This document shows, piece after piece, positions 1-64,000 of a DNA stretch of 64,000 bases (position 1 is the first letter of the stretch; every line of letters starts with the position of its first letter). The stretch comes from an uncultured Candidatus Bathyarchaeia archaeon (GTDB taxonomy: Archaea; Thermoproteota; Bathyarchaeia; Bathyarchaeales; Bathyarchaeaceae): assembly GCA_964418675.1 (NCBI GenBank), contig CAYQMM010000004.1, forward strand, positions 88,572 through 152,571. The letters run 5' to 3'. Under the pieces are notes generated by a model. That model was not told the origin of the DNA. It saw only the letters and a list, made by a program, of their open reading frames with translations, and made no database searches. The position numbers were made by a program, and so were the translations under genes.

Positions 1-436
1 AGAAGGCTGCTACTGTCTTCCCAACACCGCCCTGAAGAATGCCTTGACTGGGTTAACGAAATCCTACGAGTACGTGCTCATCGATTCTCCGGGAGGACTG
101 GAACACCTGAACAGGCGGATAGCCTCTCAGGTAGACGACATATTCGACATAATAGACCCATCCCAGAAATCCTTCCATCACGTAGAAAGAGCCTACCGAG
201 TCGCCAAGGAAGTTAAAATAGAATTCAACAACTTCTACGTGGTCGGAGGCAACAGGGTTCCAGAAGAATGGGAGGCAGAAGTTGAAAAAAGAACAAAACT
301 GGAATACCTGGGAAAAATCAGCTACGACAAAGAAGTAGAAAACTACGTCCTCTACGGCAAACCTCTGCTCGATCTACCTGAATCCTCTCTCGCCTACAAC
401 TCAGTGAAGAAAATACTCCAGAAAGCGGGATACTAG
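1..436 (+). CDS. cooC: CooC-type nickel-insertion ATPase (CODH/ACS maturation), 5'-truncated by the window edge
   Basis: Frame is open from base 2 and reads EGCYCLPN (CooC CxC motif), then VLIDSPGGLEHLNR (switch-II-like DxxxGxEH). Confidence 0.85.
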   Translation, partial: EGCYCLPNTALKNALTGLTKSYEYVLIDSPGGLEHLNRRIASQVDDIFDIIDPSQKSFHHVERAYRVAKEVKIEFNNFYVVGGNRVPEEWEAEVEKRTKLEYLGKISYDKEVENYVLYGKPLLDLPESSLAYNSVKKILQKAGY

Positions 437-478
437 TAGGAACCTAATAACAGCGTATTGTTGAAAACAGGCTTTTTC
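434..478 (-). repeat. Dispersed intergenic repeat, copy A
   Basis: Reverse complement gaaaaagcctgttttcaacaatacgctgttattaggttcctacta matches copy B at 42/45 positions; lies between convergent cooC and pfkA. Confidence 0.9.
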
Positions 479-500
479 GTAACTTCCTTCTCTTTCAGTT

Positions 501-1463
501 TTATATTGCGAGTGTCTGTGCGAGTTGTAGAAGGCTCAGGTCCAATGGTTTTTCTGTTTTGCATGATTTCTCAAGTTCGAGGCTGGTTATTCTCCCTTCC
601 TGTAAACCAACCATCCTCTTTCCCTGTTCATTTAGCAGCAGTTCAACGGCTCTGTTCCCAAACAAATTAGCTAGGAGCCTGCTTCTGGCTGTGGGATTGC
701 CGCCTCTCTGGGCGTAACCTGTAACGCTTAGCCTAACCTCAATTCCCGTTTCTTTTTCGATTTCTTTCATGAGTTTATGGGTGTCTCCAATTCCCTCTGC
801 TGCAACGATTATGCCCGACTTCTTTCCTTTTGCACTGCTCTCCTCCAGCGTCCTAACGATACTCTCCAATGTATATTCCACTTCCGGAACCAAAATTGTC
901 TCAGCCCCAACAGTTAGCCCAATCGTCAAGGCTAGAAAGCCTCTTTTCCGTCCCATAACCTCAACTATGAAGACCCTATCGTGAGAGTTGGCTGTATCCC
1001 GAATTTTATCAATCTCCGTGACCGCCGTGTTCACGGCTGTGTCAAAGCCTACAGTCTCCTCCGTTCCAAAAACGTCATTATCAATTGTCGCTGGAATCCC
1101 CACAATCTGGGCATCAGTCTCCATGCTTAACTCCAAGGCTCCTCTTAATGAGCCGTCACCACCAACAACAACGAGTCCTTCAACCTTGTTCAGAGCAAGA
1201 GTTTCCGCAGCTTTCCGCACACTCTCCCTTTTTTTGAATTCTGGGCTTCTCGATGTGCGGAGAATCGTGCCGCCCAAATGAAGTATTCCACCAACACTTC
1301 GGGGAGTCAGCCTTCTGAAGGTGTTAGTCAGCAAGCCTTCCCATCCCCTCTCGAACCCTAACGTCTGCAGACCTTTTGAGTAAGCGACCCTGACAACTGC
1401 CCGGATGGCAGCATTCATGCCCGGGGCGTCTCCGCCGCTCGTCACCAATCCTATCTTCTTCAT
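501..1463 (-). CDS. pfkA: ATP-dependent 6-phosphofructokinase, bacterial PfkA type
   Basis: TSGGDAPGMNAAIRAV, GGTILRTSR, GGDGS, TIDND, VEVMGR, GYAQRGG motifs. Confidence 0.95.
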   Translation of the reverse strand: MKKIGLVTSGGDAPGMNAAIRAVVRVAYSKGLQTLGFERGWEGLLTNTFRRLTPRSVGGILHLGGTILRTSRSPEFKKRESVRKAAETLALNKVEGLVVVGGDGSLRGALELSMETDAQIVGIPATIDNDVFGTEETVGFDTAVNTAVTEIDKIRDTANSHDRVFIVEVMGRKRGFLALTIGLTVGAETILVPEVEYTLESIVRTLEESSAKGKKSGIIVAAEGIGDTHKLMKEIEKETGIEVRLSVTGYAQRGGNPTARSRLLANLFGNRAVELLLNEQGKRMVGLQEGRITSLELEKSCKTEKPLDLSLLQLAQTLAI

Positions 1464-1607
1464 CGTCCATTCTCCAATCAGTAAACTTAGAGAATGTTAC
1501 TCTAAACAAAATAATAAACTTGTTCAATGCCTTCAAGAGTAGCGTTTACAATTAAGTTTAAAAGTCGCTTTCGGGACATTACTGCAATGAAATTGGAGGA
1601 ATAACAT

Positions 1608-2222
1608 TTGAGTGACGCAGCTCAAGGTCAATATTGGATTCCAGGAGCCACCACCATCGGCTTAGTTTACTCTGACGGCGTAATCTTAGCCTCAGAAAAA
1701 CGGGTATCCTACGGCACCATGATAATGAGCAGAACAGGAAAAAAAGTCTTCAAGATTGCGGATAGAATCGGTGCAGCATGCGCAGGCTTGGTCTCCGACA
1801 TGCAGATTCTGGTGCGAGAAGTGGAAGCCTACGCAAAACTGTTTAAATTCGACACAAAGAGACAGATGCCCGTGAACTCAGCCGCAAAAGTCATGTCAAA
1901 CGTCCTCTTCGGCAGGCGCCTGCTTCCTTTGATTACCCAAACCATCGTGGGCGGAATGGATGATGACGGACCCTCAATTTACGTGCTTGATGTTCTTGGG
2001 TCTGTTTTACCCGACAAGTATGCTGCTGTAGGCTCAGGAGCCCAGATTGCCACGGGGGTCCTAGAGGAGGGATACAAAGACAACATGTCCCAGAAGGACG
2101 CGAAAGCGCTGGTGTTGCGAGCAATAAAATCGGCTGTGAGCCGTGATGTCATGAGCGGCGACGGCGTAGACTTCTTCACAATCACAAAGGAAGGAATTCA
2201 GGAAGAATCCAGTAACTTCTAA
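1608..2222 (+). CDS. psmB: Proteasome beta subunit, probably the non-catalytic paralogue
   Basis: Short propeptide then GATTIG, plus ASEKRVS, AGLVSD and GSGAQIA; Ala occupies the Thr1 position. Confidence 0.9.
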   Translation: MSDAAQGQYWIPGATTIGLVYSDGVILASEKRVSYGTMIMSRTGKKVFKIADRIGAACAGLVSDMQILVREVEAYAKLFKFDTKRQMPVNSAAKVMSNVLFGRRLLPLITQTIVGGMDDDGPSIYVLDVLGSVLPDKYAAVGSGAQIATGVLEEGYKDNMSQKDAKALVLRAIKSAVSRDVMSGDGVDFFTITKEGIQEESSNF

Positions 2223-2322
2223 TTGTGCAGAAGATTAGCCCAAGGCTTAGTAGATTTTATGAGGATAGTTTAGAAACTTTAATACCGTCAGGAATGAATT
2301 GTTTCCTGAGGGGCGAAACAAC

Positions 2323-2940
2323 ATGTCATTCCAGCTGACTATCGAAGATGGCAAGTTTCTCGTCAATCTAGCAAGAAAAGCTGTAACCGAATACCTAGAA
2401 AACGGGAAGGTCTTGCAGGTTCCCGAGGGCGTTTCATCCAAGCTTATGGAAAAATGCGGAGTCTTCGTCACATTAAACAGCGTCCACAGAGGAGAGAAGG
2501 CGTTGAGAGGCTGCATTGGGCTACCCTATCCCACCACTCCCCTAACCAAGGCAGTGATAGAGGCTGCCCTCAGCGCTGCAACGCAAGACCCTCGTTTCCC
2601 TCCAGTCGCCCTCAAAGAACTTGACAACATAGTCTTTGAAGTGAGCGTCCTAACTCCCCCTGAACGTGTCGAAGTAGAGAAACCCATGGAGTATCCCTCA
2701 AAAATCAAAGTTGGGCGAGATGGTCTCATAGTTGAGAAGAGCTACTGCAAGGGTCTGCTTCTACCCCAAGTCCCAGTTGAGCTCCAGTGGGGAGAGGAAG
2801 AGTTTCTCTGCCAATGCTCCATGAAGGGCGGCTTACCACCAGATTCTTGGCTACTAAAGGACATAAAAATTTACAGGTTCCAAGCGATAATTTTTGAAGA
2901 AGTCTCACCCAAAGGGGAAATCAAACTGAAAAAAATTTGA
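2323..2940 (+). CDS. AMMECR1-domain protein
   Basis: GVFVTL, LRGCIG, DPRFPP, EVSVLT, GLLLPQV motifs; start moved to ATG of MSFQL. Confidence 0.9.
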   Translation: MSFQLTIEDGKFLVNLARKAVTEYLENGKVLQVPEGVSSKLMEKCGVFVTLNSVHRGEKALRGCIGLPYPTTPLTKAVIEAALSAATQDPRFPPVALKELDNIVFEVSVLTPPERVEVEKPMEYPSKIKVGRDGLIVEKSYCKGLLLPQVPVELQWGEEEFLCQCSMKGGLPPDSWLLKDIKIYRFQAIIFEEVSPKGEIKLKKI

Positions 2941-2953
2941 GGAACAACGGCTT

Positions 2954-4126
2954 ATGCGAGTTCTATTCTGTCCTTCTGGCGTGGGTTTGGGGCATGTTGG
3001 TCGTTGTATCCCCATAGCTCGGCGGCTTGAAAGAGACGGAGCCGAAGTACTCTTCTCAACTTACCGAGAGGGCATCAAGTATGTTCAGCATGAAGGCTTT
3101 CAGGTAGTGGAAGCTCCATCCATTGGCGTCGCGGTTAAACCCGACGGAACCATCGACTTCAGGCAAACCACAGTAAAGCCCGGACCTTTCATGGCTGTCT
3201 TCACTTCCTGGCAGCAGGTTGATGCTGAAACCAAATTTATGAAGGCTTTTGAACCCGATGTGGTCGTTTCGGATTCGCGGGCTTCTTCTCTCTTGGCTGC
3301 AAAACTGCTTGGAATACCTAAAATCTGCATTCTAAACCAATTTCAGGTAATAATTCCGCGGCATACAAGGTTTCTGAGGCTCGCCAGACTGGCAGACGCC
3401 TTCACATTGACGGTTATCGGAAAAATATGGACAAGCGCCCTCCAAGCGCTGATTCCAGATTTCCCTCCACCCTACACGATTTCGACCAGAAATCTGCATA
3501 TTCCAAGGGCTTACCATAAAAAGATTAAATTTATTGGTCCCATTCTGCCTGTGCGTCCAGACGACCTGTCCGACAAAAAGGAACTTCGGAAGAAACTAGG
3601 TTTGGCTGAGGATAAGCCTCTGATTTTTGCGCCCATCAGTGGACCCGCGAAGGAGCGTGCCTATTTCACGGGCATCCTTCGGCAAATCTTCCGTAAATTC
3701 CCTGATGACATTCAGGTAGTTATGTCCCTTGGCTATCCTGAGGCTTCGGCAGAGCCTGTTAAGGATGGAAACTTGATTATTCACGGATGGATTCCTAACC
3801 GTTTTGAATATCTTAAAGCCTCTGATGTTGTTGTCTCTAGGGTTGGTCATGGAACGGTTTCCCAGTCTGTTTGCTATGGCAAGCCGCAGATTCTTGTTCC
3901 CACACCAAGTCACACAGAACAGCTTAACAATGCTAAGAAGGCTGTTGAATTAGGCGTAGCGGAGATTGTTCAACAGGAAGACCTAAGCAAGGATGTTCTG
4001 CTGGCGGCTGTCAAAAAAATTCTGGAGAACAGCAAATTTCAGGAGAGAACAGAACAAATCCAGAAGGAAGTCCTGAAATGGGATGGCTTGGAAACCGCCG
4101 CCAAAATAATTGTTGATGCGGCATAA
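2954..4126 (+). CDS. GT-B glycosyltransferase (MurG/GT28-like)
   Basis: N-terminal GVGLGHVGR and C-terminal SRVGHGT...EQLNNA motifs. Confidence 0.8.
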   Translation: MRVLFCPSGVGLGHVGRCIPIARRLERDGAEVLFSTYREGIKYVQHEGFQVVEAPSIGVAVKPDGTIDFRQTTVKPGPFMAVFTSWQQVDAETKFMKAFEPDVVVSDSRASSLLAAKLLGIPKICILNQFQVIIPRHTRFLRLARLADAFTLTVIGKIWTSALQALIPDFPPPYTISTRNLHIPRAYHKKIKFIGPILPVRPDDLSDKKELRKKLGLAEDKPLIFAPISGPAKERAYFTGILRQIFRKFPDDIQVVMSLGYPEASAEPVKDGNLIIHGWIPNRFEYLKASDVVVSRVGHGTVSQSVCYGKPQILVPTPSHTEQLNNAKKAVELGVAEIVQQEDLSKDVLLAAVKKILENSKFQERTEQIQKEVLKWDGLETAAKIIVDAA

Positions 4127-4129
4127 AGG

Positions 4130-4822
4130 TCATTTACTGGGGCTTATCTCCAGCATTTTGAAGCCTCGAGCACAAGGATTAAGTGTCTCCAACATCTGGG
4201 CTTCCTCTAGAAGTTTGCTACTGCACTCAGCATATCCAACAACCTCTTTTTCTGCAGGCATTAAAGACAACAACTCAATGCCGTCTTCCACGAATTTCGG
4301 TTGACACTTAACTGGAAGCCCAAGCTTCAACTTGATATTCTCCTTGACAGCCTTCTCTGCAGTGTAGCGAATGGCGTGGGCGCCCGAAGTTAGTTCAGCT
4401 ATCCTAACGGGAACGCTCTCTTTTCCAAAGGCAAAAACTTCTATGCCATATGTCCGGATGATGGCTGAAGCGATTTTCCTTAATTTCGGCAGAATCTTCA
4501 GAATCTGCCCCCGCGCCTTGCGGGATTTTCTCATGGTGGAGATTCCTACCGCAGAGAAGTTCTCGAGGTTAATGCCTCCTAAAGACATGTCCAGATGTAC
4601 TGCATCAGCCTTCACGTTCTTCAAAAGTTGCTGGCAGAGTTCTAGTTCATGAACTATCAGATGATATCCATCATCCGCTTTGGCGAAGATGGGTTCAGCT
4701 AAGATAGAGCTTGCCTTTCTGTAGGGAGGCTCTGCCAGAATAGCTACTGCCGCCACCACAGACACTGGTTCGAAACGGTCATTTAAAATTGCGGCTCCAG
4801 AGTCCGCAGCAACTATCCTCAA
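4130..4822 (-). CDS. DUF4152-like archaeal protein
   Basis: RIVAADSGAAILN...EPPY and VHLDMSLGG resemble the archaeal DUF4152 family; TTG start proposed at 4822. Confidence 0.6.
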   Translation of the reverse strand: MRIVAADSGAAILNDRFEPVSVVAAVAILAEPPYRKASSILAEPIFAKADDGYHLIVHELELCQQLLKNVKADAVHLDMSLGGINLENFSAVGISTMRKSRKARGQILKILPKLRKIASAIIRTYGIEVFAFGKESVPVRIAELTSGAHAIRYTAEKAVKENIKLKLGLPVKCQPKFVEDGIELLSLMPAEKEVVGYAECSSKLLEEAQMLETLNPCARGFKMLEISPSK

Positions 4823-5017
4823 ACTGTCCCCTCCAAAGGTTAAGTATTTGCGAGAACGCTCCTCCCTACCCACAGGAGTTTCTCGACATGTATTATTTCG
4901 AACAGGATGGATTTATTTTTAACTGGATTGCCTGTTTTGGTTGGTCTTCGTTTTAGATGGCTACGGCAACCGTAAATTCAGCAAGTTGAAAACCAGAATC
5001 CGGAGACGCCAGCCACA

Positions 5018-5632
5018 TTATGTTTTTTGTCTGAGGTTCATTCCAAGAACGTAGAGTTCCGCGCTCTTTGCTCTGCTAGCCTTTGGCTTAACCAACTTCA
5101 CAAAGCTGAAACACTGTTTTGCCTCGTCAACAAAATCATTTAGCATACTTCCCTGAAAGACCTTAACAAAAAAGTTTCCTCCAACCCTAAGAATCGAAGT
5201 TGCTATCCGCAGAGACTGCCTTGCCAAATCAATTTGGCGAGCGTGATCCAGCCCCCAGATTCCAGAGATGTTAGGCGAGACGTCTGCGATAACAGCGTCA
5301 GCTGAACGGGGCAAAAACTCTAAGATGTCTTTGACTGTTTGTAGTTCAGTAACATCGCCGACGATGGCGCGAACGTTGGCTGAGTTAAAAGGTTCTATTC
5401 GTTTTAGGTCAACTGCCAACACGAAACCTGCGGAACCCACAAGCCTTCTGGAAGCCTGCGTCCACCCTCCGGGAGCAGCCCCCAAATCCACCACCACTTG
5501 ACCAGTCTTGATGAACTTGTATTTCTTTACTGCTTGAAGAAGTTTGTAGGCTGCTCGTGAACGAAGTTTCTCCTCTTTCGCCTTCCGATAATAATGTTCT
5601 CTTTTTCGTTCCCTGACCCATGCTTTAGGCAA
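5018..5632 (-). CDS. rlmE: 23S rRNA 2'-O-methyltransferase RlmE/FtsJ
   Basis: RSRAAYKL, VVDLGAAPGGWTQ, KVFQG, KPKASRAKSAELY. Confidence 0.95.
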   Translation of the reverse strand: MPKAWVRERKREHYYRKAKEEKLRSRAAYKLLQAVKKYKFIKTGQVVVDLGAAPGGWTQASRRLVGSAGFVLAVDLKRIEPFNSANVRAIVGDVTELQTVKDILEFLPRSADAVIADVSPNISGIWGLDHARQIDLARQSLRIATSILRVGGNFFVKVFQGSMLNDFVDEAKQCFSFVKLVKPKASRAKSAELYVLGMNLRQKT

Positions 5633-5634
5633 AA

Positions 5635-6012
5635 CTAGATTTCACCGGAAGATTCCGTTTCCCCTTTTGAAAGATTTAAAATCCACTGGGTCATTTTCTG
5701 GCATTCGTTAGGAGAAATGGCACTCCAGACTCCGCATCTCGCATCGTTCGAACACATCAGACAGGGGGAGTTAATGATGGAATTGAGAGATGCGGGTTTT
5801 CTTTTGGGATAAAGGCGGTACGTCCATCTTCCCTCAGAGAGTTCCTTCTCACGGCGGATCAAACCCTTGGTCTCCAGTTTTAAGGCTATTCTGCTGCCCT
5901 CTCTGCTGGTGGCGTCCAGTTTTCGCCACAGTTCGGACTGGAGTACGCCGTCGTGTCCATTGTTTACAATAACATGTAATGCTTTGTGTTCTAGTTCGTT
6001 GCGTCTCGGCAT
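5635..6012 (-). CDS. TFE-beta (RPC34/C39 orthologue): winged helix plus Fe-S cluster domain
   Basis: wHTH GVLQSELWRKL...SRIALKLE.KGLIRR...GRWTYRL followed by PCLMC-x5-C-x10-C..W. Confidence 0.75.
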   Translation of the reverse strand: MPRRNELEHKALHVIVNNGHDGVLQSELWRKLDATSREGSRIALKLETKGLIRREKELSEGRWTYRLYPKRKPASLNSIINSPCLMCSNDARCGVWSAISPNECQKMTQWILNLSKGETESSGEI

Positions 6013-6220
6013 TTACATCTGTCCTTTGCGTCTTCATAATATATAGCGCCTTTAAAGCATAAAAAGATGTATGGTATTCTCCTCCTTTATGCATTTGTGG
6101 AAAAGGTCTTTCTTGACCGATTACGAAACGTTTTAACACTCCGAAATCACATTTAACATCAAAAAATCCGATGGTATGCCATTATCTAATGGTGTAGCTT
6201 GTTGCTAGGAGCCAAAGAAG

Positions 6221-7246
6221 TTGCCTGTAAACGATTCAGTTGACTCTTACTGTCTAGGCATCGAATCCACGGCAGATGATTTCGGCGCTGCAATCCTCTC
6301 CTTCGAAGGCAAGGTTCTTTCCAACGCGAATGACTCCTACCTGCCGAAGAAAGGAGGAATCCATCCGCGGGAGGCAGCTAGACATCACGCTGAGGCAGCA
6401 GAAAAAGTCCTCGCAGAAGCCTTTGAGAAAGCGGAAATAAAGCCCCGAGACGTTAATCTGGTTGCTTTTTCTCAGGGACCCGGCTTAGGTCCGTGCCTCC
6501 GCACAGGCGCAACCGCAGCCCGTGCCTTAGCTTCTTATCTCGGAGTTCCCTTGGTGGGAGTCAACCACTGTGTGGCGCATATTGAAATCGGCAAGTTGGC
6601 AACCCGGGCAAGAGACCCTGTTACCCTCTACGTTTCGGGAGGAAACACAATTGTTTCTGCTTTCGAAGCCGGTAGATACAGGGTTTTTGGGGAGACCCTA
6701 GATATTGCTGTGGGGAATTGTCTGGATGTTTTTGCCCGAGAAGTGGGGCTGAGGCAGAGACAGGGAGCGCCTTTCGGTGCCATAGTTGAGGAGTTGGCGG
6801 GTAACGGCAAGAGCTTCGTTTCTCTTCCCTACACCGTGAAGGGTATGGACTTGTCTTTCAGTGGGCTTCTCACAGCGGCTGTGCAAGCATTTCGTGAAAA
6901 GAAGTTTGCTTTGGAGGATGTTTGTTTCAGTCTTCAGGAGGTTGCTTTTTCCATGCTGACCGAGGTGACGGAAAGGGCTTTGGCTCACACGGAGAAGCCT
7001 GAGGTTCTCTTAACCGGGGGAGTGGCGGCTAACAGGAAGTTGCAGTCGATGCTTAGAGTGATAGCTGAGGAGCATGATTCCCGCTTCTGTGTTGTTCCCC
7101 GGCGGCTTGCGGCAGACAACGGGGCTATGATTGCTTGGACTGGCATTCTTGCTTTCAAGAGTGGGTTGTCTACGCCTATTGAGAAAAGTTTCGTTAATGT
7201 GAAGTGGCGTCTTGAAGACGTTTATGCGCCTTGGGTAGAGGGATGA
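6221..7246 (+). CDS. kae1: KEOPS subunit Kae1 (t6A synthase)
   Basis: LGIESTADD, GGIHPREAARHH, GPGLGPCL, VNHCVAHIE, DNGAMIA. Confidence 0.97.
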   Translation: MPVNDSVDSYCLGIESTADDFGAAILSFEGKVLSNANDSYLPKKGGIHPREAARHHAEAAEKVLAEAFEKAEIKPRDVNLVAFSQGPGLGPCLRTGATAARALASYLGVPLVGVNHCVAHIEIGKLATRARDPVTLYVSGGNTIVSAFEAGRYRVFGETLDIAVGNCLDVFAREVGLRQRQGAPFGAIVEELAGNGKSFVSLPYTVKGMDLSFSGLLTAAVQAFREKKFALEDVCFSLQEVAFSMLTEVTERALAHTEKPEVLLTGGVAANRKLQSMLRVIAEEHDSRFCVVPRRLAADNGAMIAWTGILAFKSGLSTPIEKSFVNVKWRLEDVYAPWVEG

Positions 7247-7249
7247 ACC

Positions 7250-7882
7250 GTGCTCATAAAGAAGGGTGCCGAAGCCAGCTTATTCTTGGAGGAGTGGCAT
7301 AACCGCAAGGTCATAATGAAGCGGCGATTGCCCAAAAGGTATCGTCTCCCAGAACTTGACATGGAGATTCGTTCTCAACGGACAGTGCATGAGCCCCACA
7401 TCATCCACAAAGCCAAGGAGGCGGGGGTTCCTACGCCCACAATTTTCATGGTTGACGTGGCAGACGCCAACATCATAATGGAGTTTGTGGAGGGAAAACA
7501 GGTTAAAGAGATTTTAGACCACGTTTCTCCGGAAGAGAGGCTGAGGCTGAGTGATCATGTTGGCAGAATGATTGGGCGCCTCCACAAGCACGGAATCATC
7601 CACGGCGACCTCACAACATCAAATATGATTCTGACGCCCTACGGCAAAGTTGTCTTCGTTGACTTCGGATTAAGTGAAAGGTCCAAGGAGCTGGAATCAA
7701 AGGGTGTTGACCTTCATCTCATGAAGCGGGCTCTCCAGAGCACCCACTACAAGCATGCAAAGGAGTGTTTTGAAGCTGTCATGAAGGGATACGGTGAAGT
7801 AGTGGGAAAAGAAGAGGCGAAAAAGGTTACTGCTAAGATTCGGGAGATAGAGAAGAGAGGACGCTATGTTTCAGAGAGATGA
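7250..7882 (+). CDS. bud32: KEOPS kinase Bud32
   Basis: KKGAEA, IHGDLTTSN, VDFGL. Confidence 0.95.
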   Translation: MLIKKGAEASLFLEEWHNRKVIMKRRLPKRYRLPELDMEIRSQRTVHEPHIIHKAKEAGVPTPTIFMVDVADANIIMEFVEGKQVKEILDHVSPEERLRLSDHVGRMIGRLHKHGIIHGDLTTSNMILTPYGKVVFVDFGLSERSKELESKGVDLHLMKRALQSTHYKHAKECFEAVMKGYGEVVGKEEAKKVTAKIREIEKRGRYVSER

Positions 7883-7947
7883 TGAGCTTACACTAAAAAG
7901 AAGTCTAAATATATTGATGACCTTATGTTAAGATTTGATGAGGTGGT

Positions 7948-8235
7948 TTGTTGAAGCTTCTGCTTGACGAGATGTACGCTGGCTTAAAAGAATACTTTGA
8001 GATTCTAGGATGGAAAGTTAAGACCGTTCAAGAGGCAGGGTTGCAAGGGGCAAAAGACAAGGATGTTGTGGAATACGCATTAAACAACAACCTGCTCCTC
8101 GTGACGCAAGACCAGAAACCAGCAGACATGGCACATCTCAAAGGCGCCAAATACGTGCTTATCTCCAACGCAATGATTGCCAAAATAGCCGACGAAAAAA
8201 TCAGAGAAAAATACCCACAGCTCAAACAGAAATAA
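7948..8235 (+). CDS. Small PIN-like domain protein (DUF5615/Mut7-C type)
   Basis: KLLLDEM...D.DVVEYA...LLVTQD acidic PIN pattern. Confidence 0.75.
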   Translation: MLKLLLDEMYAGLKEYFEILGWKVKTVQEAGLQGAKDKDVVEYALNNNLLLVTQDQKPADMAHLKGAKYVLISNAMIAKIADEKIREKYPQLKQK

Positions 8236-8279
8236 CATTAACACATGAAATTTACACCTATAACCGAGGGGACAGTAAC

Positions 8280-8897
8280 ATGAAAGCAAAAACTAAAGTT
8301 TCCACAAACTTTCTGAGAGGCAAAATCGCCATCTTCGTAACAACCAACATTCACAAGTTTCAGGAAGCCCGTCGCGTCCTCTCAGAATACAAGATTGCAA
8401 CCGCCAAGCTCAGGGTAGGAGCCATCGAGATTCAGGATGACAACCCCGAAAACATCGCCAAAGCCAGTGCCATAGACGCAGTGAAAAACTCTGGACTCCC
8501 CATTTTCGTTGAGGACGCAGGCATATTCATTGACGCTCTAAATGGTTTTCCCGGACCCTACTCCAGCTATGTTTACAAAACCGTGGGAACCAAAGGCATC
8601 CTCAAATTGATGGAAAATATTGAAAACCGAGATGCCTACTTCCAAGCCGTAATCGCCTTCAGCAGTCCAGAAGAAGAGCCCACATGCTTCACCGGCAAGG
8701 TGAAGGGAAAAATCTCGTTAAAGGAGCGGGGGACTTCAGGTTTCGGCTACGACCCCATATTTGCGCCATCAAAGGGCAACGGCAGAACCTTTGCGGAGAT
8801 GACTACAAAAGAAAAGAACAGGTATTCCCATCGGGCTGAGGCTCTGCGAAAGTTCGCCAAATGGTACGCTTCCGGTAATATCAAACGAAGATTTTAA
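8280..8897 (+). CDS. rdgB: XTP/dITP pyrophosphatase (RdgB/HAM1)
   Basis: TTNIHKFQE, VEDAG, GFPGPYS, GFGYDPIF, SHRAEA. Confidence 0.95.
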   Translation: MKAKTKVSTNFLRGKIAIFVTTNIHKFQEARRVLSEYKIATAKLRVGAIEIQDDNPENIAKASAIDAVKNSGLPIFVEDAGIFIDALNGFPGPYSSYVYKTVGTKGILKLMENIENRDAYFQAVIAFSSPEEEPTCFTGKVKGKISLKERGTSGFGYDPIFAPSKGNGRTFAEMTTKEKNRYSHRAEALRKFAKWYASGNIKRRF

Positions 8898-8931
8898 ATA
8901 CCCCGCCATTAAGGAGTTCGGAGGAGAAAAC

Positions 8932-9372
8932 ATGCCTAAGAAAGAAAAGGGAATATCCCATCAAACAAGACCAGTTACCAAGAGACCTCCAGCATGGTGC
9001 AGATATACAGCTGAGGAAGTGGAAGCCCTCGTCATGAAACTGGCTAAAGAGGGGCATCCTCCCAGCAAGATAGGAACAATTCTCCGCGACCAGCACGGTA
9101 TCCCTTTGGCGAAGCCCATCACAGGAAAATCCGTTACTCAAATTCTTAAAGAGAGAAACTTGGCTTCGTCTCTTCCAGAGGATTTAGAAAATCTTTTACG
9201 AAAGGCTACACGCCTTCATGTTCACTTTGACAAAAACAAGGCGGATTTACATAACAAGAGGGCTCTCCAGATTGTGGAGGCTAAAATCTACAAGCTCTCC
9301 AGATACTACAAACACAAAGGCGTGCTTCCTCCAGACTGGAAATACGAACCAAAAGCAATAGCTCTCTTCTAG
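8932..9372 (+). CDS. rps15: 30S ribosomal protein uS15
   Basis: PSKIGTILRDQHGIP, LPEDLENL, EAKIYKLSRYYK. Confidence 0.95.
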   Translation: MPKKEKGISHQTRPVTKRPPAWCRYTAEEVEALVMKLAKEGHPPSKIGTILRDQHGIPLAKPITGKSVTQILKERNLASSLPEDLENLLRKATRLHVHFDKNKADLHNKRALQIVEAKIYKLSRYYKHKGVLPPDWKYEPKAIALF

Positions 9373-9387
9373 TGCTGGGGTTCCCTT

Positions 9388-10842
9388 TTGACCGTGACGA
9401 AGAAACAGATTGCCGACCTCATGAAAGACGCATCCGAGGCGGCTAACCTTATTCAGGAACATATCAAAAATGATGACGTTATTCACGTATCCTCTCACAT
9501 AGACGCCGACGGTTTATCAGCAGCGGGGATTATGGGAAAATCCCTGTTCAGGGCAGGAGCAAAGTTTCGTATTCGCCTCGAAAGGTGGATGGACGAGAAA
9601 GTGGCTGACAGGATAGCCGCGGAGAAGCCTCCTCTAACAATATTTACTGACATGGGAAGCGGCTACCTTGACCTCTTAGGTGAAAGACTCTCTAACCGAG
9701 ACGTAATCATCCTTGACCACCACCAACCCGTTGCAGAACTTCCCGCTGGCTTCGTTCAGGTTAATCCTCACGTTCACGGGATAGATGGAACCCGCGACAT
9801 CAGCGGCGCAGGAGTAGCCTACTTCGCCGCCAAGGCACTGGACAAAGCCAACCTTGACCTAGCCTGTCTCGCTGTTGTGGGAGCCTTAGGAGACCTGCAG
9901 GATAAAAATGAAGAGCGGAAATTGGGAGGCGCCAACGAAACCGTGGTGGAAGACGCGGTTAAGTCGGGTTGTCTAGAAGTAGAAACTGATCTTCTCTTCT
10001 TCGGAAGGGAGACGCGTCCCATCCATCAGGCTCTTGCACGAACCACAAACCCCTTTATTCCGGGAATAAGCGGTGAAGAAGACAAAAGTCTCGCCTTTCT
10101 TGTAAATCTGGGAATCAAACCTAAACGGAGAGAAAAGTGGCGGGCTTTAAGGGACCTTTCGGCGGAGGAGAAGAAAAAGCTTCTTTCAGCCATCGCCGAC
10201 TATCTGGTGTCTAAGGGCTTAGCTGGAGACACTGCCCTGAATCTAGTTGGACAGGTTTACACGCTTTCTAATGAGGAGCCATGGACTCCTCTCAGGAGCG
10301 CCCGAGAATTCACTGTTATGCTCAACGCCACTGGACGCATGGATAAGGCTGGTCTCGGCGCAGCCATCTGTATGGGCGACCGAAAAAAATGTCTGGAGGA
10401 GGCAATGGCGATAATGCAGGAATATCGGCGTACCATCACTAAATATCTCAGTTGGGTAACTGAGGAGCCGGGACGGCTAGAAGAGCTGGAAAGCATCTAC
10501 GTTGTTCGAGGAGACGGCTTTATCGACGAGAAGGTCATCAGTCCAGTCTCCACAATCCTCTCAACATCTCTCTCCCAACTGGGCAAACCCATCATCGCCT
10601 ACTCCACCATCTCCGGGGAAGACATGGTTAAAGTGTCAGCCAGAGGGCTAGAGCCATTAATAAAGAAGGGCTTGAATCTCGGGGAAATCCTACAGGTTGC
10701 AGCTGAGAAATATTCTGGCAGAGGAGGAGGACATGACGTGGCTGCCGGAGCCCAGATACCAATAAAAGATGTGGAGCCCTTCCTTAAGCTCGTGAATAAG
10801 CTGGTTAAGAAGCAGCTGGAGGGAACACAGCTTGGAGGCTGA
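9388..10842 (+). CDS. DHH-family RecJ/GAN-like phosphoesterase
   Basis: HIDADGL, TDMGSG, LDHH and C-terminal GGGHDVAAGA (DHHA1). Confidence 0.9.
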   Translation: MTVTKKQIADLMKDASEAANLIQEHIKNDDVIHVSSHIDADGLSAAGIMGKSLFRAGAKFRIRLERWMDEKVADRIAAEKPPLTIFTDMGSGYLDLLGERLSNRDVIILDHHQPVAELPAGFVQVNPHVHGIDGTRDISGAGVAYFAAKALDKANLDLACLAVVGALGDLQDKNEERKLGGANETVVEDAVKSGCLEVETDLLFFGRETRPIHQALARTTNPFIPGISGEEDKSLAFLVNLGIKPKRREKWRALRDLSAEEKKKLLSAIADYLVSKGLAGDTALNLVGQVYTLSNEEPWTPLRSAREFTVMLNATGRMDKAGLGAAICMGDRKKCLEEAMAIMQEYRRTITKYLSWVTEEPGRLEELESIYVVRGDGFIDEKVISPVSTILSTSLSQLGKPIIAYSTISGEDMVKVSARGLEPLIKKGLNLGEILQVAAEKYSGRGGGHDVAAGAQIPIKDVEPFLKLVNKLVKKQLEGTQLGG

Positions 10843-11104
10843 GATTCGCCTCTGCTACGGAAATGAGAGGGAGGCAGAAGCGGTGGCAAAGGCTGTTTCT
10901 CCCGACAATGTGGAGGTTCCACCGGGCTTAACCGTGGAAACTGTGAGAGAGGGAAGTGAGGTTCTGACGAGGGTGGAATGTCAAACAAGGCTGCAGACCT
11001 TCATAGCCACTCTCGACGACCTCTTGTCCTGCGTCTCAGTGGCAGAAAAGACCTTTACTGTTGCGAAGAAATTCAAAGCACATGGGAACGTTCTGGAGCC
11101 TTAA
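10832..11104 (+). CDS. pcc1: KEOPS subunit Pcc1
   Basis: AVSPDN...LQTFIATLDDLL pattern; conserved position after the rps15-DHH genes. Confidence 0.85.
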   Translation: MEAEIRLCYGNEREAEAVAKAVSPDNVEVPPGLTVETVREGSEVLTRVECQTRLQTFIATLDDLLSCVSVAEKTFTVAKKFKAHGNVLEP

Positions 11105-11184
11105 TATTTCGTTTTGAACTGGGTGTGAATGGTAAAGGTTAAAGGGTATGCTGTGTATATGCCAAAATTAATGGGTGAAACTGT

Positions 11185-11571
11185 ATGAGCAACGGTGAAC
11201 AGGTCGAAAAGGAGGACCCTATAAAAATTCACAAAGAAGGAACAACCTTGGCTGACGTCGGGAAATTCGAGGAGGCAGCAGAGAAGTACCTGCTGGCGTC
11301 TGAACTGTATGAGAAGAACAAGAACTTTTTCGATGCCTCCTATGCTCTGTTTAAGGCGGCGGAATGTAATTTTCAGCTGAAGGATTATGGTACAGCTAAG
11401 GAACGCTTTCTCAAGGCAGCGGAGTTGGCGTTTAAGATGGGCTATGACCGCTTTGGAGTCAGCGCCCTAGAGTATGCCCTTGACAGCTACAAAGCCCTGG
11501 ACGAAGAAGACCAAACAGAGGAACTTAAAAAGAAGATAAAAGAAGTGAAAACCAAACTCCAAAGTTTCTAA
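11185..11571 (+). CDS. TPR / SNAP-like all-helical protein
   Basis: Repeated helix pairs: FEEAAEKYLLASELYEK, ALFKAAEC, AKERFLKAAELA. Confidence 0.6.
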   Translation: MSNGEQVEKEDPIKIHKEGTTLADVGKFEEAAEKYLLASELYEKNKNFFDASYALFKAAECNFQLKDYGTAKERFLKAAELAFKMGYDRFGVSALEYALDSYKALDEEDQTEELKKKIKEVKTKLQSF

Positions 11572-11630
11572 ACTCGCCTTTCTTCCGTTGCAACAAAACG
11601 TTAAGATTCTTGAACAAGATTGTTCTTCAG

Positions 11631-11686
11631 TTTTTCAGGAAAAAGTCTGTTTTCAACAATACGCTGTTATTAGGCTCCTAATATGA
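11631..11686 (+). repeat. Dispersed intergenic repeat, copy B (reference copy)
   Basis: tttttcaggaaaaagtctgttttcaacaatacgctgttattaggctcctaatatga; contains the palindrome TATTAGG-CT-CCTAATA. Confidence 0.92.
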
Positions 11687-11696
11687 TTGGGGTGGG

Positions 11697-12362
11697 TTAT
11701 CGCTGTTTTTTTCTTGCTTCTGTTATGAGGTCTGTGAGGGCTGCGAAGGCTTTGCTTACGTCTTCCATGGCTAGCACGATTATCGTTTCTGTGAAGCAGC
11801 TCATGGTCTCCTCAATGTTGATGTGCCTCCGTGAAACAGCATTATAGAAAGCCTGCACACACCCCGGAGTATCAATTATCTCATCTGGACTGCGGATGAT
11901 AACAGTTGCCAGATTCTGTTTCTTATCCACCACAGCCTTTTCAGCGAAGACCGAGCAGATTTTGCTGAAGGAATTCAAGTCAGAAATCAAGGTAACCACG
12001 GATATTCCTTCAATGACCTGAAGAAATTCCCCTGAGAACCGCGCTACGGTTCTTCTTATTTTTTCCAAATTCTCTTTCGATTTTTCAACTGAAACCTTAG
12101 CCATGTCTGTTCTGATGTTCAAGACGCTTCCCGCCACAACCCTTGTTATTTTTCCCTGTAAGATGGTGTAGTTGGCTTTGGCTCGCTTAACCGAAGTTAT
12201 CACGCTTTCAAGCTTAACGTCCTGATCTACTGCTTCCTTAACCTTAGGCATCAGCATTCTGGCTATGGCGCTGTAGTTGCCGTATTCTCTCTGCAGAGCG
12301 TCCTGCAGGGAGAGGTCTTCGTCTATGAGTTTTTGTACGGTTTTTGAGATTGAATTGACCAT
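11697..12362 (-). CDS. ACT-domain amino-acid-metabolism regulator (COG2150-like)
   Basis: N-terminal helical domain NYSAIAR and C-terminal ACT with TPG...AVSRRHINIEETMSCFTE. Confidence 0.7.
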   Translation of the reverse strand: MVNSISKTVQKLIDEDLSLQDALQREYGNYSAIARMLMPKVKEAVDQDVKLESVITSVKRAKANYTILQGKITRVVAGSVLNIRTDMAKVSVEKSKENLEKIRRTVARFSGEFLQVIEGISVVTLISDLNSFSKICSVFAEKAVVDKKQNLATVIIRSPDEIIDTPGCVQAFYNAVSRRHINIEETMSCFTETIIVLAMEDVSKAFAALTDLITEARKKQR

Positions 12363-12404
12363 TTTTGGTCACTTTTGCCCATTTTCTTATAATATTGACC
12401 AAAA
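12356..12404. promoter_or_regulatory. Candidate operator: TGACCA-N4-TGGTCA plus a third TGACCA half-site
   Basis: Palindrome at 12356-12371 overlaps the ACT gene start codon; TGACCAAAA at 12396-12404 lies just upstream of a TATATAAG box facing argG. Confidence 0.5.
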
Positions 12405-12451
12405 TCTATATAAGCATTTCCCGAATTATCAACGTGAAACTGGGAAACACG

Positions 12452-13663
12452 ATGAAGGACACCATCATACTAGCCTACTCCGGCGGACTGGACACATCCG
12501 TCCTAATAAAATGGCTACAAGAAAAATACAAAGTAGACCTGATAACGGTCACCATGGAACTGGGGCAGCACAGCGACCTAAAAGAAGTCAAAGAAAAAGC
12601 CCACAACCTAGGCGTCAAAAAACACTACTCCATAGACGCCACAGAAGAATTCACAACCCAACACGTCTTTCCAGCCATAAAAGCAAACGCCCTCTACGAA
12701 GGAAAATACCCCATAAGCACAGCCCTAGGACGCCCCCTAATCGCAACAAAAATGGTTGCGATAGCAGAGAAGGAGGGAGCAGTAGCAGTCGCCCACGGCT
12801 GCACGGGAAAAGGCAACGATCAAGTCAGATTCGACATAACCATCAAGTCCCTTGCTCCCAAACTCAAGGTGATGGCTCCAGTTAGAGAGTGGGGACTATC
12901 CAGAGAAGAAGAAATAAAATACGCCAAAGAGAAAGGCATCCCAATTCCCCACTTATCCGACCCCTACAGCATAGACCAGAACCTCTGGGGACGCTCCATA
13001 GAGTGCGGATGCCTAGAAAACCCAGAACAGGAACCGCCGGAAGAGATTTACGAGTGGACAGTCTCTCCCGAAAAGGCACCAGACAAACCAGAATACATCA
13101 CCATCAAATTTAAAGACGGCGTCCCATGCGCCCTGAACGGCAAGAACCTCAATCCAGTAACCCTAATAGAAAAAGTGAACAAAATCGCCGGTAAACACGG
13201 CGTTGGACGCATCGACCACATGGAGGATAGGCTGGTAGGCATCAAATCGCGGGAAATCTACGAATGCCCCGCCGCCCTCGTAATACTAGAAGCCCACAAG
13301 GATTTGGAGAAACTGGTTCTGACCCGCCATGAGGTCATGTTTAAAAGGCAGATTGATGACCAGTGGACTTTCCTAGTTTACACTGGCTTGTGGATAGACC
13401 CCCTACGGGAGGCTCTTGAAGCCTTCATAGACAAGACTCAGGAACGCGTCTGCGGCGAAGTGAAAATGAAGCTGTACAAAGGAGGCTTCGGGGTTGTGGG
13501 ACGCTCCTCACCCATGTCCCTCTACGACAAGAATCTGGCAACCTATGACGTCAAAACCTCTTTTGACCAGTCTCATGCTGAAGGCTTCATAGAACTGTGG
13601 GGACTACCCACCAAAGTAGCTAACATACTGAAAGAGAAGGTGAAAAAGGAAGGAAAATGTTAA
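12452..13663 (+). CDS. argG: Argininosuccinate synthase
   Basis: LAYSGGLDTS, HGCTGKGNDQVRF, SIDQNLWGRSIE; start corrected to MKDTII. Confidence 0.97.
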   Translation: MKDTIILAYSGGLDTSVLIKWLQEKYKVDLITVTMELGQHSDLKEVKEKAHNLGVKKHYSIDATEEFTTQHVFPAIKANALYEGKYPISTALGRPLIATKMVAIAEKEGAVAVAHGCTGKGNDQVRFDITIKSLAPKLKVMAPVREWGLSREEEIKYAKEKGIPIPHLSDPYSIDQNLWGRSIECGCLENPEQEPPEEIYEWTVSPEKAPDKPEYITIKFKDGVPCALNGKNLNPVTLIEKVNKIAGKHGVGRIDHMEDRLVGIKSREIYECPAALVILEAHKDLEKLVLTRHEVMFKRQIDDQWTFLVYTGLWIDPLREALEAFIDKTQERVCGEVKMKLYKGGFGVVGRSSPMSLYDKNLATYDVKTSFDQSHAEGFIELWGLPTKVANILKEKVKKEGKC

Positions 13664-13709
13664 CGGAACGGACGGTTTGCACTGTCCGTGCCAGAGAAGG
13701 TGAAAGAAA

Positions 13710-15200
13710 ATGTCGAAGTTGTTGCGGGGAGGAAGAATAGGCTCTGTTCGAAAAGATGTGGTTGAGTTTACCTCATCCATCAAAAGCGACAAGAAGCTAC
13801 TGGAAGCAGTGATCAAGATCAACGAAGCCCATGTAGCCATGCTTATGGAGCAGAAAATCCTCGATTGGCAAAAAGGCGCCAAGCTCCTAAAGGCATTGAC
13901 AGAAATTGATCCTAAAATGAGGCTGAAGCCCTCTCTTGAGGATGTTCACCTAGCCGTCGAAGAGGAGGTTAACAAGAAAGTTGGCTTGGAGACCGGCGGA
14001 AATCTGCATATCGCCAAAAGCAGGAATGACCAAGTGGCAACAGCCATCAGGATGGAGCTTCGAGAAAATCTCCTGGAACTGATGAATTTTGTTGTCAAGC
14101 TGCAGGAGGCTTTAATCGGCTTGGCTGAGAAGCATGTCAAAACGTTGGTGCCCGGCTATACGCATCTGCATCCAGCCCAGCCCATCACCTTCGCCCACTA
14201 CCTCCTAGCCCATGTGGACATGCTGGAGAGGGACCTGAAGAGGCTGGAGGAGACGTATCCCCGAGTCAACCTGTGTCCCATGGGTGCGGGGGCTATAGCA
14301 ACCACAAGCTTCCCCATAAACCGGAACAGAACCGCTGAGCTGCTAGGTTTCGGTGAGGTCCTAGAGAACTCCATCGACGCTGTGGGCAGCCGCGACTTCA
14401 TCCTAGAAACCTTGGCTAACCTCACATTAGTTGCCGTTGACCTGAGCCGACTGGCAGAAGACCTGATAGTCTGGAGTTCCCCAGACTTTGGAATAATCGA
14501 GCTTCCCGAAAGTTTCGCGTTTACAAGCAGCATAATGCCCCAGAAAAAGAATCCCGACCTCCTAGAGGTTATCAGGGCGAGGATGAGCCATGTCCTAGGC
14601 AACTTTTTAGCCTCCGCAACCACCATGAAGGCGCTGCCCTCAGGCTACAACTTGGACTTTCAGGAGATTACCCCCAAGCTTTGGGAATCCCTTGAAACAG
14701 TTGACGGCTCATTGGATATGCTCTCTGAGCTAGTTAAGAACCTGAAAGTATCCAAAGACGTTTTCAGCAAGCCAGTTCTCAAATTCTCAACCACAACAGA
14801 ACTAGCCAACGTGCTAGCCAAGAAGTATGGCGTTCCCTTCAGGACTGCACACAAAATAGTTGGAACCCTCGTCAAAACCTTGCTAGACAAGAAACTGAGC
14901 CTTTCCGACGTCAAACCTTCAATGCTCCAGAAGGCTGCCAAAGATTCAGCGGGGCTAGCCTTGAAGGTTAAGGATGCGGATGTCCAAGCGTCCATTGACC
15001 CTGTGAAATTCGTTGAGAGCCACAAAGCTAAGGGTGGTCCGTCCGCGGCAGAAGTCAAGAGGATGCTTAAAAACCGAAAACAGTTGACGGCTCAATCAAA
15101 GGCGAATTTGAAAGAGAAAAAGGGCAAGTTGGATGCGGCTGACGGTCAGCTAAAGGCGGTAGTTAAAGGTTATTTGGATAAGGTAAACTTCAAAAGTTAG
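13710..15200 (+). CDS. argH: Argininosuccinate lyase
   Basis: SRNDQVAT, PGYTHL, SSIMPQKKNPD. Confidence 0.96.
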   Translation: MSKLLRGGRIGSVRKDVVEFTSSIKSDKKLLEAVIKINEAHVAMLMEQKILDWQKGAKLLKALTEIDPKMRLKPSLEDVHLAVEEEVNKKVGLETGGNLHIAKSRNDQVATAIRMELRENLLELMNFVVKLQEALIGLAEKHVKTLVPGYTHLHPAQPITFAHYLLAHVDMLERDLKRLEETYPRVNLCPMGAGAIATTSFPINRNRTAELLGFGEVLENSIDAVGSRDFILETLANLTLVAVDLSRLAEDLIVWSSPDFGIIELPESFAFTSSIMPQKKNPDLLEVIRARMSHVLGNFLASATTMKALPSGYNLDFQEITPKLWESLETVDGSLDMLSELVKNLKVSKDVFSKPVLKFSTTTELANVLAKKYGVPFRTAHKIVGTLVKTLLDKKLSLSDVKPSMLQKAAKDSAGLALKVKDADVQASIDPVKFVESHKAKGGPSAAEVKRMLKNRKQLTAQSKANLKEKKGKLDAADGQLKAVVKGYLDKVNFKS

Positions 15201-15224
15201 GAAAAGAAGTTGTAGGTTAGAACT

Positions 15225-16367
15225 GTGAAAGCAAAAGATAAGCCCTCGAAAACTGGAAAAGCCGTTCTCGTTTTGGAAGATGGCTCCACTTTTCTCGGCT
15301 ATGGCTTCGGCGCAGCAAAGAAGGTTGCAGGCGAAATCGTCTTCTCCACCTCTATGGTTGGATACCCCGAATCGCTGACAGATCCCTCCTACAAGGGACA
15401 AATCCTAACGTTCACTTACCCGCTTGTTGGCAACTATGGGGTGCCACCCTACACCCTAGAGAAGGGCGTCCTCAAATACTTCGAATCTGAAGACATCAAG
15501 GTAACAGGCTTCGCCATCCACGAATTGTGCAGGAATCCTTACCATTGGGCATCCACCCGAACATTAGATGAGTGGCTCAAAAGCGAAGATGTTCCCGGGA
15601 TATATGGCATTGACACCCGAAAGCTCACTAAGAAGCTCAGAGTCAAGGGCGTCATGCTGGGAATCTTAAAAGTGTGCGATGAAGGAGAGGAACCTGACCT
15701 CGATAAGCTCCTGAAAGAAGTGAAGACGGTTCAGGACCCCAACTTCACAGACCTCGTAAAGAAGGTAACAGTGAAAGAACCAGTTCGCTACCAGTCCGGA
15801 GGAGACAGGTTAGCGGTTCTGATTGACTGCGGCGTCAAATACGGTATTCTCCGCAACCTCCTGAAACGGGGCTTCGACGTGATACGGGTGCCCTACGACT
15901 TTTCGGCAGAGGAGATTCTGGAATACAAGCCCGACGGCGTCATAATAAGCAACGGTCCCGGAGACCCGAAACAATGCACCAGAACAATTGAATCTGTCCG
16001 AATGTTAGTTGCGGAAGACACTCCAATAATGGGCATATGCCTTGGAACACAGATTCTAGCCTTGGCATTAGACGGCGACACCTACAAACTGAAGTATGGT
16101 CACAGGTCCCAGAATCAGCCCGCCCTTGACTTGGAAACGAAACGGTGCTACATCACCACCCAGAACCACGGCTACACCGCAGAAAGGAACTCGCTGAAAG
16201 ACACTGGGCTGGAGGTCTGGTTCATGAACGCCAACGACAAGACAGTTGAAGGCGTAAAACACAAGAGCAAACCCGCCTTCGCCCTTCAATGGCATCCTGA
16301 AGCCTCGCCTGGACCCTACGACACGGAGTTTCTCTTCGACAGATTCCGTAAACTTGCGGGGGGCTAA
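15225..16367 (+). CDS. carA: Carbamoyl-phosphate synthase small chain
   Basis: GYPESLTDPSY, SNGPGDP, GICLG, QWHPEASPGP. Confidence 0.97.
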   Translation: MKAKDKPSKTGKAVLVLEDGSTFLGYGFGAAKKVAGEIVFSTSMVGYPESLTDPSYKGQILTFTYPLVGNYGVPPYTLEKGVLKYFESEDIKVTGFAIHELCRNPYHWASTRTLDEWLKSEDVPGIYGIDTRKLTKKLRVKGVMLGILKVCDEGEEPDLDKLLKEVKTVQDPNFTDLVKKVTVKEPVRYQSGGDRLAVLIDCGVKYGILRNLLKRGFDVIRVPYDFSAEEILEYKPDGVIISNGPGDPKQCTRTIESVRMLVAEDTPIMGICLGTQILALALDGDTYKLKYGHRSQNQPALDLETKRCYITTQNHGYTAERNSLKDTGLEVWFMNANDKTVEGVKHKSKPAFALQWHPEASPGPYDTEFLFDRFRKLAGG

Positions 16368-16372
16368 AGAAG

Positions 16373-19300
16373 GTGCCTAGGTTCGAATGGATAAAGAAGG
16401 TTATGGTTCTCGGCAGTGGCGCCATAAAAATTGGAGAAGCCGCAGAATTTGATTATTCTGGAAGTCAGTGCTTGAAGGCTCTTCGGGAAGAAGGAATAGA
16501 AACTGTTCTGGTTAACCCTAACATAGCCACGATTCAAACCGACCCCCGCCTAGCAGGAAAAGTTTACCTGTTGCCTGTAACGCCCGAGTTCGTTGAGGAG
16601 GTCATCGCAAAAGAACTCCCAGATGCAATTATGCTGAGCTTTGGGGGACAGACCGCCCTAAATTGCGGTGTCCAACTTGCCAAGAAGGGCATTCTCAAGA
16701 AATATGGTGTTAAGGTTTTGGGAACTCCTGTCCAGACCATAGAGGACACTGAAGACAGGGAATTGTTTAGGCAGGCTATGATCAAGGCTGATTGTTCGAT
16801 TGCCAAGAGCAAATCCGCCAGCTCTCTCGAAGAGGCAGTCAAAGTGGGCAGGGAAATCGGTTATCCTGTTATCATCCGTGTGGCTTATACATTGGGCGGT
16901 AAAGGCTCAGGCGTAGCCCGCAACGAAGCAGAACTGAAGGATATTGTCTGCCGCGCTTTGGGTATGAGCATGATTTCTCAGGTGCTCATTGAGGAGTATT
17001 TGGGTCACTGGAAAGAGATCGAGTATGAGGTTATGCGGGATTACGATGACAACTGCATAATAGTCTGTAACATGGAAAACTTTGATCCCATGGGCGTTCA
17101 CACGGGCGACTCCATAGTAGTTGCGCCATCTCAGACTCTCTCCAACCGGGAATATCACCTTCTTCGTTCCGCGTCGATAAAGGCGATACGAAGTCTAGGC
17201 GTAATCGGTGAATGCAACATCCAGTGGGCGCTGCATAAGGAATCAGAGGAGATTCGCGTCATAGAAGTTAATGCTCGGCTGTCACGAAGCTCAGCTTTGG
17301 CAAGCAAAGCAACAGGCTACCCCATTGCGTACATCGCAGCTAAACTGTGTATCGGTTATACGCTGCCGGAGTTGCTGAACAAGGTAACTGGTGTAACAAC
17401 AGCTTGCTTTGAGCCTGCTCTCGACTACCTTGTAGTTAAATATCCGCGCTGGGACTTGCAGAAGTTCAGGAACGTGGACAGGCATATTGGTCCTCAGATG
17501 AAGTCTGTTGGAGAAGTTATGGGCATAGGAAGATGCTTCGAGGAAGCCTTACAGAAAGCTATCCGCATGCTAGACATTGGAAAGGTTGGAATTGTCTGTA
17601 ACCTTGGCGAAGACGAAACCGAACAAATAGAAACAATAAAGGATGTTTTAGCTTACCCCACAGACCAGAGGCTCTTCAAAATAGTTAAGGCATTGAAAAA
17701 GGGCATTTCCGTCGAGGAAATCTACAAACTGAGTGGCGTTGACCCTTTCTTTCTCCACAAAATCAAAAACGCCATCAACATGGAACAGAAATTACGCTCC
17801 ATAGACCCGAAAGACAGCGACTTTCTGGAGACCATCCGGGAAGCGAAGCGCCTCGGATTTTCAGACAAGCAAATCGCCATCTGCCGTGACACAGACGAAT
17901 TTGCCATACGCAAGCTGCGGAAAGAGGCAAAGATAGTTCCTGTGGTTAAGCAGATAGACACTCTAGCCGCTGAATGGCCAGCAAAAACGAATTATCTTTA
18001 CTTGACTTATGGTGGAGACGAGGACGACACAGAGTTTTCTTCAGTTAACAGGAAGGTTATGGTTCTCGGGGCTGGTGTCTTCAGGATAGGGTCCAGCGTG
18101 GAGTTTGACTGGTGCGGGGTTAACACTATCTGGGCTCTCAAAAAGAACGGCATCGAAGAGGCTATAATGGTCAACTACAATCCCGAAACGGTCTCTACAG
18201 ACTATGACATGTCAGACAAACTCTACTTCGAAGAACTGACGCTGGAGAGGATTCTGGACATATACGACAAGGAGAACCCGCTCGGAGTCATAGCGAGCGT
18301 AGGCGGACAGATTCCAAACAACCTAGCCCTGAAACTATCGAACGCTGGAGTGAAACTGCTGGGCACGACAGGGGAGAGCATAGACAGGGCGGAAGACAGA
18401 TCGAAGTTCAGCGCTCTTCTGGACAAGCTTGGGATTCCTCAGCCTGAATGGAGCGACCTATCAACAAAACGGGACCTCAAAGAGTTTGCTTCGAAAATCG
18501 GTTATCCCGTCCTTATTCGTCCTAGTTATGTCTTGTCAGGCTCTGCAATGAGGGTTGCCTACACCCAAAGCGAGTTGGACAGCTACCTCAAGCTGGCTGC
18601 CAAAGTTTCACGGGAACATCCCGCTGTAATCTCGAAGTTTATAGAGAATGCCAAGGAAGTTGAGGTTGACGGCGTCTATGACGGCGAGGACAACATCATA
18701 GGAGCCATCATCGAGCATGTTGAGAACGCGGGAGTTCACAGCGGCGACGCCACCATGGGCATCCCAACTCTGACCTTGAATAGCGACGCCTTGAGAACAG
18801 TTCAAGACTACACCCATAAAATTGTGAGAGCACTTGAAATCAGGGGACCCTACAACATTCAGTATCTCGTAAAAAACGGCTTCACATACGTTATCGAATG
18901 CAATCTTCGTGCTTCTAGGTCCATGCCTTACGTCAGCAAAACCCGTGGAGTCAACATGATAGAACTTGCTACTCTAGCGATGCTGGGCAAAAAGTTCAAG
19001 GATTCTGGATTCACTGATTTGCCAGAAATCACCCACTTTGGAGTGAAGGTTCCCCAATTCAGTTTCATGCGTTTAAGCGGAGCCGATCCAGTATTAGGAG
19101 TTGAAATGCTGAGCACGGGAGAAGTAGCATGTCTAGGAGAGAACTTCACCGATGCCCTATCAAAGGCATTGCAGTCAGCTGACTTCAAGATTCCACCCGA
19201 AGGCGGCTCAGTGCTCATAACTGTCGGAGGAAAAGAGCTGAAGGAGAAGGTTGTTCCTATCGGAAGGGCGCTGAGGAACATGGGTTTCAAAATCTACGCC

Positions 19301-19648
19301 ACCAAACATACTGCTGAAGTTCTGCAGGGTGCGGGAGTGAACAACATTTCAGTTCTGCACAAGGTCAGGGAGGTGGGGCAGAAACCCAACATAGTTGACT
19401 ATCTAAAAGGAGGAAAAATCGATATGGTAGTCAACATTCCTATGCCTAACCATTCAGGAACAATCTCTGAAGTCCTGAAAGACGAATACACCATCCGCAG
19501 GTTAGCAATCGAATTCAACGTTCCGGTGGTAACGAATCTTCAGTTGGCGTCAGCCCTCACCAAAATGTTGGAGCAGCGGGAAGGCAACAAATTTGACATT
19601 CGCTCCCTGAATGAGTACATGGACAGTTTGCCGAGGAAGTTCTGGTAG
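16373..19648 (+). CDS. carB: Carbamoyl-phosphate synthase large chain
   Basis: EFDYSGSQCLKAL, two ATP-grasp modules, GVHTGDS/GVHSGD, MGS-like C-terminus. Confidence 0.98.
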   Translation: MPRFEWIKKVMVLGSGAIKIGEAAEFDYSGSQCLKALREEGIETVLVNPNIATIQTDPRLAGKVYLLPVTPEFVEEVIAKELPDAIMLSFGGQTALNCGVQLAKKGILKKYGVKVLGTPVQTIEDTEDRELFRQAMIKADCSIAKSKSASSLEEAVKVGREIGYPVIIRVAYTLGGKGSGVARNEAELKDIVCRALGMSMISQVLIEEYLGHWKEIEYEVMRDYDDNCIIVCNMENFDPMGVHTGDSIVVAPSQTLSNREYHLLRSASIKAIRSLGVIGECNIQWALHKESEEIRVIEVNARLSRSSALASKATGYPIAYIAAKLCIGYTLPELLNKVTGVTTACFEPALDYLVVKYPRWDLQKFRNVDRHIGPQMKSVGEVMGIGRCFEEALQKAIRMLDIGKVGIVCNLGEDETEQIETIKDVLAYPTDQRLFKIVKALKKGISVEEIYKLSGVDPFFLHKIKNAINMEQKLRSIDPKDSDFLETIREAKRLGFSDKQIAICRDTDEFAIRKLRKEAKIVPVVKQIDTLAAEWPAKTNYLYLTYGGDEDDTEFSSVNRKVMVLGAGVFRIGSSVEFDWCGVNTIWALKKNGIEEAIMVNYNPETVSTDYDMSDKLYFEELTLERILDIYDKENPLGVIASVGGQIPNNLALKLSNAGVKLLGTTGESIDRAEDRSKFSALLDKLGIPQPEWSDLSTKRDLKEFASKIGYPVLIRPSYVLSGSAMRVAYTQSELDSYLKLAAKVSREHPAVISKFIENAKEVEVDGVYDGEDNIIGAIIEHVENAGVHSGDATMGIPTLTLNSDALRTVQDYTHKIVRALEIRGPYNIQYLVKNGFTYVIECNLRASRSMPYVSKTRGVNMIELATLAMLGKKFKDSGFTDLPEITHFGVKVPQFSFMRLSGADPVLGVEMLSTGEVACLGENFTDALSKALQSADFKIPPEGGSVLITVGGKELKEKVVPIGRALRNMGFKIYATKHTAEVLQGAGVNNISVLHKVREVGQKPNIVDYLKGGKIDMVVNIPMPNHSGTISEVLKDEYTIRRLAIEFNVPVVTNLQLASALTKMLEQREGNKFDIRSLNEYMDSLPRKFW

Positions 19649-19649
19649 A

Positions 19650-20993
19650 TTAGCTGTCACTCTTTTTTCTTCTGAAGAGGCTGAACCTTCTGAACTTCAG
19701 TTTTGCCGTCAAGATTTTTTCTGTGCCGAAGAGTCTAGCTGCTATGTAGAGAACTGCAACTGTGAAGATTGTCATGTAAATGATTCCTCCGATGGCTCCA
19801 AGATAATTTCCTGTGAAAGCTACATTTGCCGCCAAAATTGGATGAGTAAAGGGTATGGCAAGCAGGATAATCGATAGGGGAAAAGGCAAAGAGTAGATGT
19901 CCGTGAAGATGCTAAAGAGCATGGGAAAGATTAACAGAATGGAGAGTGGACCTACTAGTGCTTGGGCGCCCCTGACATCCTCGGCAAAAACAGATACTGA
20001 AATTGCCAGTGCTAGGGCGGAGAGCAGTGCCATGAAGAGGGAGAGCCCGATGAGCAAGTATGATAGGGGGGTGGGTGCCAATCCGATGGCTGCGAGGTCT
20101 ACGCCACCTCCAGTTGGTATAGCACCTGTGAAGGAACTTGTGTAGTAACTGAAGCCTATGAGGTAGGCTATGGCGCCGACAACAGCCACTACTATTGAGC
20201 CAGTCAGTTTCCCTGCTAGAATCATGAAGCGGTTAATGGGCAACGTTAGTAGAGTTTCAAGTGTCTTCTCCTCTTTCTCTGAAGCCACAGCTGTTGCTGC
20301 AAGTTGCATGGCGAAGATAAGAAGCATCATTATTCCTACAGGCATGATGAAGGACTGGGAAACCACCAAACCGAAGAGAACAGTGGGATTAACATCCACA
20401 CCTTCCCCTTTCACTATCGATCTCTCCGACAAAGCTATAGGATTCAGAACAGTCGTTGAGTTGAATTCGGGAAATCTTTCGTTAATTCTCTGGTCAACAA
20501 GATTGCTTTCGAAGAGGCTCACCAGAGAACTGACCGCAGAGGAGCTTGCGGATTCTGCTATGCCCCCTCCCCTGAAGGGCGTGTAAACTTCCAGTTCCGA
20601 TGTTTTTACCTCAGTTATGTTCTGACTGAAGCCTGAAGGGATAACTATGAGACCCGTGAGGTTCGAGTCCTGAACATAAGCGAAGGCTTCGTCAAAGTTC
20701 AAATCATCAACCTGAACAATTTTAACGTTCAAGGTCGCTAGGAAATTCGTGAGGTTTTCGGCAACGGCACCTCCATCAAGGTCCATTACTGCTACTGAAA
20801 GGTTTCCCATACTTTTCTGTGCTGCTTCCGTGGAAGTTCGTATAGCGAAGCCCATCAAAGGGAACATTATCAGGGGAATGATTATCATGGGAAGAAGAAT
20901 TTTCGGGTCTCTAACCAGCTCCTTGACTTCCTTCACAACAATGTTAAATAAGCCTTTAAGCAAAGCCAACCACCTCCCCAAACACATCCTCAA
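19650..20993 (-). CDS. ABC-2 exporter permease (NatB-like); true start may be slightly downstream
   Basis: KEVKELVRDPK, ASEKEEKTLETLLTLP, multiple TM segments. Confidence 0.85.
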   Translation of the reverse strand: MRMCLGRWLALLKGLFNIVVKEVKELVRDPKILLPMIIIPLIMFPLMGFAIRTSTEAAQKSMGNLSVAVMDLDGGAVAENLTNFLATLNVKIVQVDDLNFDEAFAYVQDSNLTGLIVIPSGFSQNITEVKTSELEVYTPFRGGGIAESASSSAVSSLVSLFESNLVDQRINERFPEFNSTTVLNPIALSERSIVKGEGVDVNPTVLFGLVVSQSFIMPVGIMMLLIFAMQLAATAVASEKEEKTLETLLTLPINRFMILAGKLTGSIVVAVVGAIAYLIGFSYYTSSFTGAIPTGGGVDLAAIGLAPTPLSYLLIGLSLFMALLSALALAISVSVFAEDVRGAQALVGPLSILLIFPMLFSIFTDIYSLPFPLSIILLAIPFTHPILAANVAFTGNYLGAIGGIIYMTIFTVAVLYIAARLFGTEKILTAKLKFRRFSLFRRKKSDS

Positions 20994-21687
20994 GGTTAAC
21001 CGCTTTGTATCTGGCTTTGAGCTCCGCCGGAGAACCCGTGGCTACGATTCTGCCCTTGTTTATGAGAGCCACCCGCTCACACAGATACTCCACTTCTAGC
21101 ATGTTGTGGCTTGAAAGAAGCACTGTAACTCCATGCTCTTTCACGTACCGCTGTATGATTCCTCTTACATGAACTGAGTGAAGGACATCCAGTCCGCTGG
21201 TTGGCTCATCCAATACTGCTAGTTTGGGTTTTGTCATGAGAGCCCTAGCCACGAGAAGCCGCCTCTTCATCCCCTTGCTGTATCCCTTCACTTTATCCCT
21301 GAGGCGTTCCCCTAATCCGGAAATTTCAGAAGCCGCATCAACCAACTCTCTCACAGCATCTTTATTGTTAGCCCTGAAGCTTGCCATGAACCTCAAGTAT
21401 TCATTCCCTGAAAGATTCTTGTAGGCGCCAGCTTCCTCAGGAAGATAGCTGATAAGGCTGCGTACCTCTGACGCTTCTTCAACAACATCATGACCAAAAA
21501 CATTCACCGTACCTGAAGTGGGCAAAAGCAAGGTAGAAGTGATTCTGAGGGCAGTTGTCTTACCCGCACCATTGAGACCGATGAGACCGAAAATTTCACC
21601 CTTCTCTATCCTGAAACTCAAGCCGTCAAGGGCTCTAACTGAGCCAAAAACTTTCACCAAATCTTTTGCTTCAACCGCAACACTCAC
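20956..21687 (-). CDS. ABC exporter ATP-binding protein
   Basis: GLNGAGKTT, YSKGMKRR, LDEPTSGLD, SSHNM. Confidence 0.93.
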   Translation of the reverse strand: MSVAVEAKDLVKVFGSVRALDGLSFRIEKGEIFGLIGLNGAGKTTALRITSTLLLPTSGTVNVFGHDVVEEASEVRSLISYLPEEAGAYKNLSGNEYLRFMASFRANNKDAVRELVDAASEISGLGERLRDKVKGYSKGMKRRLLVARALMTKPKLAVLDEPTSGLDVLHSVHVRGIIQRYVKEHGVTVLLSSHNMLEVEYLCERVALINKGRIVATGSPAELKARYKAVNLEDVFGEVVGFA

Positions 21688-21714
21688 TGAAACATCACCC
21701 TACCTTAGATGGAA

Positions 21715-22272
21715 TTAGAGGAGCATCTTCAATAAATCTGCTTTTGTCACGATACCAATAACCTTTCCCTTCGTAGAGATTAAGACCGCGGGATAAACCT
21801 GTAAAAGGCTTGAAATCAGCGGCAAGGGAGCATCCTCTCCAACTTGGGGAAAAGCTTCCTCCATGACTTCGCCTACGGATAATCTGGATATCTGGGAGAG
21901 GTCTTTGCCTGCAGAGACCTTTCCGATGATTGTTTTCTCTGAAATGCTTCCAACAGAGTGTTCTCCGTCAAAGACTGGAAGCTGAGAAATCTCATGTTCC
22001 GCCATGGTTTGAACAGCCTTGGAAACAGTGTCGCTCTTCTGTATTCCAATTACCTCGCTGTGAAGCACCTCTTCAGCCCGCACCTCTGCTTCTGTCTGTA
22101 GCCGTTCCAGAGCATCAAAAATAGCTTTAACTTTAGTGTAGGAAGGATCAATTTTTCCCGATTCCAGTTTTGCAATTAAGGACTGGCTTACCCCAGCTAG
22201 CCTTGCAAGTTGCTGCTGTGTAAATCCAGCTATTCTCCGTTTTCTGCCGACCTCTTCGAGGGAAGGTAACAT
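21715..22272 (-). CDS. XRE-HTH plus CBS-pair transcriptional regulator (COG3620-like)
   Basis: FTQQQLARLAGVSQSLIAKLESGKIDPSY followed by two CBS domains. Confidence 0.88.
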   Translation of the reverse strand: MLPSLEEVGRKRRIAGFTQQQLARLAGVSQSLIAKLESGKIDPSYTKVKAIFDALERLQTEAEVRAEEVLHSEVIGIQKSDTVSKAVQTMAEHEISQLPVFDGEHSVGSISEKTIIGKVSAGKDLSQISRLSVGEVMEEAFPQVGEDAPLPLISSLLQVYPAVLISTKGKVIGIVTKADLLKMLL

Positions 22273-22394
22273 GCTATTACGGTTTGCGGGCTGGGTTTAA
22301 ATTCTTTTTGGAATAAAAATTTCAATAAAATATTAAAGGTGAAAGGTTGTTTGCTATGTTCCATATTGGTAGGGAAATACTGGAGCTAACATAG

Positions 22395-23903
22395 ATGGCA
22401 AACTCAAAAAAAGGTAACGGACGAACAATCGCGGAGATTAACCAGAAAATAAAGAGCGGCGACGTTCAGGTTTTGACAGCTGAAGAGATGAAGAAGCTAG
22501 TGGAAAGCAGCGGCGTGGAAGTGGCTTACAAGGAGGTTGACGTCGTTACAACAGGAACCTTCGGAGCCATGTGCTCATCAGGAGCCGTGATAAACCTCGG
22601 GCATGCTGACCCGCCAATAAAAATCCAGAGGGCATGGCTAAACGACGTTGAAGTCAGCCATCCCGGCGCTGCTGTCGACCTCTACATAGGCGCCACCATG
22701 ATGTCGGATACGCAGCCTTTCGAGTATGGCGGCGGTCACGTGATAGAGGACCTCATAGCTGGCAAAGAGGTTGAAGTTAGAGCCACCGCCTATGGAACGG
22801 ACTGTTATCCCCGAACTAAACTGGATACAACCATCACAAAAGATGACCTGAACCAATTCTACTTGCTGAACTTCCGCAACTGCTACCAACGTTACGTCTG
22901 CGCCACAAACAGCCGCGACGAAATCATCTACACCTACATGGGCAAGCTTTTGCCAAGGTTCAAAAATGCCACTTATTCAGGAGCCGGAGCCTTGAATCCC
23001 TTGATGAACGACCCAGACTACGAAACCATAGGAGTTGGAACCCGCATATTCTTGGGAGGAGCGCAAGGCTACGTTATCGGCGAAGGCACACAGCACGACC
23101 CTAACAACAGGTTTGGTACTATGATGGTTCGTGGAGACTGCAAAAAGATGAGCGCAGAATTCATTCGTGGAGCTGCCTTCACCAAGTACGGCACAACCAT
23201 GTATGTCGGAATAGGAGCGCCCATTCCCATACATAACGAAGGGATAGCTAAGAAGACGGCATTACTGGATGAAGAGATTTTCACGGATATAGTTGATTAT
23301 GGAATCCCCCGCAGAGGACGCCCCAAACTGGGCAAAGTCAATTACAAAGAATTGAAGTCGGGCAAAGTAACCATCAACGGCAACAGAATCAAGGTGAGCT
23401 CCCTCTCCAGTTTGAAGAAGGCAAGGAAGATAGCTGGGACGCTGAAGTCATGGATTGCAGACGCTCAGTTTTACCTCTCTGCTCCCGTTGAGAACCTACC
23501 AACCGACACGGTTTGCAATCCTATGAAACAGACGGAGGAGGTATCCTTCGTTAACAGCGTGACCCATGCTGCTGTCACCTGCAGGGATGACGAAGATATT
23601 AAAGCGGTTGCCCAGCGAATCATAAGCAAATCGGTCAACCACGTTGTTGTAGTCAACAAACAAGGAGAAATCAGGGGGATGGTAACCTCATGGGACGTCA
23701 CCCGCGCCGTTGCCGAAGGAAAAAACCGGCTTGATGATATAATCACCAAGAAAGTGGTGACCACGAGACCGGAGGAGACGCTGGAGGTGGCTTCAAGGAA
23801 GATGGCGCAGCATCATATATCTGCTCTGCCGGTGATAGACAGGGACAAGAAGGTTGTGGGACTCATAACCTCTGAGGACATATCTAAACTGAGGGGAAGG
23901 TGA
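22395..23903 (+). CDS. Homocysteine-biosynthesis protein (COG1900/DUF39 + CBS; L-aspartate semialdehyde sulfurtransferase type)
   Basis: RTIAEINQKI, VDVVTTGTFGAMCSSGA, GAVDLY-like GAAVDLYIGAT, YGGGHVIEDL, C-terminal CBS pair. Confidence 0.88.
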   Translation: MANSKKGNGRTIAEINQKIKSGDVQVLTAEEMKKLVESSGVEVAYKEVDVVTTGTFGAMCSSGAVINLGHADPPIKIQRAWLNDVEVSHPGAAVDLYIGATMMSDTQPFEYGGGHVIEDLIAGKEVEVRATAYGTDCYPRTKLDTTITKDDLNQFYLLNFRNCYQRYVCATNSRDEIIYTYMGKLLPRFKNATYSGAGALNPLMNDPDYETIGVGTRIFLGGAQGYVIGEGTQHDPNNRFGTMMVRGDCKKMSAEFIRGAAFTKYGTTMYVGIGAPIPIHNEGIAKKTALLDEEIFTDIVDYGIPRRGRPKLGKVNYKELKSGKVTINGNRIKVSSLSSLKKARKIAGTLKSWIADAQFYLSAPVENLPTDTVCNPMKQTEEVSFVNSVTHAAVTCRDDEDIKAVAQRIISKSVNHVVVVNKQGEIRGMVTSWDVTRAVAEGKNRLDDIITKKVVTTRPEETLEVASRKMAQHHISALPVIDRDKKVVGLITSEDISKLRGR

Positions 23904-23909
23904 AGGAAG

Positions 23910-24323
23910 ATGGATAGGATTCTCTTAAGATTCTCTGAAGAAAACGTTGAGAAACCAATCACGGCACAGGTGATTCTTGAACTGGGAATACCGATTAGAA
24001 TTGTGGCTGCAACAGTTGACGCCCATGGTGGGGACATCCTGATAGAGGTGCCTGCCGTTCACATCGATAAGATCGTTAAAGCCTTCAGAGACAAGGGTGT
24101 AGACGTCACCTTTCCGAAGCTGATTGAGATAGATTGCGAAAAATGCATTGATTGCGGCGCCTGCTACGCCCTCTGTCCCGTGGACGCCATATCTTTCGAT
24201 GAGGATTACTCTGTAGTTTTCGACGAGAAGACATGTATCGGCAGCCCCTGCGGCTTATGCGTCAACGCTTGTCCGGCTAGAGCCATAACACTTGTTGAGC
24301 AGCATCGTAGCAATCAAAAATGA
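23910..24323 (+). CDS. NIL-domain 2x[4Fe-4S] ferredoxin (partner subunit)
   Basis: NIL-like N-terminus, CIDCGACYALCP and CIGSPCGLCVNACP. Confidence 0.88.
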   Translation: MDRILLRFSEENVEKPITAQVILELGIPIRIVAATVDAHGGDILIEVPAVHIDKIVKAFRDKGVDVTFPKLIEIDCEKCIDCGACYALCPVDAISFDEDYSVVFDEKTCIGSPCGLCVNACPARAITLVEQHRSNQK

Positions 24324-25033
24324 AAACAAAGAACCTCTTCAAACGGGCTTTCCGCCTCAAAGAATCAAACTGCACAATAATAGCAGACAAAGAAGACACC
24401 ATCGAGAAGGCAATATCCTCAATAACATACCACAGGAGACAGCTTGAGAAATACATACAAGACCATCCAGAATTTCTTTATAGTCTCCAACCGGTTCCAG
24501 TGGAAAAGGGACCAAAGGTAGCCAGGTTGATGGCTGAGGCTTCCTTGAAGGCGGAGGTTGGACCCATGGCTGCTGTTGCCGGAGTGTTAGCTGACCTAGC
24601 AGTTGAAGAGATGATTCACGCCGGAGGTAAGGTTGCCGTGGTAGAGAACGGGGGAGAAGTCTCCGCTGTTTCAAACCAGCCCATCGACATTGCCTTGGCG
24701 GCGGGTGATGCTCCCCTCTCAAGAGAGATGGGCTTCAGATTGAAAGACTTCCCTATAGGAGTAGCCACGAGCTCAGGGTTGTATAGCCACGCTTTAAGTT
24801 TCGGCGAGGCGGAAGCTGTGACTGTTTTTGCTGTTGACGCTGGGGTTGCTGATGCTGCAGCTACGGCTGTGGCGAACCTGATAAAGGGGGATGACGTCCG
24901 CGGTGTAATTAAAGTGGGAATAGAGCGAGCCTTGAACATAGACGGTGTTAAGGGCGTCTTTATCCTGTATCGGGGAGTTGTGGGAAAAGCTGGACAGGTC
25001 CCAGAACTGATAAAAGTGAACCCTCAGGAGTAA
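24320..25033 (+). CDS. UPF0280/COG2122 ApbE-like sulfide-assimilation protein
   Basis: VGPMAAVAG, VENGGE, GVATSSG, SFGEAEAVTV, DAAATAVAN. Confidence 0.85.
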   Translation: MKTKNLFKRAFRLKESNCTIIADKEDTIEKAISSITYHRRQLEKYIQDHPEFLYSLQPVPVEKGPKVARLMAEASLKAEVGPMAAVAGVLADLAVEEMIHAGGKVAVVENGGEVSAVSNQPIDIALAAGDAPLSREMGFRLKDFPIGVATSSGLYSHALSFGEAEAVTVFAVDAGVADAAATAVANLIKGDDVRGVIKVGIERALNIDGVKGVFILYRGVVGKAGQVPELIKVNPQE

Positions 25034-25071
25034 CCGCACTTTCTGGCATGTCCCCTGTTAGGGATAGCAGA

Positions 25072-25127
25072 TTTTTCAGGAAAAAACCTGTTTTCAACAA
25101 TACGCTGTGATTAGGCTCCAAATATGA
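25072..25127 (+). repeat. Dispersed intergenic repeat, copy C
   Basis: 52/56 identical to copy B. Confidence 0.92.
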
Positions 25128-25202
25128 AGGCTCACTCTTGTTTGTTTGATAAGAAAACTAATTTAGGGCACCAAAGATAAATTGGGTTGGGAGATTGTTA
25201 GG

Positions 25203-25442
25203 ATGCCTATCGCGTATGTTTTGATAACCACAGAGGCAGGTGCTGTGAAGAGTGTTTTAGAATCCCTGAAGAAGATTGATTCTGTGAAAGAGACCTACAT
25301 GGTTTACGGCGTTTACGACATCGTAGCTACTGTTAAGGCAGAGACCATGGATAAACTCAAAGAAATTGTTACGTGGGACCTAAGAGGTTTAGATAGAGTC
25401 ACGTCAACTTTAACCATGATAGTCGTTGAGGAAACAAAGTGA
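25203..25442 (+). CDS. Stand-alone Lrp/AsnC ligand-binding (RAM) domain protein
   Basis: AYVLIT...VYGVYDIVATV...VTSTLTMIV. Confidence 0.88.
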   Translation: MPIAYVLITTEAGAVKSVLESLKKIDSVKETYMVYGVYDIVATVKAETMDKLKEIVTWDLRGLDRVTSTLTMIVVEETK

Positions 25443-25534
25443 CCAGAGACCCCTCTTTAAATACCTACAGCAATTAATCTCCCTGAAGATTGAAAATTTT
25501 ATATAGGTCAAAGCATGTTGTGTACTTGAGTATC

Positions 25535-25843
25535 ATGGCTGAAATTTGCCCTACCTGCGGACTACCCTCAGATATTTGTGTCTGTGAAGAAATCGGGAAA
25601 GAACAACAACGAATACGAGTACGTTTAGAAACCAGAAAATGGGGAAAAGCAGTAACCATCGTCGACGGCATCAGCGACAAAGAAGCCAACCTAAGCCGCC
25701 TAGCCCAGAAACTCAAAGCTTTCTGCGCCTGCGGAGGAACAGCAAAAAACGAAGAAATCATCCTGCAAGGCGACCACCGAGACAAAGTTAAAACATACCT
25801 CATCCGACAGGGCTATCCTGAAGAAAACGTTGAAATCCAATGA
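25535..25843 (+). CDS. Translation initiation factor SUI1/aIF1
   Basis: CPTCGLP...C.C.EI, LKAFCACGGT, ILQGDHR; start corrected to MAEIC. Confidence 0.95.
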   Translation: MAEICPTCGLPSDICVCEEIGKEQQRIRVRLETRKWGKAVTIVDGISDKEANLSRLAQKLKAFCACGGTAKNEEIILQGDHRDKVKTYLIRQGYPEENVEIQ

Positions 25844-25861
25844 TGACGAGAGAGATTAAAG

Positions 25862-26089
25862 ATGGGTATACTTGCAGATTTTCGCGAAGTAGTTAAAGGA
25901 CTTAAACATAAAAACCCCAGTGCAACCACAATTAAGCTTTGCCCAAAATGTGGAAGCCAGAAAATTACGCTTAGCAACGGCTTTACGTATCCGCAACTGT
26001 ACGGAATAACCCCTAGGCGATACATCTGTGTAGAATGCGGCTACAATGGACCCATATTTATGGAACAGACAAAAGAGGAAAAAGGCTAA
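25862..26089 (+). CDS. Small Zn-ribbon protein
   Basis: CPKCGS ... YICVECGYNGP. Confidence 0.7.
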   Translation: MGILADFREVVKGLKHKNPSATTIKLCPKCGSQKITLSNGFTYPQLYGITPRRYICVECGYNGPIFMEQTKEEKG

Positions 26090-27060
26090 TCCGGCAACTC
26101 GATGCCCAACTGTCTCCTCAAACTCTTATACCGATTCCTTACAGTAACCTCAGTTACACCCGCAGCCTCAGCAATATCCTTCTGAGTCTTCTTCTCACCC
26201 TTCAAAAGACAAGCAATATACAGGGCAGCCGCAGCCAACCCCATAGGATCCTTACCCGCAGCCGCACGCCTTCTCCTAGCTTCATGAAGAATCTTAATGG
26301 CATGACCCTGAGTCGGACCTGAGATACCTGTTTTCTCAGCAATCTTAGAGACGTAAGTTAGAGGATCAGCAATCGGCATCTGAACTTTCAGTTCTCGGAG
26401 CAAGAGGCGATAACAACGAGCCACATCCTTCTTGTCCACAAAACTGGATTCAGCAATCTCCCGAAGAGTTCTAGGAGTTCCAGTGGTTCGACAAGCAGCA
26501 TAAAGAGAAGCAGCAGCAATAGCGGCTATGGACCTTCCTCGCACCAAACCTTTGTCCAAAGCCTTACGGTAGATAACAGCAGCCTTCTCCTTAACTGGAC
26601 CGGGAATATAGGATTTGTCAGAGAGACGATCCAATTCTGCCATGGCTTGGGCAAGATTTCGGTCTACGGAGGAGTGAACTCGCGATCTTATCTGCCATTT
26701 CCGTAGTCGCCACATCTGGAGTCTCGTGGAGAGGGGAAGTTTGCGTCCGAAGGCGTCCCTGTCCACTCTGCCTATGGCCGTGGATAATCCTTTGTCGTGG
26801 ACAGAATATGAGGTGGGTACTCCAACTCGGCTTCTGGATGCCTTTTCCTCTTGGGTGAAGGCTCGCCATTCTGGACCCTTGTCCATCATCTGTTCTCGGA
26901 CAACTAGACCGCAGCCTCCACAGATAGTCTCGCCAGTATCATAATCGTGAATAAGATTTGTGCTTCCACATTCAGGACACTTTTCTGTGGTTCTTTGGGA
27001 AATTTCTTTTTTTTGCGTGGCTTTTCTCCTCGACAAATTTTCTGGCGAGAATTCCGTCAT
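26086..27060 (-). CDS. tfb: Transcription initiation factor TFB
   Basis: CPECG Zn ribbon, GPEWRAF, two cyclin repeats, GVTEVTVRNRYK. Confidence 0.98.
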   Translation of the reverse strand: MTEFSPENLSRRKATQKKEISQRTTEKCPECGSTNLIHDYDTGETICGGCGLVVREQMMDKGPEWRAFTQEEKASRSRVGVPTSYSVHDKGLSTAIGRVDRDAFGRKLPLSTRLQMWRLRKWQIRSRVHSSVDRNLAQAMAELDRLSDKSYIPGPVKEKAAVIYRKALDKGLVRGRSIAAIAAASLYAACRTTGTPRTLREIAESSFVDKKDVARCYRLLLRELKVQMPIADPLTYVSKIAEKTGISGPTQGHAIKILHEARRRRAAAGKDPMGLAAAALYIACLLKGEKKTQKDIAEAAGVTEVTVRNRYKSLRRQLGIELPD

Positions 27061-27291
27061 TATTGAGGTTCGTCATCCTGTTAAGGGTCAGAAACCGTCC
27101 GTCTGGCCCGCCGTAGTAACCCTGAGGCTACGTTTTAATATATAAGCATTACGATTCGCTGCCCTTTACTTCACATAAAGGGGAGTAATATGTATAGAAA
27201 CCCCACTTTTCCCGTGTTTTTCCTTCCAAAACGAGGGTGATAAGAGATTTATTAGGCAGAAGAGAAACTCTCCTGTAGCAGAATAGCCAAA

Positions 27292-27367
27292 AGCCCGGTG
27301 GTGTAGCGGTCAATCATGGAGGCCTCTGGAGCCTCTGACGGGAGTTCGAATCTCCCCCGGGCTACCA
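27292..27367 (+). tRNA. tRNA-Gln(CTG), intronless, CCA encoded
   Basis: Acceptor AGCCCGG/CCGGGCT, anticodon arm GAGGC-CTCTGGA-GCCTC, T arm GGGAG-TTCGAAT-CTCCC; A1-U72 pair as typical of archaeal tRNA-Gln. Confidence 0.95.
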
Positions 27368-27487
27368 ACCATAAAATTTCACAGTTATTTGTTGTATTCA
27401 AGTTGTAGAAATGAGTTGCTAAGTTTTTAAGTTATGATTTGATTATTTTTGGAGTTATTAATTTTGATTGGACGGGTGTGTGAATAT

Positions 27488-28297
27488 TCAACCGTACCAA
27501 GATATGAGTATTTTTGATATTGTGTCAACTACATACTCTGGATGGTCCTTTAGATAATTGGTAATCGAATATGTCAACTCAGCAATCATTGAACTGGGTG
27601 CAGAGATTTCACTTACCACTTGCTCATTCTGTGGTGTATATTCCCAACCATCAAAGACAACTGCTGTGATGATTTCTTTGGGACCTGGGACAAAAGCATC
27701 AGTATGCCATGTCTTTGTCACAGATTCCCCTCCATCCATTCTTGGCACTAGACTCGGAAAATCAATAATGTGTGTTGCAATAGGAACTGCAGGATCATCC
27801 TCCTTATGGACGATAAGAAGGACACTTGTACTCTGAGAATTAACATTTCCGATGTTTGTAAGAGTGACAGATAGATCAGCATCTTCCCAAAAAATCCAAT
27901 AATGCGTATTACAATCAACAGCCACTTGAAAAACTGGGTTTGGCATATCGAACACTATGTCAGCTGGAACAGTTTGGCCAGAGCCCACTTCAACAAATTG
28001 GCTTTTTTCGCCATACTGAGGAATTATCAATACCAATTCGTGTGTACCAGGATCCACGCCCTCAATTTTTAACTCGCCCTCATCTGTTAGATGCCCTTGA
28101 TCAACTCCTCCTAGAATGACTCTCACATAACCATTGGGAACCCTTCCAATACGTTTCCCAGTTTCTTCATCTGTCAATGTTACAATAACCGAGCCTTTTG
28201 CCAAAACAGGAACTGCACTAGAAGTAATGAGGATAACAATTACAATTGCGGCAATCGCTACTATACAAACCAGTAGAATCACTTTTCCTTTAGGCAT
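27488..28297 (-). CDS. Membrane-anchored extracellular beta-sandwich protein (PEGA/CARDB-like)
   Basis: Basic N-terminus plus hydrophobic anchor, PGTHEL and SVTLTNIGNV Ig-like strands. Confidence 0.6.
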   Translation of the reverse strand: MPKGKVILLVCIVAIAAIVIVILITSSAVPVLAKGSVIVTLTDEETGKRIGRVPNGYVRVILGGVDQGHLTDEGELKIEGVDPGTHELVLIIPQYGEKSQFVEVGSGQTVPADIVFDMPNPVFQVAVDCNTHYWIFWEDADLSVTLTNIGNVNSQSTSVLLIVHKEDDPAVPIATHIIDFPSLVPRMDGGESVTKTWHTDAFVPGPKEIITAVVFDGWEYTPQNEQVVSEISAPSSMIAELTYSITNYLKDHPEYVVDTISKILISWYG

Positions 28298-28548
28298 TCC
28301 ATTTTCCCCTTCAGAACATCATTGCCTAAAATATGTTCCAATAGTACTCTTCATTAACCACTTTTAAGATTTTAGGATGATTCAAAAATGAAAATGGAAG
28401 GCGTAAAGCAACTACATGCACAGAAAACTGTGTGTATACTCTTAAATTTTAATTTCTAACTGAGGATAGGGGCTGAGGAAGCAGTTCTGCTTATTGGATG
28501 TTAATTCTTTTTTAAGCTGTTGAGGTATAGAATTGGTGGGTATGCAAC

Positions 28549-29577
28549 ATGAGTTTCTTGTCGGGTAAGGTTCCAACCGAAGTTTTGGAGGAGATTGTTT
28601 TCAAGAATTTGGGAGCAAAAAGAGAGGATGTTGTTCTCACTCCGTCCGTAGGCGAGGATGCGGCGATAGTTAGAGCTAGAAACACGATTCTTGCAATATC
28701 ATCTGATCCGATAACCGGAGCTGAAGAGTGGTTGGGATGGCTAGCAGTCCACGTAAGCGCCAACGACATCGCAACCCGCGGAATTCAACCCCGATGGTTC
28801 AACTCCATCATACTACTACCAGAAAATTCAACAACCAAACTCATTGAGAAGATATGCACCCAGATGGACAAAGCTGCACGCCAACTGAACATCGCCATCA
28901 CCGGCGGACACTGCGAAATCACCATGGGCATTGAACATCCCATAGTAGCCGGATGCGCCATAGGTGTTGCCGAGAACGGAAGATACGTGACCTCCAGCGG
29001 AGCAAAAGTAGGTGACCGCATCATCCTGACAAAAGGAACAGGAATAGAAGGAACAGCCATCCTAGCCTCAGACAGAAAACAAGAACTCCTAAAAATCTTC
29101 GACGAAAACTTAGTGAAAAAAGCAGAGAACTTCTTCGAAAAAATCAGTGTAGTAAAAGACGCCCTCACAGCCTTCAGAACCGGAGGAGTCTCAGCCATGC
29201 ACGACCCCACAGAGGGAGGAGTGGCAGGAGGATTGCATGAACTGGCTGACGCCGCAAACGTCGGCTTTCAGGTTTACGAGGAAAGAATTTTGATTCCAGA
29301 AGAGACACGTAAAATCTGTGCGTATTTCAAAATTGATCCTCTTCAGCTCATAAGCTCCGGGTCGCTGCTCATAGTTGCTGAAGAAGAGAAAACAGACGAA
29401 ATAATCCGAAGCCTGTCAAGAAATGATATTCAAGCCTCGCTAATAGGCGAAGTAACAGAGGCTGCATTGGGAAGAAACTTGATTACAAAAACGGGAGAAA
29501 AAACCGAGTTAACCAGACCCGTCAGCGACCACCTCTGGACTGCCCTCGCAAAACCAGATAAGACCCATCAAAGTTAG
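28549..29577 (+). CDS. AIR-synthase-related (HypE/ThiL/PurM superfamily) protein
   Basis: GEDAA, SSDPITG, NDIAT, ITGGHCE, MHDPTEGG, DPLQLISSG. Confidence 0.88.
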   Translation: MSFLSGKVPTEVLEEIVFKNLGAKREDVVLTPSVGEDAAIVRARNTILAISSDPITGAEEWLGWLAVHVSANDIATRGIQPRWFNSIILLPENSTTKLIEKICTQMDKAARQLNIAITGGHCEITMGIEHPIVAGCAIGVAENGRYVTSSGAKVGDRIILTKGTGIEGTAILASDRKQELLKIFDENLVKKAENFFEKISVVKDALTAFRTGGVSAMHDPTEGGVAGGLHELADAANVGFQVYEERILIPEETRKICAYFKIDPLQLISSGSLLIVAEEEKTDEIIRSLSRNDIQASLIGEVTEAALGRNLITKTGEKTELTRPVSDHLWTALAKPDKTHQS

Positions 29578-30638
29578 TTTCCAGATAGGTCTTGGCGTAA
29601 ATATTCTGCCAGATTCTTTATCCCCACAAGCTGAACCGCCACAAATCCCGCGGCCATTCTGAGCCAAACTCGTAGAATCTGTATAAGAACTGTTGCCGCT
29701 GCGCTGACGGAGGATTGTAGGGCAAGCAGAGTGTAGAGCCAAGTCATGGCTGTATCCACAACGCCTACTTCTCCGGGTATTCCAACGGGGATGGACTGGA
29801 TGCTTACGCTAACAGAGTGAACAACGATTATAATGACAAAATCAATCTGCTGACCGAGAGAAACGAAGACCAAGTAAGATAGGAATATGCTGAAAAACCA
29901 GCCAGTTAGTTCAGCTAGTATTGGTGGAATCAAACTCCTCGGTTTTCTGCGTAAAGTATCTATAGAATCATGGAAGGCACTTAAACTCGTTATTGCGCTT
30001 GCCCTATGGCGGTCAACATTCAAGCGCCCCCTCGTAATAAACCCCAAAAAACGCATCAAAGCGTCAATTAATCGTTGCGCCAGCCTCTCTTTTAGACTGA
30101 AGAGGAATATAAAAAACAGCGAGATGCTGATGCCAACAGTAACAAGTAAAATCAGAATTGAGACACCAACAGGAACCTCGATTCCGCGAATGTAGAGAAA
30201 AACAAAACTGAAAATTAGGCTGCCTAAGGGGATTATCATGGATAAAATTCTGTGACTTACAACTGACGCCAAAACTTTCCCTGCGTTTTCCCCTGACCCC
30301 TTAGTCATCAAATAAGCTTTGGTAGCATCTCCACTGATGGATTCTGCCGGCACCAAAAGGTCAACAAAGACGCTTATCAACGTGAATAGGAAAGTTTTTC
30401 GAAAGGGAAATTTTATCGAGAGGGAGCGAAGAAAAAACTGCCAAGACAGAGAATAGGATATCATATTTGCAAAGAGAACCGCGACTGCAAGGGCATAGTA
30501 GAAGAGGTTGACCCGCTGGATTATGGCTAGCATGTCAGGAATGCCGACGAAAAAGTAGAGGTATGCAACAAAGATCAGAATGCCTAATAGCAGAAAAGGA
30601 ACCGTTCTCTTCAGGGACAACTGCTTTTCAGAAACCAT
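29574..30638 (-). CDS. Flippase-like membrane protein (UPF0104 / LPG synthase TM domain)
   Basis: PAESISGD, IPVGIPGEVG, polytopic hydrophobicity. Confidence 0.8.
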   Translation of the reverse strand: MVSEKQLSLKRTVPFLLLGILIFVAYLYFFVGIPDMLAIIQRVNLFYYALAVAVLFANMISYSLSWQFFLRSLSIKFPFRKTFLFTLISVFVDLLVPAESISGDATKAYLMTKGSGENAGKVLASVVSHRILSMIIPLGSLIFSFVFLYIRGIEVPVGVSILILLVTVGISISLFFIFLFSLKERLAQRLIDALMRFLGFITRGRLNVDRHRASAITSLSAFHDSIDTLRRKPRSLIPPILAELTGWFFSIFLSYLVFVSLGQQIDFVIIIVVHSVSVSIQSIPVGIPGEVGVVDTAMTWLYTLLALQSSVSAAATVLIQILRVWLRMAAGFVAVQLVGIKNLAEYLRQDLSGN

Positions 30639-30727
30639 CAGCTTCCTCGCCCATCTTGAATACGAGCAAATAGAAGCTCCACCATATTATCTTTTACCCG
30701 ATTCCCCCCTCAATGAACGGCGCGTAT

Positions 30728-31969
30728 CTAGAGGTAATTACCCGATTTAACGCCTTTCAACCTTCCTCTGAAAAACACAATAACCAATGCGACAGTTAGA
30801 AATAATGGAAAAATAATCCAAGAGGAAAACTCCGGAATTATAGCTGGCTCCATAAGTGGATAGTTGTCTAGAATCTGTTCACCTACGATGTAGGGTGAAT
30901 CTCCTATCCCATCCCCATTAGAATCTTTTCCAGCGTAATCACTCCAATAGTTACCTATCTTACCGTTATCCATTGACCAGAAGTAGATTCTATCGTCCAA
31001 AATTTCTAGTTGTAGATTATTGTTCACGAAACTATTTTGATATGGAACAAAGGTTGTGACAATTTGCATGCCGACAGGATTGTCTGCAACATAGTTCTGG
31101 ACGAAAGTAAAATTAGAACCTTCGGTAACTTTGAGAGCGGGCCCACGGTTACCAATAATAACATTCCCGCGAACAATATTATTGGACCCCCAATCCTGGC
31201 TTATCCCTCTGCTACAATTAGATATTGTGTTATTCGCAACGATTGTTCCGATACTTGCGATAGAAATGCCTGCCCGGTATAGGTCACTGCCATCTCTCAC
31301 GGTGTTGTCATAGACTAGTTCATAATTGCTTGTTCCCCCAATTGCTATGGACCCTGTAACATTATTTGCAAAAATCTCGTCATATGAACCCGAGTCACTT
31401 CCTATCGCGCCATTATAGACTGTGTTTTTGCTGACAGAGGCATAAGTGCCCCTGCAAAAAACGTTTGCACCAATTAAGGTGTTTTCTGTAAATAGCTGAT
31501 TAGACCCTCTAAGGGCTACGCTAGCACCAAAAATATTTCCAGTTATTATTGCTCTATCTCCGTTTGCGCCAATCTCCCCACCATCACTATTTATAGTTAA
31601 ACCGGAAATTTTAACGTCGCTGGCTTCAATCGTGATTGGTTCAGCGTAATATGACAGCGGTGTGGTAATTATTATCTTGGTGATCCATTCTGGATGCAGA
31701 AACAACATGGTGGTTTCAGAATTTTCGCCCATCACTGTAATTGTCCTGTTAATAATCAGAGTTTGATTTATTGGGCCCTCATAGTTTCCTTTTTTTACAA
31801 ATATTGTGTCACCATCGTTGGCGTTTTCGATTGCTAAAAAAATGGTGGAATAATCATCAGGGACAACAATTGTTTTAGGCTCTGCCTTCACTACTCTAGT
31901 TTGAGGGAAAAAAACCAAAACAAGAGAAAAAACCATTAATACAACAAGTATTGATTTAAGGCTCTTCAT
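30728..31969 (-). CDS. NosD/parallel beta-helix surface protein with PEF-CTERM sorting signal
   Basis: Signal peptide, IVVPDDYSTI, GNYWSDY.G.DSNGDGIGD.PY, C-terminal IPEF + TM + basic tail. Confidence 0.85.
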   Translation of the reverse strand: MKSLKSILVVLMVFSLVLVFFPQTRVVKAEPKTIVVPDDYSTIFLAIENANDGDTIFVKKGNYEGPINQTLIINRTITVMGENSETTMLFLHPEWITKIIITTPLSYYAEPITIEASDVKISGLTINSDGGEIGANGDRAIITGNIFGASVALRGSNQLFTENTLIGANVFCRGTYASVSKNTVYNGAIGSDSGSYDEIFANNVTGSIAIGGTSNYELVYDNTVRDGSDLYRAGISIASIGTIVANNTISNCSRGISQDWGSNNIVRGNVIIGNRGPALKVTEGSNFTFVQNYVADNPVGMQIVTTFVPYQNSFVNNNLQLEILDDRIYFWSMDNGKIGNYWSDYAGKDSNGDGIGDSPYIVGEQILDNYPLMEPAIIPEFSSWIIFPLFLTVALVIVFFRGRLKGVKSGNYL

Positions 31970-32097
31970 TTTTGCTAAATAGCTAGCTTGGAATGAATTA
32001 AAAGCGTTTTTGTCAAGAAACCTTGACTAAAATGAACTAACTGCCTGTTCAAAAGACTTTTCGCATGAGCACATGAACTTATTAAGAATCAGTTACT

Positions 32098-33723
32098 TTA
32101 AAATTCAGGTTCTGTTTTTCCCAGTTTCTTGTCTAAGCATGCTTTGATGAAGCCGTAGTATTCTGGTTCTGGTTTGGTGGGTCTGCTCTTGAATTCGCCG
32201 TGGAACTGGGAGGCAAAGAAGAAGAATCTGCTGGTAACCTCCAGAATCTCTTTCCTCCTGCCGTCAGGACTGTTGCCCGAGAAAACCATTCCATTTTTCT
32301 CCAAGGCGCTCCAGTAGTCTGGATTGACTTCCCATCTGTGACGGTGACGCTCAACAATCTTGTCAACACCATAAAGTTTGTGAGCTATCGTTTCTTTCTT
32401 CACCAAAACTTCATGGGCGCCTAACCGCATAGTTGCCCCCTTCTTCTTGACATCCCGCTGTTCAGGCATCAGGTCAATCACAGGGTGAGGAGTCTCCGGA
32501 TTTATTTCAGTGCTGTTGGCTCCATCAAATCCACAAACGTTGCGGGCATATTCGACAACTGCCAACTGAAATCCGTAGCATACTCCCAGAAAGGGCACGT
32601 CATTTTCGCGGGCAAAACGAATAGCACAGATTTTTCCCTCGGTTCCTCGGGGACCAAAACCGTAGGGAATGAAGATGCCGTCGTGCTCCTTTAGAAGTTT
32701 TAAGCCGTCTGAACCTTTTTCTAGTTTCTCTGCCTCGATGTAATTTATCTGAACGGTTGTTTGGCAGGCGGCGCCGGCGTGTCTGAAGGCTTCGTTCATG
32801 CTCACGTAGCTGTCGACCAAGCCTGCATACTTGCCAATCAACGCTATCTTAATTGTATTCTGTGGGTTTTCGAAGCAATCTACAAATTTTTGCCATTCAC
32901 TCCAGCTTGGAGTCTTTTTTGGAAGGCATAATCGTCTGCAGACATAATCGCCCATGCCCTGTTCATCCAAGATGAGGGGAACTTGATAGATGGATGGAAC
33001 GTTGTAGGAGCAGAAGACGGCTTCTTCGGGAATTGTGCCAAAGAGCGCTGCCTTCCGAAGAGTTTCGGCGTCAATCATCTCCCTGCATCGGGCAACGATT
33101 GTGTCGGGCTGGATACCTATCCGCCGAAGCTCGTTTACGCTGTGTTGAAGGGGCTTGGTTTTCATCTCGCCCGTGACGTCCAAGATTGGAACAAGGGCAA
33201 CATGAACGTAGAGGGTGTTGTCGAAGCCATCTTCTAGCCGCATCTGACGAATAGCCTCCAAGAAGGGCAGTCCTTCGATGTCTCCAACTGTTCCCCCCAG
33301 CTCGGTGAGGACAATGGCGCTTTTTGATCGTTCTGCGACTATTCTGATGCGGCGTTTAATCTCGTTGGTGATGTGGGGAACGATTTGGACGCATCTGCCC
33401 AGAAAATCGCCCCGCCGTTCCCTGTCAATGACGGTCTGGTATATCTGCCCGGTTGTTATGTTGTTTTCTTTTGGCAGGTTGATGTTTAGAAATCTTTCGT
33501 ACCCGCCTAGGTCAAGGTCTGTTTCGCCTCCGTCCTCGGTAACGAAGACCTCTCCATGGATGTAGGGGTTCATGGTTCCAGCGTCAACGTTCACGTAGGG
33601 GTCAACCTTTATGACTGTAACGTCAAAGCCTCGAACCTGAAGCATCTTACCTATAGAAGACGTGGTGATTCCTTTACCAACCGAGGAGAGTACCCCGCCA
33701 GTTACAAAAATATACTTAACCAT
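32098..33723 (-). CDS. pyrG: CTP synthase
   Basis: KYIFVTGGVLSSVGKG, DPYVNVDAGTM, GVCYG, SQFHGEF. Confidence 0.98.
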   Translation of the reverse strand: MVKYIFVTGGVLSSVGKGITTSSIGKMLQVRGFDVTVIKVDPYVNVDAGTMNPYIHGEVFVTEDGGETDLDLGGYERFLNINLPKENNITTGQIYQTVIDRERRGDFLGRCVQIVPHITNEIKRRIRIVAERSKSAIVLTELGGTVGDIEGLPFLEAIRQMRLEDGFDNTLYVHVALVPILDVTGEMKTKPLQHSVNELRRIGIQPDTIVARCREMIDAETLRKAALFGTIPEEAVFCSYNVPSIYQVPLILDEQGMGDYVCRRLCLPKKTPSWSEWQKFVDCFENPQNTIKIALIGKYAGLVDSYVSMNEAFRHAGAACQTTVQINYIEAEKLEKGSDGLKLLKEHDGIFIPYGFGPRGTEGKICAIRFARENDVPFLGVCYGFQLAVVEYARNVCGFDGANSTEINPETPHPVIDLMPEQRDVKKKGATMRLGAHEVLVKKETIAHKLYGVDKIVERHRHRWEVNPDYWSALEKNGMVFSGNSPDGRRKEILEVTSRFFFFASQFHGEFKSRPTKPEPEYYGFIKACLDKKLGKTEPEF

Positions 33724-33767
33724 CAGCTTTGACCTCGCGATAACACAACCCTAAACTATGTTTCCCG

Positions 33768-34367
33768 TTAAAAATCCTTTCTAAAGGCAGAGTCTTTGCT
33801 TCGCCGTAAGGTAGCTAAAGCCTGTTTGCCAGCTTCTTTCATTGTTTTGCCCAGAGAAATAAACCCATGATTCTTTATCACGATTAGATTGTTATCTCCC
33901 AATGTCCTCAAAACCTCCTTTGCCAATTCTATGGAACCGGCTTCATGCTCCTCTTCCGTGATGGGCAGTTTAAGTTCCTTAGCATTCGCTATGATTGTGT
34001 CATTGTGTCCATGAAATATCGCATTTATCTCCTTCCGTGTCTGGTAGATTAGAAAGTGCATTACCGCCTCTGAGGAGGGCTGCCTCTTGCCTTCAACAAT
34101 AACGGTGTTACTCATTTCATCGTAACTTTTCACGTGAACAAAGCAATCATTGCCGAGGTTTTCTTTGCTTTTTAGCCCAGACGCAGTTATTATGAACCCT
34201 TCTTCTGATTTGAAGCTCAGGTTGCCCGTGTAATTTCCTTTAATCTCCGGAGTCAACTCATTCTTCTGGAAACTTTCACACCATTCCTTCAACTCTTCAA
34301 TTTTTGTATCGCTGGGAATTTCGTTGGAAACAAAAGTGATGTTGAATCTGATTTTTCCTTCTTTCAT
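33768..34367 (-). CDS. Class II aldolase/adducin family protein
   Basis: GNLSF, ITASG, PSSEAVMH, HGH, KNHG. Confidence 0.85.
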   Translation of the reverse strand: MKEGKIRFNITFVSNEIPSDTKIEELKEWCESFQKNELTPEIKGNYTGNLSFKSEEGFIITASGLKSKENLGNDCFVHVKSYDEMSNTVIVEGKRQPSSEAVMHFLIYQTRKEINAIFHGHNDTIIANAKELKLPITEEEHEAGSIELAKEVLRTLGDNNLIVIKNHGFISLGKTMKEAGKQALATLRRSKDSAFRKDF

Positions 34368-34396
34368 CTAATCACTTTACAGTTGGTTGGAACTAT

Positions 34397-35470
34397 CTAC
34401 AACCATTTTTTCCTTCTAAAATAAATCAGCATTATTACGCCGATGATGAGCATGACAACATAGACTAGGGGATAGCCCCAAGGTGACTTGAGTTCAGGCA
34501 TGTATCTGAAGTTCATTCCATAGATGCCTGCTATAAGGGTTAAGGGCATGAAAATTGTCGCAATAATCGTTAACACTTTCATGACTTCATTCATTCTGTT
34601 GCTGACGCTTGAAAGATAAATATCAAGCATCCCAGAAAGCATATCCCGAAACGTCTCTATTGCATCAATAACCTGAATCGTATGATCGTAAAGGTCTCTC
34701 AAGTATATGTAGATGGATTTGTCAATTAGCGGTGACTCCCATCTTTCCAGCCGACTGATCAACTCTCTTAGAGGCCAAACTGACTTCCGCAGAAAAATCA
34801 TCTCTCGCTTCAACATGTGAATTGTCTGTAAGGTTTCTGGCGACGGGTTCGAAACCAGCTTGTCTTCTATGTCTTCGATTTTTTCTCCAAGTTTTTCCAG
34901 AATTATAAAGTAGTTGTCAACGATGGCGTCGACTAGGGCGTAGGCAAGATAGTCTGCGCCCATTTTTCTGATTCGTCCCCTGTCACTTCTGATTCGTTCC
35001 CGGATGGGGTCGAATACGTCGCCTTTGCTCTCTTGTAGCGAAATAACGAAGCTTGGACCGAGGATTATGCTGACCTGTTCAATTTTCGTTTCGTTCTCTT
35101 CTTCGTCGTAGCGAAGCATCTTCAGAACGATAAAGATGTAGTCGTCAAATATCTCCAGTTTTGGGCGTTGACCAGTATTCATGATATCTTCAAGGACGAG
35201 GGGGTGTATTTTGAAGTGGGTTCCAATTTTTTCTATGTCTGCCAGTTGATGAATCCCATCCAAGTTTATCCATGTTGTAGTTGGCTTGTCCTTGAAGGGC
35301 AGAGTTTCCTCAATAGTCTCTACTTCCTTTTCTTGGAATCCCGCCTCATCATAATCGATGATTGTAATCGTTACCTTGCCAGTCTTCTCTTTCCCAATGT
35401 ACACTGGGGTTCCCGGTGGAAGACCACTCTTCTTTGAGCGCTTCTTGAGAAAACGACGCGTCACAAACAC
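34397..35470 (-). CDS. corA: Mg/Co transporter CorA
   Basis: HPLVLEDI..TGQRPK and GIYGMNF signature. Confidence 0.96.
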   Translation of the reverse strand: MFVTRRFLKKRSKKSGLPPGTPVYIGKEKTGKVTITIIDYDEAGFQEKEVETIEETLPFKDKPTTTWINLDGIHQLADIEKIGTHFKIHPLVLEDIMNTGQRPKLEIFDDYIFIVLKMLRYDEEENETKIEQVSIILGPSFVISLQESKGDVFDPIRERIRSDRGRIRKMGADYLAYALVDAIVDNYFIILEKLGEKIEDIEDKLVSNPSPETLQTIHMLKREMIFLRKSVWPLRELISRLERWESPLIDKSIYIYLRDLYDHTIQVIDAIETFRDMLSGMLDIYLSSVSNRMNEVMKVLTIIATIFMPLTLIAGIYGMNFRYMPELKSPWGYPLVYVVMLIIGVIMLIYFRRKKWL

Positions 35471-35525
35471 CCACTGCTCGGTTTCCCGCTAGGATATATT
35501 TATAATTTCTTGAAGCGGTGGATTT

Positions 35526-35654
35526 CTATTTCTTCTTTGATGCAGCTCTTTGTGCCCTTGCTTTGAAACCTGAGTTTTTTCCAGTTCGGTCAGAATGAGA
35601 TTGGATTCTAGATGCAGCTTTCGAAGTCATTTTTGAGCCTTTTCCTTTTCCCAT
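35526..35654 (-). CDS. 42-aa basic hydrophilic microprotein (SMP/LEA-like), absent from the ORF track
   Basis: Manual translation MGKGKGSKMTSKAASRIQSHSDRTGKNSGFKARAQRAASKKK*; G-rich RBS (GAAGGGGGGTG) upstream. Confidence 0.7.
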   Translation of the reverse strand: MGKGKGSKMTSKAASRIQSHSDRTGKNSGFKARAQRAASKKK

Positions 35655-35749
35655 TAGACACCCCCCTTCGATTAAAATTGTATATTCTATCTCTTACAAA
35701 AGAGATATATATTCTTTCTTACGATTTAATATGTTGTGGGTGGGTAAAA

Positions 35750-36646
35750 TTGTTAAACACCATAAATGAAATGAAACTGAAAATCTTATTGAAAGATCCC
35801 CGTGCCATAGCAATTGTTCGAAAAATTCCAGAGATGGAACGCGACGAGGTTATTGAAAAGTTTATTATTCTTGGAGAAATGGTTATTTCTCATGCTTCTA
35901 TATCTACACGTAAAGAGACTGTTGAAGAATTCTTTTCACCACTTAAATCAGATATTGAATTGATACGAGAGCAGCTAAAGCAGATAGTTCCAACTATCGC
36001 AACACCCGCAAAAAAAGGAGAAGTTACGGTCGAAAACATCTTCAAAAGTCTTAGAGAACACTTTATGGATGACTCTTTTGAAGACGTCTCAGTAATAGGA
36101 AAATATGCAGATATTTTAGCGACACCTGAAAATACCGAAACACCAATACTAATTGAACTCAAAGATTACAAAAACACAGTTCCTTCAAAAGAGATAGACA
36201 AGTTCTGGAGAGACATGGAACGACGAGGATCAAAATATGGAATTTTCATTTCAATGCGCTCAGGAATAAACAAATGCTCATCATGTATTAATCTAAAACG
36301 AAAAATGGACAAAACCGCAGTTTTCGTAGTGGACAGCGAACTAAACTGGTCTGGACACTTGTTCGCATACTATGTCATGAGGAAGTTGATTGAACTTGAA
36401 AACATTAAGAAAAGGGAAATCATGGGTAAAGAAATAGGCAAAATCTTAGCCAAAATAAATGCGTCCGTCCTAGAGCTTCAAAATCAAAATAAAATGATTG
36501 ACGAAATTCAAAATATTGCTGACAAACTAAGAACAACAAACAAAAAGAGATTAGATGAACTAATCAACATCTCTAATGAATATCAAATAAAACAAAGCCA
36601 AAAAATAAGTGACATATTAGAAGACCTTAGAAAGGTTGAACTTTAA
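35750..36646 (+). CDS. Coiled-coil protein with PD-(D/E)XK nuclease-like domain (RmuC/DUF2130/Mrr-like)
   Basis: ADIL...ILIELKDYKNTVPSKEIDKFWRD...GIFIS flanked by helical regions; start at TTG 35750 or ATG 35771. Confidence 0.6.
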   Translation: MLNTINEMKLKILLKDPRAIAIVRKIPEMERDEVIEKFIILGEMVISHASISTRKETVEEFFSPLKSDIELIREQLKQIVPTIATPAKKGEVTVENIFKSLREHFMDDSFEDVSVIGKYADILATPENTETPILIELKDYKNTVPSKEIDKFWRDMERRGSKYGIFISMRSGINKCSSCINLKRKMDKTAVFVVDSELNWSGHLFAYYVMRKLIELENIKKREIMGKEIGKILAKINASVLELQNQNKMIDEIQNIADKLRTTNKKRLDELINISNEYQIKQSQKISDILEDLRKVEL

Positions 36647-36664
36647 TGAAAACTTTCTGTCCAC

Positions 36665-37228
36665 TCATTCCAAAACCATGTCTGTTAATGTATTCTTTCT
36701 GACGCCCTTGGCAATTTCTTTTCCAACAAGTCTCTCTGCTATTTTCAAGGCAAAAAGCATCGCAGTTGCAGGTCCCCTGCTAGTTATTACGTTACCATCA
36801 ACCACAACAAAATCCTCCAGAACCTCACCCCCCTCCTTCTCCACCTCACTCTCCATGCCCGGATAAATAGTGCACTTCCTGTTTCTCAGAATCCCCGCAT
36901 CAGAGAGAACCGCCGGTGCAGCACAGATGGCAGTTACAAGCTTACCTGAATCAGAACTCCTCTTGATTATATGCAGCACTCTCTCATCCTGTCTCAGATT
37001 CTTGAAACCCGGAGACCCACCTGGCAAAACGATGGCATCAAATTCTCTCATTTGAACCTCTTCGATTGATTTGTCAGGGATGATTTTTATGTTATGGGCT
37101 CCTTCCACCAGATCAGGCAGCAATCCGGCAACCGTCACGTTTATTCCGCACCTTCGGAGAACATCGATGACAGTCACTGCTTCCATCTCTTCAAATCCCG
37201 GAGCCAAAATAACCAAAGCTTCAGCCAT
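36665..37228 (-). CDS. DJ-1/YajL/PfpI family protein
   Basis: GFEEMEA, LPGGSPG, AICAAP, TSRGPAT. Confidence 0.93.
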   Translation of the reverse strand: MAEALVILAPGFEEMEAVTVIDVLRRCGINVTVAGLLPDLVEGAHNIKIIPDKSIEEVQMREFDAIVLPGGSPGFKNLRQDERVLHIIKRSSDSGKLVTAICAAPAVLSDAGILRNRKCTIYPGMESEVEKEGGEVLEDFVVVDGNVITSRGPATAMLFALKIAERLVGKEIAKGVRKNTLTDMVLE

Positions 37229-37353
37229 CTTAATTCACCTTAGTATAATACTGACTGGAACCGCTTTAATGCTTTTAGCATAAAAAACACGGGAACAAGA
37301 CGTAAAGTATCTAAGAGGGAAATCAATTAACTCTAAGTGGAGCATCGATCATC

Positions 37354-37914
37354 ATGAATAAAGTTGAATCGAAGGGTCATTCGGAAGTTGCAACCCTCGC
37401 GAGCGGCTGCTTCTGGTGCGCCGAAGCAGTCTTTCAGCAGATTAAGGGTGTGGTGAAGGTTGAGCCGGGCTATACTGGCGGTTCAATGCTGAATCCCACC
37501 TACGAGCAGGTTTCAACTGGAACCACAGGACATGCAGAGGCAGTCCAGATAATGTTTGATTCTAGCGTCATATCTTTCAAGGAGATTTTGGAGATTTTTT
37601 TCGCTACCCATGACCCAACAACCCCGAATCAGCAGGGAGCAGATGTTGGTCACCAATACCGGTCCGCCATCTTCTATCATAACGATGAACAGAAGGCAAC
37701 TGCAGAGGAGATTATTGGAGAATTGACTGCGGAAAAAACCTTTGATTCACCGATTGTAACGGAGGTCAAACCCTTCAAAGCCTTCTACAAGGCAGAAGAT
37801 TACCACAAAGATTACTTCAAAAAGCATCCCCAGCAACCTTACTGCAGAGTGGTGATTTCGCCGAAGATTGCGAAGCTGCGGAAAAAGTTTCGGGACAAAA
37901 TCAGGAGCAGCTAA
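37354..37914 (+). CDS. msrA: Peptide methionine sulfoxide reductase A
   Basis: [26 protein letters not shown]. Confidence 0.96.
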
Positions 37915-38942
37915 TTAATCCTGTTCGGTTCAATTATTACTTTCAGCGATTCTCCTGCCTCTGCCACCAGCCTGAAGCCTTCAGCAGCTTCTCTGATGTC
38001 GAGTCTGTGGGTTATCATGTCTGCAACGTTTATTTTCTTTTGAGCCAGGATTCTCAGGGATTCTTCTAGGTCTCTTGGGGCTGCTCCATAGGAGGTTTTC
38101 AGGGTTATCTCGTTTCTCCAGAACTGGGTTATGGGGATGGGAATTCTGGTTGTGGGGTCTGGAACAGCGAAAAAGAGGATTGTTCCCCCGCGGTCTACGC
38201 ACTCTAAGGCTGTTAATGCTGCCTTCTCTGCGCCTGTGCAGACGATTACCTTGTCTGCGGCTCTTCCATCGTTTACTTTTTTCAGTTTTTGCGGCAGGTT
38301 TCCTCTAGCATCAATCGTGTTGTCTGCTCCAAATTTTTTAGCCAGTTTTAGGCGATGCAGGTTTATGTCGGCTGCGATGATTTTCTGGGCTTTCTTCTGT
38401 TTTGCCAGTTGTATGTGGAGTATTCCTGATACTCCGCTCCCAATTATCAGCAGGGTGTCGTCTTTCTGGATGTCTGCTAGCCGTTGACCTCTGACTGTGC
38501 AGCCGAGGGGTTCGATGAAGGTTCCCTCTTCAAAGGACATATCAGAAGGTAGCCGGTAAACACCAGTTTCCACATTTATTTTTGGCACTTGTATGTATTG
38601 GGATATGCCTCCGGGATAGTAGTTGGTTGTGTGGAGGGTTTCGCATGCTGTGTGATGCCCCGTTAGGCAGTAGCGGCATTTGTTGCAGGGTACGTGGTGG
38701 GAGACGAAGATGCGGTCTCCCGTCTTGTATTTGGTTACTTTTTTTCCTGTTTCGGCGATGATTCCTGTGGCTTCATGCCCCAGAACTCTGGGTGCCTTGG
38801 GGAGCCTGTACCATTCGACTACGTCGGTTCCGCAGATTCCGCTTGCCATGACTTTCAGCAGGATTTCGTCTGGTCCAATCTGTGGTTTTGGGATGTCTTG
38901 GATTCTTATGTCTTTGTTGTTGTGGTAGACGGCTACAAGCAT
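37911..38942 (-). CDS. Zn-dependent alcohol/polyol dehydrogenase (MDR family)
   Basis: ICGTD, GHEATG, CNKCRYC...C structural Zn site, GSGVSG Rossmann motif. Confidence 0.9.
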
Positions 38943-38964
38943 TGGTTCACCAAAGGGAGGAGAG

Positions 38965-39762
38965 CTAGGCTTTTCCTGCTTTTACTTGTTGGAATAGTTG
39001 TTGTGCTTCTTTGGCTGTGAGGTTTTCGTGGATTATTCCTCGTATGGCTCGTATCATGGCTACGGGGTATTCGTGTTGCCAGACGTTTCTGCCGAGGTTT
39101 ACGCCTATGGCTCCCTTCTGGATGCCGTCGTAGACGAATTCGAATACTTCTAGTTCGGTGTCAACTTTGGGTCCGCCTGCGATTACGACGGGCACGGGGC
39201 AGCCTTCAACAACTTTCTCGAAGTTTTCTTCGCAGTAGTAGGTTTTTACTACTCGGGCGCCTAGTTCAGCCGCTATTCTACTGCATAGGGCTAGGTATCG
39301 GGCTGTGCGTTTTTCGAGTTCTCTGCCTACTGCGGTTACTGCCATGACGGGTATGCCGAAGTCTTCGCATTGGTCTACGAGGCTTGCGAAGTTCATGAGG
39401 GTTTGGTGTTCGTGTTTGCTTCCTACGTAGATGGACATGGAGACTGCGCTGGCGTTTAGGCGGAGGATTTCGGTTATGGAGGTTATCTGTCCTTCGTTGG
39501 AGAGGTCTTCGCCTATTACGCTGTTGCCTCCTGAAACTCTGAGAATTATGGGTTTTGGGATGGTTGGGTCTACGCAGTTTCTTAGGACGCCTCGGGTCAT
39601 CATGATGGCGTCTGCGTATTGGATTAGCGGTTTTATGGTTTCTCCGGGTTTTTCGAGTTTGCGGGTTGGTCCTTGGAAGTAGCCGTGGTCTATGGGTAGA
39701 AAGAGGGCTCTTCCGTCTTGTTGGATGAGCCTGTTTAATCGGTTTTGGATTCCCCAATCCAT
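38965..39762 (-). CDS. lsrF: LsrF-like thiolase/aldolase (DhnA class I aldolase family)
   Basis: MDWG.QNRL, DHGYFQGPT, VVKTYY, IAGGPK, GRNVWQ. Confidence 0.75.
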   Translation of the reverse strand: MDWGIQNRLNRLIQQDGRALFLPIDHGYFQGPTRKLEKPGETIKPLIQYADAIMMTRGVLRNCVDPTIPKPIILRVSGGNSVIGEDLSNEGQITSITEILRLNASAVSMSIYVGSKHEHQTLMNFASLVDQCEDFGIPVMAVTAVGRELEKRTARYLALCSRIAAELGARVVKTYYCEENFEKVVEGCPVPVVIAGGPKVDTELEVFEFVYDGIQKGAIGVNLGRNVWQHEYPVAMIRAIRGIIHENLTAKEAQQLFQQVKAGKA

Positions 39763-39764
39763 TG

Positions 39765-39989
39765 TTATTTTCCTCCCTCATCCTTTGGTCTTAGGATTAA
39801 ATAGCCTTTCTCTATAAGCCAATGATGAAACTCATAAGTAGTATACCGACAGGCAGTTTTACACGTCATCCTAACCTTCTCATACTCCTCCGACCCAGAC
39901 TCCAGCTTATTCAACTCAACCTGCACAGGACAAGGAATATCGTTACAAAATTCCCTACGCTTATACTCAACGAATCCTTCAAAAGTCAT
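39765..39989 (-). CDS. Small Cys/His-rich protein of unknown function
   Basis: EFCNDIPCP...CKTAC...FHHWL; tightly coupled to lsrF. Confidence 0.65.
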   Translation of the reverse strand: MTFEGFVEYKRREFCNDIPCPVQVELNKLESGSEEYEKVRMTCKTACRYTTYEFHHWLIEKGYLILRPKDEGGK

Positions 39990-40183
39990 GTTCGTTCCTC
40001 TCAACCTGACTCTTATTTTCAAGTTAATTGAACTAAAACCTTTCTGATTTAACTAGGGGCTTTTAATCGTAAACTTCCATTAGTCCGTATGGCACTTCTA
40101 TTCTCTAACATCAAATATCTCATGTCGGAAGATTTATTAAAGCGATTATCTGACCTTATAAAAACAGTGGGGAGATTTAATCT

Positions 40184-41242
40184 ATGTCGCAGAGTTCTGT
40201 ATCGTTCCCAATTATGGCGGGACCTAAAACAGCACTTAAAGAGATAACTACTGAATTGAGAAGCTTCATATATTTACCGAAAGAGGGACTCCAAGGGGAA
40301 GATATACCCTCACATTTACTTTGGGTAAATGCAAAGGCAAATCGCGCCAAAATTTCTTTCCTTCCACCATTGAAATGCAAAGAGGTTTTTAATGCTGAAA
40401 AATATGAGATTCGTGATAACGAGGTTATAATTGAAAAGTTGGAACAGGAAGGGTACATCGGGCTATCATTTGAATCGAGTAAAGTTCGTGAGTTAGAGGT
40501 TGTTATTCCAGTAGAATATATTGTACATATGTCCAATGGTGATGTTATCAAAGAGGAAAGGAAAATCAAGTTATTCAAACCACAACTTGTGATTAAACCC
40601 CCAAAAAATCATGAGATTGAAGTTAATCCAAAGACCGGGTTTATCAAAGGGCGAATAAACGTTACAAATATTGGAAGAGGAACGCTAGCAATTAAAATTT
40701 CCACAACTGAGGATAGCTCAACTGAGCTTGTAACCCCTCCTGAGCACCGTGAGTACGCAGAAAAATATAATTCCGATCTTCTTGAGGAACTATCCGAATT
40801 GGCAACAGAGTTTCCAAAATTTAAGTCAATTTTTGATGAAACTATTGAATGGAACGAAAAGGATTTGAGAGAAGTACTTTCTAAAGAGCGAAATGAACTT
40901 CTAGAATATCTTAACAAACTTACGAATGTTCTTGCCAAGGATAAAGAATTGCTACAAGGTTTTGTAGAAGCATATATGAAAGCTGCTGCAAAAAATAGCG
41001 AATATATTGAAGCTATTAGAAGGCTTGTTAAATTATTTGAATCCATGGTTTCACGAAACATCATTCTTGCAAATCCGCTTGACGAATTAATTCTTCAAGG
41101 AAGAATGGAAGAGGTTTCACTCAAAATTTCCCAAACAGATAAAGTATTTGATGAATATGACGACATCGTTTTACCCAAGATACAGTTAAAGGGTTCAGAG
41201 GCTATGAGAATTCCAATTTACAAATTATTCATTTGGGGTTAA
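40184..41242 (+). CDS. Hypothetical protein (beta-sandwich with helical insertion)
   Basis: 352-aa uninterrupted ORF, AT-rich, GGGGAG RBS upstream, no recognised family. Confidence 0.75.
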   Translation: MSQSSVSFPIMAGPKTALKEITTELRSFIYLPKEGLQGEDIPSHLLWVNAKANRAKISFLPPLKCKEVFNAEKYEIRDNEVIIEKLEQEGYIGLSFESSKVRELEVVIPVEYIVHMSNGDVIKEERKIKLFKPQLVIKPPKNHEIEVNPKTGFIKGRINVTNIGRGTLAIKISTTEDSSTELVTPPEHREYAEKYNSDLLEELSELATEFPKFKSIFDETIEWNEKDLREVLSKERNELLEYLNKLTNVLAKDKELLQGFVEAYMKAAAKNSEYIEAIRRLVKLFESMVSRNIILANPLDELILQGRMEEVSLKISQTDKVFDEYDDIVLPKIQLKGSEAMRIPIYKLFIWG

Positions 41243-41246
41243 AGAT

Positions 41247-42194
41247 ATGGAACAAGGGGAAATTGCAAAAACTATTTTTGGAGTTGCAGAACAAATTCAT
41301 AAAATCTGGGAAAAGATTCCAAAGACAAAAATTCTCAATGAAGAAACTACAATAAATGTACCTGAATCTGTTATTGATTATACATTGGCTGCCAATGTTC
41401 CTTCGAATTTCAGATCTTTAAGAAATACCATAGAATTTAGTGCTCCTTCTATCATCAGAGTATCCGTTGCATCTCTCCATCCATTTCCCCATACTGTGAG
41501 AGGAGCAATTCGCAAATTTAGTTATGATGATGGACGTGTTGTCTACGCGCTATTTCCTGAACTTTTACCGTCAGACACTGACTTGATATCAGTTACTGTT
41601 AGTTATAGAATCGATGACCTATCACTTATTGATGATTTAGTTAATAGAAACAAAGCCCATGAACCTAGTGGTCCTGAAAGAAACGAATACTGGATGTCGG
41701 CACAATTAAAACATCCAAAAGTACTGACAGAAAAGTTTGGAAGATTCGACCTCAAAGATATAGATGTGACGGTAGATGTTGGTGTCCATAATGAACTAAA
41801 GAATACGATTCCCACCTCTTTTAATAGAAGATTAAAGGCTTTTTTCAAGATATTGGCTGAAAGGGATCCACGGCAACAGTTTAAAGCTGTTCCCGCACTA
41901 CGCAAACTTGCAAGATCACCAACCGCTGGTCGAGAATTCGATATTATAACTGAGCTGGAATCTCTATTTATGCCGAGAACGTTCTCAAAATACGTTGACG
42001 TTCTTAGAGATTTCCGATATTCAGATTGCTACAAAGGGAGTGAATTCTTCGAATTGCCGCTTCAACTGATTCCGAAGAAAATGAATGTGATTTCTAGAGT
42101 GGACCTTAGTTTAGAGAAACCCGCTGGAGAAGGTACTCTGTTTTATAAAAATAAGAAATTCACTGAAGCCTTAGAAAAAATTGTGTCAAGTTAA
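41247..42194 (+). CDS. Hypothetical protein
   Basis: 315-aa ORF starting 4 nt after the upstream gene, AT-rich, no recognised family. Confidence 0.75.
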   Translation: MEQGEIAKTIFGVAEQIHKIWEKIPKTKILNEETTINVPESVIDYTLAANVPSNFRSLRNTIEFSAPSIIRVSVASLHPFPHTVRGAIRKFSYDDGRVVYALFPELLPSDTDLISVTVSYRIDDLSLIDDLVNRNKAHEPSGPERNEYWMSAQLKHPKVLTEKFGRFDLKDIDVTVDVGVHNELKNTIPTSFNRRLKAFFKILAERDPRQQFKAVPALRKLARSPTAGREFDIITELESLFMPRTFSKYVDVLRDFRYSDCYKGSEFFELPLQLIPKKMNVISRVDLSLEKPAGEGTLFYKNKKFTEALEKIVSS

Positions 42195-42326
42195 GACGCA
42201 CATATGTTACATCGTTGATTTATACTGTTTGCAACTAGAGTTATTCCCAGTGAAAACATCTGTAACAGAAAAGAAAAAGCATATTGGATACCGTGACTTG
42301 TATGATTTCGCTGGGATGTGATAGGC

Positions 42327-43238
42327 ATGTATGATGTGGTGATTCTTGGTTCTGGTCCTGCTGGTTTGACAGCCGCTATTTACACGAGCAGGGCTGGGTT
42401 GAAGACTCTTGTCGTTGCCGGAGCATTGTGGGGCGGTCAACTCATGTTCACACAGGAAGTGGAGAACTTCCCAGGATTCGAAAACGGAATCCTCGGACCC
42501 AAACTCATGGAAGAACTAAAGAAACAGGCAGAACGCCTCGGCGCAGAACTAATCCTCGAAACCGCCACCGCCACAGACCTAAAATCCAAACCCTTCAAGG
42601 TAACAGCGGGAAACAAAACCTACGAAGCCAAGACGGTTATCATAGCCACCGGAGCCCAAGCCAGATGGCTAGGCTTAGAAAGCGAAACACGACTGAGAGG
42701 CAGAGGAGTTTCAGTCTGCGCCACCTGCGATGCAGCCTTCTTCAGGAACAAGAAGGTTGTGGTTGTGGGGGGAGGAGACACAGCCATGGAAGAAGCCCTA
42801 GTCCTCACCAAATTCGCCAGTGAAGTCACGGTTATCCACAGAAGAGACAAACTACGAGCCTGCAAATGCCTCCAAGAAAAAGCCTTCGCGAACCCCAAAA
42901 TAACCTTTGTCTGGAACAGCACACCCCAAGAGATTCTGGGAAAAGACAGAGTAGAAGGAATCAAACTCCGAAGAGTCGATACAGGAGAAGAAACCGAACT
43001 GCCCTGCGACGCTGTCTTCCTAGCCATCGGCTACAAACCAAGCACAAAAATCTTTGAGGGACAGATAGAACTGGACGACAAAGGCTACATAATCGCCAGA
43101 GACGGCACAAGAACCAGCATCGACGGCGTCTTCGTTGCAGGCGACGTCGCAGATTACCGTTACCGTCAGGCAATTGTCGCGGCTGGCGCTGGAGCCAAAG
43201 CAGCTCTGGACGCAGAAAAATACCTTGAGATGACATAA
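42327..43238 (+). CDS. trxB: Thioredoxin reductase
   Basis: GSGPAG, CATCD, GGGDTAMEEA, VAGDV. Confidence 0.97.
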   Translation: MYDVVILGSGPAGLTAAIYTSRAGLKTLVVAGALWGGQLMFTQEVENFPGFENGILGPKLMEELKKQAERLGAELILETATATDLKSKPFKVTAGNKTYEAKTVIIATGAQARWLGLESETRLRGRGVSVCATCDAAFFRNKKVVVVGGGDTAMEEALVLTKFASEVTVIHRRDKLRACKCLQEKAFANPKITFVWNSTPQEILGKDRVEGIKLRRVDTGEETELPCDAVFLAIGYKPSTKIFEGQIELDDKGYIIARDGTRTSIDGVFVAGDVADYRYRQAIVAAGAGAKAALDAEKYLEMT

Positions 43239-43349
43239 GAAACACCCTGCACAAGACAGAAACCAGACAAAACTTTTACACGACAACCCCCCTAAATGAA
43301 ACTGTAACTTCTCTCACAATGAAGACAGCAAAGAATAGGAGAGTCAGTC

Positions 43350-44576
43350 ATGAGCACAAAATCCTACGCAAAAAAGCTGGGAATCGTCGGCAAACCTAAC
43401 ACAGGCAAATCCACATTCTTCTCAGCCGCAACCCTAATCCCAGTGGAAATCGGAAACTATCCCTTCACAACCATCAAACCCAACCGCGGCATAGGATACC
43501 TACGCACCCCCTGCGTCCACAACGAATTCAACGTAGAAGACAACCCAAAAAATAGCCTCTGCCTAAACGGAATCCGACTCGTCCCAGTCGAACTAATCGA
43601 CGTGGCAGGGCTGGTCCCCGGCGCATGGAAAGGACGAGGACTAGGAAACCAATTCCTAGACGAAATCCGAAGAGCAGACGCCCTCCTCCACGTAGTCGAC
43701 GCCGCAGGAGCAACAGATTCCGAAGGAAAACTCTGCAAACCCGGAGACCACGACCCCATAGAAGACGTCAAGTTTCTAGAGACTGAGATAACCATGTGGA
43801 TGAACCAGATACTGAAGAAGGACTGGGCTAAAATGGCTAGAACAGCCGAGTCAGGCAAAGAGGACCTAATCTCCCTCCTCGAAACACGCTTAAGCGGACT
43901 GGCAATAAACAGATTCCACATAGTTGAGAGCCTAAGAAAAACCGGCCTAAACATGGAAAAACCAACCCTCTGGAACGACGAAGACCTCATAAAACTCGTG
44001 GATAACCTACGAAGAGTCTCCAAACCAACCCTCATCGCCGCCAACAAAATCGACCTTCCAACAGCAGAAGAAAACGTGGAACGACTAAAGGAACTGGGAT
44101 ACACTGTTGTTCCCTGCAGCGCAGAAGCAGAACTTGCCCTCAGACGAGCAGGAGAAAAAGGCTTAATCGACTACAGACCCGGAGACTGCCGCCTAACAGT
44201 AAAAAACCCAGAAAAACTAACAGAAGCCCAAAAGAGAGCCTTAGAGATAATTCAGGAACAGATACTGTTCAAATTTGGGGCTACAGGCGTCCAAGAAGCC
44301 CTCAACACGGCTTTCTTCGAACTCCTGCAGATGGTTGCCGTCTATCCCGTCGAAGACAGCGAACACCTCAGTGACCACAAAGGTCGGGTGCTCCCTGACG
44401 TGTACCTCGTTCCCTATGGGACTACAGCACGCCAACTTGCCTACATCATCCACACCGAACTGGGAGAAAGCTTCATCCACGCCATCGACATCCGTGGAAA
44501 ACAGAGAATCGGAGAAGACTACGTGCTGAAGAACAGGGACGTAATCTCAATAGTCAGCGCCAAAAAAAGAGGATAA
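43350..44576 (+). CDS. ychF: Redox-regulated ATPase YchF / OBG-family GTPase, archaeal type
   Basis: GKPNTGKST, YPFTTI, DVAGLVPGA, ANKID, C-terminal TGS domain. Confidence 0.93.
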   Translation: MSTKSYAKKLGIVGKPNTGKSTFFSAATLIPVEIGNYPFTTIKPNRGIGYLRTPCVHNEFNVEDNPKNSLCLNGIRLVPVELIDVAGLVPGAWKGRGLGNQFLDEIRRADALLHVVDAAGATDSEGKLCKPGDHDPIEDVKFLETEITMWMNQILKKDWAKMARTAESGKEDLISLLETRLSGLAINRFHIVESLRKTGLNMEKPTLWNDEDLIKLVDNLRRVSKPTLIAANKIDLPTAEENVERLKELGYTVVPCSAEAELALRRAGEKGLIDYRPGDCRLTVKNPEKLTEAQKRALEIIQEQILFKFGATGVQEALNTAFFELLQMVAVYPVEDSEHLSDHKGRVLPDVYLVPYGTTARQLAYIIHTELGESFIHAIDIRGKQRIGEDYVLKNRDVISIVSAKKRG

Positions 44577-44663
44577 ACCAGAAATTTATGCTTCACCTGT
44601 CGAAGACCTACATTTTGGCAAGTTTTATAGGAGAAATCCCTCTTTAAGGGAAGAAGAAGAGAC

Positions 44664-45788
44664 ATGTCCTCAAAATTGATTGTTGTGAAGGCTGGAACTG
44701 CAAGTTTAACCAGAAGCGACGGCTTCCTCGACATAGAAGTGATGCGCAGACTGGTTGATCAAATAGCCGAAGCAATCAAACATGGGAATAAGATAGTTTT
44801 TGTAACTTCAGGAGCCATAGCCGCAGGCATAGCCGAGCTTGGCATACCTCCAAAACCCAATGATATAGTCTTCCAGCAAGTTTCAGCGGCAACCGGTCAA
44901 AGCATCATAATGTCTACATACCGAGAACTCTTCAGGGAGCATGGCTTAAAAGTTGCCCAAATCCTCCTCACAGCAGAAGACCTCTCTAACCGAGCTGCTT
45001 ACCTTCACATATGCGACGTTTTGGAGACGGCTTTACAATTGGGCATCGTCCCCATCATCAACGAGAACGACGTAACATCAACAGACGAACTTATCCCGGT
45101 AACAAAAGGTTACGAAGTGAACTTCAGCGACAACGACATTCTATCAGTCCTTGTGGCAAATGCCGTAGAAGCAGACCTAGTTGTCGTCCTATCCAACGTA
45201 GACGGCTTATACACAGTGAACCCAAAAAAACGTGGAGCAAGACTAATCAAAACAGTTGAAAAAGTCATCTGCGAAGAACTTGAGTGCGAAATAGAGGAAA
45301 AGAGCCGGCGAGGCAGAGGAGGAATGAAGACAAAACTCAAAGCCGCTGAAATCGCCACATCCAGCGGTGTACCTTTGGTGATAGCCAATAGCCACAGGGA
45401 AAATGTGCTCCTTGACATACTCGCGGGAAAACAGATAGGTACTCTCTTCAAGCCCCAAGAACGGTTGCCTTCAATAAAGAGATGGATTGCCTATGGCGCT
45501 TCAGTGAAGGGGCAAATCTTCGTAAATGAAGGTGCAAAAAAGGCGATTCTCCAAGGCGCTAGCCTTCTTCCAGTAGGAGTAGTTAAGATTACGGGAACCT
45601 TCAGCGAAGGTGACGTGGTCAGCATACTGGATCAAGATGATGTCGAGTTTGCAAAGGGAAATCCAAACTATAATAGCGGTGAGATAAACATCATCAAAGG
45701 CTTGAAGACAAATCAAATCGAGAAAGCGCTTGGATATATAAGGCGCAAAGAAGTTATTGCTCGAAGAAACATATGCCTCATAAAGTGA
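44664..45788 (+). CDS. proB: Glutamate 5-kinase with PUA domain
   Basis: VTSGAIAAG, INENDV, DNDILS, GGMKTKL. Confidence 0.96.
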   Translation: MSSKLIVVKAGTASLTRSDGFLDIEVMRRLVDQIAEAIKHGNKIVFVTSGAIAAGIAELGIPPKPNDIVFQQVSAATGQSIIMSTYRELFREHGLKVAQILLTAEDLSNRAAYLHICDVLETALQLGIVPIINENDVTSTDELIPVTKGYEVNFSDNDILSVLVANAVEADLVVVLSNVDGLYTVNPKKRGARLIKTVEKVICEELECEIEEKSRRGRGGMKTKLKAAEIATSSGVPLVIANSHRENVLLDILAGKQIGTLFKPQERLPSIKRWIAYGASVKGQIFVNEGAKKAILQGASLLPVGVVKITGTFSEGDVVSILDQDDVEFAKGNPNYNSGEINIIKGLKTNQIEKALGYIRRKEVIARRNICLIK

Positions 45789-45793
45789 GAACA

Positions 45794-47035
45794 ATGATAT
45801 TGGAAATCTGCAAAAAAGCAAAAATAGCCTCGGCGCAACTAGCCCAAGCTTCTACTGAACAGAAAAATAAGGCGCTAAACAACATGGCTGATGCCATCGA
45901 AAAAAACAGCGCAGAAATTTTACGGGCAAACCAGATGGATGTTGAAGCTGCCAGAGCCAAAGGTGTGAAGGCTGCGTTGATTGACAGGTTAATTCTTGAC
46001 AAACGCCGACTAGCGGGTATGGCTGGTACCTTAAGGGAAATAGCTGAACTAGCCGACCCAGTGGGCGAAATCGTGAAAACATGGACTAGACCTAACGGCT
46101 TAATCATCGGACAGCTGCGAGTGCCCATGGGTGTAATCGGAATTATCTACGAGTCCAGACCCGACGTTACCTCAGAAGCATCTGGACTCTGCATCAAATC
46201 GGGAAATGCCATAATTCTCAGGGGCGGCTCGGATGCCATAAACTCGAACATGGCAATAGGAAAAGCGTTGAGAGAAGCATTGAAAGAGAGTGGGTTAACG
46301 AAAGATGCGATACAGGTCGTCTCGGTAACCGACAGAAGCTTTGCCGAGAAACTCATGAAAATGAGAGATTACATAGATGTACTGATTCCACGGGGAGGGG
46401 CGCAACTAATAAAGACCGTGGTGGAAAAGGCAACGGTTCCAGTTATCGAAACAGGAACTGGAAACTGCCACATTTACGTTGAGGAAGACGCTGACCTCAA
46501 CAGAGCAGTCGACATAATAATAAATGCCAAGTGCCAGAGACCGGGGACATGTAACGCCACAGAGAAACTGCTGGTTCACAAGCATGTTGCAAAACAATTT
46601 TTGTCGAGGATAGTTGATGCTCTCCGCCGGGAGGGAGTTGAGGTTAGAGGAGACGAAAAAACGGTTGAGGTAGTTCCTGATGTGAAACCTGCTGTCGAAG
46701 AGGATTGGGGAACGGAATATTTGGATTTGATTATTGGTGTGAAGGTAGTGGACGGTTTAGATGAGGCAATTGCACACATAAACAAATACGGCACTAAACA
46801 TTCCGAGTCTATTCTAACAGCAGATTTTGACAAGGCACTAAAGTTTATCCGTGAAATAGATGCTGCAGCCGTTTACTGGAATGCTTCTACACGCTTCACA
46901 GACGGCAACCAATTCGGTCTGGGAGCAGAAATCGGCATCAGCACCCAGAAACTGCACGCACGGGGTCCCATGAGCGTCAGACAACTAACAACAACGAAAT
47001 TCTTCATTTTAGGCAGAGGACACATCAGAGAATAA
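45794..47035 (+). CDS. proA: Gamma-glutamyl phosphate reductase
   Basis: VPMGVIGIIYESRP, CNATEKLLVH, NASTRFTDG, GISTQKLHARGP. Confidence 0.97.
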   Translation: MILEICKKAKIASAQLAQASTEQKNKALNNMADAIEKNSAEILRANQMDVEAARAKGVKAALIDRLILDKRRLAGMAGTLREIAELADPVGEIVKTWTRPNGLIIGQLRVPMGVIGIIYESRPDVTSEASGLCIKSGNAIILRGGSDAINSNMAIGKALREALKESGLTKDAIQVVSVTDRSFAEKLMKMRDYIDVLIPRGGAQLIKTVVEKATVPVIETGTGNCHIYVEEDADLNRAVDIIINAKCQRPGTCNATEKLLVHKHVAKQFLSRIVDALRREGVEVRGDEKTVEVVPDVKPAVEEDWGTEYLDLIIGVKVVDGLDEAIAHINKYGTKHSESILTADFDKALKFIREIDAAAVYWNASTRFTDGNQFGLGAEIGISTQKLHARGPMSVRQLTTTKFFILGRGHIRE

Positions 47036-48119
47036 TCAAGTCGTCCAACCAACCGGCTTTCGCATTTATTTTTCGCTTAAATATTTTGCCTAGGTTTTTT
47101 CTGCTTTTGGCTTGGTGGTATTTGAAGTAAACCTCGTTGTCAACAATTCCCATAATCTGTATTTTGCCAGTCCTGTGGGACATAATGTATCTGAAACGTT
47201 TACTGGGACCATTGCACCTTGCTTTCGCATTCTCTATAATGTTGACGCCTTCACATATTGGAACTTGAAATTGCTTTTTAACTCTCTTGACAGGTCTGCA
47301 CTGAAAGACATAGTAAGGATTAACGCCTATTCCCACCAATCTGTTCATTAATTCTGCAAGTGTTTCAGCGCTATCGTTGATTCCTTTGAGTAGAACTGTT
47401 TGGTTGTTAACTATCACCCCTGATTTAATCAGGTTGTCTACAGCTTCGATTGACTGTTTAGTTATCTCTTTTGGATGGTTAAATTGGGTAACAACCAGTA
47501 GCCTTCGTTCTGGAGTAGAATAGTCTGCCATCAACTCCAGTAGCTCATTGTCTTGAAATCTTGAAGGAAACGTAACTGGAGCCCTGCTTCCAAACCTAAT
47601 GAAGTCAAGATGAGAAATGTCAGATAGCATTGATAGGAATTGTTCGATAATCTCGTTGGGAAGCACAAGAGGATCCCCCCCGGAAATCAGCACATTGTTT
47701 ATCTCTGTATGTTGCCGTATGTAACGCACTGGGGCTTTGAAATCTTCAATTATCTCCTTAGTTTCTCGTCGTCCGACGAGTCGTTTCCTAAAGCAGTGCC
47801 TACAATACATTGCACATCTGTTTGTGGCGAGTATCAGTGCAGTTTCAGAGTATTTGTGTTGAAGCCCTCGCAGTTTTGTATTTTCCACTTCGCCACTAGT
47901 ATCATAAGAACCTTGCAGATTCAACTCGCCTAGTGAGGGGATAGCCATTTTTCTTATGGGGTCGTTAGGGTTACTCCAATCAATAAGTGACAAGTAATAA
48001 GACGTCACTTGCATGGGGTGTATTGCAGTGATTTCTTTGAGTTTTTTCATTTCTTCACGTGATACGTCAGCATATTTGCTTAATTGCTCAACTGAACTGA
48101 TTAATTCATGGTTAAACAT
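47025..48119 (-). CDS. KamA-family radical SAM aminomutase
   Basis: LQHKY, CAMYCRHCFRKR, LISGGDPL, TQFNHPKE, NQTVLLKGIND. Confidence 0.9.
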   Translation of the reverse strand: MFNHELISSVEQLSKYADVSREEMKKLKEITAIHPMQVTSYYLSLIDWSNPNDPIRKMAIPSLGELNLQGSYDTSGEVENTKLRGLQHKYSETALILATNRCAMYCRHCFRKRLVGRRETKEIIEDFKAPVRYIRQHTEINNVLISGGDPLVLPNEIIEQFLSMLSDISHLDFIRFGSRAPVTFPSRFQDNELLELMADYSTPERRLLVVTQFNHPKEITKQSIEAVDNLIKSGVIVNNQTVLLKGINDSAETLAELMNRLVGIGVNPYYVFQCRPVKRVKKQFQVPICEGVNIIENAKARCNGPSKRFRYIMSHRTGKIQIMGIVDNEVYFKYHQAKSRKNLGKIFKRKINAKAGWLDDLIIL

Positions 48120-48263
48120 AGGTTCAGTGACCCTATATTATGGACATTTACACTAACATATATGCCCTACTATTCTAATCGATTCGATTTATGGTAGTAG
48201 TTAGAAATATCGAAATAGTTTAATTTTTATATGACTTCCGTAGACTTTCAGGGAAGACAGATC

Positions 48264-48839
48264 ATGACAAGAAAAGCGGTTCAAGTTATCGATGATGTGA
48301 GAACGATAAAGCTATTAGCCGATCCTTTGCGAAGAGAAATAATCAGAGAAATAACAAATCAGCCACAAACGCAGAGCCAACTTGCAAGAAAATTGGAATT
48401 CACCCCATCCTCGACGATGCATCATCTGAGAAGGCTACGTGAAGCAGGATTAATCAAAATTGGGCGTAGCGAAGTAGGAACATATGGGATACTGGAAAAA
48501 TACTACGAGCCTACCGCAAATTTGTTTATTGAGAATTATAAAAAAACTTCGGCGAAACTGCAAAAGTATTTCCTTCACACTCATGTAGAACGGCTAAGAG
48601 GCATGCTAGCCACGTTACAACTTCTTGCAGAAAAAGAGGGAAAATCGGTCGAAATTAATCCAGAAGAACTTTATGCCATGGCACTGGAAATTGCAAATGT
48701 TTTACCGGAAATTGCAAGAAGGTTTGAGCAGACAGAGATTGACAAAAATAGAGAGGTCCTTATCATAAAAATATACGCTGAAGCTCTCAATTCGATATCT
48801 AACAGCAAATGGAAAAATCTCTGTGCAGATATACTATAA
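48264..48839 (+). CDS. ArsR-family HTH regulator with extended C-terminal domain
   Basis: LADPLRREI...TQSQLARKL...HHLRRLREAGLI...EKYY. Confidence 0.85.
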   Translation: MTRKAVQVIDDVRTIKLLADPLRREIIREITNQPQTQSQLARKLEFTPSSTMHHLRRLREAGLIKIGRSEVGTYGILEKYYEPTANLFIENYKKTSAKLQKYFLHTHVERLRGMLATLQLLAEKEGKSVEINPEELYAMALEIANVLPEIARRFEQTEIDKNREVLIIKIYAEALNSISNSKWKNLCADIL

Positions 48840-48845
48840 CGAAGG

Positions 48846-49628
48846 TTACTTGCCGAAGCGGCGTTTTCGTCTCTGGTATGTTCGAACTGCACGCAGAAGG
48901 TCTATTCGTCTGAAGTCTGGCCAGTTCATGTCCACGAAGCAGAGTTCGCTGTAGGCGGATTGCCATGAGAGGAAGCCGCTGAGTCTCTCTTCTCCGGAGG
49001 TTCGGATGATGAGGTCAGCGTCTTGCTTTGGCATGTGAGCCGTGTACAGGTATTTCTCGAAAAGCTCTTCGTCTATGTTTTCGGGATTTAGCTCTCCGTT
49101 TTCCACTTCATTAGCTATCTTCTTTGTTGCGTCAACGATTTCTGCTCTTCCACCGTAAGCTAGAGCCACATTCAGGAACCGGTCATCATACTCTTTTGTG
49201 GATTCTTCTAACTGCTGAATCAATGCTTGGGTCGTTTTGGGCAGGAGGTCTAGGCGACCTATGGCTTTAACTCGGATTTTGTTTTCGTGAATGCTCTTGT
49301 TCTTAAGGGTTGAACGCAGTTTTTCATCAACCAAGTTTAGAATCTCTTCCACTTCTTTTGGGGAACGGCGAAAGTTTTCTGTAGAAAAAGCATATAGTGT
49401 AATGGATTTTACCTCCAGTTCTAGGCACCAATCCATCAGTTCATCGATTTTGTCGGCTCCAATGTGGTGGCCTATCCATGGGGTTAGAGCTTTCTGGGAT
49501 GCCCATCTTCTGTTTCCGTCGAGGATTATGGCTACGTGTTCAGGTTTTATTCCATTTTTAACCTGATACCATAACCACTTTTCGTATATCTTGTAGATTC
49601 CTAACAGAGAGAGCAAACCTTGAAGCAT
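48846..49628 (-). CDS. uppS: cis-Prenyltransferase (polyprenyl diphosphate synthase)
   Basis: HVAIILDGNRRW, YAFSTENF, YGGRAEI, RTSGEERLSGF. Confidence 0.96.
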   Translation of the reverse strand: MLQGLLSLLGIYKIYEKWLWYQVKNGIKPEHVAIILDGNRRWASQKALTPWIGHHIGADKIDELMDWCLELEVKSITLYAFSTENFRRSPKEVEEILNLVDEKLRSTLKNKSIHENKIRVKAIGRLDLLPKTTQALIQQLEESTKEYDDRFLNVALAYGGRAEIVDATKKIANEVENGELNPENIDEELFEKYLYTAHMPKQDADLIIRTSGEERLSGFLSWQSAYSELCFVDMNWPDFRRIDLLRAVRTYQRRKRRFGK

Positions 49629-49631
49629 TAT

Positions 49632-50420
49632 TTAACCTCGAAATCTTGCGTCCTGTAGTGCGTGGGCACATGGGCATTGCCGTTTCTGCGGTAGAATACG
49701 GATGGTCTCTCTTAAAATTTGCTGAATAATAGGCATCCTCTCTTTCGCAGCCGCACTCACTTCCTGAGCTGTAAGCCGTTGTTGCTGAATTCCCGCAGCC
49801 ATGTTCGAAACAAAACTTACCGTGGCATAGCACATCTCCAGCTCTCGGGCTAACACAGCCTCAGGCACGACAGTCATCCCTACCACATCACAACCCAAAC
49901 GCCTGAACATCTCAATCTCCGCAGGAGTCTCAAGCCGAGGACCCTCAGTACAGACGATAACGCCACGATTCCACACTTTCTCGCCACGCTTCTCCAAAGT
50001 CTTCACCAGCAATTCCCGAACTTCGGGGCAAAACGGCTGAGACATGTCCACATGGGTAACAGGAGCCTCATCGTAGAAACTGAGTTTCCGAAGCTTTGTA
50101 AAATCAACGAGGTCATGAGGAACCAACAAGTCGCCCAGCTTAAAATCGAGGTTTATGGCGCCCACAGCATTTGTCGCGAGAATTCGTTTAACTCCAATTT
50201 TGGATAGAGCGTAGATGTTAGCGCGGTAGTTCACCTTGTGGGGAGGAATAGAGTGGTGAATGTTGTGGCGGGGCAGGAAAGCCACAGATTTACCGCCAAC
50301 ATCTCCAACCGATATTGGAGGCGGGATGCCATAGGGGGTTCCTACATAAATCTGCTCCGTGCCCTTAAGCAAGGTTTCTAGTCCAGTTCCGCCAATGACT
50401 GCTACATCAGCTTTCCTCAT
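49632..50420 (-). CDS. mtnP: 5'-methylthioadenosine/purine nucleoside phosphorylase
   Basis: IGGTG, FLPRH, NYRANIYAL, EGPRLET, VGMT..PEAVLARE. Confidence 0.9.
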   Translation of the reverse strand: MRKADVAVIGGTGLETLLKGTEQIYVGTPYGIPPPISVGDVGGKSVAFLPRHNIHHSIPPHKVNYRANIYALSKIGVKRILATNAVGAINLDFKLGDLLVPHDLVDFTKLRKLSFYDEAPVTHVDMSQPFCPEVRELLVKTLEKRGEKVWNRGVIVCTEGPRLETPAEIEMFRRLGCDVVGMTVVPEAVLARELEMCYATVSFVSNMAAGIQQQRLTAQEVSAAAKERMPIIQQILRETIRILPQKRQCPCAHALQDARFRG

Positions 50421-51585
50421 GTTCCCCCATTGCCTCTTCTGTCTCTTTGAAGAAGTCACTGTATTTTCTACGCAACACCAACACTGTTAAGATTGTGGAC
50501 ACTATCACCGGTATTCCCCCGATTATGGCATAAAGCAATGGAGCCAGTTCGCTTAAGGATGATTCTGGGTCGATTGGGTTGATGAGGATTGGCGAAGCTT
50601 GAACAAACATAACAGAAGACCACGCGACAACAACTATTATGACGAGGGTCCTCCACAGCCTGAGGTCCCGCTCACCGAACCAGCGAATCGCCCTGCCCGA
50701 AAGTATAACGCATATGCCGATGGCAATGAGATAGGTTGCTACTGAAAGGAACTCTCCAATAAGCTTCGGAATCATTGTGAAGGGGTCAAGCCCTGCAGTA
50801 GCCTCTGCCACAGCAGTTCCTCCCAGATAGCCGCCAACCAGAATCAGCAAGATTCCCGCAACCGCGGAAAAACCTGCTATCTGCACAGTGAAAGGAGGAG
50901 GAGAATACTCTCTCACCCATTTGACAAAGTTGGCAACCGCCTTGTCGAGTCTGAAACCTCTCACAAAGAGGAATGCACCTATAACTATAGCGAGGGCGTA
51001 TCCAGCGTACTCCAAATAGCCTCTCCACCATAGGACACCTAAGACGATGAGCAAGATTCCTGGGAGACCAAGGAGTATTCGAGAATAGCGGGGGTTCTCC
51101 ACAAGAACTTTCATGTATCGCGAAAAGAGGGCTGCGGTTTCTTCGATGGATTTGCTGTGCTTCATCACAATTCTTCGAACCGAAGTAACTGGCACCCTTG
51201 ACTCAACCAGCGGCAATACCATCTCATCTGTGTAACCGTCAGTAACGAGGATAACATCTGTAGCCGGAAACACCTTCAGAACCTCAGTAAGTTCGGTTAC
51301 GAGCTGCCTGTCAGCCTCTATCCCCCCCAAATCGGAACCTGCTATGGTCGCAACTTCATGCTCCTCTCCTTTAGCTCCCTTTTTGAGGTTGTCGTAGATT
51401 CTAATAGCTTCGAATATGGCATTGGCGTCAGCTTCCTCAGGGTCTCGAAGGGCTAGACCCGTAGCAGCATTCACGTTCTCTTTTCTTCCAAGGATAGGCG
51501 TGTTTAATCCCGCCTTCATACCCAAGTCGTCGTCCCTATCGACGCAGAGAATGAGAATGCGCTCCGCCTTGGCTGATGCCGGCAT
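50407..51585 (-). CDS. DUF373 family membrane protein
   Basis: LCVDRDDDLG, DPEEADAN, VTDG..DE followed by multiple TM helices. Confidence 0.88.
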   Translation of the reverse strand: MPASAKAERILILCVDRDDDLGMKAGLNTPILGRKENVNAATGLALRDPEEADANAIFEAIRIYDNLKKGAKGEEHEVATIAGSDLGGIEADRQLVTELTEVLKVFPATDVILVTDGYTDEMVLPLVESRVPVTSVRRIVMKHSKSIEETAALFSRYMKVLVENPRYSRILLGLPGILLIVLGVLWWRGYLEYAGYALAIVIGAFLFVRGFRLDKAVANFVKWVREYSPPPFTVQIAGFSAVAGILLILVGGYLGGTAVAEATAGLDPFTMIPKLIGEFLSVATYLIAIGICVILSGRAIRWFGERDLRLWRTLVIIVVVAWSSVMFVQASPILINPIDPESSLSELAPLLYAIIGGIPVIVSTILTVLVLRRKYSDFFKETEEAMGEHEES

Positions 51586-51679
51586 AATTGCTCTCCCATT
51601 AATCCTTTTATTTAGAGGCACACTTTAATCTTGTCGTTAGTTTTTCTCTTCAACATTCATAAAAAAGCTTTGCCCAAAA

Positions 51680-52552
51680 TTACACAAGTCCTTTCTCAGC
51701 CAGAATCTTAAATTCTTCCCACAGCAACTTCTCGCCGCGTTTCAGTTTAGCTAACGCCCTCTCCTCCAGCTCTTTCTGCAGTTCACTCTGACGTTCAGCC
51801 GTTCTCTTATCCGCGGTTTCCTTCAACTCTCCTTCAAAGGCTCTGATTCTTTCAAGAAGTTCCCCACAGCTTTGGTGTAGTTTCTGAGCATGCTCCCTAG
51901 TTTCCACATACTTCTGATGAACCTCATCGGCTTCAACTTGGAGTTGACGGGCTTTGTCAAGGGTTTCAAGCATCTGCCCATGAAATTTTTGGCTCTCTTC
52001 AGCCAGTTCCGACAATTTCCCGTGAAGAACCTTTGCATCAGCTTCAAGGTTTTTCTCTTCGCTTCGCAGCTCCAAGAGCTCTTCTTTCACCTTTTTTATT
52101 TTTTTCTGAACAGACAGTTGGGCTTCAAGCTGCCGCACCTGATTAACTAACGTTTCTTCTTCTTTTACTGGAAGGGAGGTCGTTTGAATCTTCCAGTCAA
52201 TCTCCTCAATCTCCCTCTCTATATGCTGCAGGTTCCCCTCGGGTCTCTTTTCCATCAATCCCCCGAGTTTCTCTTTTAACTCCGAAATTTTGTCCCGCTT
52301 CTCTTTGCGTCTAATCCTCACTTCATCCCGGAGCCTTTTTAGTTCCTGAACCTGCTCGTTTAAGGCGTCTCTCTTTTCTTTAATGTTGGCAACTTCTTTT
52401 CGTAAACTTCTGATTTTTTCGTGAAGGGCGTTTCTCTTGTCAGCCCACTTTTTTGCTTCCAAGTTCAGCTTGTTTCGCTCTTCCTTAAGCGGGATTAATT
52501 CTTGGTTCAGCCTTTCGATTTTGTGTTTGGGAGATTCAGATATTTTCTTCAC
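51680..52552 (-). CDS. Archaeal long coiled-coil protein (COG1340-like)
   Basis: Heptad-rich E/K/R/L sequence, IDWKIQTTSLP and KLKRGEKL motifs. Confidence 0.8.
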   Translation of the reverse strand: MKKISESPKHKIERLNQELIPLKEERNKLNLEAKKWADKRNALHEKIRSLRKEVANIKEKRDALNEQVQELKRLRDEVRIRRKEKRDKISELKEKLGGLMEKRPEGNLQHIEREIEEIDWKIQTTSLPVKEEETLVNQVRQLEAQLSVQKKIKKVKEELLELRSEEKNLEADAKVLHGKLSELAEESQKFHGQMLETLDKARQLQVEADEVHQKYVETREHAQKLHQSCGELLERIRAFEGELKETADKRTAERQSELQKELEERALAKLKRGEKLLWEEFKILAEKGLV

Positions 52553-52653
52553 TTCCTAGCTGGGCATAGCCCCTGAATGGAGCTATTGAATCAAAGCTTC
52601 GTCTTGTTCTGACGAGTTGGGAAGAAGATGCCATGTTTAGGTTGTTCAGGGTT

Positions 52654-53361
52654 TTATTCCAGTATGATTCTTGCATCGACTGTTTTTGCTCCCTTCTCAT
52701 AAACCAATACAGGGTTCAGGTCAAGTTCTTTGATTTCTTGGTGGTCCATCACTAACCTTGAAGTGCTCAGCAAGATTTTAACTATCGTGTCTATGTCACG
52801 GGGTGGTTGGCCGCGATAGCCTCTGAGAATGGGGTACGCCTTTATTTCTGAAATCATCCCTCTGGCGTCCTCTTCGGTGATGGGGGCAATCCTGAATGCC
52901 ACGTCTTTCATCACTTCCACGAAGATTCCTCCGAAGCCGAACATCAAAGTTGGTCCAAACTGAGGGTCCTTACTTGAACCAACTATGACTTCTGTTGAGG
53001 CAGGAGCCATCTCCTGAACGAGGATGCCGTTAATCTCTGCGTTGGGTTTCACTTTCCTCACATTCTCCAAAATTTTCTTGTAGGCGTTTCCAGCGTCCTC
53101 TTGACTTCTGATGTTAAGGATTACGCCGCCTACGTCAGATTTGTGGAGTATATCGGGAGAAACAATCTTGAGAACTGTGGGGTAGCCGATTTCCTCAGAG
53201 AACTTCACTGCCTCCTCAGCAGTTCCAGCTACCCTAAACCTTGTGACAGGTATGTCATATTCCATACAGATAGTCTTAGCCTCAGGCTCAAGGAGGTAGT
53301 TTCTTCCCGCATTTCTAGCCTTCTCAAAGATTTTGGAAACCTTTCCCGACAACATTAACAT
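52654..53361 (-). CDS. acdB: ADP-forming acetate/acyl-CoA ligase beta subunit (ATP-grasp)
   Basis: LEPEAK, LKIVSPDILHKSDVGGV, DPQFGP, ELDLNPV; start moved off the repeat-overlapping TTG. Confidence 0.85.
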   Translation of the reverse strand: MLMLSGKVSKIFEKARNAGRNYLLEPEAKTICMEYDIPVTRFRVAGTAEEAVKFSEEIGYPTVLKIVSPDILHKSDVGGVILNIRSQEDAGNAYKKILENVRKVKPNAEINGILVQEMAPASTEVIVGSSKDPQFGPTLMFGFGGIFVEVMKDVAFRIAPITEEDARGMISEIKAYPILRGYRGQPPRDIDTIVKILLSTSRLVMDHQEIKELDLNPVLVYEKGAKTVDARIILE

Positions 53362-53428
53362 CCTTTTGTGGCTGTAGAGAAGTAGGTAAGTAATTTTCCC
53401 TTCTAACTCTTTCGCATACACCGCCAAA

Positions 53429-53476
53429 GAAAAGCTGTTTTTTCAACATGCTGCTGTGATTAGGCTCCAAATAGAA
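53429..53476 (+). repeat. Dispersed intergenic repeat, copy D (degenerate)
   Basis: gaaaagctgttttttcaacatgctgctgtgattaggctccaaatagaa; 3' half gctgtgattaggctccaaata identical to copy C. Confidence 0.8.
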
Positions 53477-53493
53477 TTCGGGGGTTCAGTTTT

Positions 53494-54177
53494 TTATGAA
53501 CGTGGCTTTCGTAGCCCGTGTTTGATTGTCTTTTCTGTTTCTATATGGATTAGCCGATGTTTTTTGCCGCAGATGGGACATGACAGAACCTGTCCCGTGT
53601 CCACTTCTTTTTTGGTTGCCTTTGGCTTCTCTACCCTCTTCTTTTCTTTCAGTTTCTCTTCTGCTGAGATTTTGGAAAGTGACCAAGCACGTTCAAGGAT
53701 GAAGAGGGTTATGAGTGCCTTTTCGTCTTCTTGCCTGCAGAGAGTAACATAGTGTTTGCCGGGCGCCGTCTTTCCAGTTGCCTCTTCATAGGATTTAATC
53801 GTGTAGTTCTCTCGGATGATGCTTGGAACCTCTTCGACGGTGGAGACGTTTTTTCGGCTAAGCCTATCATTCTCATCCGCCTGTGTTAAGGAAAGGACAT
53901 CGTAGAGCATGCCCTCAATTTTGCTAACTTGAAAGACCATGGTATTCCCTTCCAGCTGGGAGAAGCGGACACCTGCTGGACACTTAACAGCTTTGACCAT
54001 AATCTTTCCAAGTTCCTTGTCTTTGCACAGTTTAAAGAGCCAATCGCCAGTAAGGAAGTCCTTTGCTCTGTAATAGTTCACTTCACCGTTTCTCAATTGG
54101 CGCAAGCTCATGTCATACCAAGAATCACGGGGTCGGGTTTCAACCCGTCTAACCTTGATGTACTTCAGAAACTGCAA
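53494..54177 (-). CDS. Hypothetical protein with C-terminal CxxC/His Zn-finger-like motif
   Basis: 227-aa ORF ending SCPICGKKHRLIH. Confidence 0.7.
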   Translation of the reverse strand: MQFLKYIKVRRVETRPRDSWYDMSLRQLRNGEVNYYRAKDFLTGDWLFKLCKDKELGKIMVKAVKCPAGVRFSQLEGNTMVFQVSKIEGMLYDVLSLTQADENDRLSRKNVSTVEEVPSIIRENYTIKSYEEATGKTAPGKHYVTLCRQEDEKALITLFILERAWSLSKISAEEKLKEKKRVEKPKATKKEVDTGQVLSCPICGKKHRLIHIETEKTIKHGLRKPRS

Positions 54178-54296
54178 GCGGCTACACTCTCCACACAGAT
54201 TTTCTCAGGTTAAAGTTTAAGATTTTCGGAGTCAGTCACGTAAGACCTGGTATTCAACCAGTGGATTCAGCTAAAAAAGCAATAAGCATGTATTTT

Positions 54297-54320
54297 TTTA
54301 AAAAAGGGGGATTTGGAAGG
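54297..54320 (-). terminator. Pyrimidine/oligo-U terminator candidate
   Basis: Minus strand reads CCTTCCAAATCCCCCTTTTTT downstream of the DUF4332 gene. Confidence 0.4.
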
Positions 54321-54360
54321 TGGTGCTTCCATTGTATGTGCGCATAATTTTGCGGGAATT

Positions 54361-55050
54361 TTAGTACTCTACTTTTCTGGGTAACGCTTTTGCTTGTTCA
54401 ATCCAATCTTTGACTGCACTTAAAGTCGGAGTTCTCCGTACAAGTTTTTTCGCTTCGTTGATGCCAACAATTGTTGCATGAAGATTTTCGGGGTTTCTTC
54501 GGGCAAGCTCAACAACAGTGTCAACACCTGCCTCCTCCAGGAGGTCTGAGTACTCTTCGGCGATGCCTTTTATTCTGAATAGGTCAGCTTTGTTAACCCA
54601 TTCAAGAATCAACAGCTCTGTAATTCCAGTTTTTTCAGCAAGCTCCTTCCTTCCCGTTTTAGTCGAACCTGCTTCCAGCAGATCATGTGTCGTCTTGATT
54701 CCTTCATTCTCAAGTTTCTTGCCATAGACTGGTCCAATTCCCTCGATCTCCTCTATCATCGCATAACGTGGGGGAGCTTCCTTCATGAGTGTACTTTCTA
54801 CTTTGACCATCATTTCTTTTGGGCCGTGACTTCTTTCGTATAGCATCTTTGCGATGGAGAAATAGAGCCAGATGAGGAATCCATAGATTACGCCGTTTAT
54901 GATCCCTTCAGCTAAAGCCCCATAGTTAGTTTGCATCATATCGGGAGCAAGTTGTCTAATTATCGAACTTCCAATGGGATAACTTATGCCAGCAACTGAA
55001 AGCAAAAGAAACAAAATGAAACTTATGATGAAAACGATTGCGCCTATCAT
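54361..55050 (-). CDS. DUF4332 (helix-hairpin-helix) protein with N-terminal membrane segments
   Basis: IEEIEGIGPVY, WVNKADLFRIKGI.EEYSDLLEEAGVDTV.ELA.RNPENL; two N-terminal hydrophobic helices. Confidence 0.88.
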   Translation of the reverse strand: MIGAIVFIISFILFLLLSVAGISYPIGSSIIRQLAPDMMQTNYGALAEGIINGVIYGFLIWLYFSIAKMLYERSHGPKEMMVKVESTLMKEAPPRYAMIEEIEGIGPVYGKKLENEGIKTTHDLLEAGSTKTGRKELAEKTGITELLILEWVNKADLFRIKGIAEEYSDLLEEAGVDTVVELARRNPENLHATIVGINEAKKLVRRTPTLSAVKDWIEQAKALPRKVEY

Positions 55051-55273
55051 GTTTTCACTTCCTTAACCAATTATATCTTGGTACCCTTTTTAAAATCGAC
55101 GATGCATTTTCACGGATAAGCGGTTAATCAAGGTATTTTCGTTCAAAAAAAGGATGGAACTGCGGCAGTTATGTCCATTTTGTACGGCCAAGAAGCTTGA
55201 CTCGGAATCATTATGTTTAAAGTTTATTTGCACTTCAGAAGTCTTTTTACGAATACACAGCCTTGTACGAGTC

Positions 55274-55453
55274 ATGAAGCACATTAAGCTCTTTTGGACC
55301 GTAGGCTGCTGGATATCAATGTTTCTTCTCACAATATATCACACCATCATCTGCAATTATGGGGCGGCTCTCCCTGTGTGGTACGCCACAGCCATAACTT
55401 GGATGAGCGGATTGATTGCGCTTTCGTCTCTAGTGAAAACTGATGACTTTTAG
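55274..55453 (+). CDS. Putative 59-aa two-TM membrane microprotein
   Basis: MKHIKLFWTVGCWISMFLLTIYHTIICNYGAALPVWYATAITWMSGLIALSSLVKTDDF*; TTTAAAG-like box upstream; fills a 400-bp gap. Confidence 0.45.
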   Translation: MKHIKLFWTVGCWISMFLLTIYHTIICNYGAALPVWYATAITWMSGLIALSSLVKTDDF

Positions 55454-56079
55454 GCTGTTTCAGGCTCGCCCATGCGTTTTGCCTCAATCAAAACGATGTT
55501 TTCGTAGGGGACATTGACTTGGGCAGCAACCCGCGCCTCAAGGGTCATCTCATCAAACGCTTTTAGAGTTCTGTTTACGTCAGAAAGAGAGGATTGAACA
55601 AGCTGAATCCTGCCTCCATCAGCTAAGAAGTGGGGAGCATCAACTACGAATTGGTCGATGATTTTTCTTCCGTTTGGTCCTCCTGCCCACGCCTTCCCTA
55701 TCCAGCTTCTCTCTTCATCTGGCTCAGAGGGGAGGTACGGCGCATTGAAAAGTATCAAGCTGAAGGATTCATTCGGCTTGATGGGCTGAAACAGGTCTCC
55801 ACGCCGAAATTCGATCTTCTCTTTAATGCCATTCATTTCCGCGTTCTTGATGGCGCATTCTATAGCATATGGGTTTATGTCAACAGCCACAACTCTTTTG
55901 GCTTTTTCCGCAGCCAACACAGCTAGGATTCCGCAGCCAGTTCCCAAGTCCAAAACAACATCGTCTTCTTTTACCTTCAGTTGTTCAGCTATGAGAAAGG
56001 TGTCTTCGGCAGGCTCGTAGACGTGCTCATCAACAAGGAAAACATGATCTTTGAAGAAGACTTTCTTTGGATAGGCCAT
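55450..56079 (-). CDS. HemK2/MTQ2 family methyltransferase (aRF1 Gln methylase-like)
   Basis: VYEPAEDT, LDLGTGCG, FNAPYLP, WAGG..GR. Confidence 0.92.
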   Translation of the reverse strand: MAYPKKVFFKDHVFLVDEHVYEPAEDTFLIAEQLKVKEDDVVLDLGTGCGILAVLAAEKAKRVVAVDINPYAIECAIKNAEMNGIKEKIEFRRGDLFQPIKPNESFSLILFNAPYLPSEPDEERSWIGKAWAGGPNGRKIIDQFVVDAPHFLADGGRIQLVQSSLSDVNRTLKAFDEMTLEARVAAQVNVPYENIVLIEAKRMGEPETA

Positions 56080-56090
56080 TCGCAGGTATC

Positions 56091-56918
56091 CTACAGTCTG
56101 ACTTTTCTTCCCGCTAAATCCAGCTGGAATCTCCCGAACTCATCTTTGACGCTTCTCAGCTGTTCAGAGGTTAGAACTGGACCGTCCTTGCAGACCATCA
56201 GTTTGCCTATTCCGCAGCTGCCGCACAAGCCGATGGCGCAGCGCATTAGTCGTTCCAGACTGGCTTGGAGAGGAATCTGATGCTGTTCTGCCAGAAGGAA
56301 CATCTTGTGCATCATCTGTTCAGGACCACAAGTATAAACCATGTTAAACCTTCCTTTCGTTAACATCTGTTCTGCCTGTTCGGTGATGAGCCCTTTGAGT
56401 CCATAGCTTCCATCCTCTGTCGTGTATATTGTCTCGGAGTCCACGCTAGAAAGCGCTATAGTTAATCGGTCCAGAAACAATAGCTCACTTCTGGTTTTAG
56501 CTCCCACCAGCAAAGTTACCTTGGAGGCAGTTTCTGCAAGCTTCTCAGTAAGAGGCACCAGCGGGCCCACTCCTGTTCCGCCCGCAACTAACATAACATT
56601 TCCCCTCGTTGTGGTGAAGCCTTTGCCGAAGGGTCCCCGAATTCCCATGATGCCTCCGGGTTTTCGCTGATTAAGTGCTCGGGTGGCTTCTCCAACCTCG
56701 GCAACGGTTATCGATGAGAGTCCCTCCGAGGTTATGGTTGAGAGGCTCATGGGAATCTCATCAACACCAGGTATCCAAACCATGACAAACTGACCCGCCT
56801 CAGCCCTTCCACACAGCTTATCCTTAAAGGTGAAGGTCTTAACCTTGGTGTTTTCTCTTCGAATCTCATCAATTTTTAGGATTCTCATGCGATTAATCGA
56901 ATCGAAGGAGGCAGGCAC
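56091..56918 (-). CDS. pyrK: Dihydroorotate dehydrogenase electron-transfer subunit (start uncertain, 56888 or 56918)
   Basis: GQFVMVW, IRGPFG, AGGTG, CGPEQM, CAIGLCGSC...VCKDGP. Confidence 0.92.
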   Translation of the reverse strand: MPASFDSINRMRILKIDEIRRENTKVKTFTFKDKLCGRAEAGQFVMVWIPGVDEIPMSLSTITSEGLSSITVAEVGEATRALNQRKPGGIMGIRGPFGKGFTTTRGNVMLVAGGTGVGPLVPLTEKLAETASKVTLLVGAKTRSELLFLDRLTIALSSVDSETIYTTEDGSYGLKGLITEQAEQMLTKGRFNMVYTCGPEQMMHKMFLLAEQHQIPLQASLERLMRCAIGLCGSCGIGKLMVCKDGPVLTSEQLRSVKDEFGRFQLDLAGRKVRL

Positions 56919-57092
56919 TGAGGATTGGTTTCGCAGATGAACTGTCAATTCTATCCAAGACCTTGTTTCTGGATTTATCCTCTTAAAGAGTTGATGCACA
57001 TTAAATATATAATGGCATGTACCTCGAAGTGACCTTTAACCTTGCACTTGAGAATAAAAAGGGGGGAAGGGGAGTTATTGCATTGTCCGGGA

Positions 57093-57614
57093 TTAGATAA
57101 TGTCATACTCGAAAAGGTATTCTGTTGGATTCCACCCAATCATTTGGCTGTTTTCGCAATCGATGTCATCTGCTAACACTAACCAGATTTTCTGTGTGGT
57201 TTCAGGTGTGTCTTTTCCATCATCTATGAACGAGCTGAAATCATATTCGCCTGAAAGATGGATGTTTCCACCTTTGTTGGAAAATCCTTTCAATATGCAG
57301 GTAGCGTATGGCCATTCGTCATTGTGTCCATCGGCGCCATACCAAATTAGAGCGTACTCGGTTTCTGCCATCAATTTGTGCCCGTTGAATATGAAATTGT
57401 TTGATTCGAATGTTAATTTTCCCCAAGCTCCATTTTCTACTGGCATCCAACTGACTGGGTCTTTCTCGTAAAGGTAAAGGTGGTTTACCGCAGATGTACC
57501 TTTGTTCAATCCATTGTTAGCTGAAGGCCCATTTGGCTTGACAGCGAAGACTGGAATTGTTGCCATAGTCATTAAAGCCAATGTTGCTAGAATAACCAAA
57601 GTTTTTTTATACAT
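57093..57614 (-). CDS. Secreted hypothetical protein
   Basis: Signal peptide MYKKTLVILATLALMTMATIPVFA; two Cys; no recognised family. Confidence 0.7.
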   Translation of the reverse strand: MYKKTLVILATLALMTMATIPVFAVKPNGPSANNGLNKGTSAVNHLYLYEKDPVSWMPVENGAWGKLTFESNNFIFNGHKLMAETEYALIWYGADGHNDEWPYATCILKGFSNKGGNIHLSGEYDFSSFIDDGKDTPETTQKIWLVLADDIDCENSQMIGWNPTEYLFEYDII

Positions 57615-57782
57615 TTTGTTTCCCTTCGTTTCCGTTCGCACTTTCCCTAAATACTTATTCTAAATAAAGATTATCCTTAATTTGTTCTGCAAATATACAA
57701 TATTATTTCCTATTTCTTTCCAATAATCAAAAAATCAGCCATAATTCTTCTTTTCAGACATCCAGTTGTTCTACATCACACA

Positions 57783-57797
57783 TGCCCTATTAGGGCA
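57783..57797. promoter_or_regulatory. Perfect 15-bp palindrome TGCCCTA-T-TAGGGCA
   Basis: Read directly from the AT-rich intergenic region upstream of the secreted gene. Confidence 0.35.
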
Positions 57798-57957
57798 AAA
57801 ATGGGGGACTAAAATTGTTTTGGACTTGGGGATTTGAGATTAAAAAAATTAACTCCTAAATGCTCAGGTTAATCAGGTTTCAAATAATGCGCCAAGCTGG
57901 CAATGAATATAGAGGTGCTTGATCACGATTATAAAACTGGACTCGGTAAAAACTTCT

Positions 57958-58908
57958 TTAGAATTTGTGGGCTAGCCCTACGAGTTCTTTCACGTTCGTG
58001 TAGCCCTTCTTCTTCAGATAGCTGTCTATGCCTCTGGCGACAGACCTGAAGACTTTCAGTCCCTTGTAGGCGATGACTGTTCCAATCTGAACCGCCGACG
58101 CTCCAGCCAGCATGAATTCGACGGCGTCCTGCCAGCTGGTTATTCCGCCGCAGCCGATGACTGGAACATCAATCGCCCGGTAGACATCATACACGGCTCT
58201 GACTGCTATGGGCTTTATGGCTGGTCCAGATAATCCGCCGAACTTGTTGGCTAACAGGGGTCTAGCCGTCTCAATCTCTATAGCCATCGCCTTAACGGTG
58301 TTTACGGCTGTTATGGCATCTGCCCCAGCCTCCACCGCAGCCCCCGCAACCTCACATATGTCTGCAACGTTAGGAGTTAACTTCACAAACACCGGCAGGT
58401 TAACATTCTTCTTCACTTTCTCTACAACTTCCGCCAGCAGTGAGGCGTCGCATCCAATCTCTGCTCCAGCCTTCTCCACATGGGGACAGGACACATTCAA
58501 CTCCAGAGCATCCGCCCCCAATTTAACCGCAGCCTCAGCAACCTTGGCAAACTCCTCAGGTGAGAAAGCATAAATGCTCACAATAATGGGGACTCCAATG
58601 TTCCTCAGTTCCTGCATTTCCTCGCCGAAGTGGCTGATTCCCGGGTTGGGCAATCCCATGGCGTTGAGCAAGCCGCAGTCAACCTGAACAACAGTTGGAT
58701 TAGGATAACCACTTCGCGGTTCAAGCCCCAAGGACTTTGTGACAACGGCTCCGGCTCCCGCCTCTACTACACTTTTCATGGATAAGCCGGTGTACCCGAG
58801 GATTCCTGCGGCGAGCATGGTGGGGTTTGCAAGTTTCAATCCGCATAATTCAGTAACGAGACGACCCGACATCTTATGCACCCTCGCAGTAAAAGTTATC
58901 CACTGCAA
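57958..58908 (-). CDS. pyrD: Dihydroorotate dehydrogenase family 1B catalytic subunit
   Basis: NAMGLPNPG, ELNVSCPH, VKLTPN, GGLSGPAIKP, AVQIGT. Confidence 0.96.
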   Translation of the reverse strand: MQWITFTARVHKMSGRLVTELCGLKLANPTMLAAGILGYTGLSMKSVVEAGAGAVVTKSLGLEPRSGYPNPTVVQVDCGLLNAMGLPNPGISHFGEEMQELRNIGVPIIVSIYAFSPEEFAKVAEAAVKLGADALELNVSCPHVEKAGAEIGCDASLLAEVVEKVKKNVNLPVFVKLTPNVADICEVAGAAVEAGADAITAVNTVKAMAIEIETARPLLANKFGGLSGPAIKPIAVRAVYDVYRAIDVPVIGCGGITSWQDAVEFMLAGASAVQIGTVIAYKGLKVFRSVARGIDSYLKKKGYTNVKELVGLAHKF

Positions 58909-58951
58909 AGATAAAGGTTAGGAAACATACTCTAACACAACTCGATAATGG

Positions 58952-60187
58952 ATGGTAAAACCTGTGAAAGCCACAATAATAGAATCTGTAATGGGAGTTC
59001 TTGCTTTCGGCGAAGACAACAAGCTCGTAGAAAAAATCTTCTTCCCCAAAAACTCCCTGAAAGCGGCGGAGAAGCTTCAGAAGATAGAGGCAGGAAAGCT
59101 AATCGAGGAAATTGAAATCCTAGTTAAAAAACTGCAGAACAAGGGCTACACCACATTTGTTTTTGAGAACCAGAAAATGGCTAGAGGCGCCCAAGAAAAG
59201 CTGAATGTTGAAGCGGCTACGGAGACCTCTTCAGAAGCAGGTAAAATGCTGCGCGAAGATTTGGAAAAGTTTGCTTTGGACTTGAAGTTTGCTAAAAAGC
59301 CAGAGCAATTTCGCGCGTGGGTTCACAAGGTTTCTATGGAGCTTGCTAAGCTGAAGGTGAAGAAGACCGTTGAACGGCGAGATTTGCTGGTGGCTCAAGC
59401 GGTCCAAAGCGTCGACGACTTGGATAAATCCCTGAATCTCTTCATGAGCAGGTTACGGGAGTGGTTTGGACTCCACTATCCGGAGCTGGATAGGCTTATC
59501 GAGAAGCATGAGACCTACGCCCGCCTCGTCGTTAACCTCGGAACAAGAGACAACTTCACCGCAGAGAACCTAGAGAAGGAGGGACTGCCAAAAGCCAAGG
59601 CTCAGAAGATAGCTGAGGTTGCTGAGGCTTCCATGGGCGCCGAATTAACTGAGGAAGACCTAGCTCAGATTCAAGCCATGTGCAGAAACGTCCTTGAACT
59701 TTATGATGCCCGCCAATCGTTGGAGAAGTACGTGGATTCTGTTATGGAGGAAGTTGCACCGAACATCCGGACCATAGGCGGTTCTCTCTTGGGCGCCCGC
59801 CTAGTAGCCATCGCCGGAGGATTGATGAACCTAGCTAAGTTGCCGGCAAGCACAATCCAAGTTTTGGGTGCCGAGAAAGCCCTCTTCCGTTCGCTGAAGA
59901 CAAAGGCGCGTCCCCCTAAACATGGGATAATCTTTCAGCATCCCCTTATTCACGATGCTAAGCGTTGGCAGAGGGGAAAGATTGCCAGAGCCTTGGCTGG
60001 AAAATTAACTATAGCCGCTCGGGTCGATGCCTTCAGCGGCAATTACGTGGGGGAGGAGTTGAAAGCCGACCTTGAGAAGAGAGTCGAGGAGATTAAGGAG
60101 AGGTATGAGAAGCCGCCTACTCCATCTCCCAAGAAGGCAGCAGATACTAAGCGTCCGCGGAGAAAGAAACGTGGTCGTGGAAGTTAA
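58952..60187 (+). CDS. nop5: C/D box sRNP protein Nop5
   Basis: LREWFGLHYPEL, PASTIQVLGAEKALF, PKHGIIF, RGKIARALA. Confidence 0.95.
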   Translation: MVKPVKATIIESVMGVLAFGEDNKLVEKIFFPKNSLKAAEKLQKIEAGKLIEEIEILVKKLQNKGYTTFVFENQKMARGAQEKLNVEAATETSSEAGKMLREDLEKFALDLKFAKKPEQFRAWVHKVSMELAKLKVKKTVERRDLLVAQAVQSVDDLDKSLNLFMSRLREWFGLHYPELDRLIEKHETYARLVVNLGTRDNFTAENLEKEGLPKAKAQKIAEVAEASMGAELTEEDLAQIQAMCRNVLELYDARQSLEKYVDSVMEEVAPNIRTIGGSLLGARLVAIAGGLMNLAKLPASTIQVLGAEKALFRSLKTKARPPKHGIIFQHPLIHDAKRWQRGKIARALAGKLTIAARVDAFSGNYVGEELKADLEKRVEEIKERYEKPPTPSPKKAADTKRPRRKKRGRGS

Positions 60188-60863
60188 GACGCATCCCCGT
60201 TTTCCAGAGATTTACTGGGTTACTCTGGAGGATGGCACTCGAAAGTTAGCCACCAAGAACTTGGCTGCTGGCAACTCGGTTTATGGCGAGCGTCTCGTCA
60301 AGTTTGAAAGGAAAGAGTATAGGCTCTGGGACCCTTACAGAAGCAAGTTAGCCGCCGCCATACTCAAGGGCTTAAAATTTGTTCCCATCCAGCCACTGCA
60401 TAAAGTGTTGTATCTGGGGGCGGCTTCGGGAACGACGGCTAGTTACGTCTCTGACATCGTCGGCGAGGGAGGTCATGTGTACTGTGTTGAGTTTGCCTCG
60501 CGTTCCCTGAGAGAGTTGATCAGTAAGGTTGCCGCTTTCCGCTATAACATGGTGCCTATACTGGCTGATGCAAGGTTGCCGGAGACATATTCGCGGCTGG
60601 TGGAGCAGGTGGATGATGTTTATTGTGACGTGGCTCAGCCAGAGCAGGCTCGGATTTTGGCGGATAACGCTGACATGTTTCTAGCTGATGGGGGCTGGGT
60701 TATGCTGGCAATTAAAGCTCAGAGCATAGATGTAACGAAGGAGCCGACAGTAGTTTACGAAAGAGAAATAGCTACGCTAGAATCTAGGGGATTTCGGGTC
60801 GAGGAGGTTGTTCAACTTGAACCCTATGACAAGGCACACGTCATGGTTGTTGCCCAGAAATGA
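60171..60863 (+). CDS. flpA: Fibrillarin-like rRNA/tRNA 2'-O-methyltransferase
   Basis: VYGERL, WDPYRSKLAA, LYLGAASGTT, DVAQPEQ, LEPYDKAH; GTG start overlaps the nop5 end. Confidence 0.96.
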   Translation: MVVEVKTHPRFPEIYWVTLEDGTRKLATKNLAAGNSVYGERLVKFERKEYRLWDPYRSKLAAAILKGLKFVPIQPLHKVLYLGAASGTTASYVSDIVGEGGHVYCVEFASRSLRELISKVAAFRYNMVPILADARLPETYSRLVEQVDDVYCDVAQPEQARILADNADMFLADGGWVMLAIKAQSIDVTKEPTVVYEREIATLESRGFRVEEVVQLEPYDKAHVMVVAQK

Positions 60864-60882
60864 GACTTTATGGCGGGTGATA

Positions 60883-60938
60883 TTTTCAGGAAAAAGTACT
60901 GTTTTTAACAATGAAGTATTATTAGGCTCCAAATAGAA
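60883..60938 (+). repeat. Dispersed intergenic repeat, copy E
   Basis: ttttcaggaaaaagtactgtttttaacaatgaagtattattaggctccaaatagaa aligns with B and C at both ends, with a diverged centre. Confidence 0.82.
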
Positions 60939-61055
60939 CAAGGGTATTTTCATTGTCCTATAGAAGATTTATTTTACCCTACAATAAGGTTTATAACTTA
61001 ACGCTCTTATTGAAAAAGACGAATTTGCACTAACACAACAAGAAGGATACCACCC

Positions 61056-62063
61056 ATGGGTCACAGAAAGAAAAGCGCTCCCAGACACGGCTCATTAGCC
61101 TACCTGCCCAGAGGACGCGCCAAACGAACAGTCGGCAGAATCCGTTTCTGGCCCAAAGTAGAAGAAGGACCAACAATGCTCGGATTCATGGGCTACAAAG
61201 CCGGAATGACCCACATAGTCATGGTGGAGGACAAACCAAGCTCCCAAAATCTAGGCAAGGAGGTATCGCATCCAGCAACAATTCTGGACGTTCCCCCCAT
61301 CATAGTCTTCGCCATTCGCGCCTACACGAAAAATCAGACAGGCTTACAGACATTCACAGAAGCTTGGATGAAGGACCCACCCAAGGATTTCGACCGAGCC
61401 CTTGTTTTGCCTGAAAAATTCAACACTGAAGAGAGCCTCAAGACGATTGAAGAGAACCTAGATAAAATAGCTGAGGTTCGCCTTCTAGCTGCAACACAGC
61501 CGAGACTAGCTGGTGTTCCAAAGAAAAAGCCAGACATCATGGAGATTAAGGTGGATGGAGGCTCAATCCAAGAGCAAATTGAATACGCGAAGAGCCTACT
61601 GGGAAAAAATGTCTCGGTAACAGACGTTTTTAAAGAAGGCCATTTCGTGGATGTGGTGGCAATAACCAAAGGCAAAGGCTTTCAGGGTCCAGTGAAACGG
61701 TGGGGAATCAACATCTTGCCTCGCAAGTCCCGAAAGACCAAGCGGGGAGTAGCCGCCATCGGACCATGGAAACCCCCAAGGGTCCTATACACTGTCCCCA
61801 GAGCTGGCCAAATGGGCTACCACCAAAGAACCGAATACAATAAACGAATCCTAAAAATTGGCGTCGACGGAAAAAAAGTTACCCCAAAGGGCGGATTCTT
61901 GAAGTATGGCCCTGTAAAAGGAACCTACGTTATCGTGGACGGAAGCCTCCCAGGTCCAGTTAAACGCCTCGTGCGGCTGCGACATCCAGCCCGTCCCCCC
62001 ACAAAGGTTCCTGAATCTCCTCCGAACATCACTTACATTTCCTTGGAGTCCATGCAAAGATAA
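61056..62063 (+). CDS. rpl3: 50S ribosomal protein uL3
   Basis: PRHGSLAYLPR, GYKAGMTH, KGKGFQGPVKRWG, GQMGYHQRTE. Confidence 0.98.
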   Translation: MGHRKKSAPRHGSLAYLPRGRAKRTVGRIRFWPKVEEGPTMLGFMGYKAGMTHIVMVEDKPSSQNLGKEVSHPATILDVPPIIVFAIRAYTKNQTGLQTFTEAWMKDPPKDFDRALVLPEKFNTEESLKTIEENLDKIAEVRLLAATQPRLAGVPKKKPDIMEIKVDGGSIQEQIEYAKSLLGKNVSVTDVFKEGHFVDVVAITKGKGFQGPVKRWGINILPRKSRKTKRGVAAIGPWKPPRVLYTVPRAGQMGYHQRTEYNKRILKIGVDGKKVTPKGGFLKYGPVKGTYVIVDGSLPGPVKRLVRLRHPARPPTKVPESPPNITYISLESMQR

Positions 62064-62078
62064 GAAGGGTGATAAAGT

Positions 62079-62861
62079 ATGGGTAAGACCTCAGCTAAAG
62101 TTTTTGACCTGAAAGGCGAAGAGACAGGCAAAGTTCGCCTCCCTCAAATCTTTAAGACTCCCAGCAGACCAGACGTAATAAAACGGGCAGTGGTTGCCAT
62201 CCAATCTCACAGATTTCAACCCCAAGGCAGAGACCCCATGGCTGGAAAACGAACAACAGCCGAGTCCCGAGGAGTCGGCTCGGGAATAGCCCGTGTTCCA
62301 AGATTGAAGGGAGGGGGGCAGAGAGCCGCCTTCGCCCCGGGCACAGTGGGAGGTAGATCAGCTCATCCACCAGAGGCAGAAAAGAAAATCAAAAAGAAAC
62401 TTCCCAAAAAAGAGATGCACTTAGCTTTACGTTCAGCAGTCGCCGCTACAGCATCCAAAGAGACTGTGGCATCCAGGGGACACATGATAGAAGATGTGCC
62501 TGACTTTCCCCTAGTTGTCGTAGACGAAATTCAAAGCCTAAAAAAAACCAAAGACGTGGAAGAGGCACTCATCAACCTTGGAGTGTGGTCCGACATCTCC
62601 CGAGTCAAAGAAAGCCGGAAAGTTAGAGCTGGCAAAGGAAAAATGCGGGGACGAAAAATGAAACAAGCTGTCGGACCATTACTGGTCATAACCAAAAACG
62701 AGGGCGTGGCTGAGGCAGCCCGAAACCTTCCCGGAATAGAAATCACATCAGTGGAAAACTTAAACGCTGAACTTTTGGCGCCCGGAACCCACCCGGGAAG
62801 ACTGACAGTTTGGACGAGCTCAGCTTTTGAGAAAGTGGATAAAGTCTTTGGAGGAAAATAG
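62079..62861 (+). CDS. rpl4: 50S ribosomal protein uL4
   Basis: QPQGRDPMAGKRT, RAGKGKMRGR, LAPGTHPGRLT. Confidence 0.97.
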   Translation: MGKTSAKVFDLKGEETGKVRLPQIFKTPSRPDVIKRAVVAIQSHRFQPQGRDPMAGKRTTAESRGVGSGIARVPRLKGGGQRAAFAPGTVGGRSAHPPEAEKKIKKKLPKKEMHLALRSAVAATASKETVASRGHMIEDVPDFPLVVVDEIQSLKKTKDVEEALINLGVWSDISRVKESRKVRAGKGKMRGRKMKQAVGPLLVITKNEGVAEAARNLPGIEITSVENLNAELLAPGTHPGRLTVWTSSAFEKVDKVFGGK

Positions 62862-62862
62862 T

Positions 62863-63123
62863 TTGGATCCCTACAAAACTATCCGTTATCCTGTCATGAC
62901 TGAGGTTACAAGCCGTATTCTGGAGGCGGAAAACAAGCTTGTCTTCGTTGTCAGCAGAAAGGCTACGAAGCGGGACATTAAACTGGCGGTGGAGGAGCTT
63001 TATGATGTGGTTGTGGAGAAAGTCAACTCGACAATCACTCCTGAAGGCAAGAAAAAAGCTTTTGTGAAGCTTCACCCCGACTACAAGGCAGTGGACGTAG
63101 CTATCAAACTAGGAATCCTGTAA
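62863..63123 (+). CDS. rpl23: 50S ribosomal protein uL23
   Basis: PVMTE, NKLVFVV..KATKRDIK, GKKKAFVKL; TTG start. Confidence 0.96.
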   Translation: MDPYKTIRYPVMTEVTSRILEAENKLVFVVSRKATKRDIKLAVEELYDVVVEKVNSTITPEGKKKAFVKLHPDYKAVDVAIKLGIL

Positions 63124-63138
63124 CCAAAAAATAGTCTT

Positions 63139-63882
63139 TTGGGTTTCACGATGCAAATATCCTCCAAAATCTTTCCCGTTATAGTATTATTCTTGGTTGT
63201 CGGAGCATCTCTGACTCTTCTCCTCTTTCCTGGACTCGTATATGAACTCCTATTCTGGGTGATAGACTCTTTTCAAGCCGGAGGACTCCCCCTCCTGTTT
63301 TTAATGATGATTATACAAGCCTTAGCTATCCCCATTCCCTCTGAGCTTGTTCTGATAGCAGGAGGCTTAGCCTTCCCATTCCCCTTCGGATGGCTCGTTG
63401 GAGCATTAGGATCAATAGTTGCCGCTCTCGTCGGCTTCTACATTTCCCGTTGGGGAGGCAGGTCCCTCGCAATCCGGTTGGTCGGCGAGAAGGCAATACA
63501 GTTTGCGGATAACTGGTTTAATCGTTGGGGGGCTTGGGCAGTTCTTCTGGGAAGATTCGCGCCGTTCATACCTTTCGACGCAATATCGTACGGCTCGGGT
63601 TTAACTTCTATGAAGTTGAGGAAATTCCTTATTCCCACTGTGATAGGCACGTTACCCCGAACCCTCTTCTACACCTCGGTGGGAGGCTTTTTTGGTGTAA
63701 CATTCCAAGAACTTATTCTTCAGTACCATGCAACGAGAGAGATACCTGAAAAGCTTCAGGGTCCTCTTTCTTTCTTCAATGTTATCTTGCTTGCAGTAGT
63801 TGTGGTGATTGCAATAATTCTCATAGTGTACTGGCTTGTAACACAGAGGTACGCAGCAAAGAAGGAACCTAAAGGTATTTAA
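63139..63882 (+). CDS. DedA/VTT (TVP38/TMEM64) membrane protein
   Basis: PIPSELV...G, LLGRFAPFIPFDAISY..G, F...T.IGTLP. Confidence 0.88.
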   Translation: MGFTMQISSKIFPVIVLFLVVGASLTLLLFPGLVYELLFWVIDSFQAGGLPLLFLMMIIQALAIPIPSELVLIAGGLAFPFPFGWLVGALGSIVAALVGFYISRWGGRSLAIRLVGEKAIQFADNWFNRWGAWAVLLGRFAPFIPFDAISYGSGLTSMKLRKFLIPTVIGTLPRTLFYTSVGGFFGVTFQELILQYHATREIPEKLQGPLSFFNVILLAVVVVIAIILIVYWLVTQRYAAKKEPKGI

Positions 63883-63933
63883 AAAAGGTTCATATCTGTA
63901 GAATCTGAATGTTCCAAAGGAAGATGTAACATC

Positions 63934-64000
63934 TTGGGTAAACGTATTCGAGTGCAAAGACGCGGAAGAGGGTCTTCAACCTTCACGGCATCAACCCACA
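63934..64000 (+). CDS. rpl2: 50S ribosomal protein uL2, 3'-truncated by the window edge
   Basis: TTG start then GKRIRVQRRGRGSSTF, the archaeal uL2 N-terminus. Confidence 0.9.
   Translation, partial: MGKRIRVQRRGRGSSTFTASTH

Follow-up and report, generated by a model that had tools for sequence, protein, structure and literature searches.

The chromosomes of at least 18 Bathyarchaeia species carry a dispersed repeat at which gene order breaks far more often than at element-free controls. The repeat therefore appears to be a so far undescribed family and a site of chromosomal recombination. Five copies of this element had been noticed in a 64,000-nt stretch of DNA from an uncultured Candidatus Bathyarchaeia archaeon (hereafter the window, meaning the whole stretch analysed). 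The gene-order breaks are the main new result of the present analysis and formed no part of the original prediction. The element is a lineage-specific, non-coding, dispersed repeat of ~55-65 bp, of the class of REP, MITE and Correia sequences, though it falls outside the definition of each. We regard it, with moderate confidence, as a REP/MITE-like, DNA-level repeat placed where transcription units end, with copies that recombine among themselves and that may supply oligo-T termination. Bathyarchaeia are abundant sediment archaea that have barely been cultured and whose genome biology is known from MAGs alone. A 55-bp sequence that is near-unchanged at many sites in at least 18 species implies a new recognising protein or process, and its tie to gene-order breaks gives the genome plasticity of this clade a concrete and testable candidate cause.

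A repeat family of Bathyarchaeia

All five copies claimed in the window are present where they had been placed, as judged by a check of the sequence, by PWM and by nhmmer. Their coordinates held in general, the exception being copy D, which starts about 7 nt before the position first given. The copies and the palindromic core of one of them are as follows:

431-485, minus strand: copy A (PWM 57.8 bits, nhmmer E=8e-14)
11632-11686, plus strand: copy B (PWM 80.3 bits, nhmmer E=1e-18)
11668-11683, no strand: palindromic core of copy B, TATTAGG-CT-CCTAATA (read from the sequence)
25073-25127, plus strand: copy C (PWM 74.1 bits)
53422-53476, plus strand: copy D (PWM 39.4 bits, nhmmer E=6e-10)
60884-60938, plus strand: copy E (PWM 57.3 bits)

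The identities first reported are correct (52/56 between B and C and 42/45 between A and B, 93% in both cases), and the palindrome described for copy B was found there, together with oligo-T runs on both strands. The setting was also rightly described, all five copies being intergenic, A and B between convergent genes and C, D and E between tandem genes; each of them lies 10-60 nt past at least one stop codon. The 18-mer TTTTCAACAATACGCTGT occurs three times in the window, against 0.07 occurrences expected, and none of 100 shuffles reaches three. No DNA repeat longer than 56 nt was found in the window.

Copy A lies 15 nt after the stop codon of a phosphofructokinase gene (501-1463, minus strand; Pfam PFK), in the same orientation as that gene; the inverted repeats I1/I2 are further evidence for this copy. 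At its palindrome end, it runs over the TAG stop of the convergent ORF 2-436 (plus strand), whose orthologues in three other loci (L084, L060 and L036) have kept the element at their 3' end. Copy B, the window copy nearest the family consensus, is found 60 nt after a TPR gene (11185-11571, plus strand) and 10 nt from the stop of a convergent gene (11697-12362, minus strand), whose orthologue in L062 has the element at its 3' end too, there as a tandem pair. Copy C is 39 nt after a gene whose product is unknown by Pfam (24320-25033, plus strand) and 55 nt before a small ORF (25182-25442, plus strand). Copy D, the most diverged of the five and degenerate in its 5' part, is oriented opposite to its flanking genes; it lies 17 nt past the stop of 53494-54177 (minus strand, unknown by Pfam) and abuts or overlaps the called TTG start of an ATP-grasp_5 gene (52654-53427, minus strand; acetyl-CoA-synthetase-type by Pfam). 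Copy E follows the fibrillarin stop (60863) by 20 nt and precedes the gene for ribosomal protein L3 (61056) by 118 nt. A link to one gene family was rejected, the unknown genes that adjoin copies A-D being mutually unrelated.

Among the findings named beforehand as speaking against the repeat family are that the copies be assembly artefacts or be confined to the window. The former is ruled out because copies are present at orthologous sites in other species and in an independent assembly: a Logan SRR14802574 contig, with a phosphofructokinase identical to that of the window, carries the 5' part of copy A and ends inside it. An identical-protein look-up with the L3 of the window returned no record. 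As to the latter, one-genome-per-species contigs were searched with the pattern TTTTNAACANNNNNNTNTNATTAGGNTCC, whose 19 fixed bases match all five window copies. Matches were obtained in at least 95 genome stretches, almost all of them from Bathyarchaeia/Bathyarchaeota MAGs and drawn from at least 18 assemblies; the genomes concerned include the closed chromosomes CP070820 (Bathyarchaeum sp.) and CP070759, and also BA2. At least eight copies are carried by CP070820, with mixed strands among the matches listed, and extrapolation from the density in the window (5 per 64 kb) would give ~100 copies genome-wide.

The profile suggested by the original prediction was built as well, and its search gave 125 PWM copies in 690 kb of element-bearing loci and 0 in shuffled sequence, to which nhmmer adds only ~10 partial copies, none of them in the window. 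Core matches are intergenic in 100 of 102 cases. Two pattern matches, L049 (an Elusimicrobiales MAG, and one of the two non-intergenic core matches) and L093, are chance matches in bacteria. A few others fall on contigs binned as bacteria; the bin assignment of at least one of these, L060, is probably wrong, since it carries a gene 88% identical to a window gene. The same 19-base pattern has no match in 2.9 million viral contigs, and a viral origin was rejected on that ground. As first stated, the element has no named relative: two 12-mers specific to it occur in no paper, Rfam gives no match at the gathering threshold or even at E<=1, and a literature search returned no description of the sequence, nor of such repeats in Bathyarchaeia.

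By information content the element is ~55 nt long, with a soft 5' edge and a sharp 3' edge. Its consensus reads ttt.c.gAAAAAAg.ttg-TTTTCAACAAT-(variable hexamer)-TGTTATTAGG-n-TCCTAATAtGa, that is, four invariant blocks with short variable stretches between them. The hexamer defines sub-types, of which CTTCTG (19 copies), GAAGTA (15), ACGCTG (10) and GTACCT (at least 6) recur, besides many singletons. The 3' part is a 7+2+7 palindrome, TATTAGG-CT-CCTAATA, made of two 7-bp arms around an asymmetric 2-bp centre that is flipped to AG in one sub-family (variants GGCTCC and GGAGCC). No inverted-repeat relation exists between the 5' end, TTTTCAGAAAAAAG, and the 3' end, GGCTCCTAATATGA. Copies also occur as tandem pairs with fixed periods of 82-83 nt or 89-96 nt, the spacers of which are conserved between genomes. 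Two composite arrangements were seen: in L042 (2887-2974), two copies stand head to head and share one palindrome, a single composite with an arm-core-arm layout, and in L002, a 5.9-kb stretch (S12, S7, EF-1alpha and tRNA-Ala) lies between inverted copies of 105 nt whose core is doubled. A composite transposon was rejected for the L002 arrangement, as the flanked stretch consists of S12, S7, EF-1alpha and a tRNA, with no mobile element.

Conservation in the element concerns the sequence rather than a fold. A structured or guide RNA (3'-UTR element, small RNA, C/D-box sRNA or CRISPR-like repeat) is barely credible as an explanation. Such an RNA could draw on three small inverted repeats, on the 82-92-nt periods of tandem pairs and on the end of the reverse strand, ..ATTGTTGAAAAC, which faintly resembles the ATTGAAAG in which archaeal CRISPR repeats end. 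However, fold z-scores for both strands of the five copies range from -1.3 to +1.35, the fold energies being indistinguishable from shuffles, RNAalifold predicts zero pairs on 112 copies, and the three hairpins show one double change, the same as in shuffles, with covariation at the level of the shuffle control. Changes in the palindrome arms break pairing and are never compensated. The orientation of the copies relative to genes is also mixed, and the 3'-UTR RNA element initially envisaged is thus not borne out, for want of a fold above shuffles, a consensus structure or covariation. The C/D-box sRNA was rejected because C and D boxes are missing where they would be needed, the copies having no RUGAUGA box and only some of them CTGA (alignment read by eye), and the CRISPR array because single copies prevail, no array exceeds 2-3 units and spacers are common to several genomes rather than unique. 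A hidden small gene was likewise rejected, with ORFs from the terminal ATG having a median of 18 codons versus 14 in controls and a mean of 22.7 versus 23.6; the frame of a 31-codon ORF across the 92-nt tandem pairs is broken by the periods of 89-96 nt.

Gene order and proposed exchange between copies

Gene order was compared across the element in loci selected by the pattern, in pairs that are phylogenetically non-independent and with genes called by a simple, crude in-house codon-usage caller. The neighbour across the element is the same in 4/28 pairs with the element in both loci, all four being the tRNA-Glu site, and in 0/18 pairs with the element in one. In element-free controls, by comparison, it is the same in 64/84 spacers overall, in 22/37 transcription-unit boundaries and in 10/23 spacers of at least 100 nt, the last two being small numbers, and transcription-unit boundaries losing synteny faster than operon interiors anyway.

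An unbiased set was formed by 80 metagenome loci chosen by fibrillarin alone, regardless of the element. The adjacency of Nop56 and fibrillarin is kept in every locus that covers the upstream flank. The element is present in 27 of the 80 loci, 11-31 nt after fibrillarin and co-oriented with it, and all 27 have at least 77% fibrillarin identity to the window; a deeper clade lacks the element, and fibrillarin is there stably followed by one constant pair of genes, C0 and C1. Downstream of the fibrillarin-linked element, ~17 different genes are found, the L3 of the window being found after fibrillarin in 0/80 related loci. At 80-85% fibrillarin identity, the downstream neighbour is shared in 0/113 pairs when both loci have the element versus 32/87 when neither has it, and at 85-90% identity in 8/93 versus 14/27.

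Breakpoints were mapped between close relatives that differ downstream, in coordinates relative to the core, on which the element spans -18..+37:

-21: breakpoint between L102 and L104
0-11: breakpoint between L096 and L098
within -14..37: breakpoint between L111 and L104
30-38: breakpoint between L116 and L102
33-39: breakpoint between L109 and L110

These five independent breakpoints map either within the element or to one of its edges, positions immediately outside the palindrome being the commonest; neither the spacer that precedes the element nor sequence well past it holds any of them. Inside the element, homology ends in the TTTTCAAC block, and three truncated copies (L097, L124 and L140) are cut in or near this same block. 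Most of the sequences are short-read MAG or metagenome contigs, which break at this repeat and could be mis-joined there, but a wholesale assembly artefact is disfavoured because the same downstream neighbours recur in independent samples (C3/C4 and C2/C5 in five loci each; C8/C9, C11/C12 and C7 in two each). By breaking short-read assemblies, the element affects MAG contiguity and may cause mis-joins.

The copies themselves do not seem to evolve as simple vertically inherited sites would. Copy C has counterparts at the same position and with the same hexamer, ACGCTG, in L020 and L006, the rest of the spacer being unalignable. More generally, in 43 positional pairs, element identity is 0.60-0.93 (0.73-0.93 in most), while most flanks are at ~0.5, the level of random global alignment. 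Orthologous copies are no more alike than unrelated ones, and one and the same orthologous site can show differing hexamer and core types, flipped cores, tandem duplicates, truncations, decay and differing copy numbers. At the fibrillarin site, copies have decayed in L146 and L154, and the 5' module alone is left in L097, L124 and L140. Identity is slightly higher within than between genomes (0.798 versus 0.765, p<0.0005), and private variants, ACATT and GGATCC for example, are common to distant genomes, BA2 among them. Taken together, these observations point to exchange between copies, i.e., concerted evolution, rather than to simple vertical conservation.

The copies would then recombine with one another, either by homologous recombination on the invariant 12-21-bp blocks or through a trans-acting recombinase or transposase that would recognise the double-stranded blocks and the 7+2+7 palindrome. 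Such recombination could both rearrange the gene blocks lying between copies and hold the family uniform from species to species. Counting against this preferred reading, no recombinase or transposase was found linked to the copies, either among the commonest Pfam families of neighbours or in the 690 kb; the lack of terminal inverted repeats, of target duplication and of a clean filled-versus-empty pair counts against it too. A stricter version, in which the element is the recognition or crossover site of a Bathyarchaeaceae-specific trans-acting recombinase and its ~100 copies form a platform of exchangeable gene blocks, appears quite improbable. The palindrome, whose asymmetric CT centre takes the flipped form in some copies, does fit inverted arms around a crossover, but breakpoints are spread over at least three sites (5' edge, TTTTCAAC block and 3' edge) and not confined to one fixed position, so that homologous exchange fits at least as well. 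If true, this version would amount to a chromosome-wide, integron- or shufflon-like reordering of housekeeping transcription units in an archaeon.

Position relative to genes and candidate roles

With respect to neighbouring genes, 23 copies are in convergent, 19 in divergent, 23 in tandem co-oriented and 16 in tandem anti-oriented settings. The element is present in 23% of the convergent, 15% of the divergent and 11% of the tandem intergenic regions, with a ~2.4-fold over-representation per base in convergent spacers. In all eight adjacencies to a tRNA it lies downstream of the tRNA, most often 16-67 nt away, and it is co-oriented in seven of them; the tRNA-Glu site is common to four species and the tRNA-Pro site to two. 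When the element is anti-oriented at a gene 3' end, its reverse complement gives a T5-T7 run in 22/24 cases, and in 20/24 the spacer is without a T4+ run; in the forward orientation, it supplies mostly T4-T5 runs. These T-runs suggest that the element probably has a secondary role as a bidirectional archaeal oligo-T terminator, which would explain its long retention after fibrillarin and tRNA-Glu. Termination alone is nonetheless no explanation for its presence in divergent spacers and for its ~40 further invariant bases.

That the element keeps to a place 11-31 nt past fibrillarin in many species is equally consistent with selection for a host function, termination for instance. It is possible, if on balance doubtful, that the element is a host cis-element under purifying selection, a double-stranded site for a lineage-specific protein, with the link to rearrangement a side effect of transcription-unit boundaries; a roadblock terminator, an insulator between transcription units and a chromosome-organisation site are variants of this explanation, for which that estimate is a joint one. 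It would account for blocks of 8-21 bp that do not vary among at least 18 species amid randomised flanking intergenic DNA, for a perfect 7+2+7 palindrome without RNA-type covariation, as expected of recognition by a protein dimer, for the long retention at fixed distances after fibrillarin, tRNA-Glu and tRNA-Pro, and for oligo-T on both strands that is often the sole T-run after a stop codon. It is less easily reconciled with the decayed or truncated copies at the fibrillarin site (L146, L154, L097, L124 and L140) and with the occupancy of 15% of divergent promoter regions, where no terminator is needed. Orthologous sites moreover switch sub-type wholesale (GAAGTA to ACGCTG), which constrained point mutation does not explain, and archaeal oligo-T termination needs no ~50 conserved bases (PMC8716108).

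Transcription could also start at the element, which might act as a promoter with a BRE/TATA-like AGAAAAAAG-CTG-TTTTCAAC and a start site at ..TAATATG, driving downstream genes, small leaderless ORFs or non-coding RNAs; this is very unlikely. The promoter and SD signals of the lineage itself were derived, namely an A-rich BRE and a TTTAAATA/TTTATAAG box ~45 nt before the ATG, with a G-rich SD. The A-run followed by a T-run in the element resembles these promoters (AAAAAAG plus TTTTTAAG/TTTAAATA), conservation stops sharply ~30 nt downstream, where the start site would fall, and a precedent exists in the class I intergenic repeats of halovirus HF2, which are 58 bp long and carry promoters (PMC8707807). 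Against the lineage model, however, the element scores ~3 bits, compared with a median of 6 bits for real promoters, and has three extra bases between its BRE-like and TATA-like parts. Up to 60 nt away on its 3' side, 20/26 neighbours are convergent stop codons and 6/26 gene starts, no copy is directly upstream of a tRNA, nothing is conserved downstream in orthologues and the ORFs from the terminal ATG are no longer than controls. The mixed orientation relative to neighbouring genes disfavours a promoter as well.

A trans-mobilised element was one of the options in the original prediction. A classical non-autonomous transposable element (a MITE, or a PATE or REP of IS200/IS605 type), actively mobilised in trans into intergenic DNA, now seems unlikely. 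It would be in keeping with a multi-copy, dispersed family whose sub-families (CTTCTG, GAAGTA, ACGCTG) are shared between genomes, with the sharp 3' end, the small subterminal palindromes at both ends and the tandem and head-to-head composites, and with the slightly raised genome-specific similarity. Nevertheless, the ends do not form an inverted-repeat pair, and the longest word shared by a copy's own flanks measures 5.69 compared with 5.66 for swapped flanks (102 copies), i.e., no target duplication, although the 5' edge is fuzzy and very short duplications could escape this test. Without terminal inverted repeats or target duplication, mobilisation in trans was not upheld. The comparison of orthologous loci for empty sites gave no clean filled-versus-empty pair with both neighbours conserved (0/18 insertion polymorphisms with conserved flanks), and many copies are at orthologous positions across species. 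The 25 commonest Pfam families in each of two sets of 94 neighbour proteins are ordinary housekeeping or surface proteins and include no transposase, and no multi-copy proteins are encoded in the 690 kb of element-bearing loci, which supports the view that the element is not the end of a multi-copy IS; absence from the 2.9 million viral contigs is a further argument against transposition. A classical MITE or an IS scar is consequently disfavoured, given the lack of terminal inverted repeats, of target duplication and, among these neighbour proteins, of a linked transposase.

Likeness to known repeats and recombination systems

The recombining repeat that we favour shares part of its features with several known systems. 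Bacterial REP/BIME sequences are short extragenic palindromes in ~100 or more copies, mobilised by RAYT transposases; they concentrate at the 3' ends of genes and in convergent spacers, occur alone or in tandem or inverted pairs, are conserved within lineages and have been implicated in termination, in the formation of mRNA ends and in chromosomal rearrangement. REPs proper form G+C-rich hairpins with a conserved 5' GTAG-type tetranucleotide, and their cognate RAYT gene is itself flanked by REPs. The element of Bathyarchaeia is similarly short and extragenic, similarly located at 3' ends and in convergent spacers, and similarly found as single, tandem or inverted copies. In contrast to REP/BIME, it is A+T-rich, only 16 of its ~55 nt are palindromic, it has no pairing covariation and its fold energies equal those of shuffles; no RAYT-like gene was seen with it.

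Prokaryotic MITEs, including Correia and NIME/dRS3 of Neisseria, are likewise non-coding and dispersed, with sub-families, as is the present element; they may carry terminators or promoters and mark hot spots of rearrangement and integration. By definition, MITEs have terminal inverted repeats and target-site duplications; the element has neither, an arm-core-arm layout being seen only in L042. Recombinase-driven chromosomal inversions are known in Thermococcales, where an integrase acts on short dispersed sequences. The scrambling of gene order at short repeats is common to both cases, and the palindrome with its asymmetric 2-bp centre resembles a crossover site; unlike in Thermococcales, no recombinase was found for the element and breakpoints are not at one fixed position.

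In archaea, the class I repeats of halovirus HF2 are alike in being ~58 bp long, A+T-rich and located between transcription units (PMC8707807). Placed upstream of genes in a single viral genome, they drive a reporter (PMC8707807), whereas the element described here is chromosomal, absent from viral contigs and mostly at gene 3' ends, and fails the promoter tests. Known archaeal oligo-T/aCPSF1-dependent terminators consist of U-tracts without long conserved sequence (PMC8716108). The T-runs of the element, which lie on both strands and directly follow stop codons and tRNA genes, resemble them; its ~40 further invariant bases set it apart. As a bidirectional terminator, it would be a useful marker of transcription-unit ends for the annotation of these genomes.

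Paired, inverted and variant forms of the element

Among the related genome and metagenome stretches, the element recurs as tandem pairs of two types, with a fixed period and a spacer of 27-37 nt between the paired elements:

92-nt type: L094 3002-3148, and pairs in L041, L067, L052, L092, L028 and L021
82-83-nt type: pairs in L001, L024, L032, L044, L025 and L062

The spacers (e.g., GCTCGGGAATTTGGACAACAAATCATATTCTTGCTTGG) are also conserved, both across loci and across genomes, and a partial third 5' module lies upstream in some cases. The tandem pair together with its conserved spacer is a composite repeat unit.

Elements are also found in inverted orientation, on either side of translation genes:

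L002 1668-1772 and 7673-7777: a pair of inverted repeats of 105 nt, with 94% complementarity

Within each repeat lies an element whose core is doubled (TTATTAGGATCC-TAATAGGCTCC-AAATA), and the 5.9 kb between the two repeats hold tRNA-Ala, S12, S7 and EF-1alpha, a core translation operon that this arrangement could render invertible.

In a further form, GTTAGTTAAYACTG takes the place of the A-rich 5' module, with junctions of the form GTTAAC-A.A.CTAAAAACTAAG:

L018 7254-7308, L036 3879-3933, L079 7029-7083: variant elements
L097, L124: variant elements directly after fibrillarin

The variant may be a product of recurrent recombination, or it may form a second repeat family related to this one.

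Fibrillarin loci

Among the fibrillarin loci (L096-L175), the order nop56-fibrillarin-C0-C1, where C0 encodes a protein of ~315 aa, is stable throughout the deeper clade and is apparently the ancestral arrangement. A clear TTTATAAG/TTTATATG box is located ~45 nt upstream of the C0 ATG. Five of the fibrillarin loci (L118, L119, L121, L135, L143) carry an insertion of ~200 nt with an element at +171. In L106 a deletion appears to have removed the stretch between two 5' modules.

Spacers and neighbouring genes

The median intergenic length is 228-431 nt with an element versus 34-164 nt without one, and a short RTGTGAAY motif (e.g., GAAAGTGTGAAC or AAATGTGAAT) is repeatedly present in element flanks (L002, L025, L045, L054, L062, L090); together, these observations suggest that the spacers hold more unannotated non-coding content. 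On the downstream side, members of a NosD/beta-helix surface protein family, sharing a conserved C-terminus (..IIYKRRLAKT..), are convergent to elements in several genomes, twice inside one of them (L023, L038, L064, L015, L026, L030, L044).

Two genes of the window were also considered:

52654-53427 (-): ATP-grasp_5 gene, whose called TTG start overlaps copy D
27292-27367 (+): tRNA-Gln(CTG), the sole tRNA in the window

The Pfam match of the former does not start until residue 36, and its real start is probably downstream of the called TTG. No element lies near the tRNA gene; ATTTATTAGGC, ~40 nt upstream of it, has TTATTAGG in common with the element core.

Binning and contig ends

The element is present on four contigs assigned to Desulfobacterales, Dehalococcoidales or "bacterium" MAGs (L037, L058, L060, L068). 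On L060 there is also a gene with 88% identity to window ORF 2-436, so that this contig at least is probably from Bathyarchaeia and mis-binned. Contig ends often fall within or beside an element, as in L034, L058, L073, L117, L069 and the following:

L176 3964-4015: element at the end of a Logan SRR14802574 contig

Short-read assemblies of these genomes are thus fragmented by the repeat.

Follow-up and report, generated by a model that had tools for sequence, protein, structure and literature searches.

A probable phased operator between a tandem-ACT regulator gene and argG-argH-carA-carB in Bathyarchaeia, and its co-occurrence with one protein clade

The window analysed was a 64,000-nucleotide stretch of a Candidatus Bathyarchaeum-like genome (assembly of 2.04 Mb, 93% complete). 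A gene for a putative ACT-domain regulator was divergent from argG-argH-carA-carB, with 89 bp up to the argG ATG at 12452. The open reading frame and the argG coordinates thus bear out the head-to-head arrangement given in a preliminary description of this DNA. The nearest named homologues of the regulator were those of Ca. Bathyarchaeum (86–90% identity). The assignments of argG, argH and carA passed their NCBIfam cut-offs, and carB was called from its position, length and sequence. The genes are:

11697–12362, minus strand: regulator gene (221 aa; DUF7523/UCP014439-related family)
12452–13663, plus strand: argG, argininosuccinate synthase (NF001770, above cut-off)
13710–15200, plus strand: argH, argininosuccinate lyase (TIGR00838, above cut-off)
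15225–16367, plus strand: carA, carbamoyl-phosphate synthase small subunit (TIGR01368, above cut-off)
16373–19648, plus strand: carB, carbamoyl-phosphate synthase large subunit (1091 aa)

The gene downstream of the regulator varied among relatives. Here, a 128-aa TPR/SNAP-like protein (window 11185–11571, plus strand) converged on the regulator; it was absent at that position in the other 29 loci. An intergenic repeat of about 56 bp immediately followed the regulator stop codon (window 11631–11686) and was also found upstream of argF in loci L031 and L081–L083.

The spacer contained the following elements, unstranded unless a strand is given:

12356–12371: core 16-bp palindrome TGACCA-TTTT-TGGTCA, made of boxes 5 and 4, spanning the regulator ATG and ribosome-binding site
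12369–12372, minus strand: putative GTGA Shine-Dalgarno sequence of the regulator, 10 nt before the ATG
12376–12381: box 3, a weaker hexamer in 10-bp phase (TGGGCA on the regulator strand)
12386–12391: box 2 position, degenerate in this genus and box-like in several other families
12396–12401: box 1, near-invariant (TGGTCA on the regulator strand), between the TATA box and the predicted start site of the regulator
12406–12415: single conserved TATA element with purine-rich, BRE-like flanks on either side

Read on the regulator strand from the TATA box, the spacer held box 1 (TGGTCA), the degenerate position, box 3 (TGGGCA), box 4 (TGACCA) and box 5 (TGGTCA), that is, five hexamer positions in a 10-bp-phased array beside one TATA box. 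Since purine-rich flanks were present on both sides, the TATA element probably serves both directions. Box 1 extended approximately 2 bp into the predicted argG BRE from its upstream side. As the preliminary description had noted, the palindrome overlay the regulator's own start codon (12360–12362), and a third half-site (12396–12404) lay 24 nt from its inverse copy (12363–12371) and 2 nt before the argG TATA box (12407–12414). The weaker box at 12376–12381 and the 10-bp phasing had been missed, as had the overlap of one palindrome arm with the ribosome-binding site. The exact palindrome occurred once in the window and once in the genome, and the run of three phased TGNNCA hexamers was the only one in the genome.

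For footprinting, 133 non-identical homologue loci were gathered across the phylum and scored with a fixed DNA rule, which 1.8% of shuffled upstream regions also passed. All 61 loci of one protein clade, covering 16 families, had the motif, against none of the 72 other homologue loci, so the footprinting of TGACCA-N4-TGGTCA at orthologous loci that had been proposed earlier gave a clear positive result. In a quick protein tree of 95 rows (38 near-duplicate or doubtful rows were left out), a single branch separated the motif-bearing rows from all others (37/37; SH-aLRT 98; one change; 0/500 shuffles). Since the motif and the clade have one origin, this co-segregation counts as a single evolutionary event. 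The divergent partner in the motif clade was argG at 51 loci, carA at eight and a polar amino-acid ABC importer at two. The sister clade included eight argG-divergent loci without the motif. Because the motif was kept across the change of partner and was missing at these eight argG-facing loci, it follows the regulator rather than argG. It was conserved down to proteins of approximately 50% identity and beyond. Several sister-clade loci carried GTTAC-N4-GTAAC instead, and the sister clade's helix 51–62 differed; other clades likewise combined different recognition-helix sequences with different 16-bp palindromes before their own genes. Its persistence with this protein lineage in 16 archaeal families makes the motif a probable target of an arginine-responsive gene switch that is unrelated to its bacterial counterpart.

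The palindrome is in part trivially explained, since box 4 overlaps the GTGA ribosome-binding site and box 5 consists of the ATG-Val codons; the ribosome-binding site and ATG account for half of it. The 10-nt spacing between the Shine-Dalgarno sequence and the ATG was the commonest in the genome. A near-copy of the palindrome with one mismatch, of the same Shine-Dalgarno-plus-ATG origin, was found at an unrelated gene in two relatives. These observations would suit a chance origin, in which the palindrome is a by-product of the Shine-Dalgarno sequence, an A-rich spacer and ATG-Val that was kept because the relatives are close. The remaining evidence largely refutes this explanation, which we regard as very improbable. 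The box columns were 90–100% conserved, compared with a mean majority of 0.61–0.63 at four-fold degenerate sites of the flanking genes (26 close loci), and conservation extended well beyond close relatives, as described above. At 44 loci the regulator's start codon was followed by GTC, and at none by a different Val codon; the baseline for GTC was 20% of Val codons genome-wide and 3 of 63 after a first ATG. Box 1 was near-invariant and has no translational role.

The palindrome might alternatively act as an RNA hairpin that masks the ribosome-binding site and start codon of the regulator, with box 1 being a core-promoter element. It did fold on the predicted mRNA (−9.5 kcal/mol, z −3.5), and automated pairing gave perfect or wobble-compatible stems at 39 of 61 loci. 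At the other 22 loci, the automated pair picks broke the stem, a few of them being mis-picked pairs; some loci had direct repeats instead, and compensatory changes were absent. Box 1 has the same hexamer, yet it lies upstream of both predicted start sites and hence is not transcribed. Neither is the hexamer a general promoter element, because it adjoined only 3–4 of 1487 non-coding TATA-like sites. Finally, the boxes were spaced in helical phase: the distance from box 1 to box 4 was 30 or 31 bp in 51 of 61 loci, as expected for dimers on one helix face. We therefore consider the hairpin improbable and favour binding of the boxes by a protein.

The AlphaFold2 model of the regulator (pLDDT 96) consisted of a four-helix head (residues 1–62), containing HTH-like helices 30–45 and 51–62, and a tandem ACT module (residues ~74–217). 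In the model, the protein thus has two ACT folds, compared with the single ACT domain noted before. The ACT module resembled the regulatory domains of aspartokinases (Z 15.8, rmsd 2.5, 140 aligned residues) and CASTOR1/2 (Z 7.7–8.3), and a part of it weakly resembled the C-terminal domain of ArgR (Z 6.6–6.9, ~70 residues). By eye, E192, a predicted pocket residue, matched CASTOR1 Asp304 in position. The two-helix unit of the head had near-invariant N29, A34 and R60. A fold search with the head gave no clear solved relative, the best hit being a BEN domain–DNA complex within background (Z 6.2), and sequence searches of the PDB returned ACT matches only. The homodimer model scored 0.57, compared with 0.00 for the best control, with at least 96% of contacts agreeing between runs and a pLDDT of at least 83. 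The mark for this score was reached by 20 of 30 solved dimers and 1 of 23 monomers, and resemblance to the ACT dimers of aspartokinases may account for the score. Helix 51–62 was absent from the named interface residues of the modelled dimer.

Among the aligned homologues, 80 of 122 matched DUF7523 (PF24367) and 104 of 122 matched ACT_7. The PF24367 profile did not match the query protein, which indicates a divergent subfamily. Full-length homology was found with DUF7523/UCP014439 ACT proteins (atlas 0.95 by features, TM 0.86), and full-length look-alikes (TM 0.83–0.91) occurred in archaea and Bacteroidota. In the literature searched, no paper named DUF7523 and no function was described for it. 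The likeness of the ACT module explains why databases label many homologues as aspartate kinase. That identity was rejected for the 221-aa query, which has no kinase domain and matched in the ACT part only, with 21 bits versus a cut-off of 379. ArgR/AhrC was also rejected: neither PF01316 nor PF02863 matched, and the predicted head is all-helical, with no wing strands. PF01316 had no match in the protein or in the genome, and a control profile matched in 9 of 14 genomes. The TrpY profile NF053754 (TrpY_fam) did not match the query and matched only 2 of 122 homologues (best E 9e-4). As for Lrp/AsnC, the hhalign probability against the LysM-like protein of this genome was 1.5%, and none of the 122 members had an AsnC Pfam match.

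The DNA binding by the head is a prediction, and stand-alone ACT proteins serve as enzyme subunits in Thermoproteota (GapMind 2026). The boxes could thus be read by another transcription factor, with the ACT protein being an allosteric partner of ArgG or CarAB, comparable to the aspartokinase beta or AHAS small subunit. This is unlikely in our judgement, given that the motif tracked the ACT-protein clade rather than the adjacent enzyme, changed with the sequence of helix 51–62 and was kept beside a transporter, and that the regulator gene is transcribed away from the operon.

The idea of an arginine regulon was not supported, as argF and the LysW-pathway arg/lys operon had no boxes and the genome had no second credible intergenic site. 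In a position weight matrix scan of the genome, the next best site scored 20.6 bits, versus 27.7 bits for the studied locus, and was intragenic. A scan for phased boxes found only the studied locus outside genes, and a scan for TATA-adjacent boxes gave no second credible site. No boxes were present upstream of argF in approximately 21 regulator-bearing genomes or upstream of pyrB in this genome, and upstream of lysW-argX a stray hexamer was seen in only 2 of 22 cases. Sites with one mismatch were no commoner in five relatives than those of a reversed-pattern control; of 14 inspected, nine were intragenic and none preceded arg genes. In this genus, the unit amounts to one divergon.

A TATA-plus-box look-alike before an ammonium transporter gene (C13:38913) was rejected, being unconserved in 16 relatives and belonging to another motif. 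Before this transporter (L200–L216; G000:C13:37489–38739, minus strand), most of the 16 relatives had three to five copies of a 14-bp palindrome, TGAAY-N4-RTTCA, around the TATA box; this palindrome was degenerate in G000 and is a candidate nitrogen-regulator operator. The lysW-argX-argC-argB-argD-argE-type operon (C4:54924–60568) adjoined a LysM-like Lrp gene (NF040947 at 167 bits versus a cut-off of 180) and had a different conserved palindrome. Upstream of lysW (L218–L241; G000:C4:54700–54925), TACG-RATTT-CGTA was conserved together with a second half-site before the TATA box, and it is likely the LysM operator. The LysX/ArgX-like ligase (G000:C4:55202–56395) had 397 aa, extended about 120 aa beyond the family model and fell below its cut-off. 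Besides argF (C2) and pyrB, the genome had two further transcarbamylase-family genes (G000:C1:210784–211800 and C1:273432–274415), both scoring below the argF cut-off. Intergenic 20-bp palindromes with CTTGAC...GTCAAG arms formed phased arrays at three loci (L189, L190 and G000:C15:13120–13190), two of them before surface-protein-like genes; they were similar to but distinct from the studied boxes.

We consider it likely that the protein acts, as a dimer, as a one-component transcription factor, and that it represses itself and sets the output of the divergent operon. The helical head of the dimer would read TGGTCA/TGACCA hexamers one DNA turn apart, and the ligand of the tandem ACT module would be an arginine-pathway amino acid, with L-arginine as the likeliest candidate. 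On the regulator side, the boxes ran from just after the TATA box across the predicted start site, the ribosome-binding site and the ATG, a geometry that fits a repressor. Autorepression is predicted because occupied boxes would separate the TATA box from the regulator's start codon. Since box 1 touches the BRE of argG-argH-carA-carB, the same complex could set operon output by arginine supply, either with an arginine-bound complex that blocks TFB, the mode slightly favoured, or with an arginine-free complex that helps TBP/TFB. We lean towards repression of argG; activation, which also fits because every box precedes the argG TATA box, is a plausible, less favoured reading. With either sign, the operon would be on at low arginine. 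The predicted reach of the regulator here is one operon, comprising carbamoyl phosphate formation and the last two steps of arginine synthesis. Of the earlier proposal of an arginine-sensing autoregulatory repressor with a readable operator, an autoregulated, amino-acid-sensing, non-ArgR protein with such an operator is supported, based on the footprinting and on the lack of an ArgR domain in the 93%-complete genome.

Arginine as the ligand was inferred from gene neighbourhoods. The two sister clades repeatedly adjoined argG, argH, carA, other arginine-pathway genes and Lys/Arg/Orn-like importers across the phylum; in the sister clade, the neighbours were arg or car genes at 16 of 37 loci and an importer at 9 of 37. 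End-product sensing is also the usual logic of such regulation. The carAB product supplies pyrimidine synthesis as well, and the same DNA-binding autoregulator might answer to another signal, such as citrulline, ornithine, lysine, aspartate, glutamine, several amino acids or, via carAB, a pyrimidine-related compound. We give this a smaller but real share of the probability. In its favour, the loci with carA as the partner do not face argG, and the importer's binding protein fell below all cut-offs. On the arginine side, the best profile for that protein was a Lys/Arg/Orn model, and its best solved matches were arginine-type binding proteins. No SBP_bac_3 gene was found in this genome. The lack of boxes upstream of pyrB speaks against a pyrimidine-related signal. 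The closest solved folds, the aspartokinase ACT modules, bind Lys or Thr (PMC5187391), and LysM of Sulfolobus answers to several amino acids, including arginine (PMC3597687). CASTOR1 demonstrates that an ACT fold can be arginine-specific (PMC5187391). We retain an arginine-pathway amino acid, with arginine as the first candidate.

TrpY combines an HTH with an ACT domain, and its TRP boxes are TGNNCA-type hexamers. In Methanothermobacter thermautotrophicus, the promoters of the TrpY gene and the biosynthetic operon overlap in the DNA between them and contain these boxes, and TrpY represses itself always and the operon when its ligand is present (PMC6737238). The studied locus shares the divergent layout and the boxes in a shared promoter, and the position of box 1 over the BRE fits TFB occlusion as by a TrpY-like co-repressor (PMC6737238). 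In contrast to TrpY, the protein belongs to an unrelated family, has a tandem ACT module with a four-helix head and adjoins arginine rather than tryptophan genes. We regard the motif at this locus as real and as a probably functional operator of a regulator that is TrpY-like but unrelated to TrpY.

With bacterial ArgR/AhrC, the protein shares a predicted role in arginine feedback on arg and car genes and the weak C-terminal fold likeness. The ARG boxes of ArgR are 18-bp AT-rich tandem boxes; the operator described here is not an ARG box, and no dispersed regulon was found. A pocket for amino acids in a tandem ACT module is a likeness to the aspartokinase regulatory domain and CASTOR1, with a helical head in place of the kinase domain of the former. 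LysM (Lrp/AsnC) of Sulfolobus senses amino acids and binds just upstream of the BRE/TATA, with its main site 11 bp upstream (PMC3597687). The boxes just upstream of the argG BRE/TATA resemble this activator siting (PMC3597687), whereas the ligand domain (ACT here, RAM in LysM) and the operator differ and there is no profile similarity. In the literature searched, no dedicated arginine regulator was found for these archaea.

The regulator family as a whole is not arginine-specific, since other clades adjoined Hsp20-Cdc48, Lrp-type ligand-domain or membrane-protein genes. Homologues in two families lay head-to-head with Hsp20-like and Cdc48 genes (L076–L079, L140–L144, L174–L179), with TGTCAT/ATGACA or TGTAAT/ATTACA palindromes; they are possible proteostasis regulators. 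One clade (L062–L075, L080), with GTAAC/GTTAC-type palindromes, faced a protein of 172–174 aa with two Lrp/AsnC ligand-binding domains and no HTH match, and a deep-branching clade (L147, L180, L184) faced a membrane protein that by eye was TauE/SafE-type exporter-like. Some sister-clade regulators (L051, L114, L153, L154, L164, L165, L168) were co-oriented with argG or argH, and no such boxes were seen there. A sister-clade version of ~200 aa with a shortened head (L181, L183) replaced the studied clade in many genomes of family f9, one copy facing argG.

This analysis newly describes the operator of the Bathyarchaeia-containing clade and its phasing, shows that the operator co-segregates with the protein clade, and gives a negative result for a wider regulon. 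No function has been assigned to the DUF7523-related family, whose members often carry the label aspartate kinase; the finding provides a specific protein, a 46-bp probe and a shortlist of ligands. For Bathyarchaeia, a division of labour is predicted in which a LysM-like regulator would act on the LysW-carrier steps common with lysine, and the studied protein would govern carbamoyl phosphate and the final, arginine-specific steps. More tentatively, at somewhat less than even confidence, the studied clade may be one of a widespread archaeal and Bacteroidota family of transcription factors with a novel helical head and tandem ACT domains. The two largest sampled clades would then be arginine regulators of many Thermoproteota, each with its own recognition helix and 16-bp operator, and others would have been recruited to Hsp20-Cdc48 and further genes. 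If true, helix sequence and operator in this family would be linked by a readable code, and the family would provide an arginine sensor that is independent of ArgR and has a CASTOR-like pocket.
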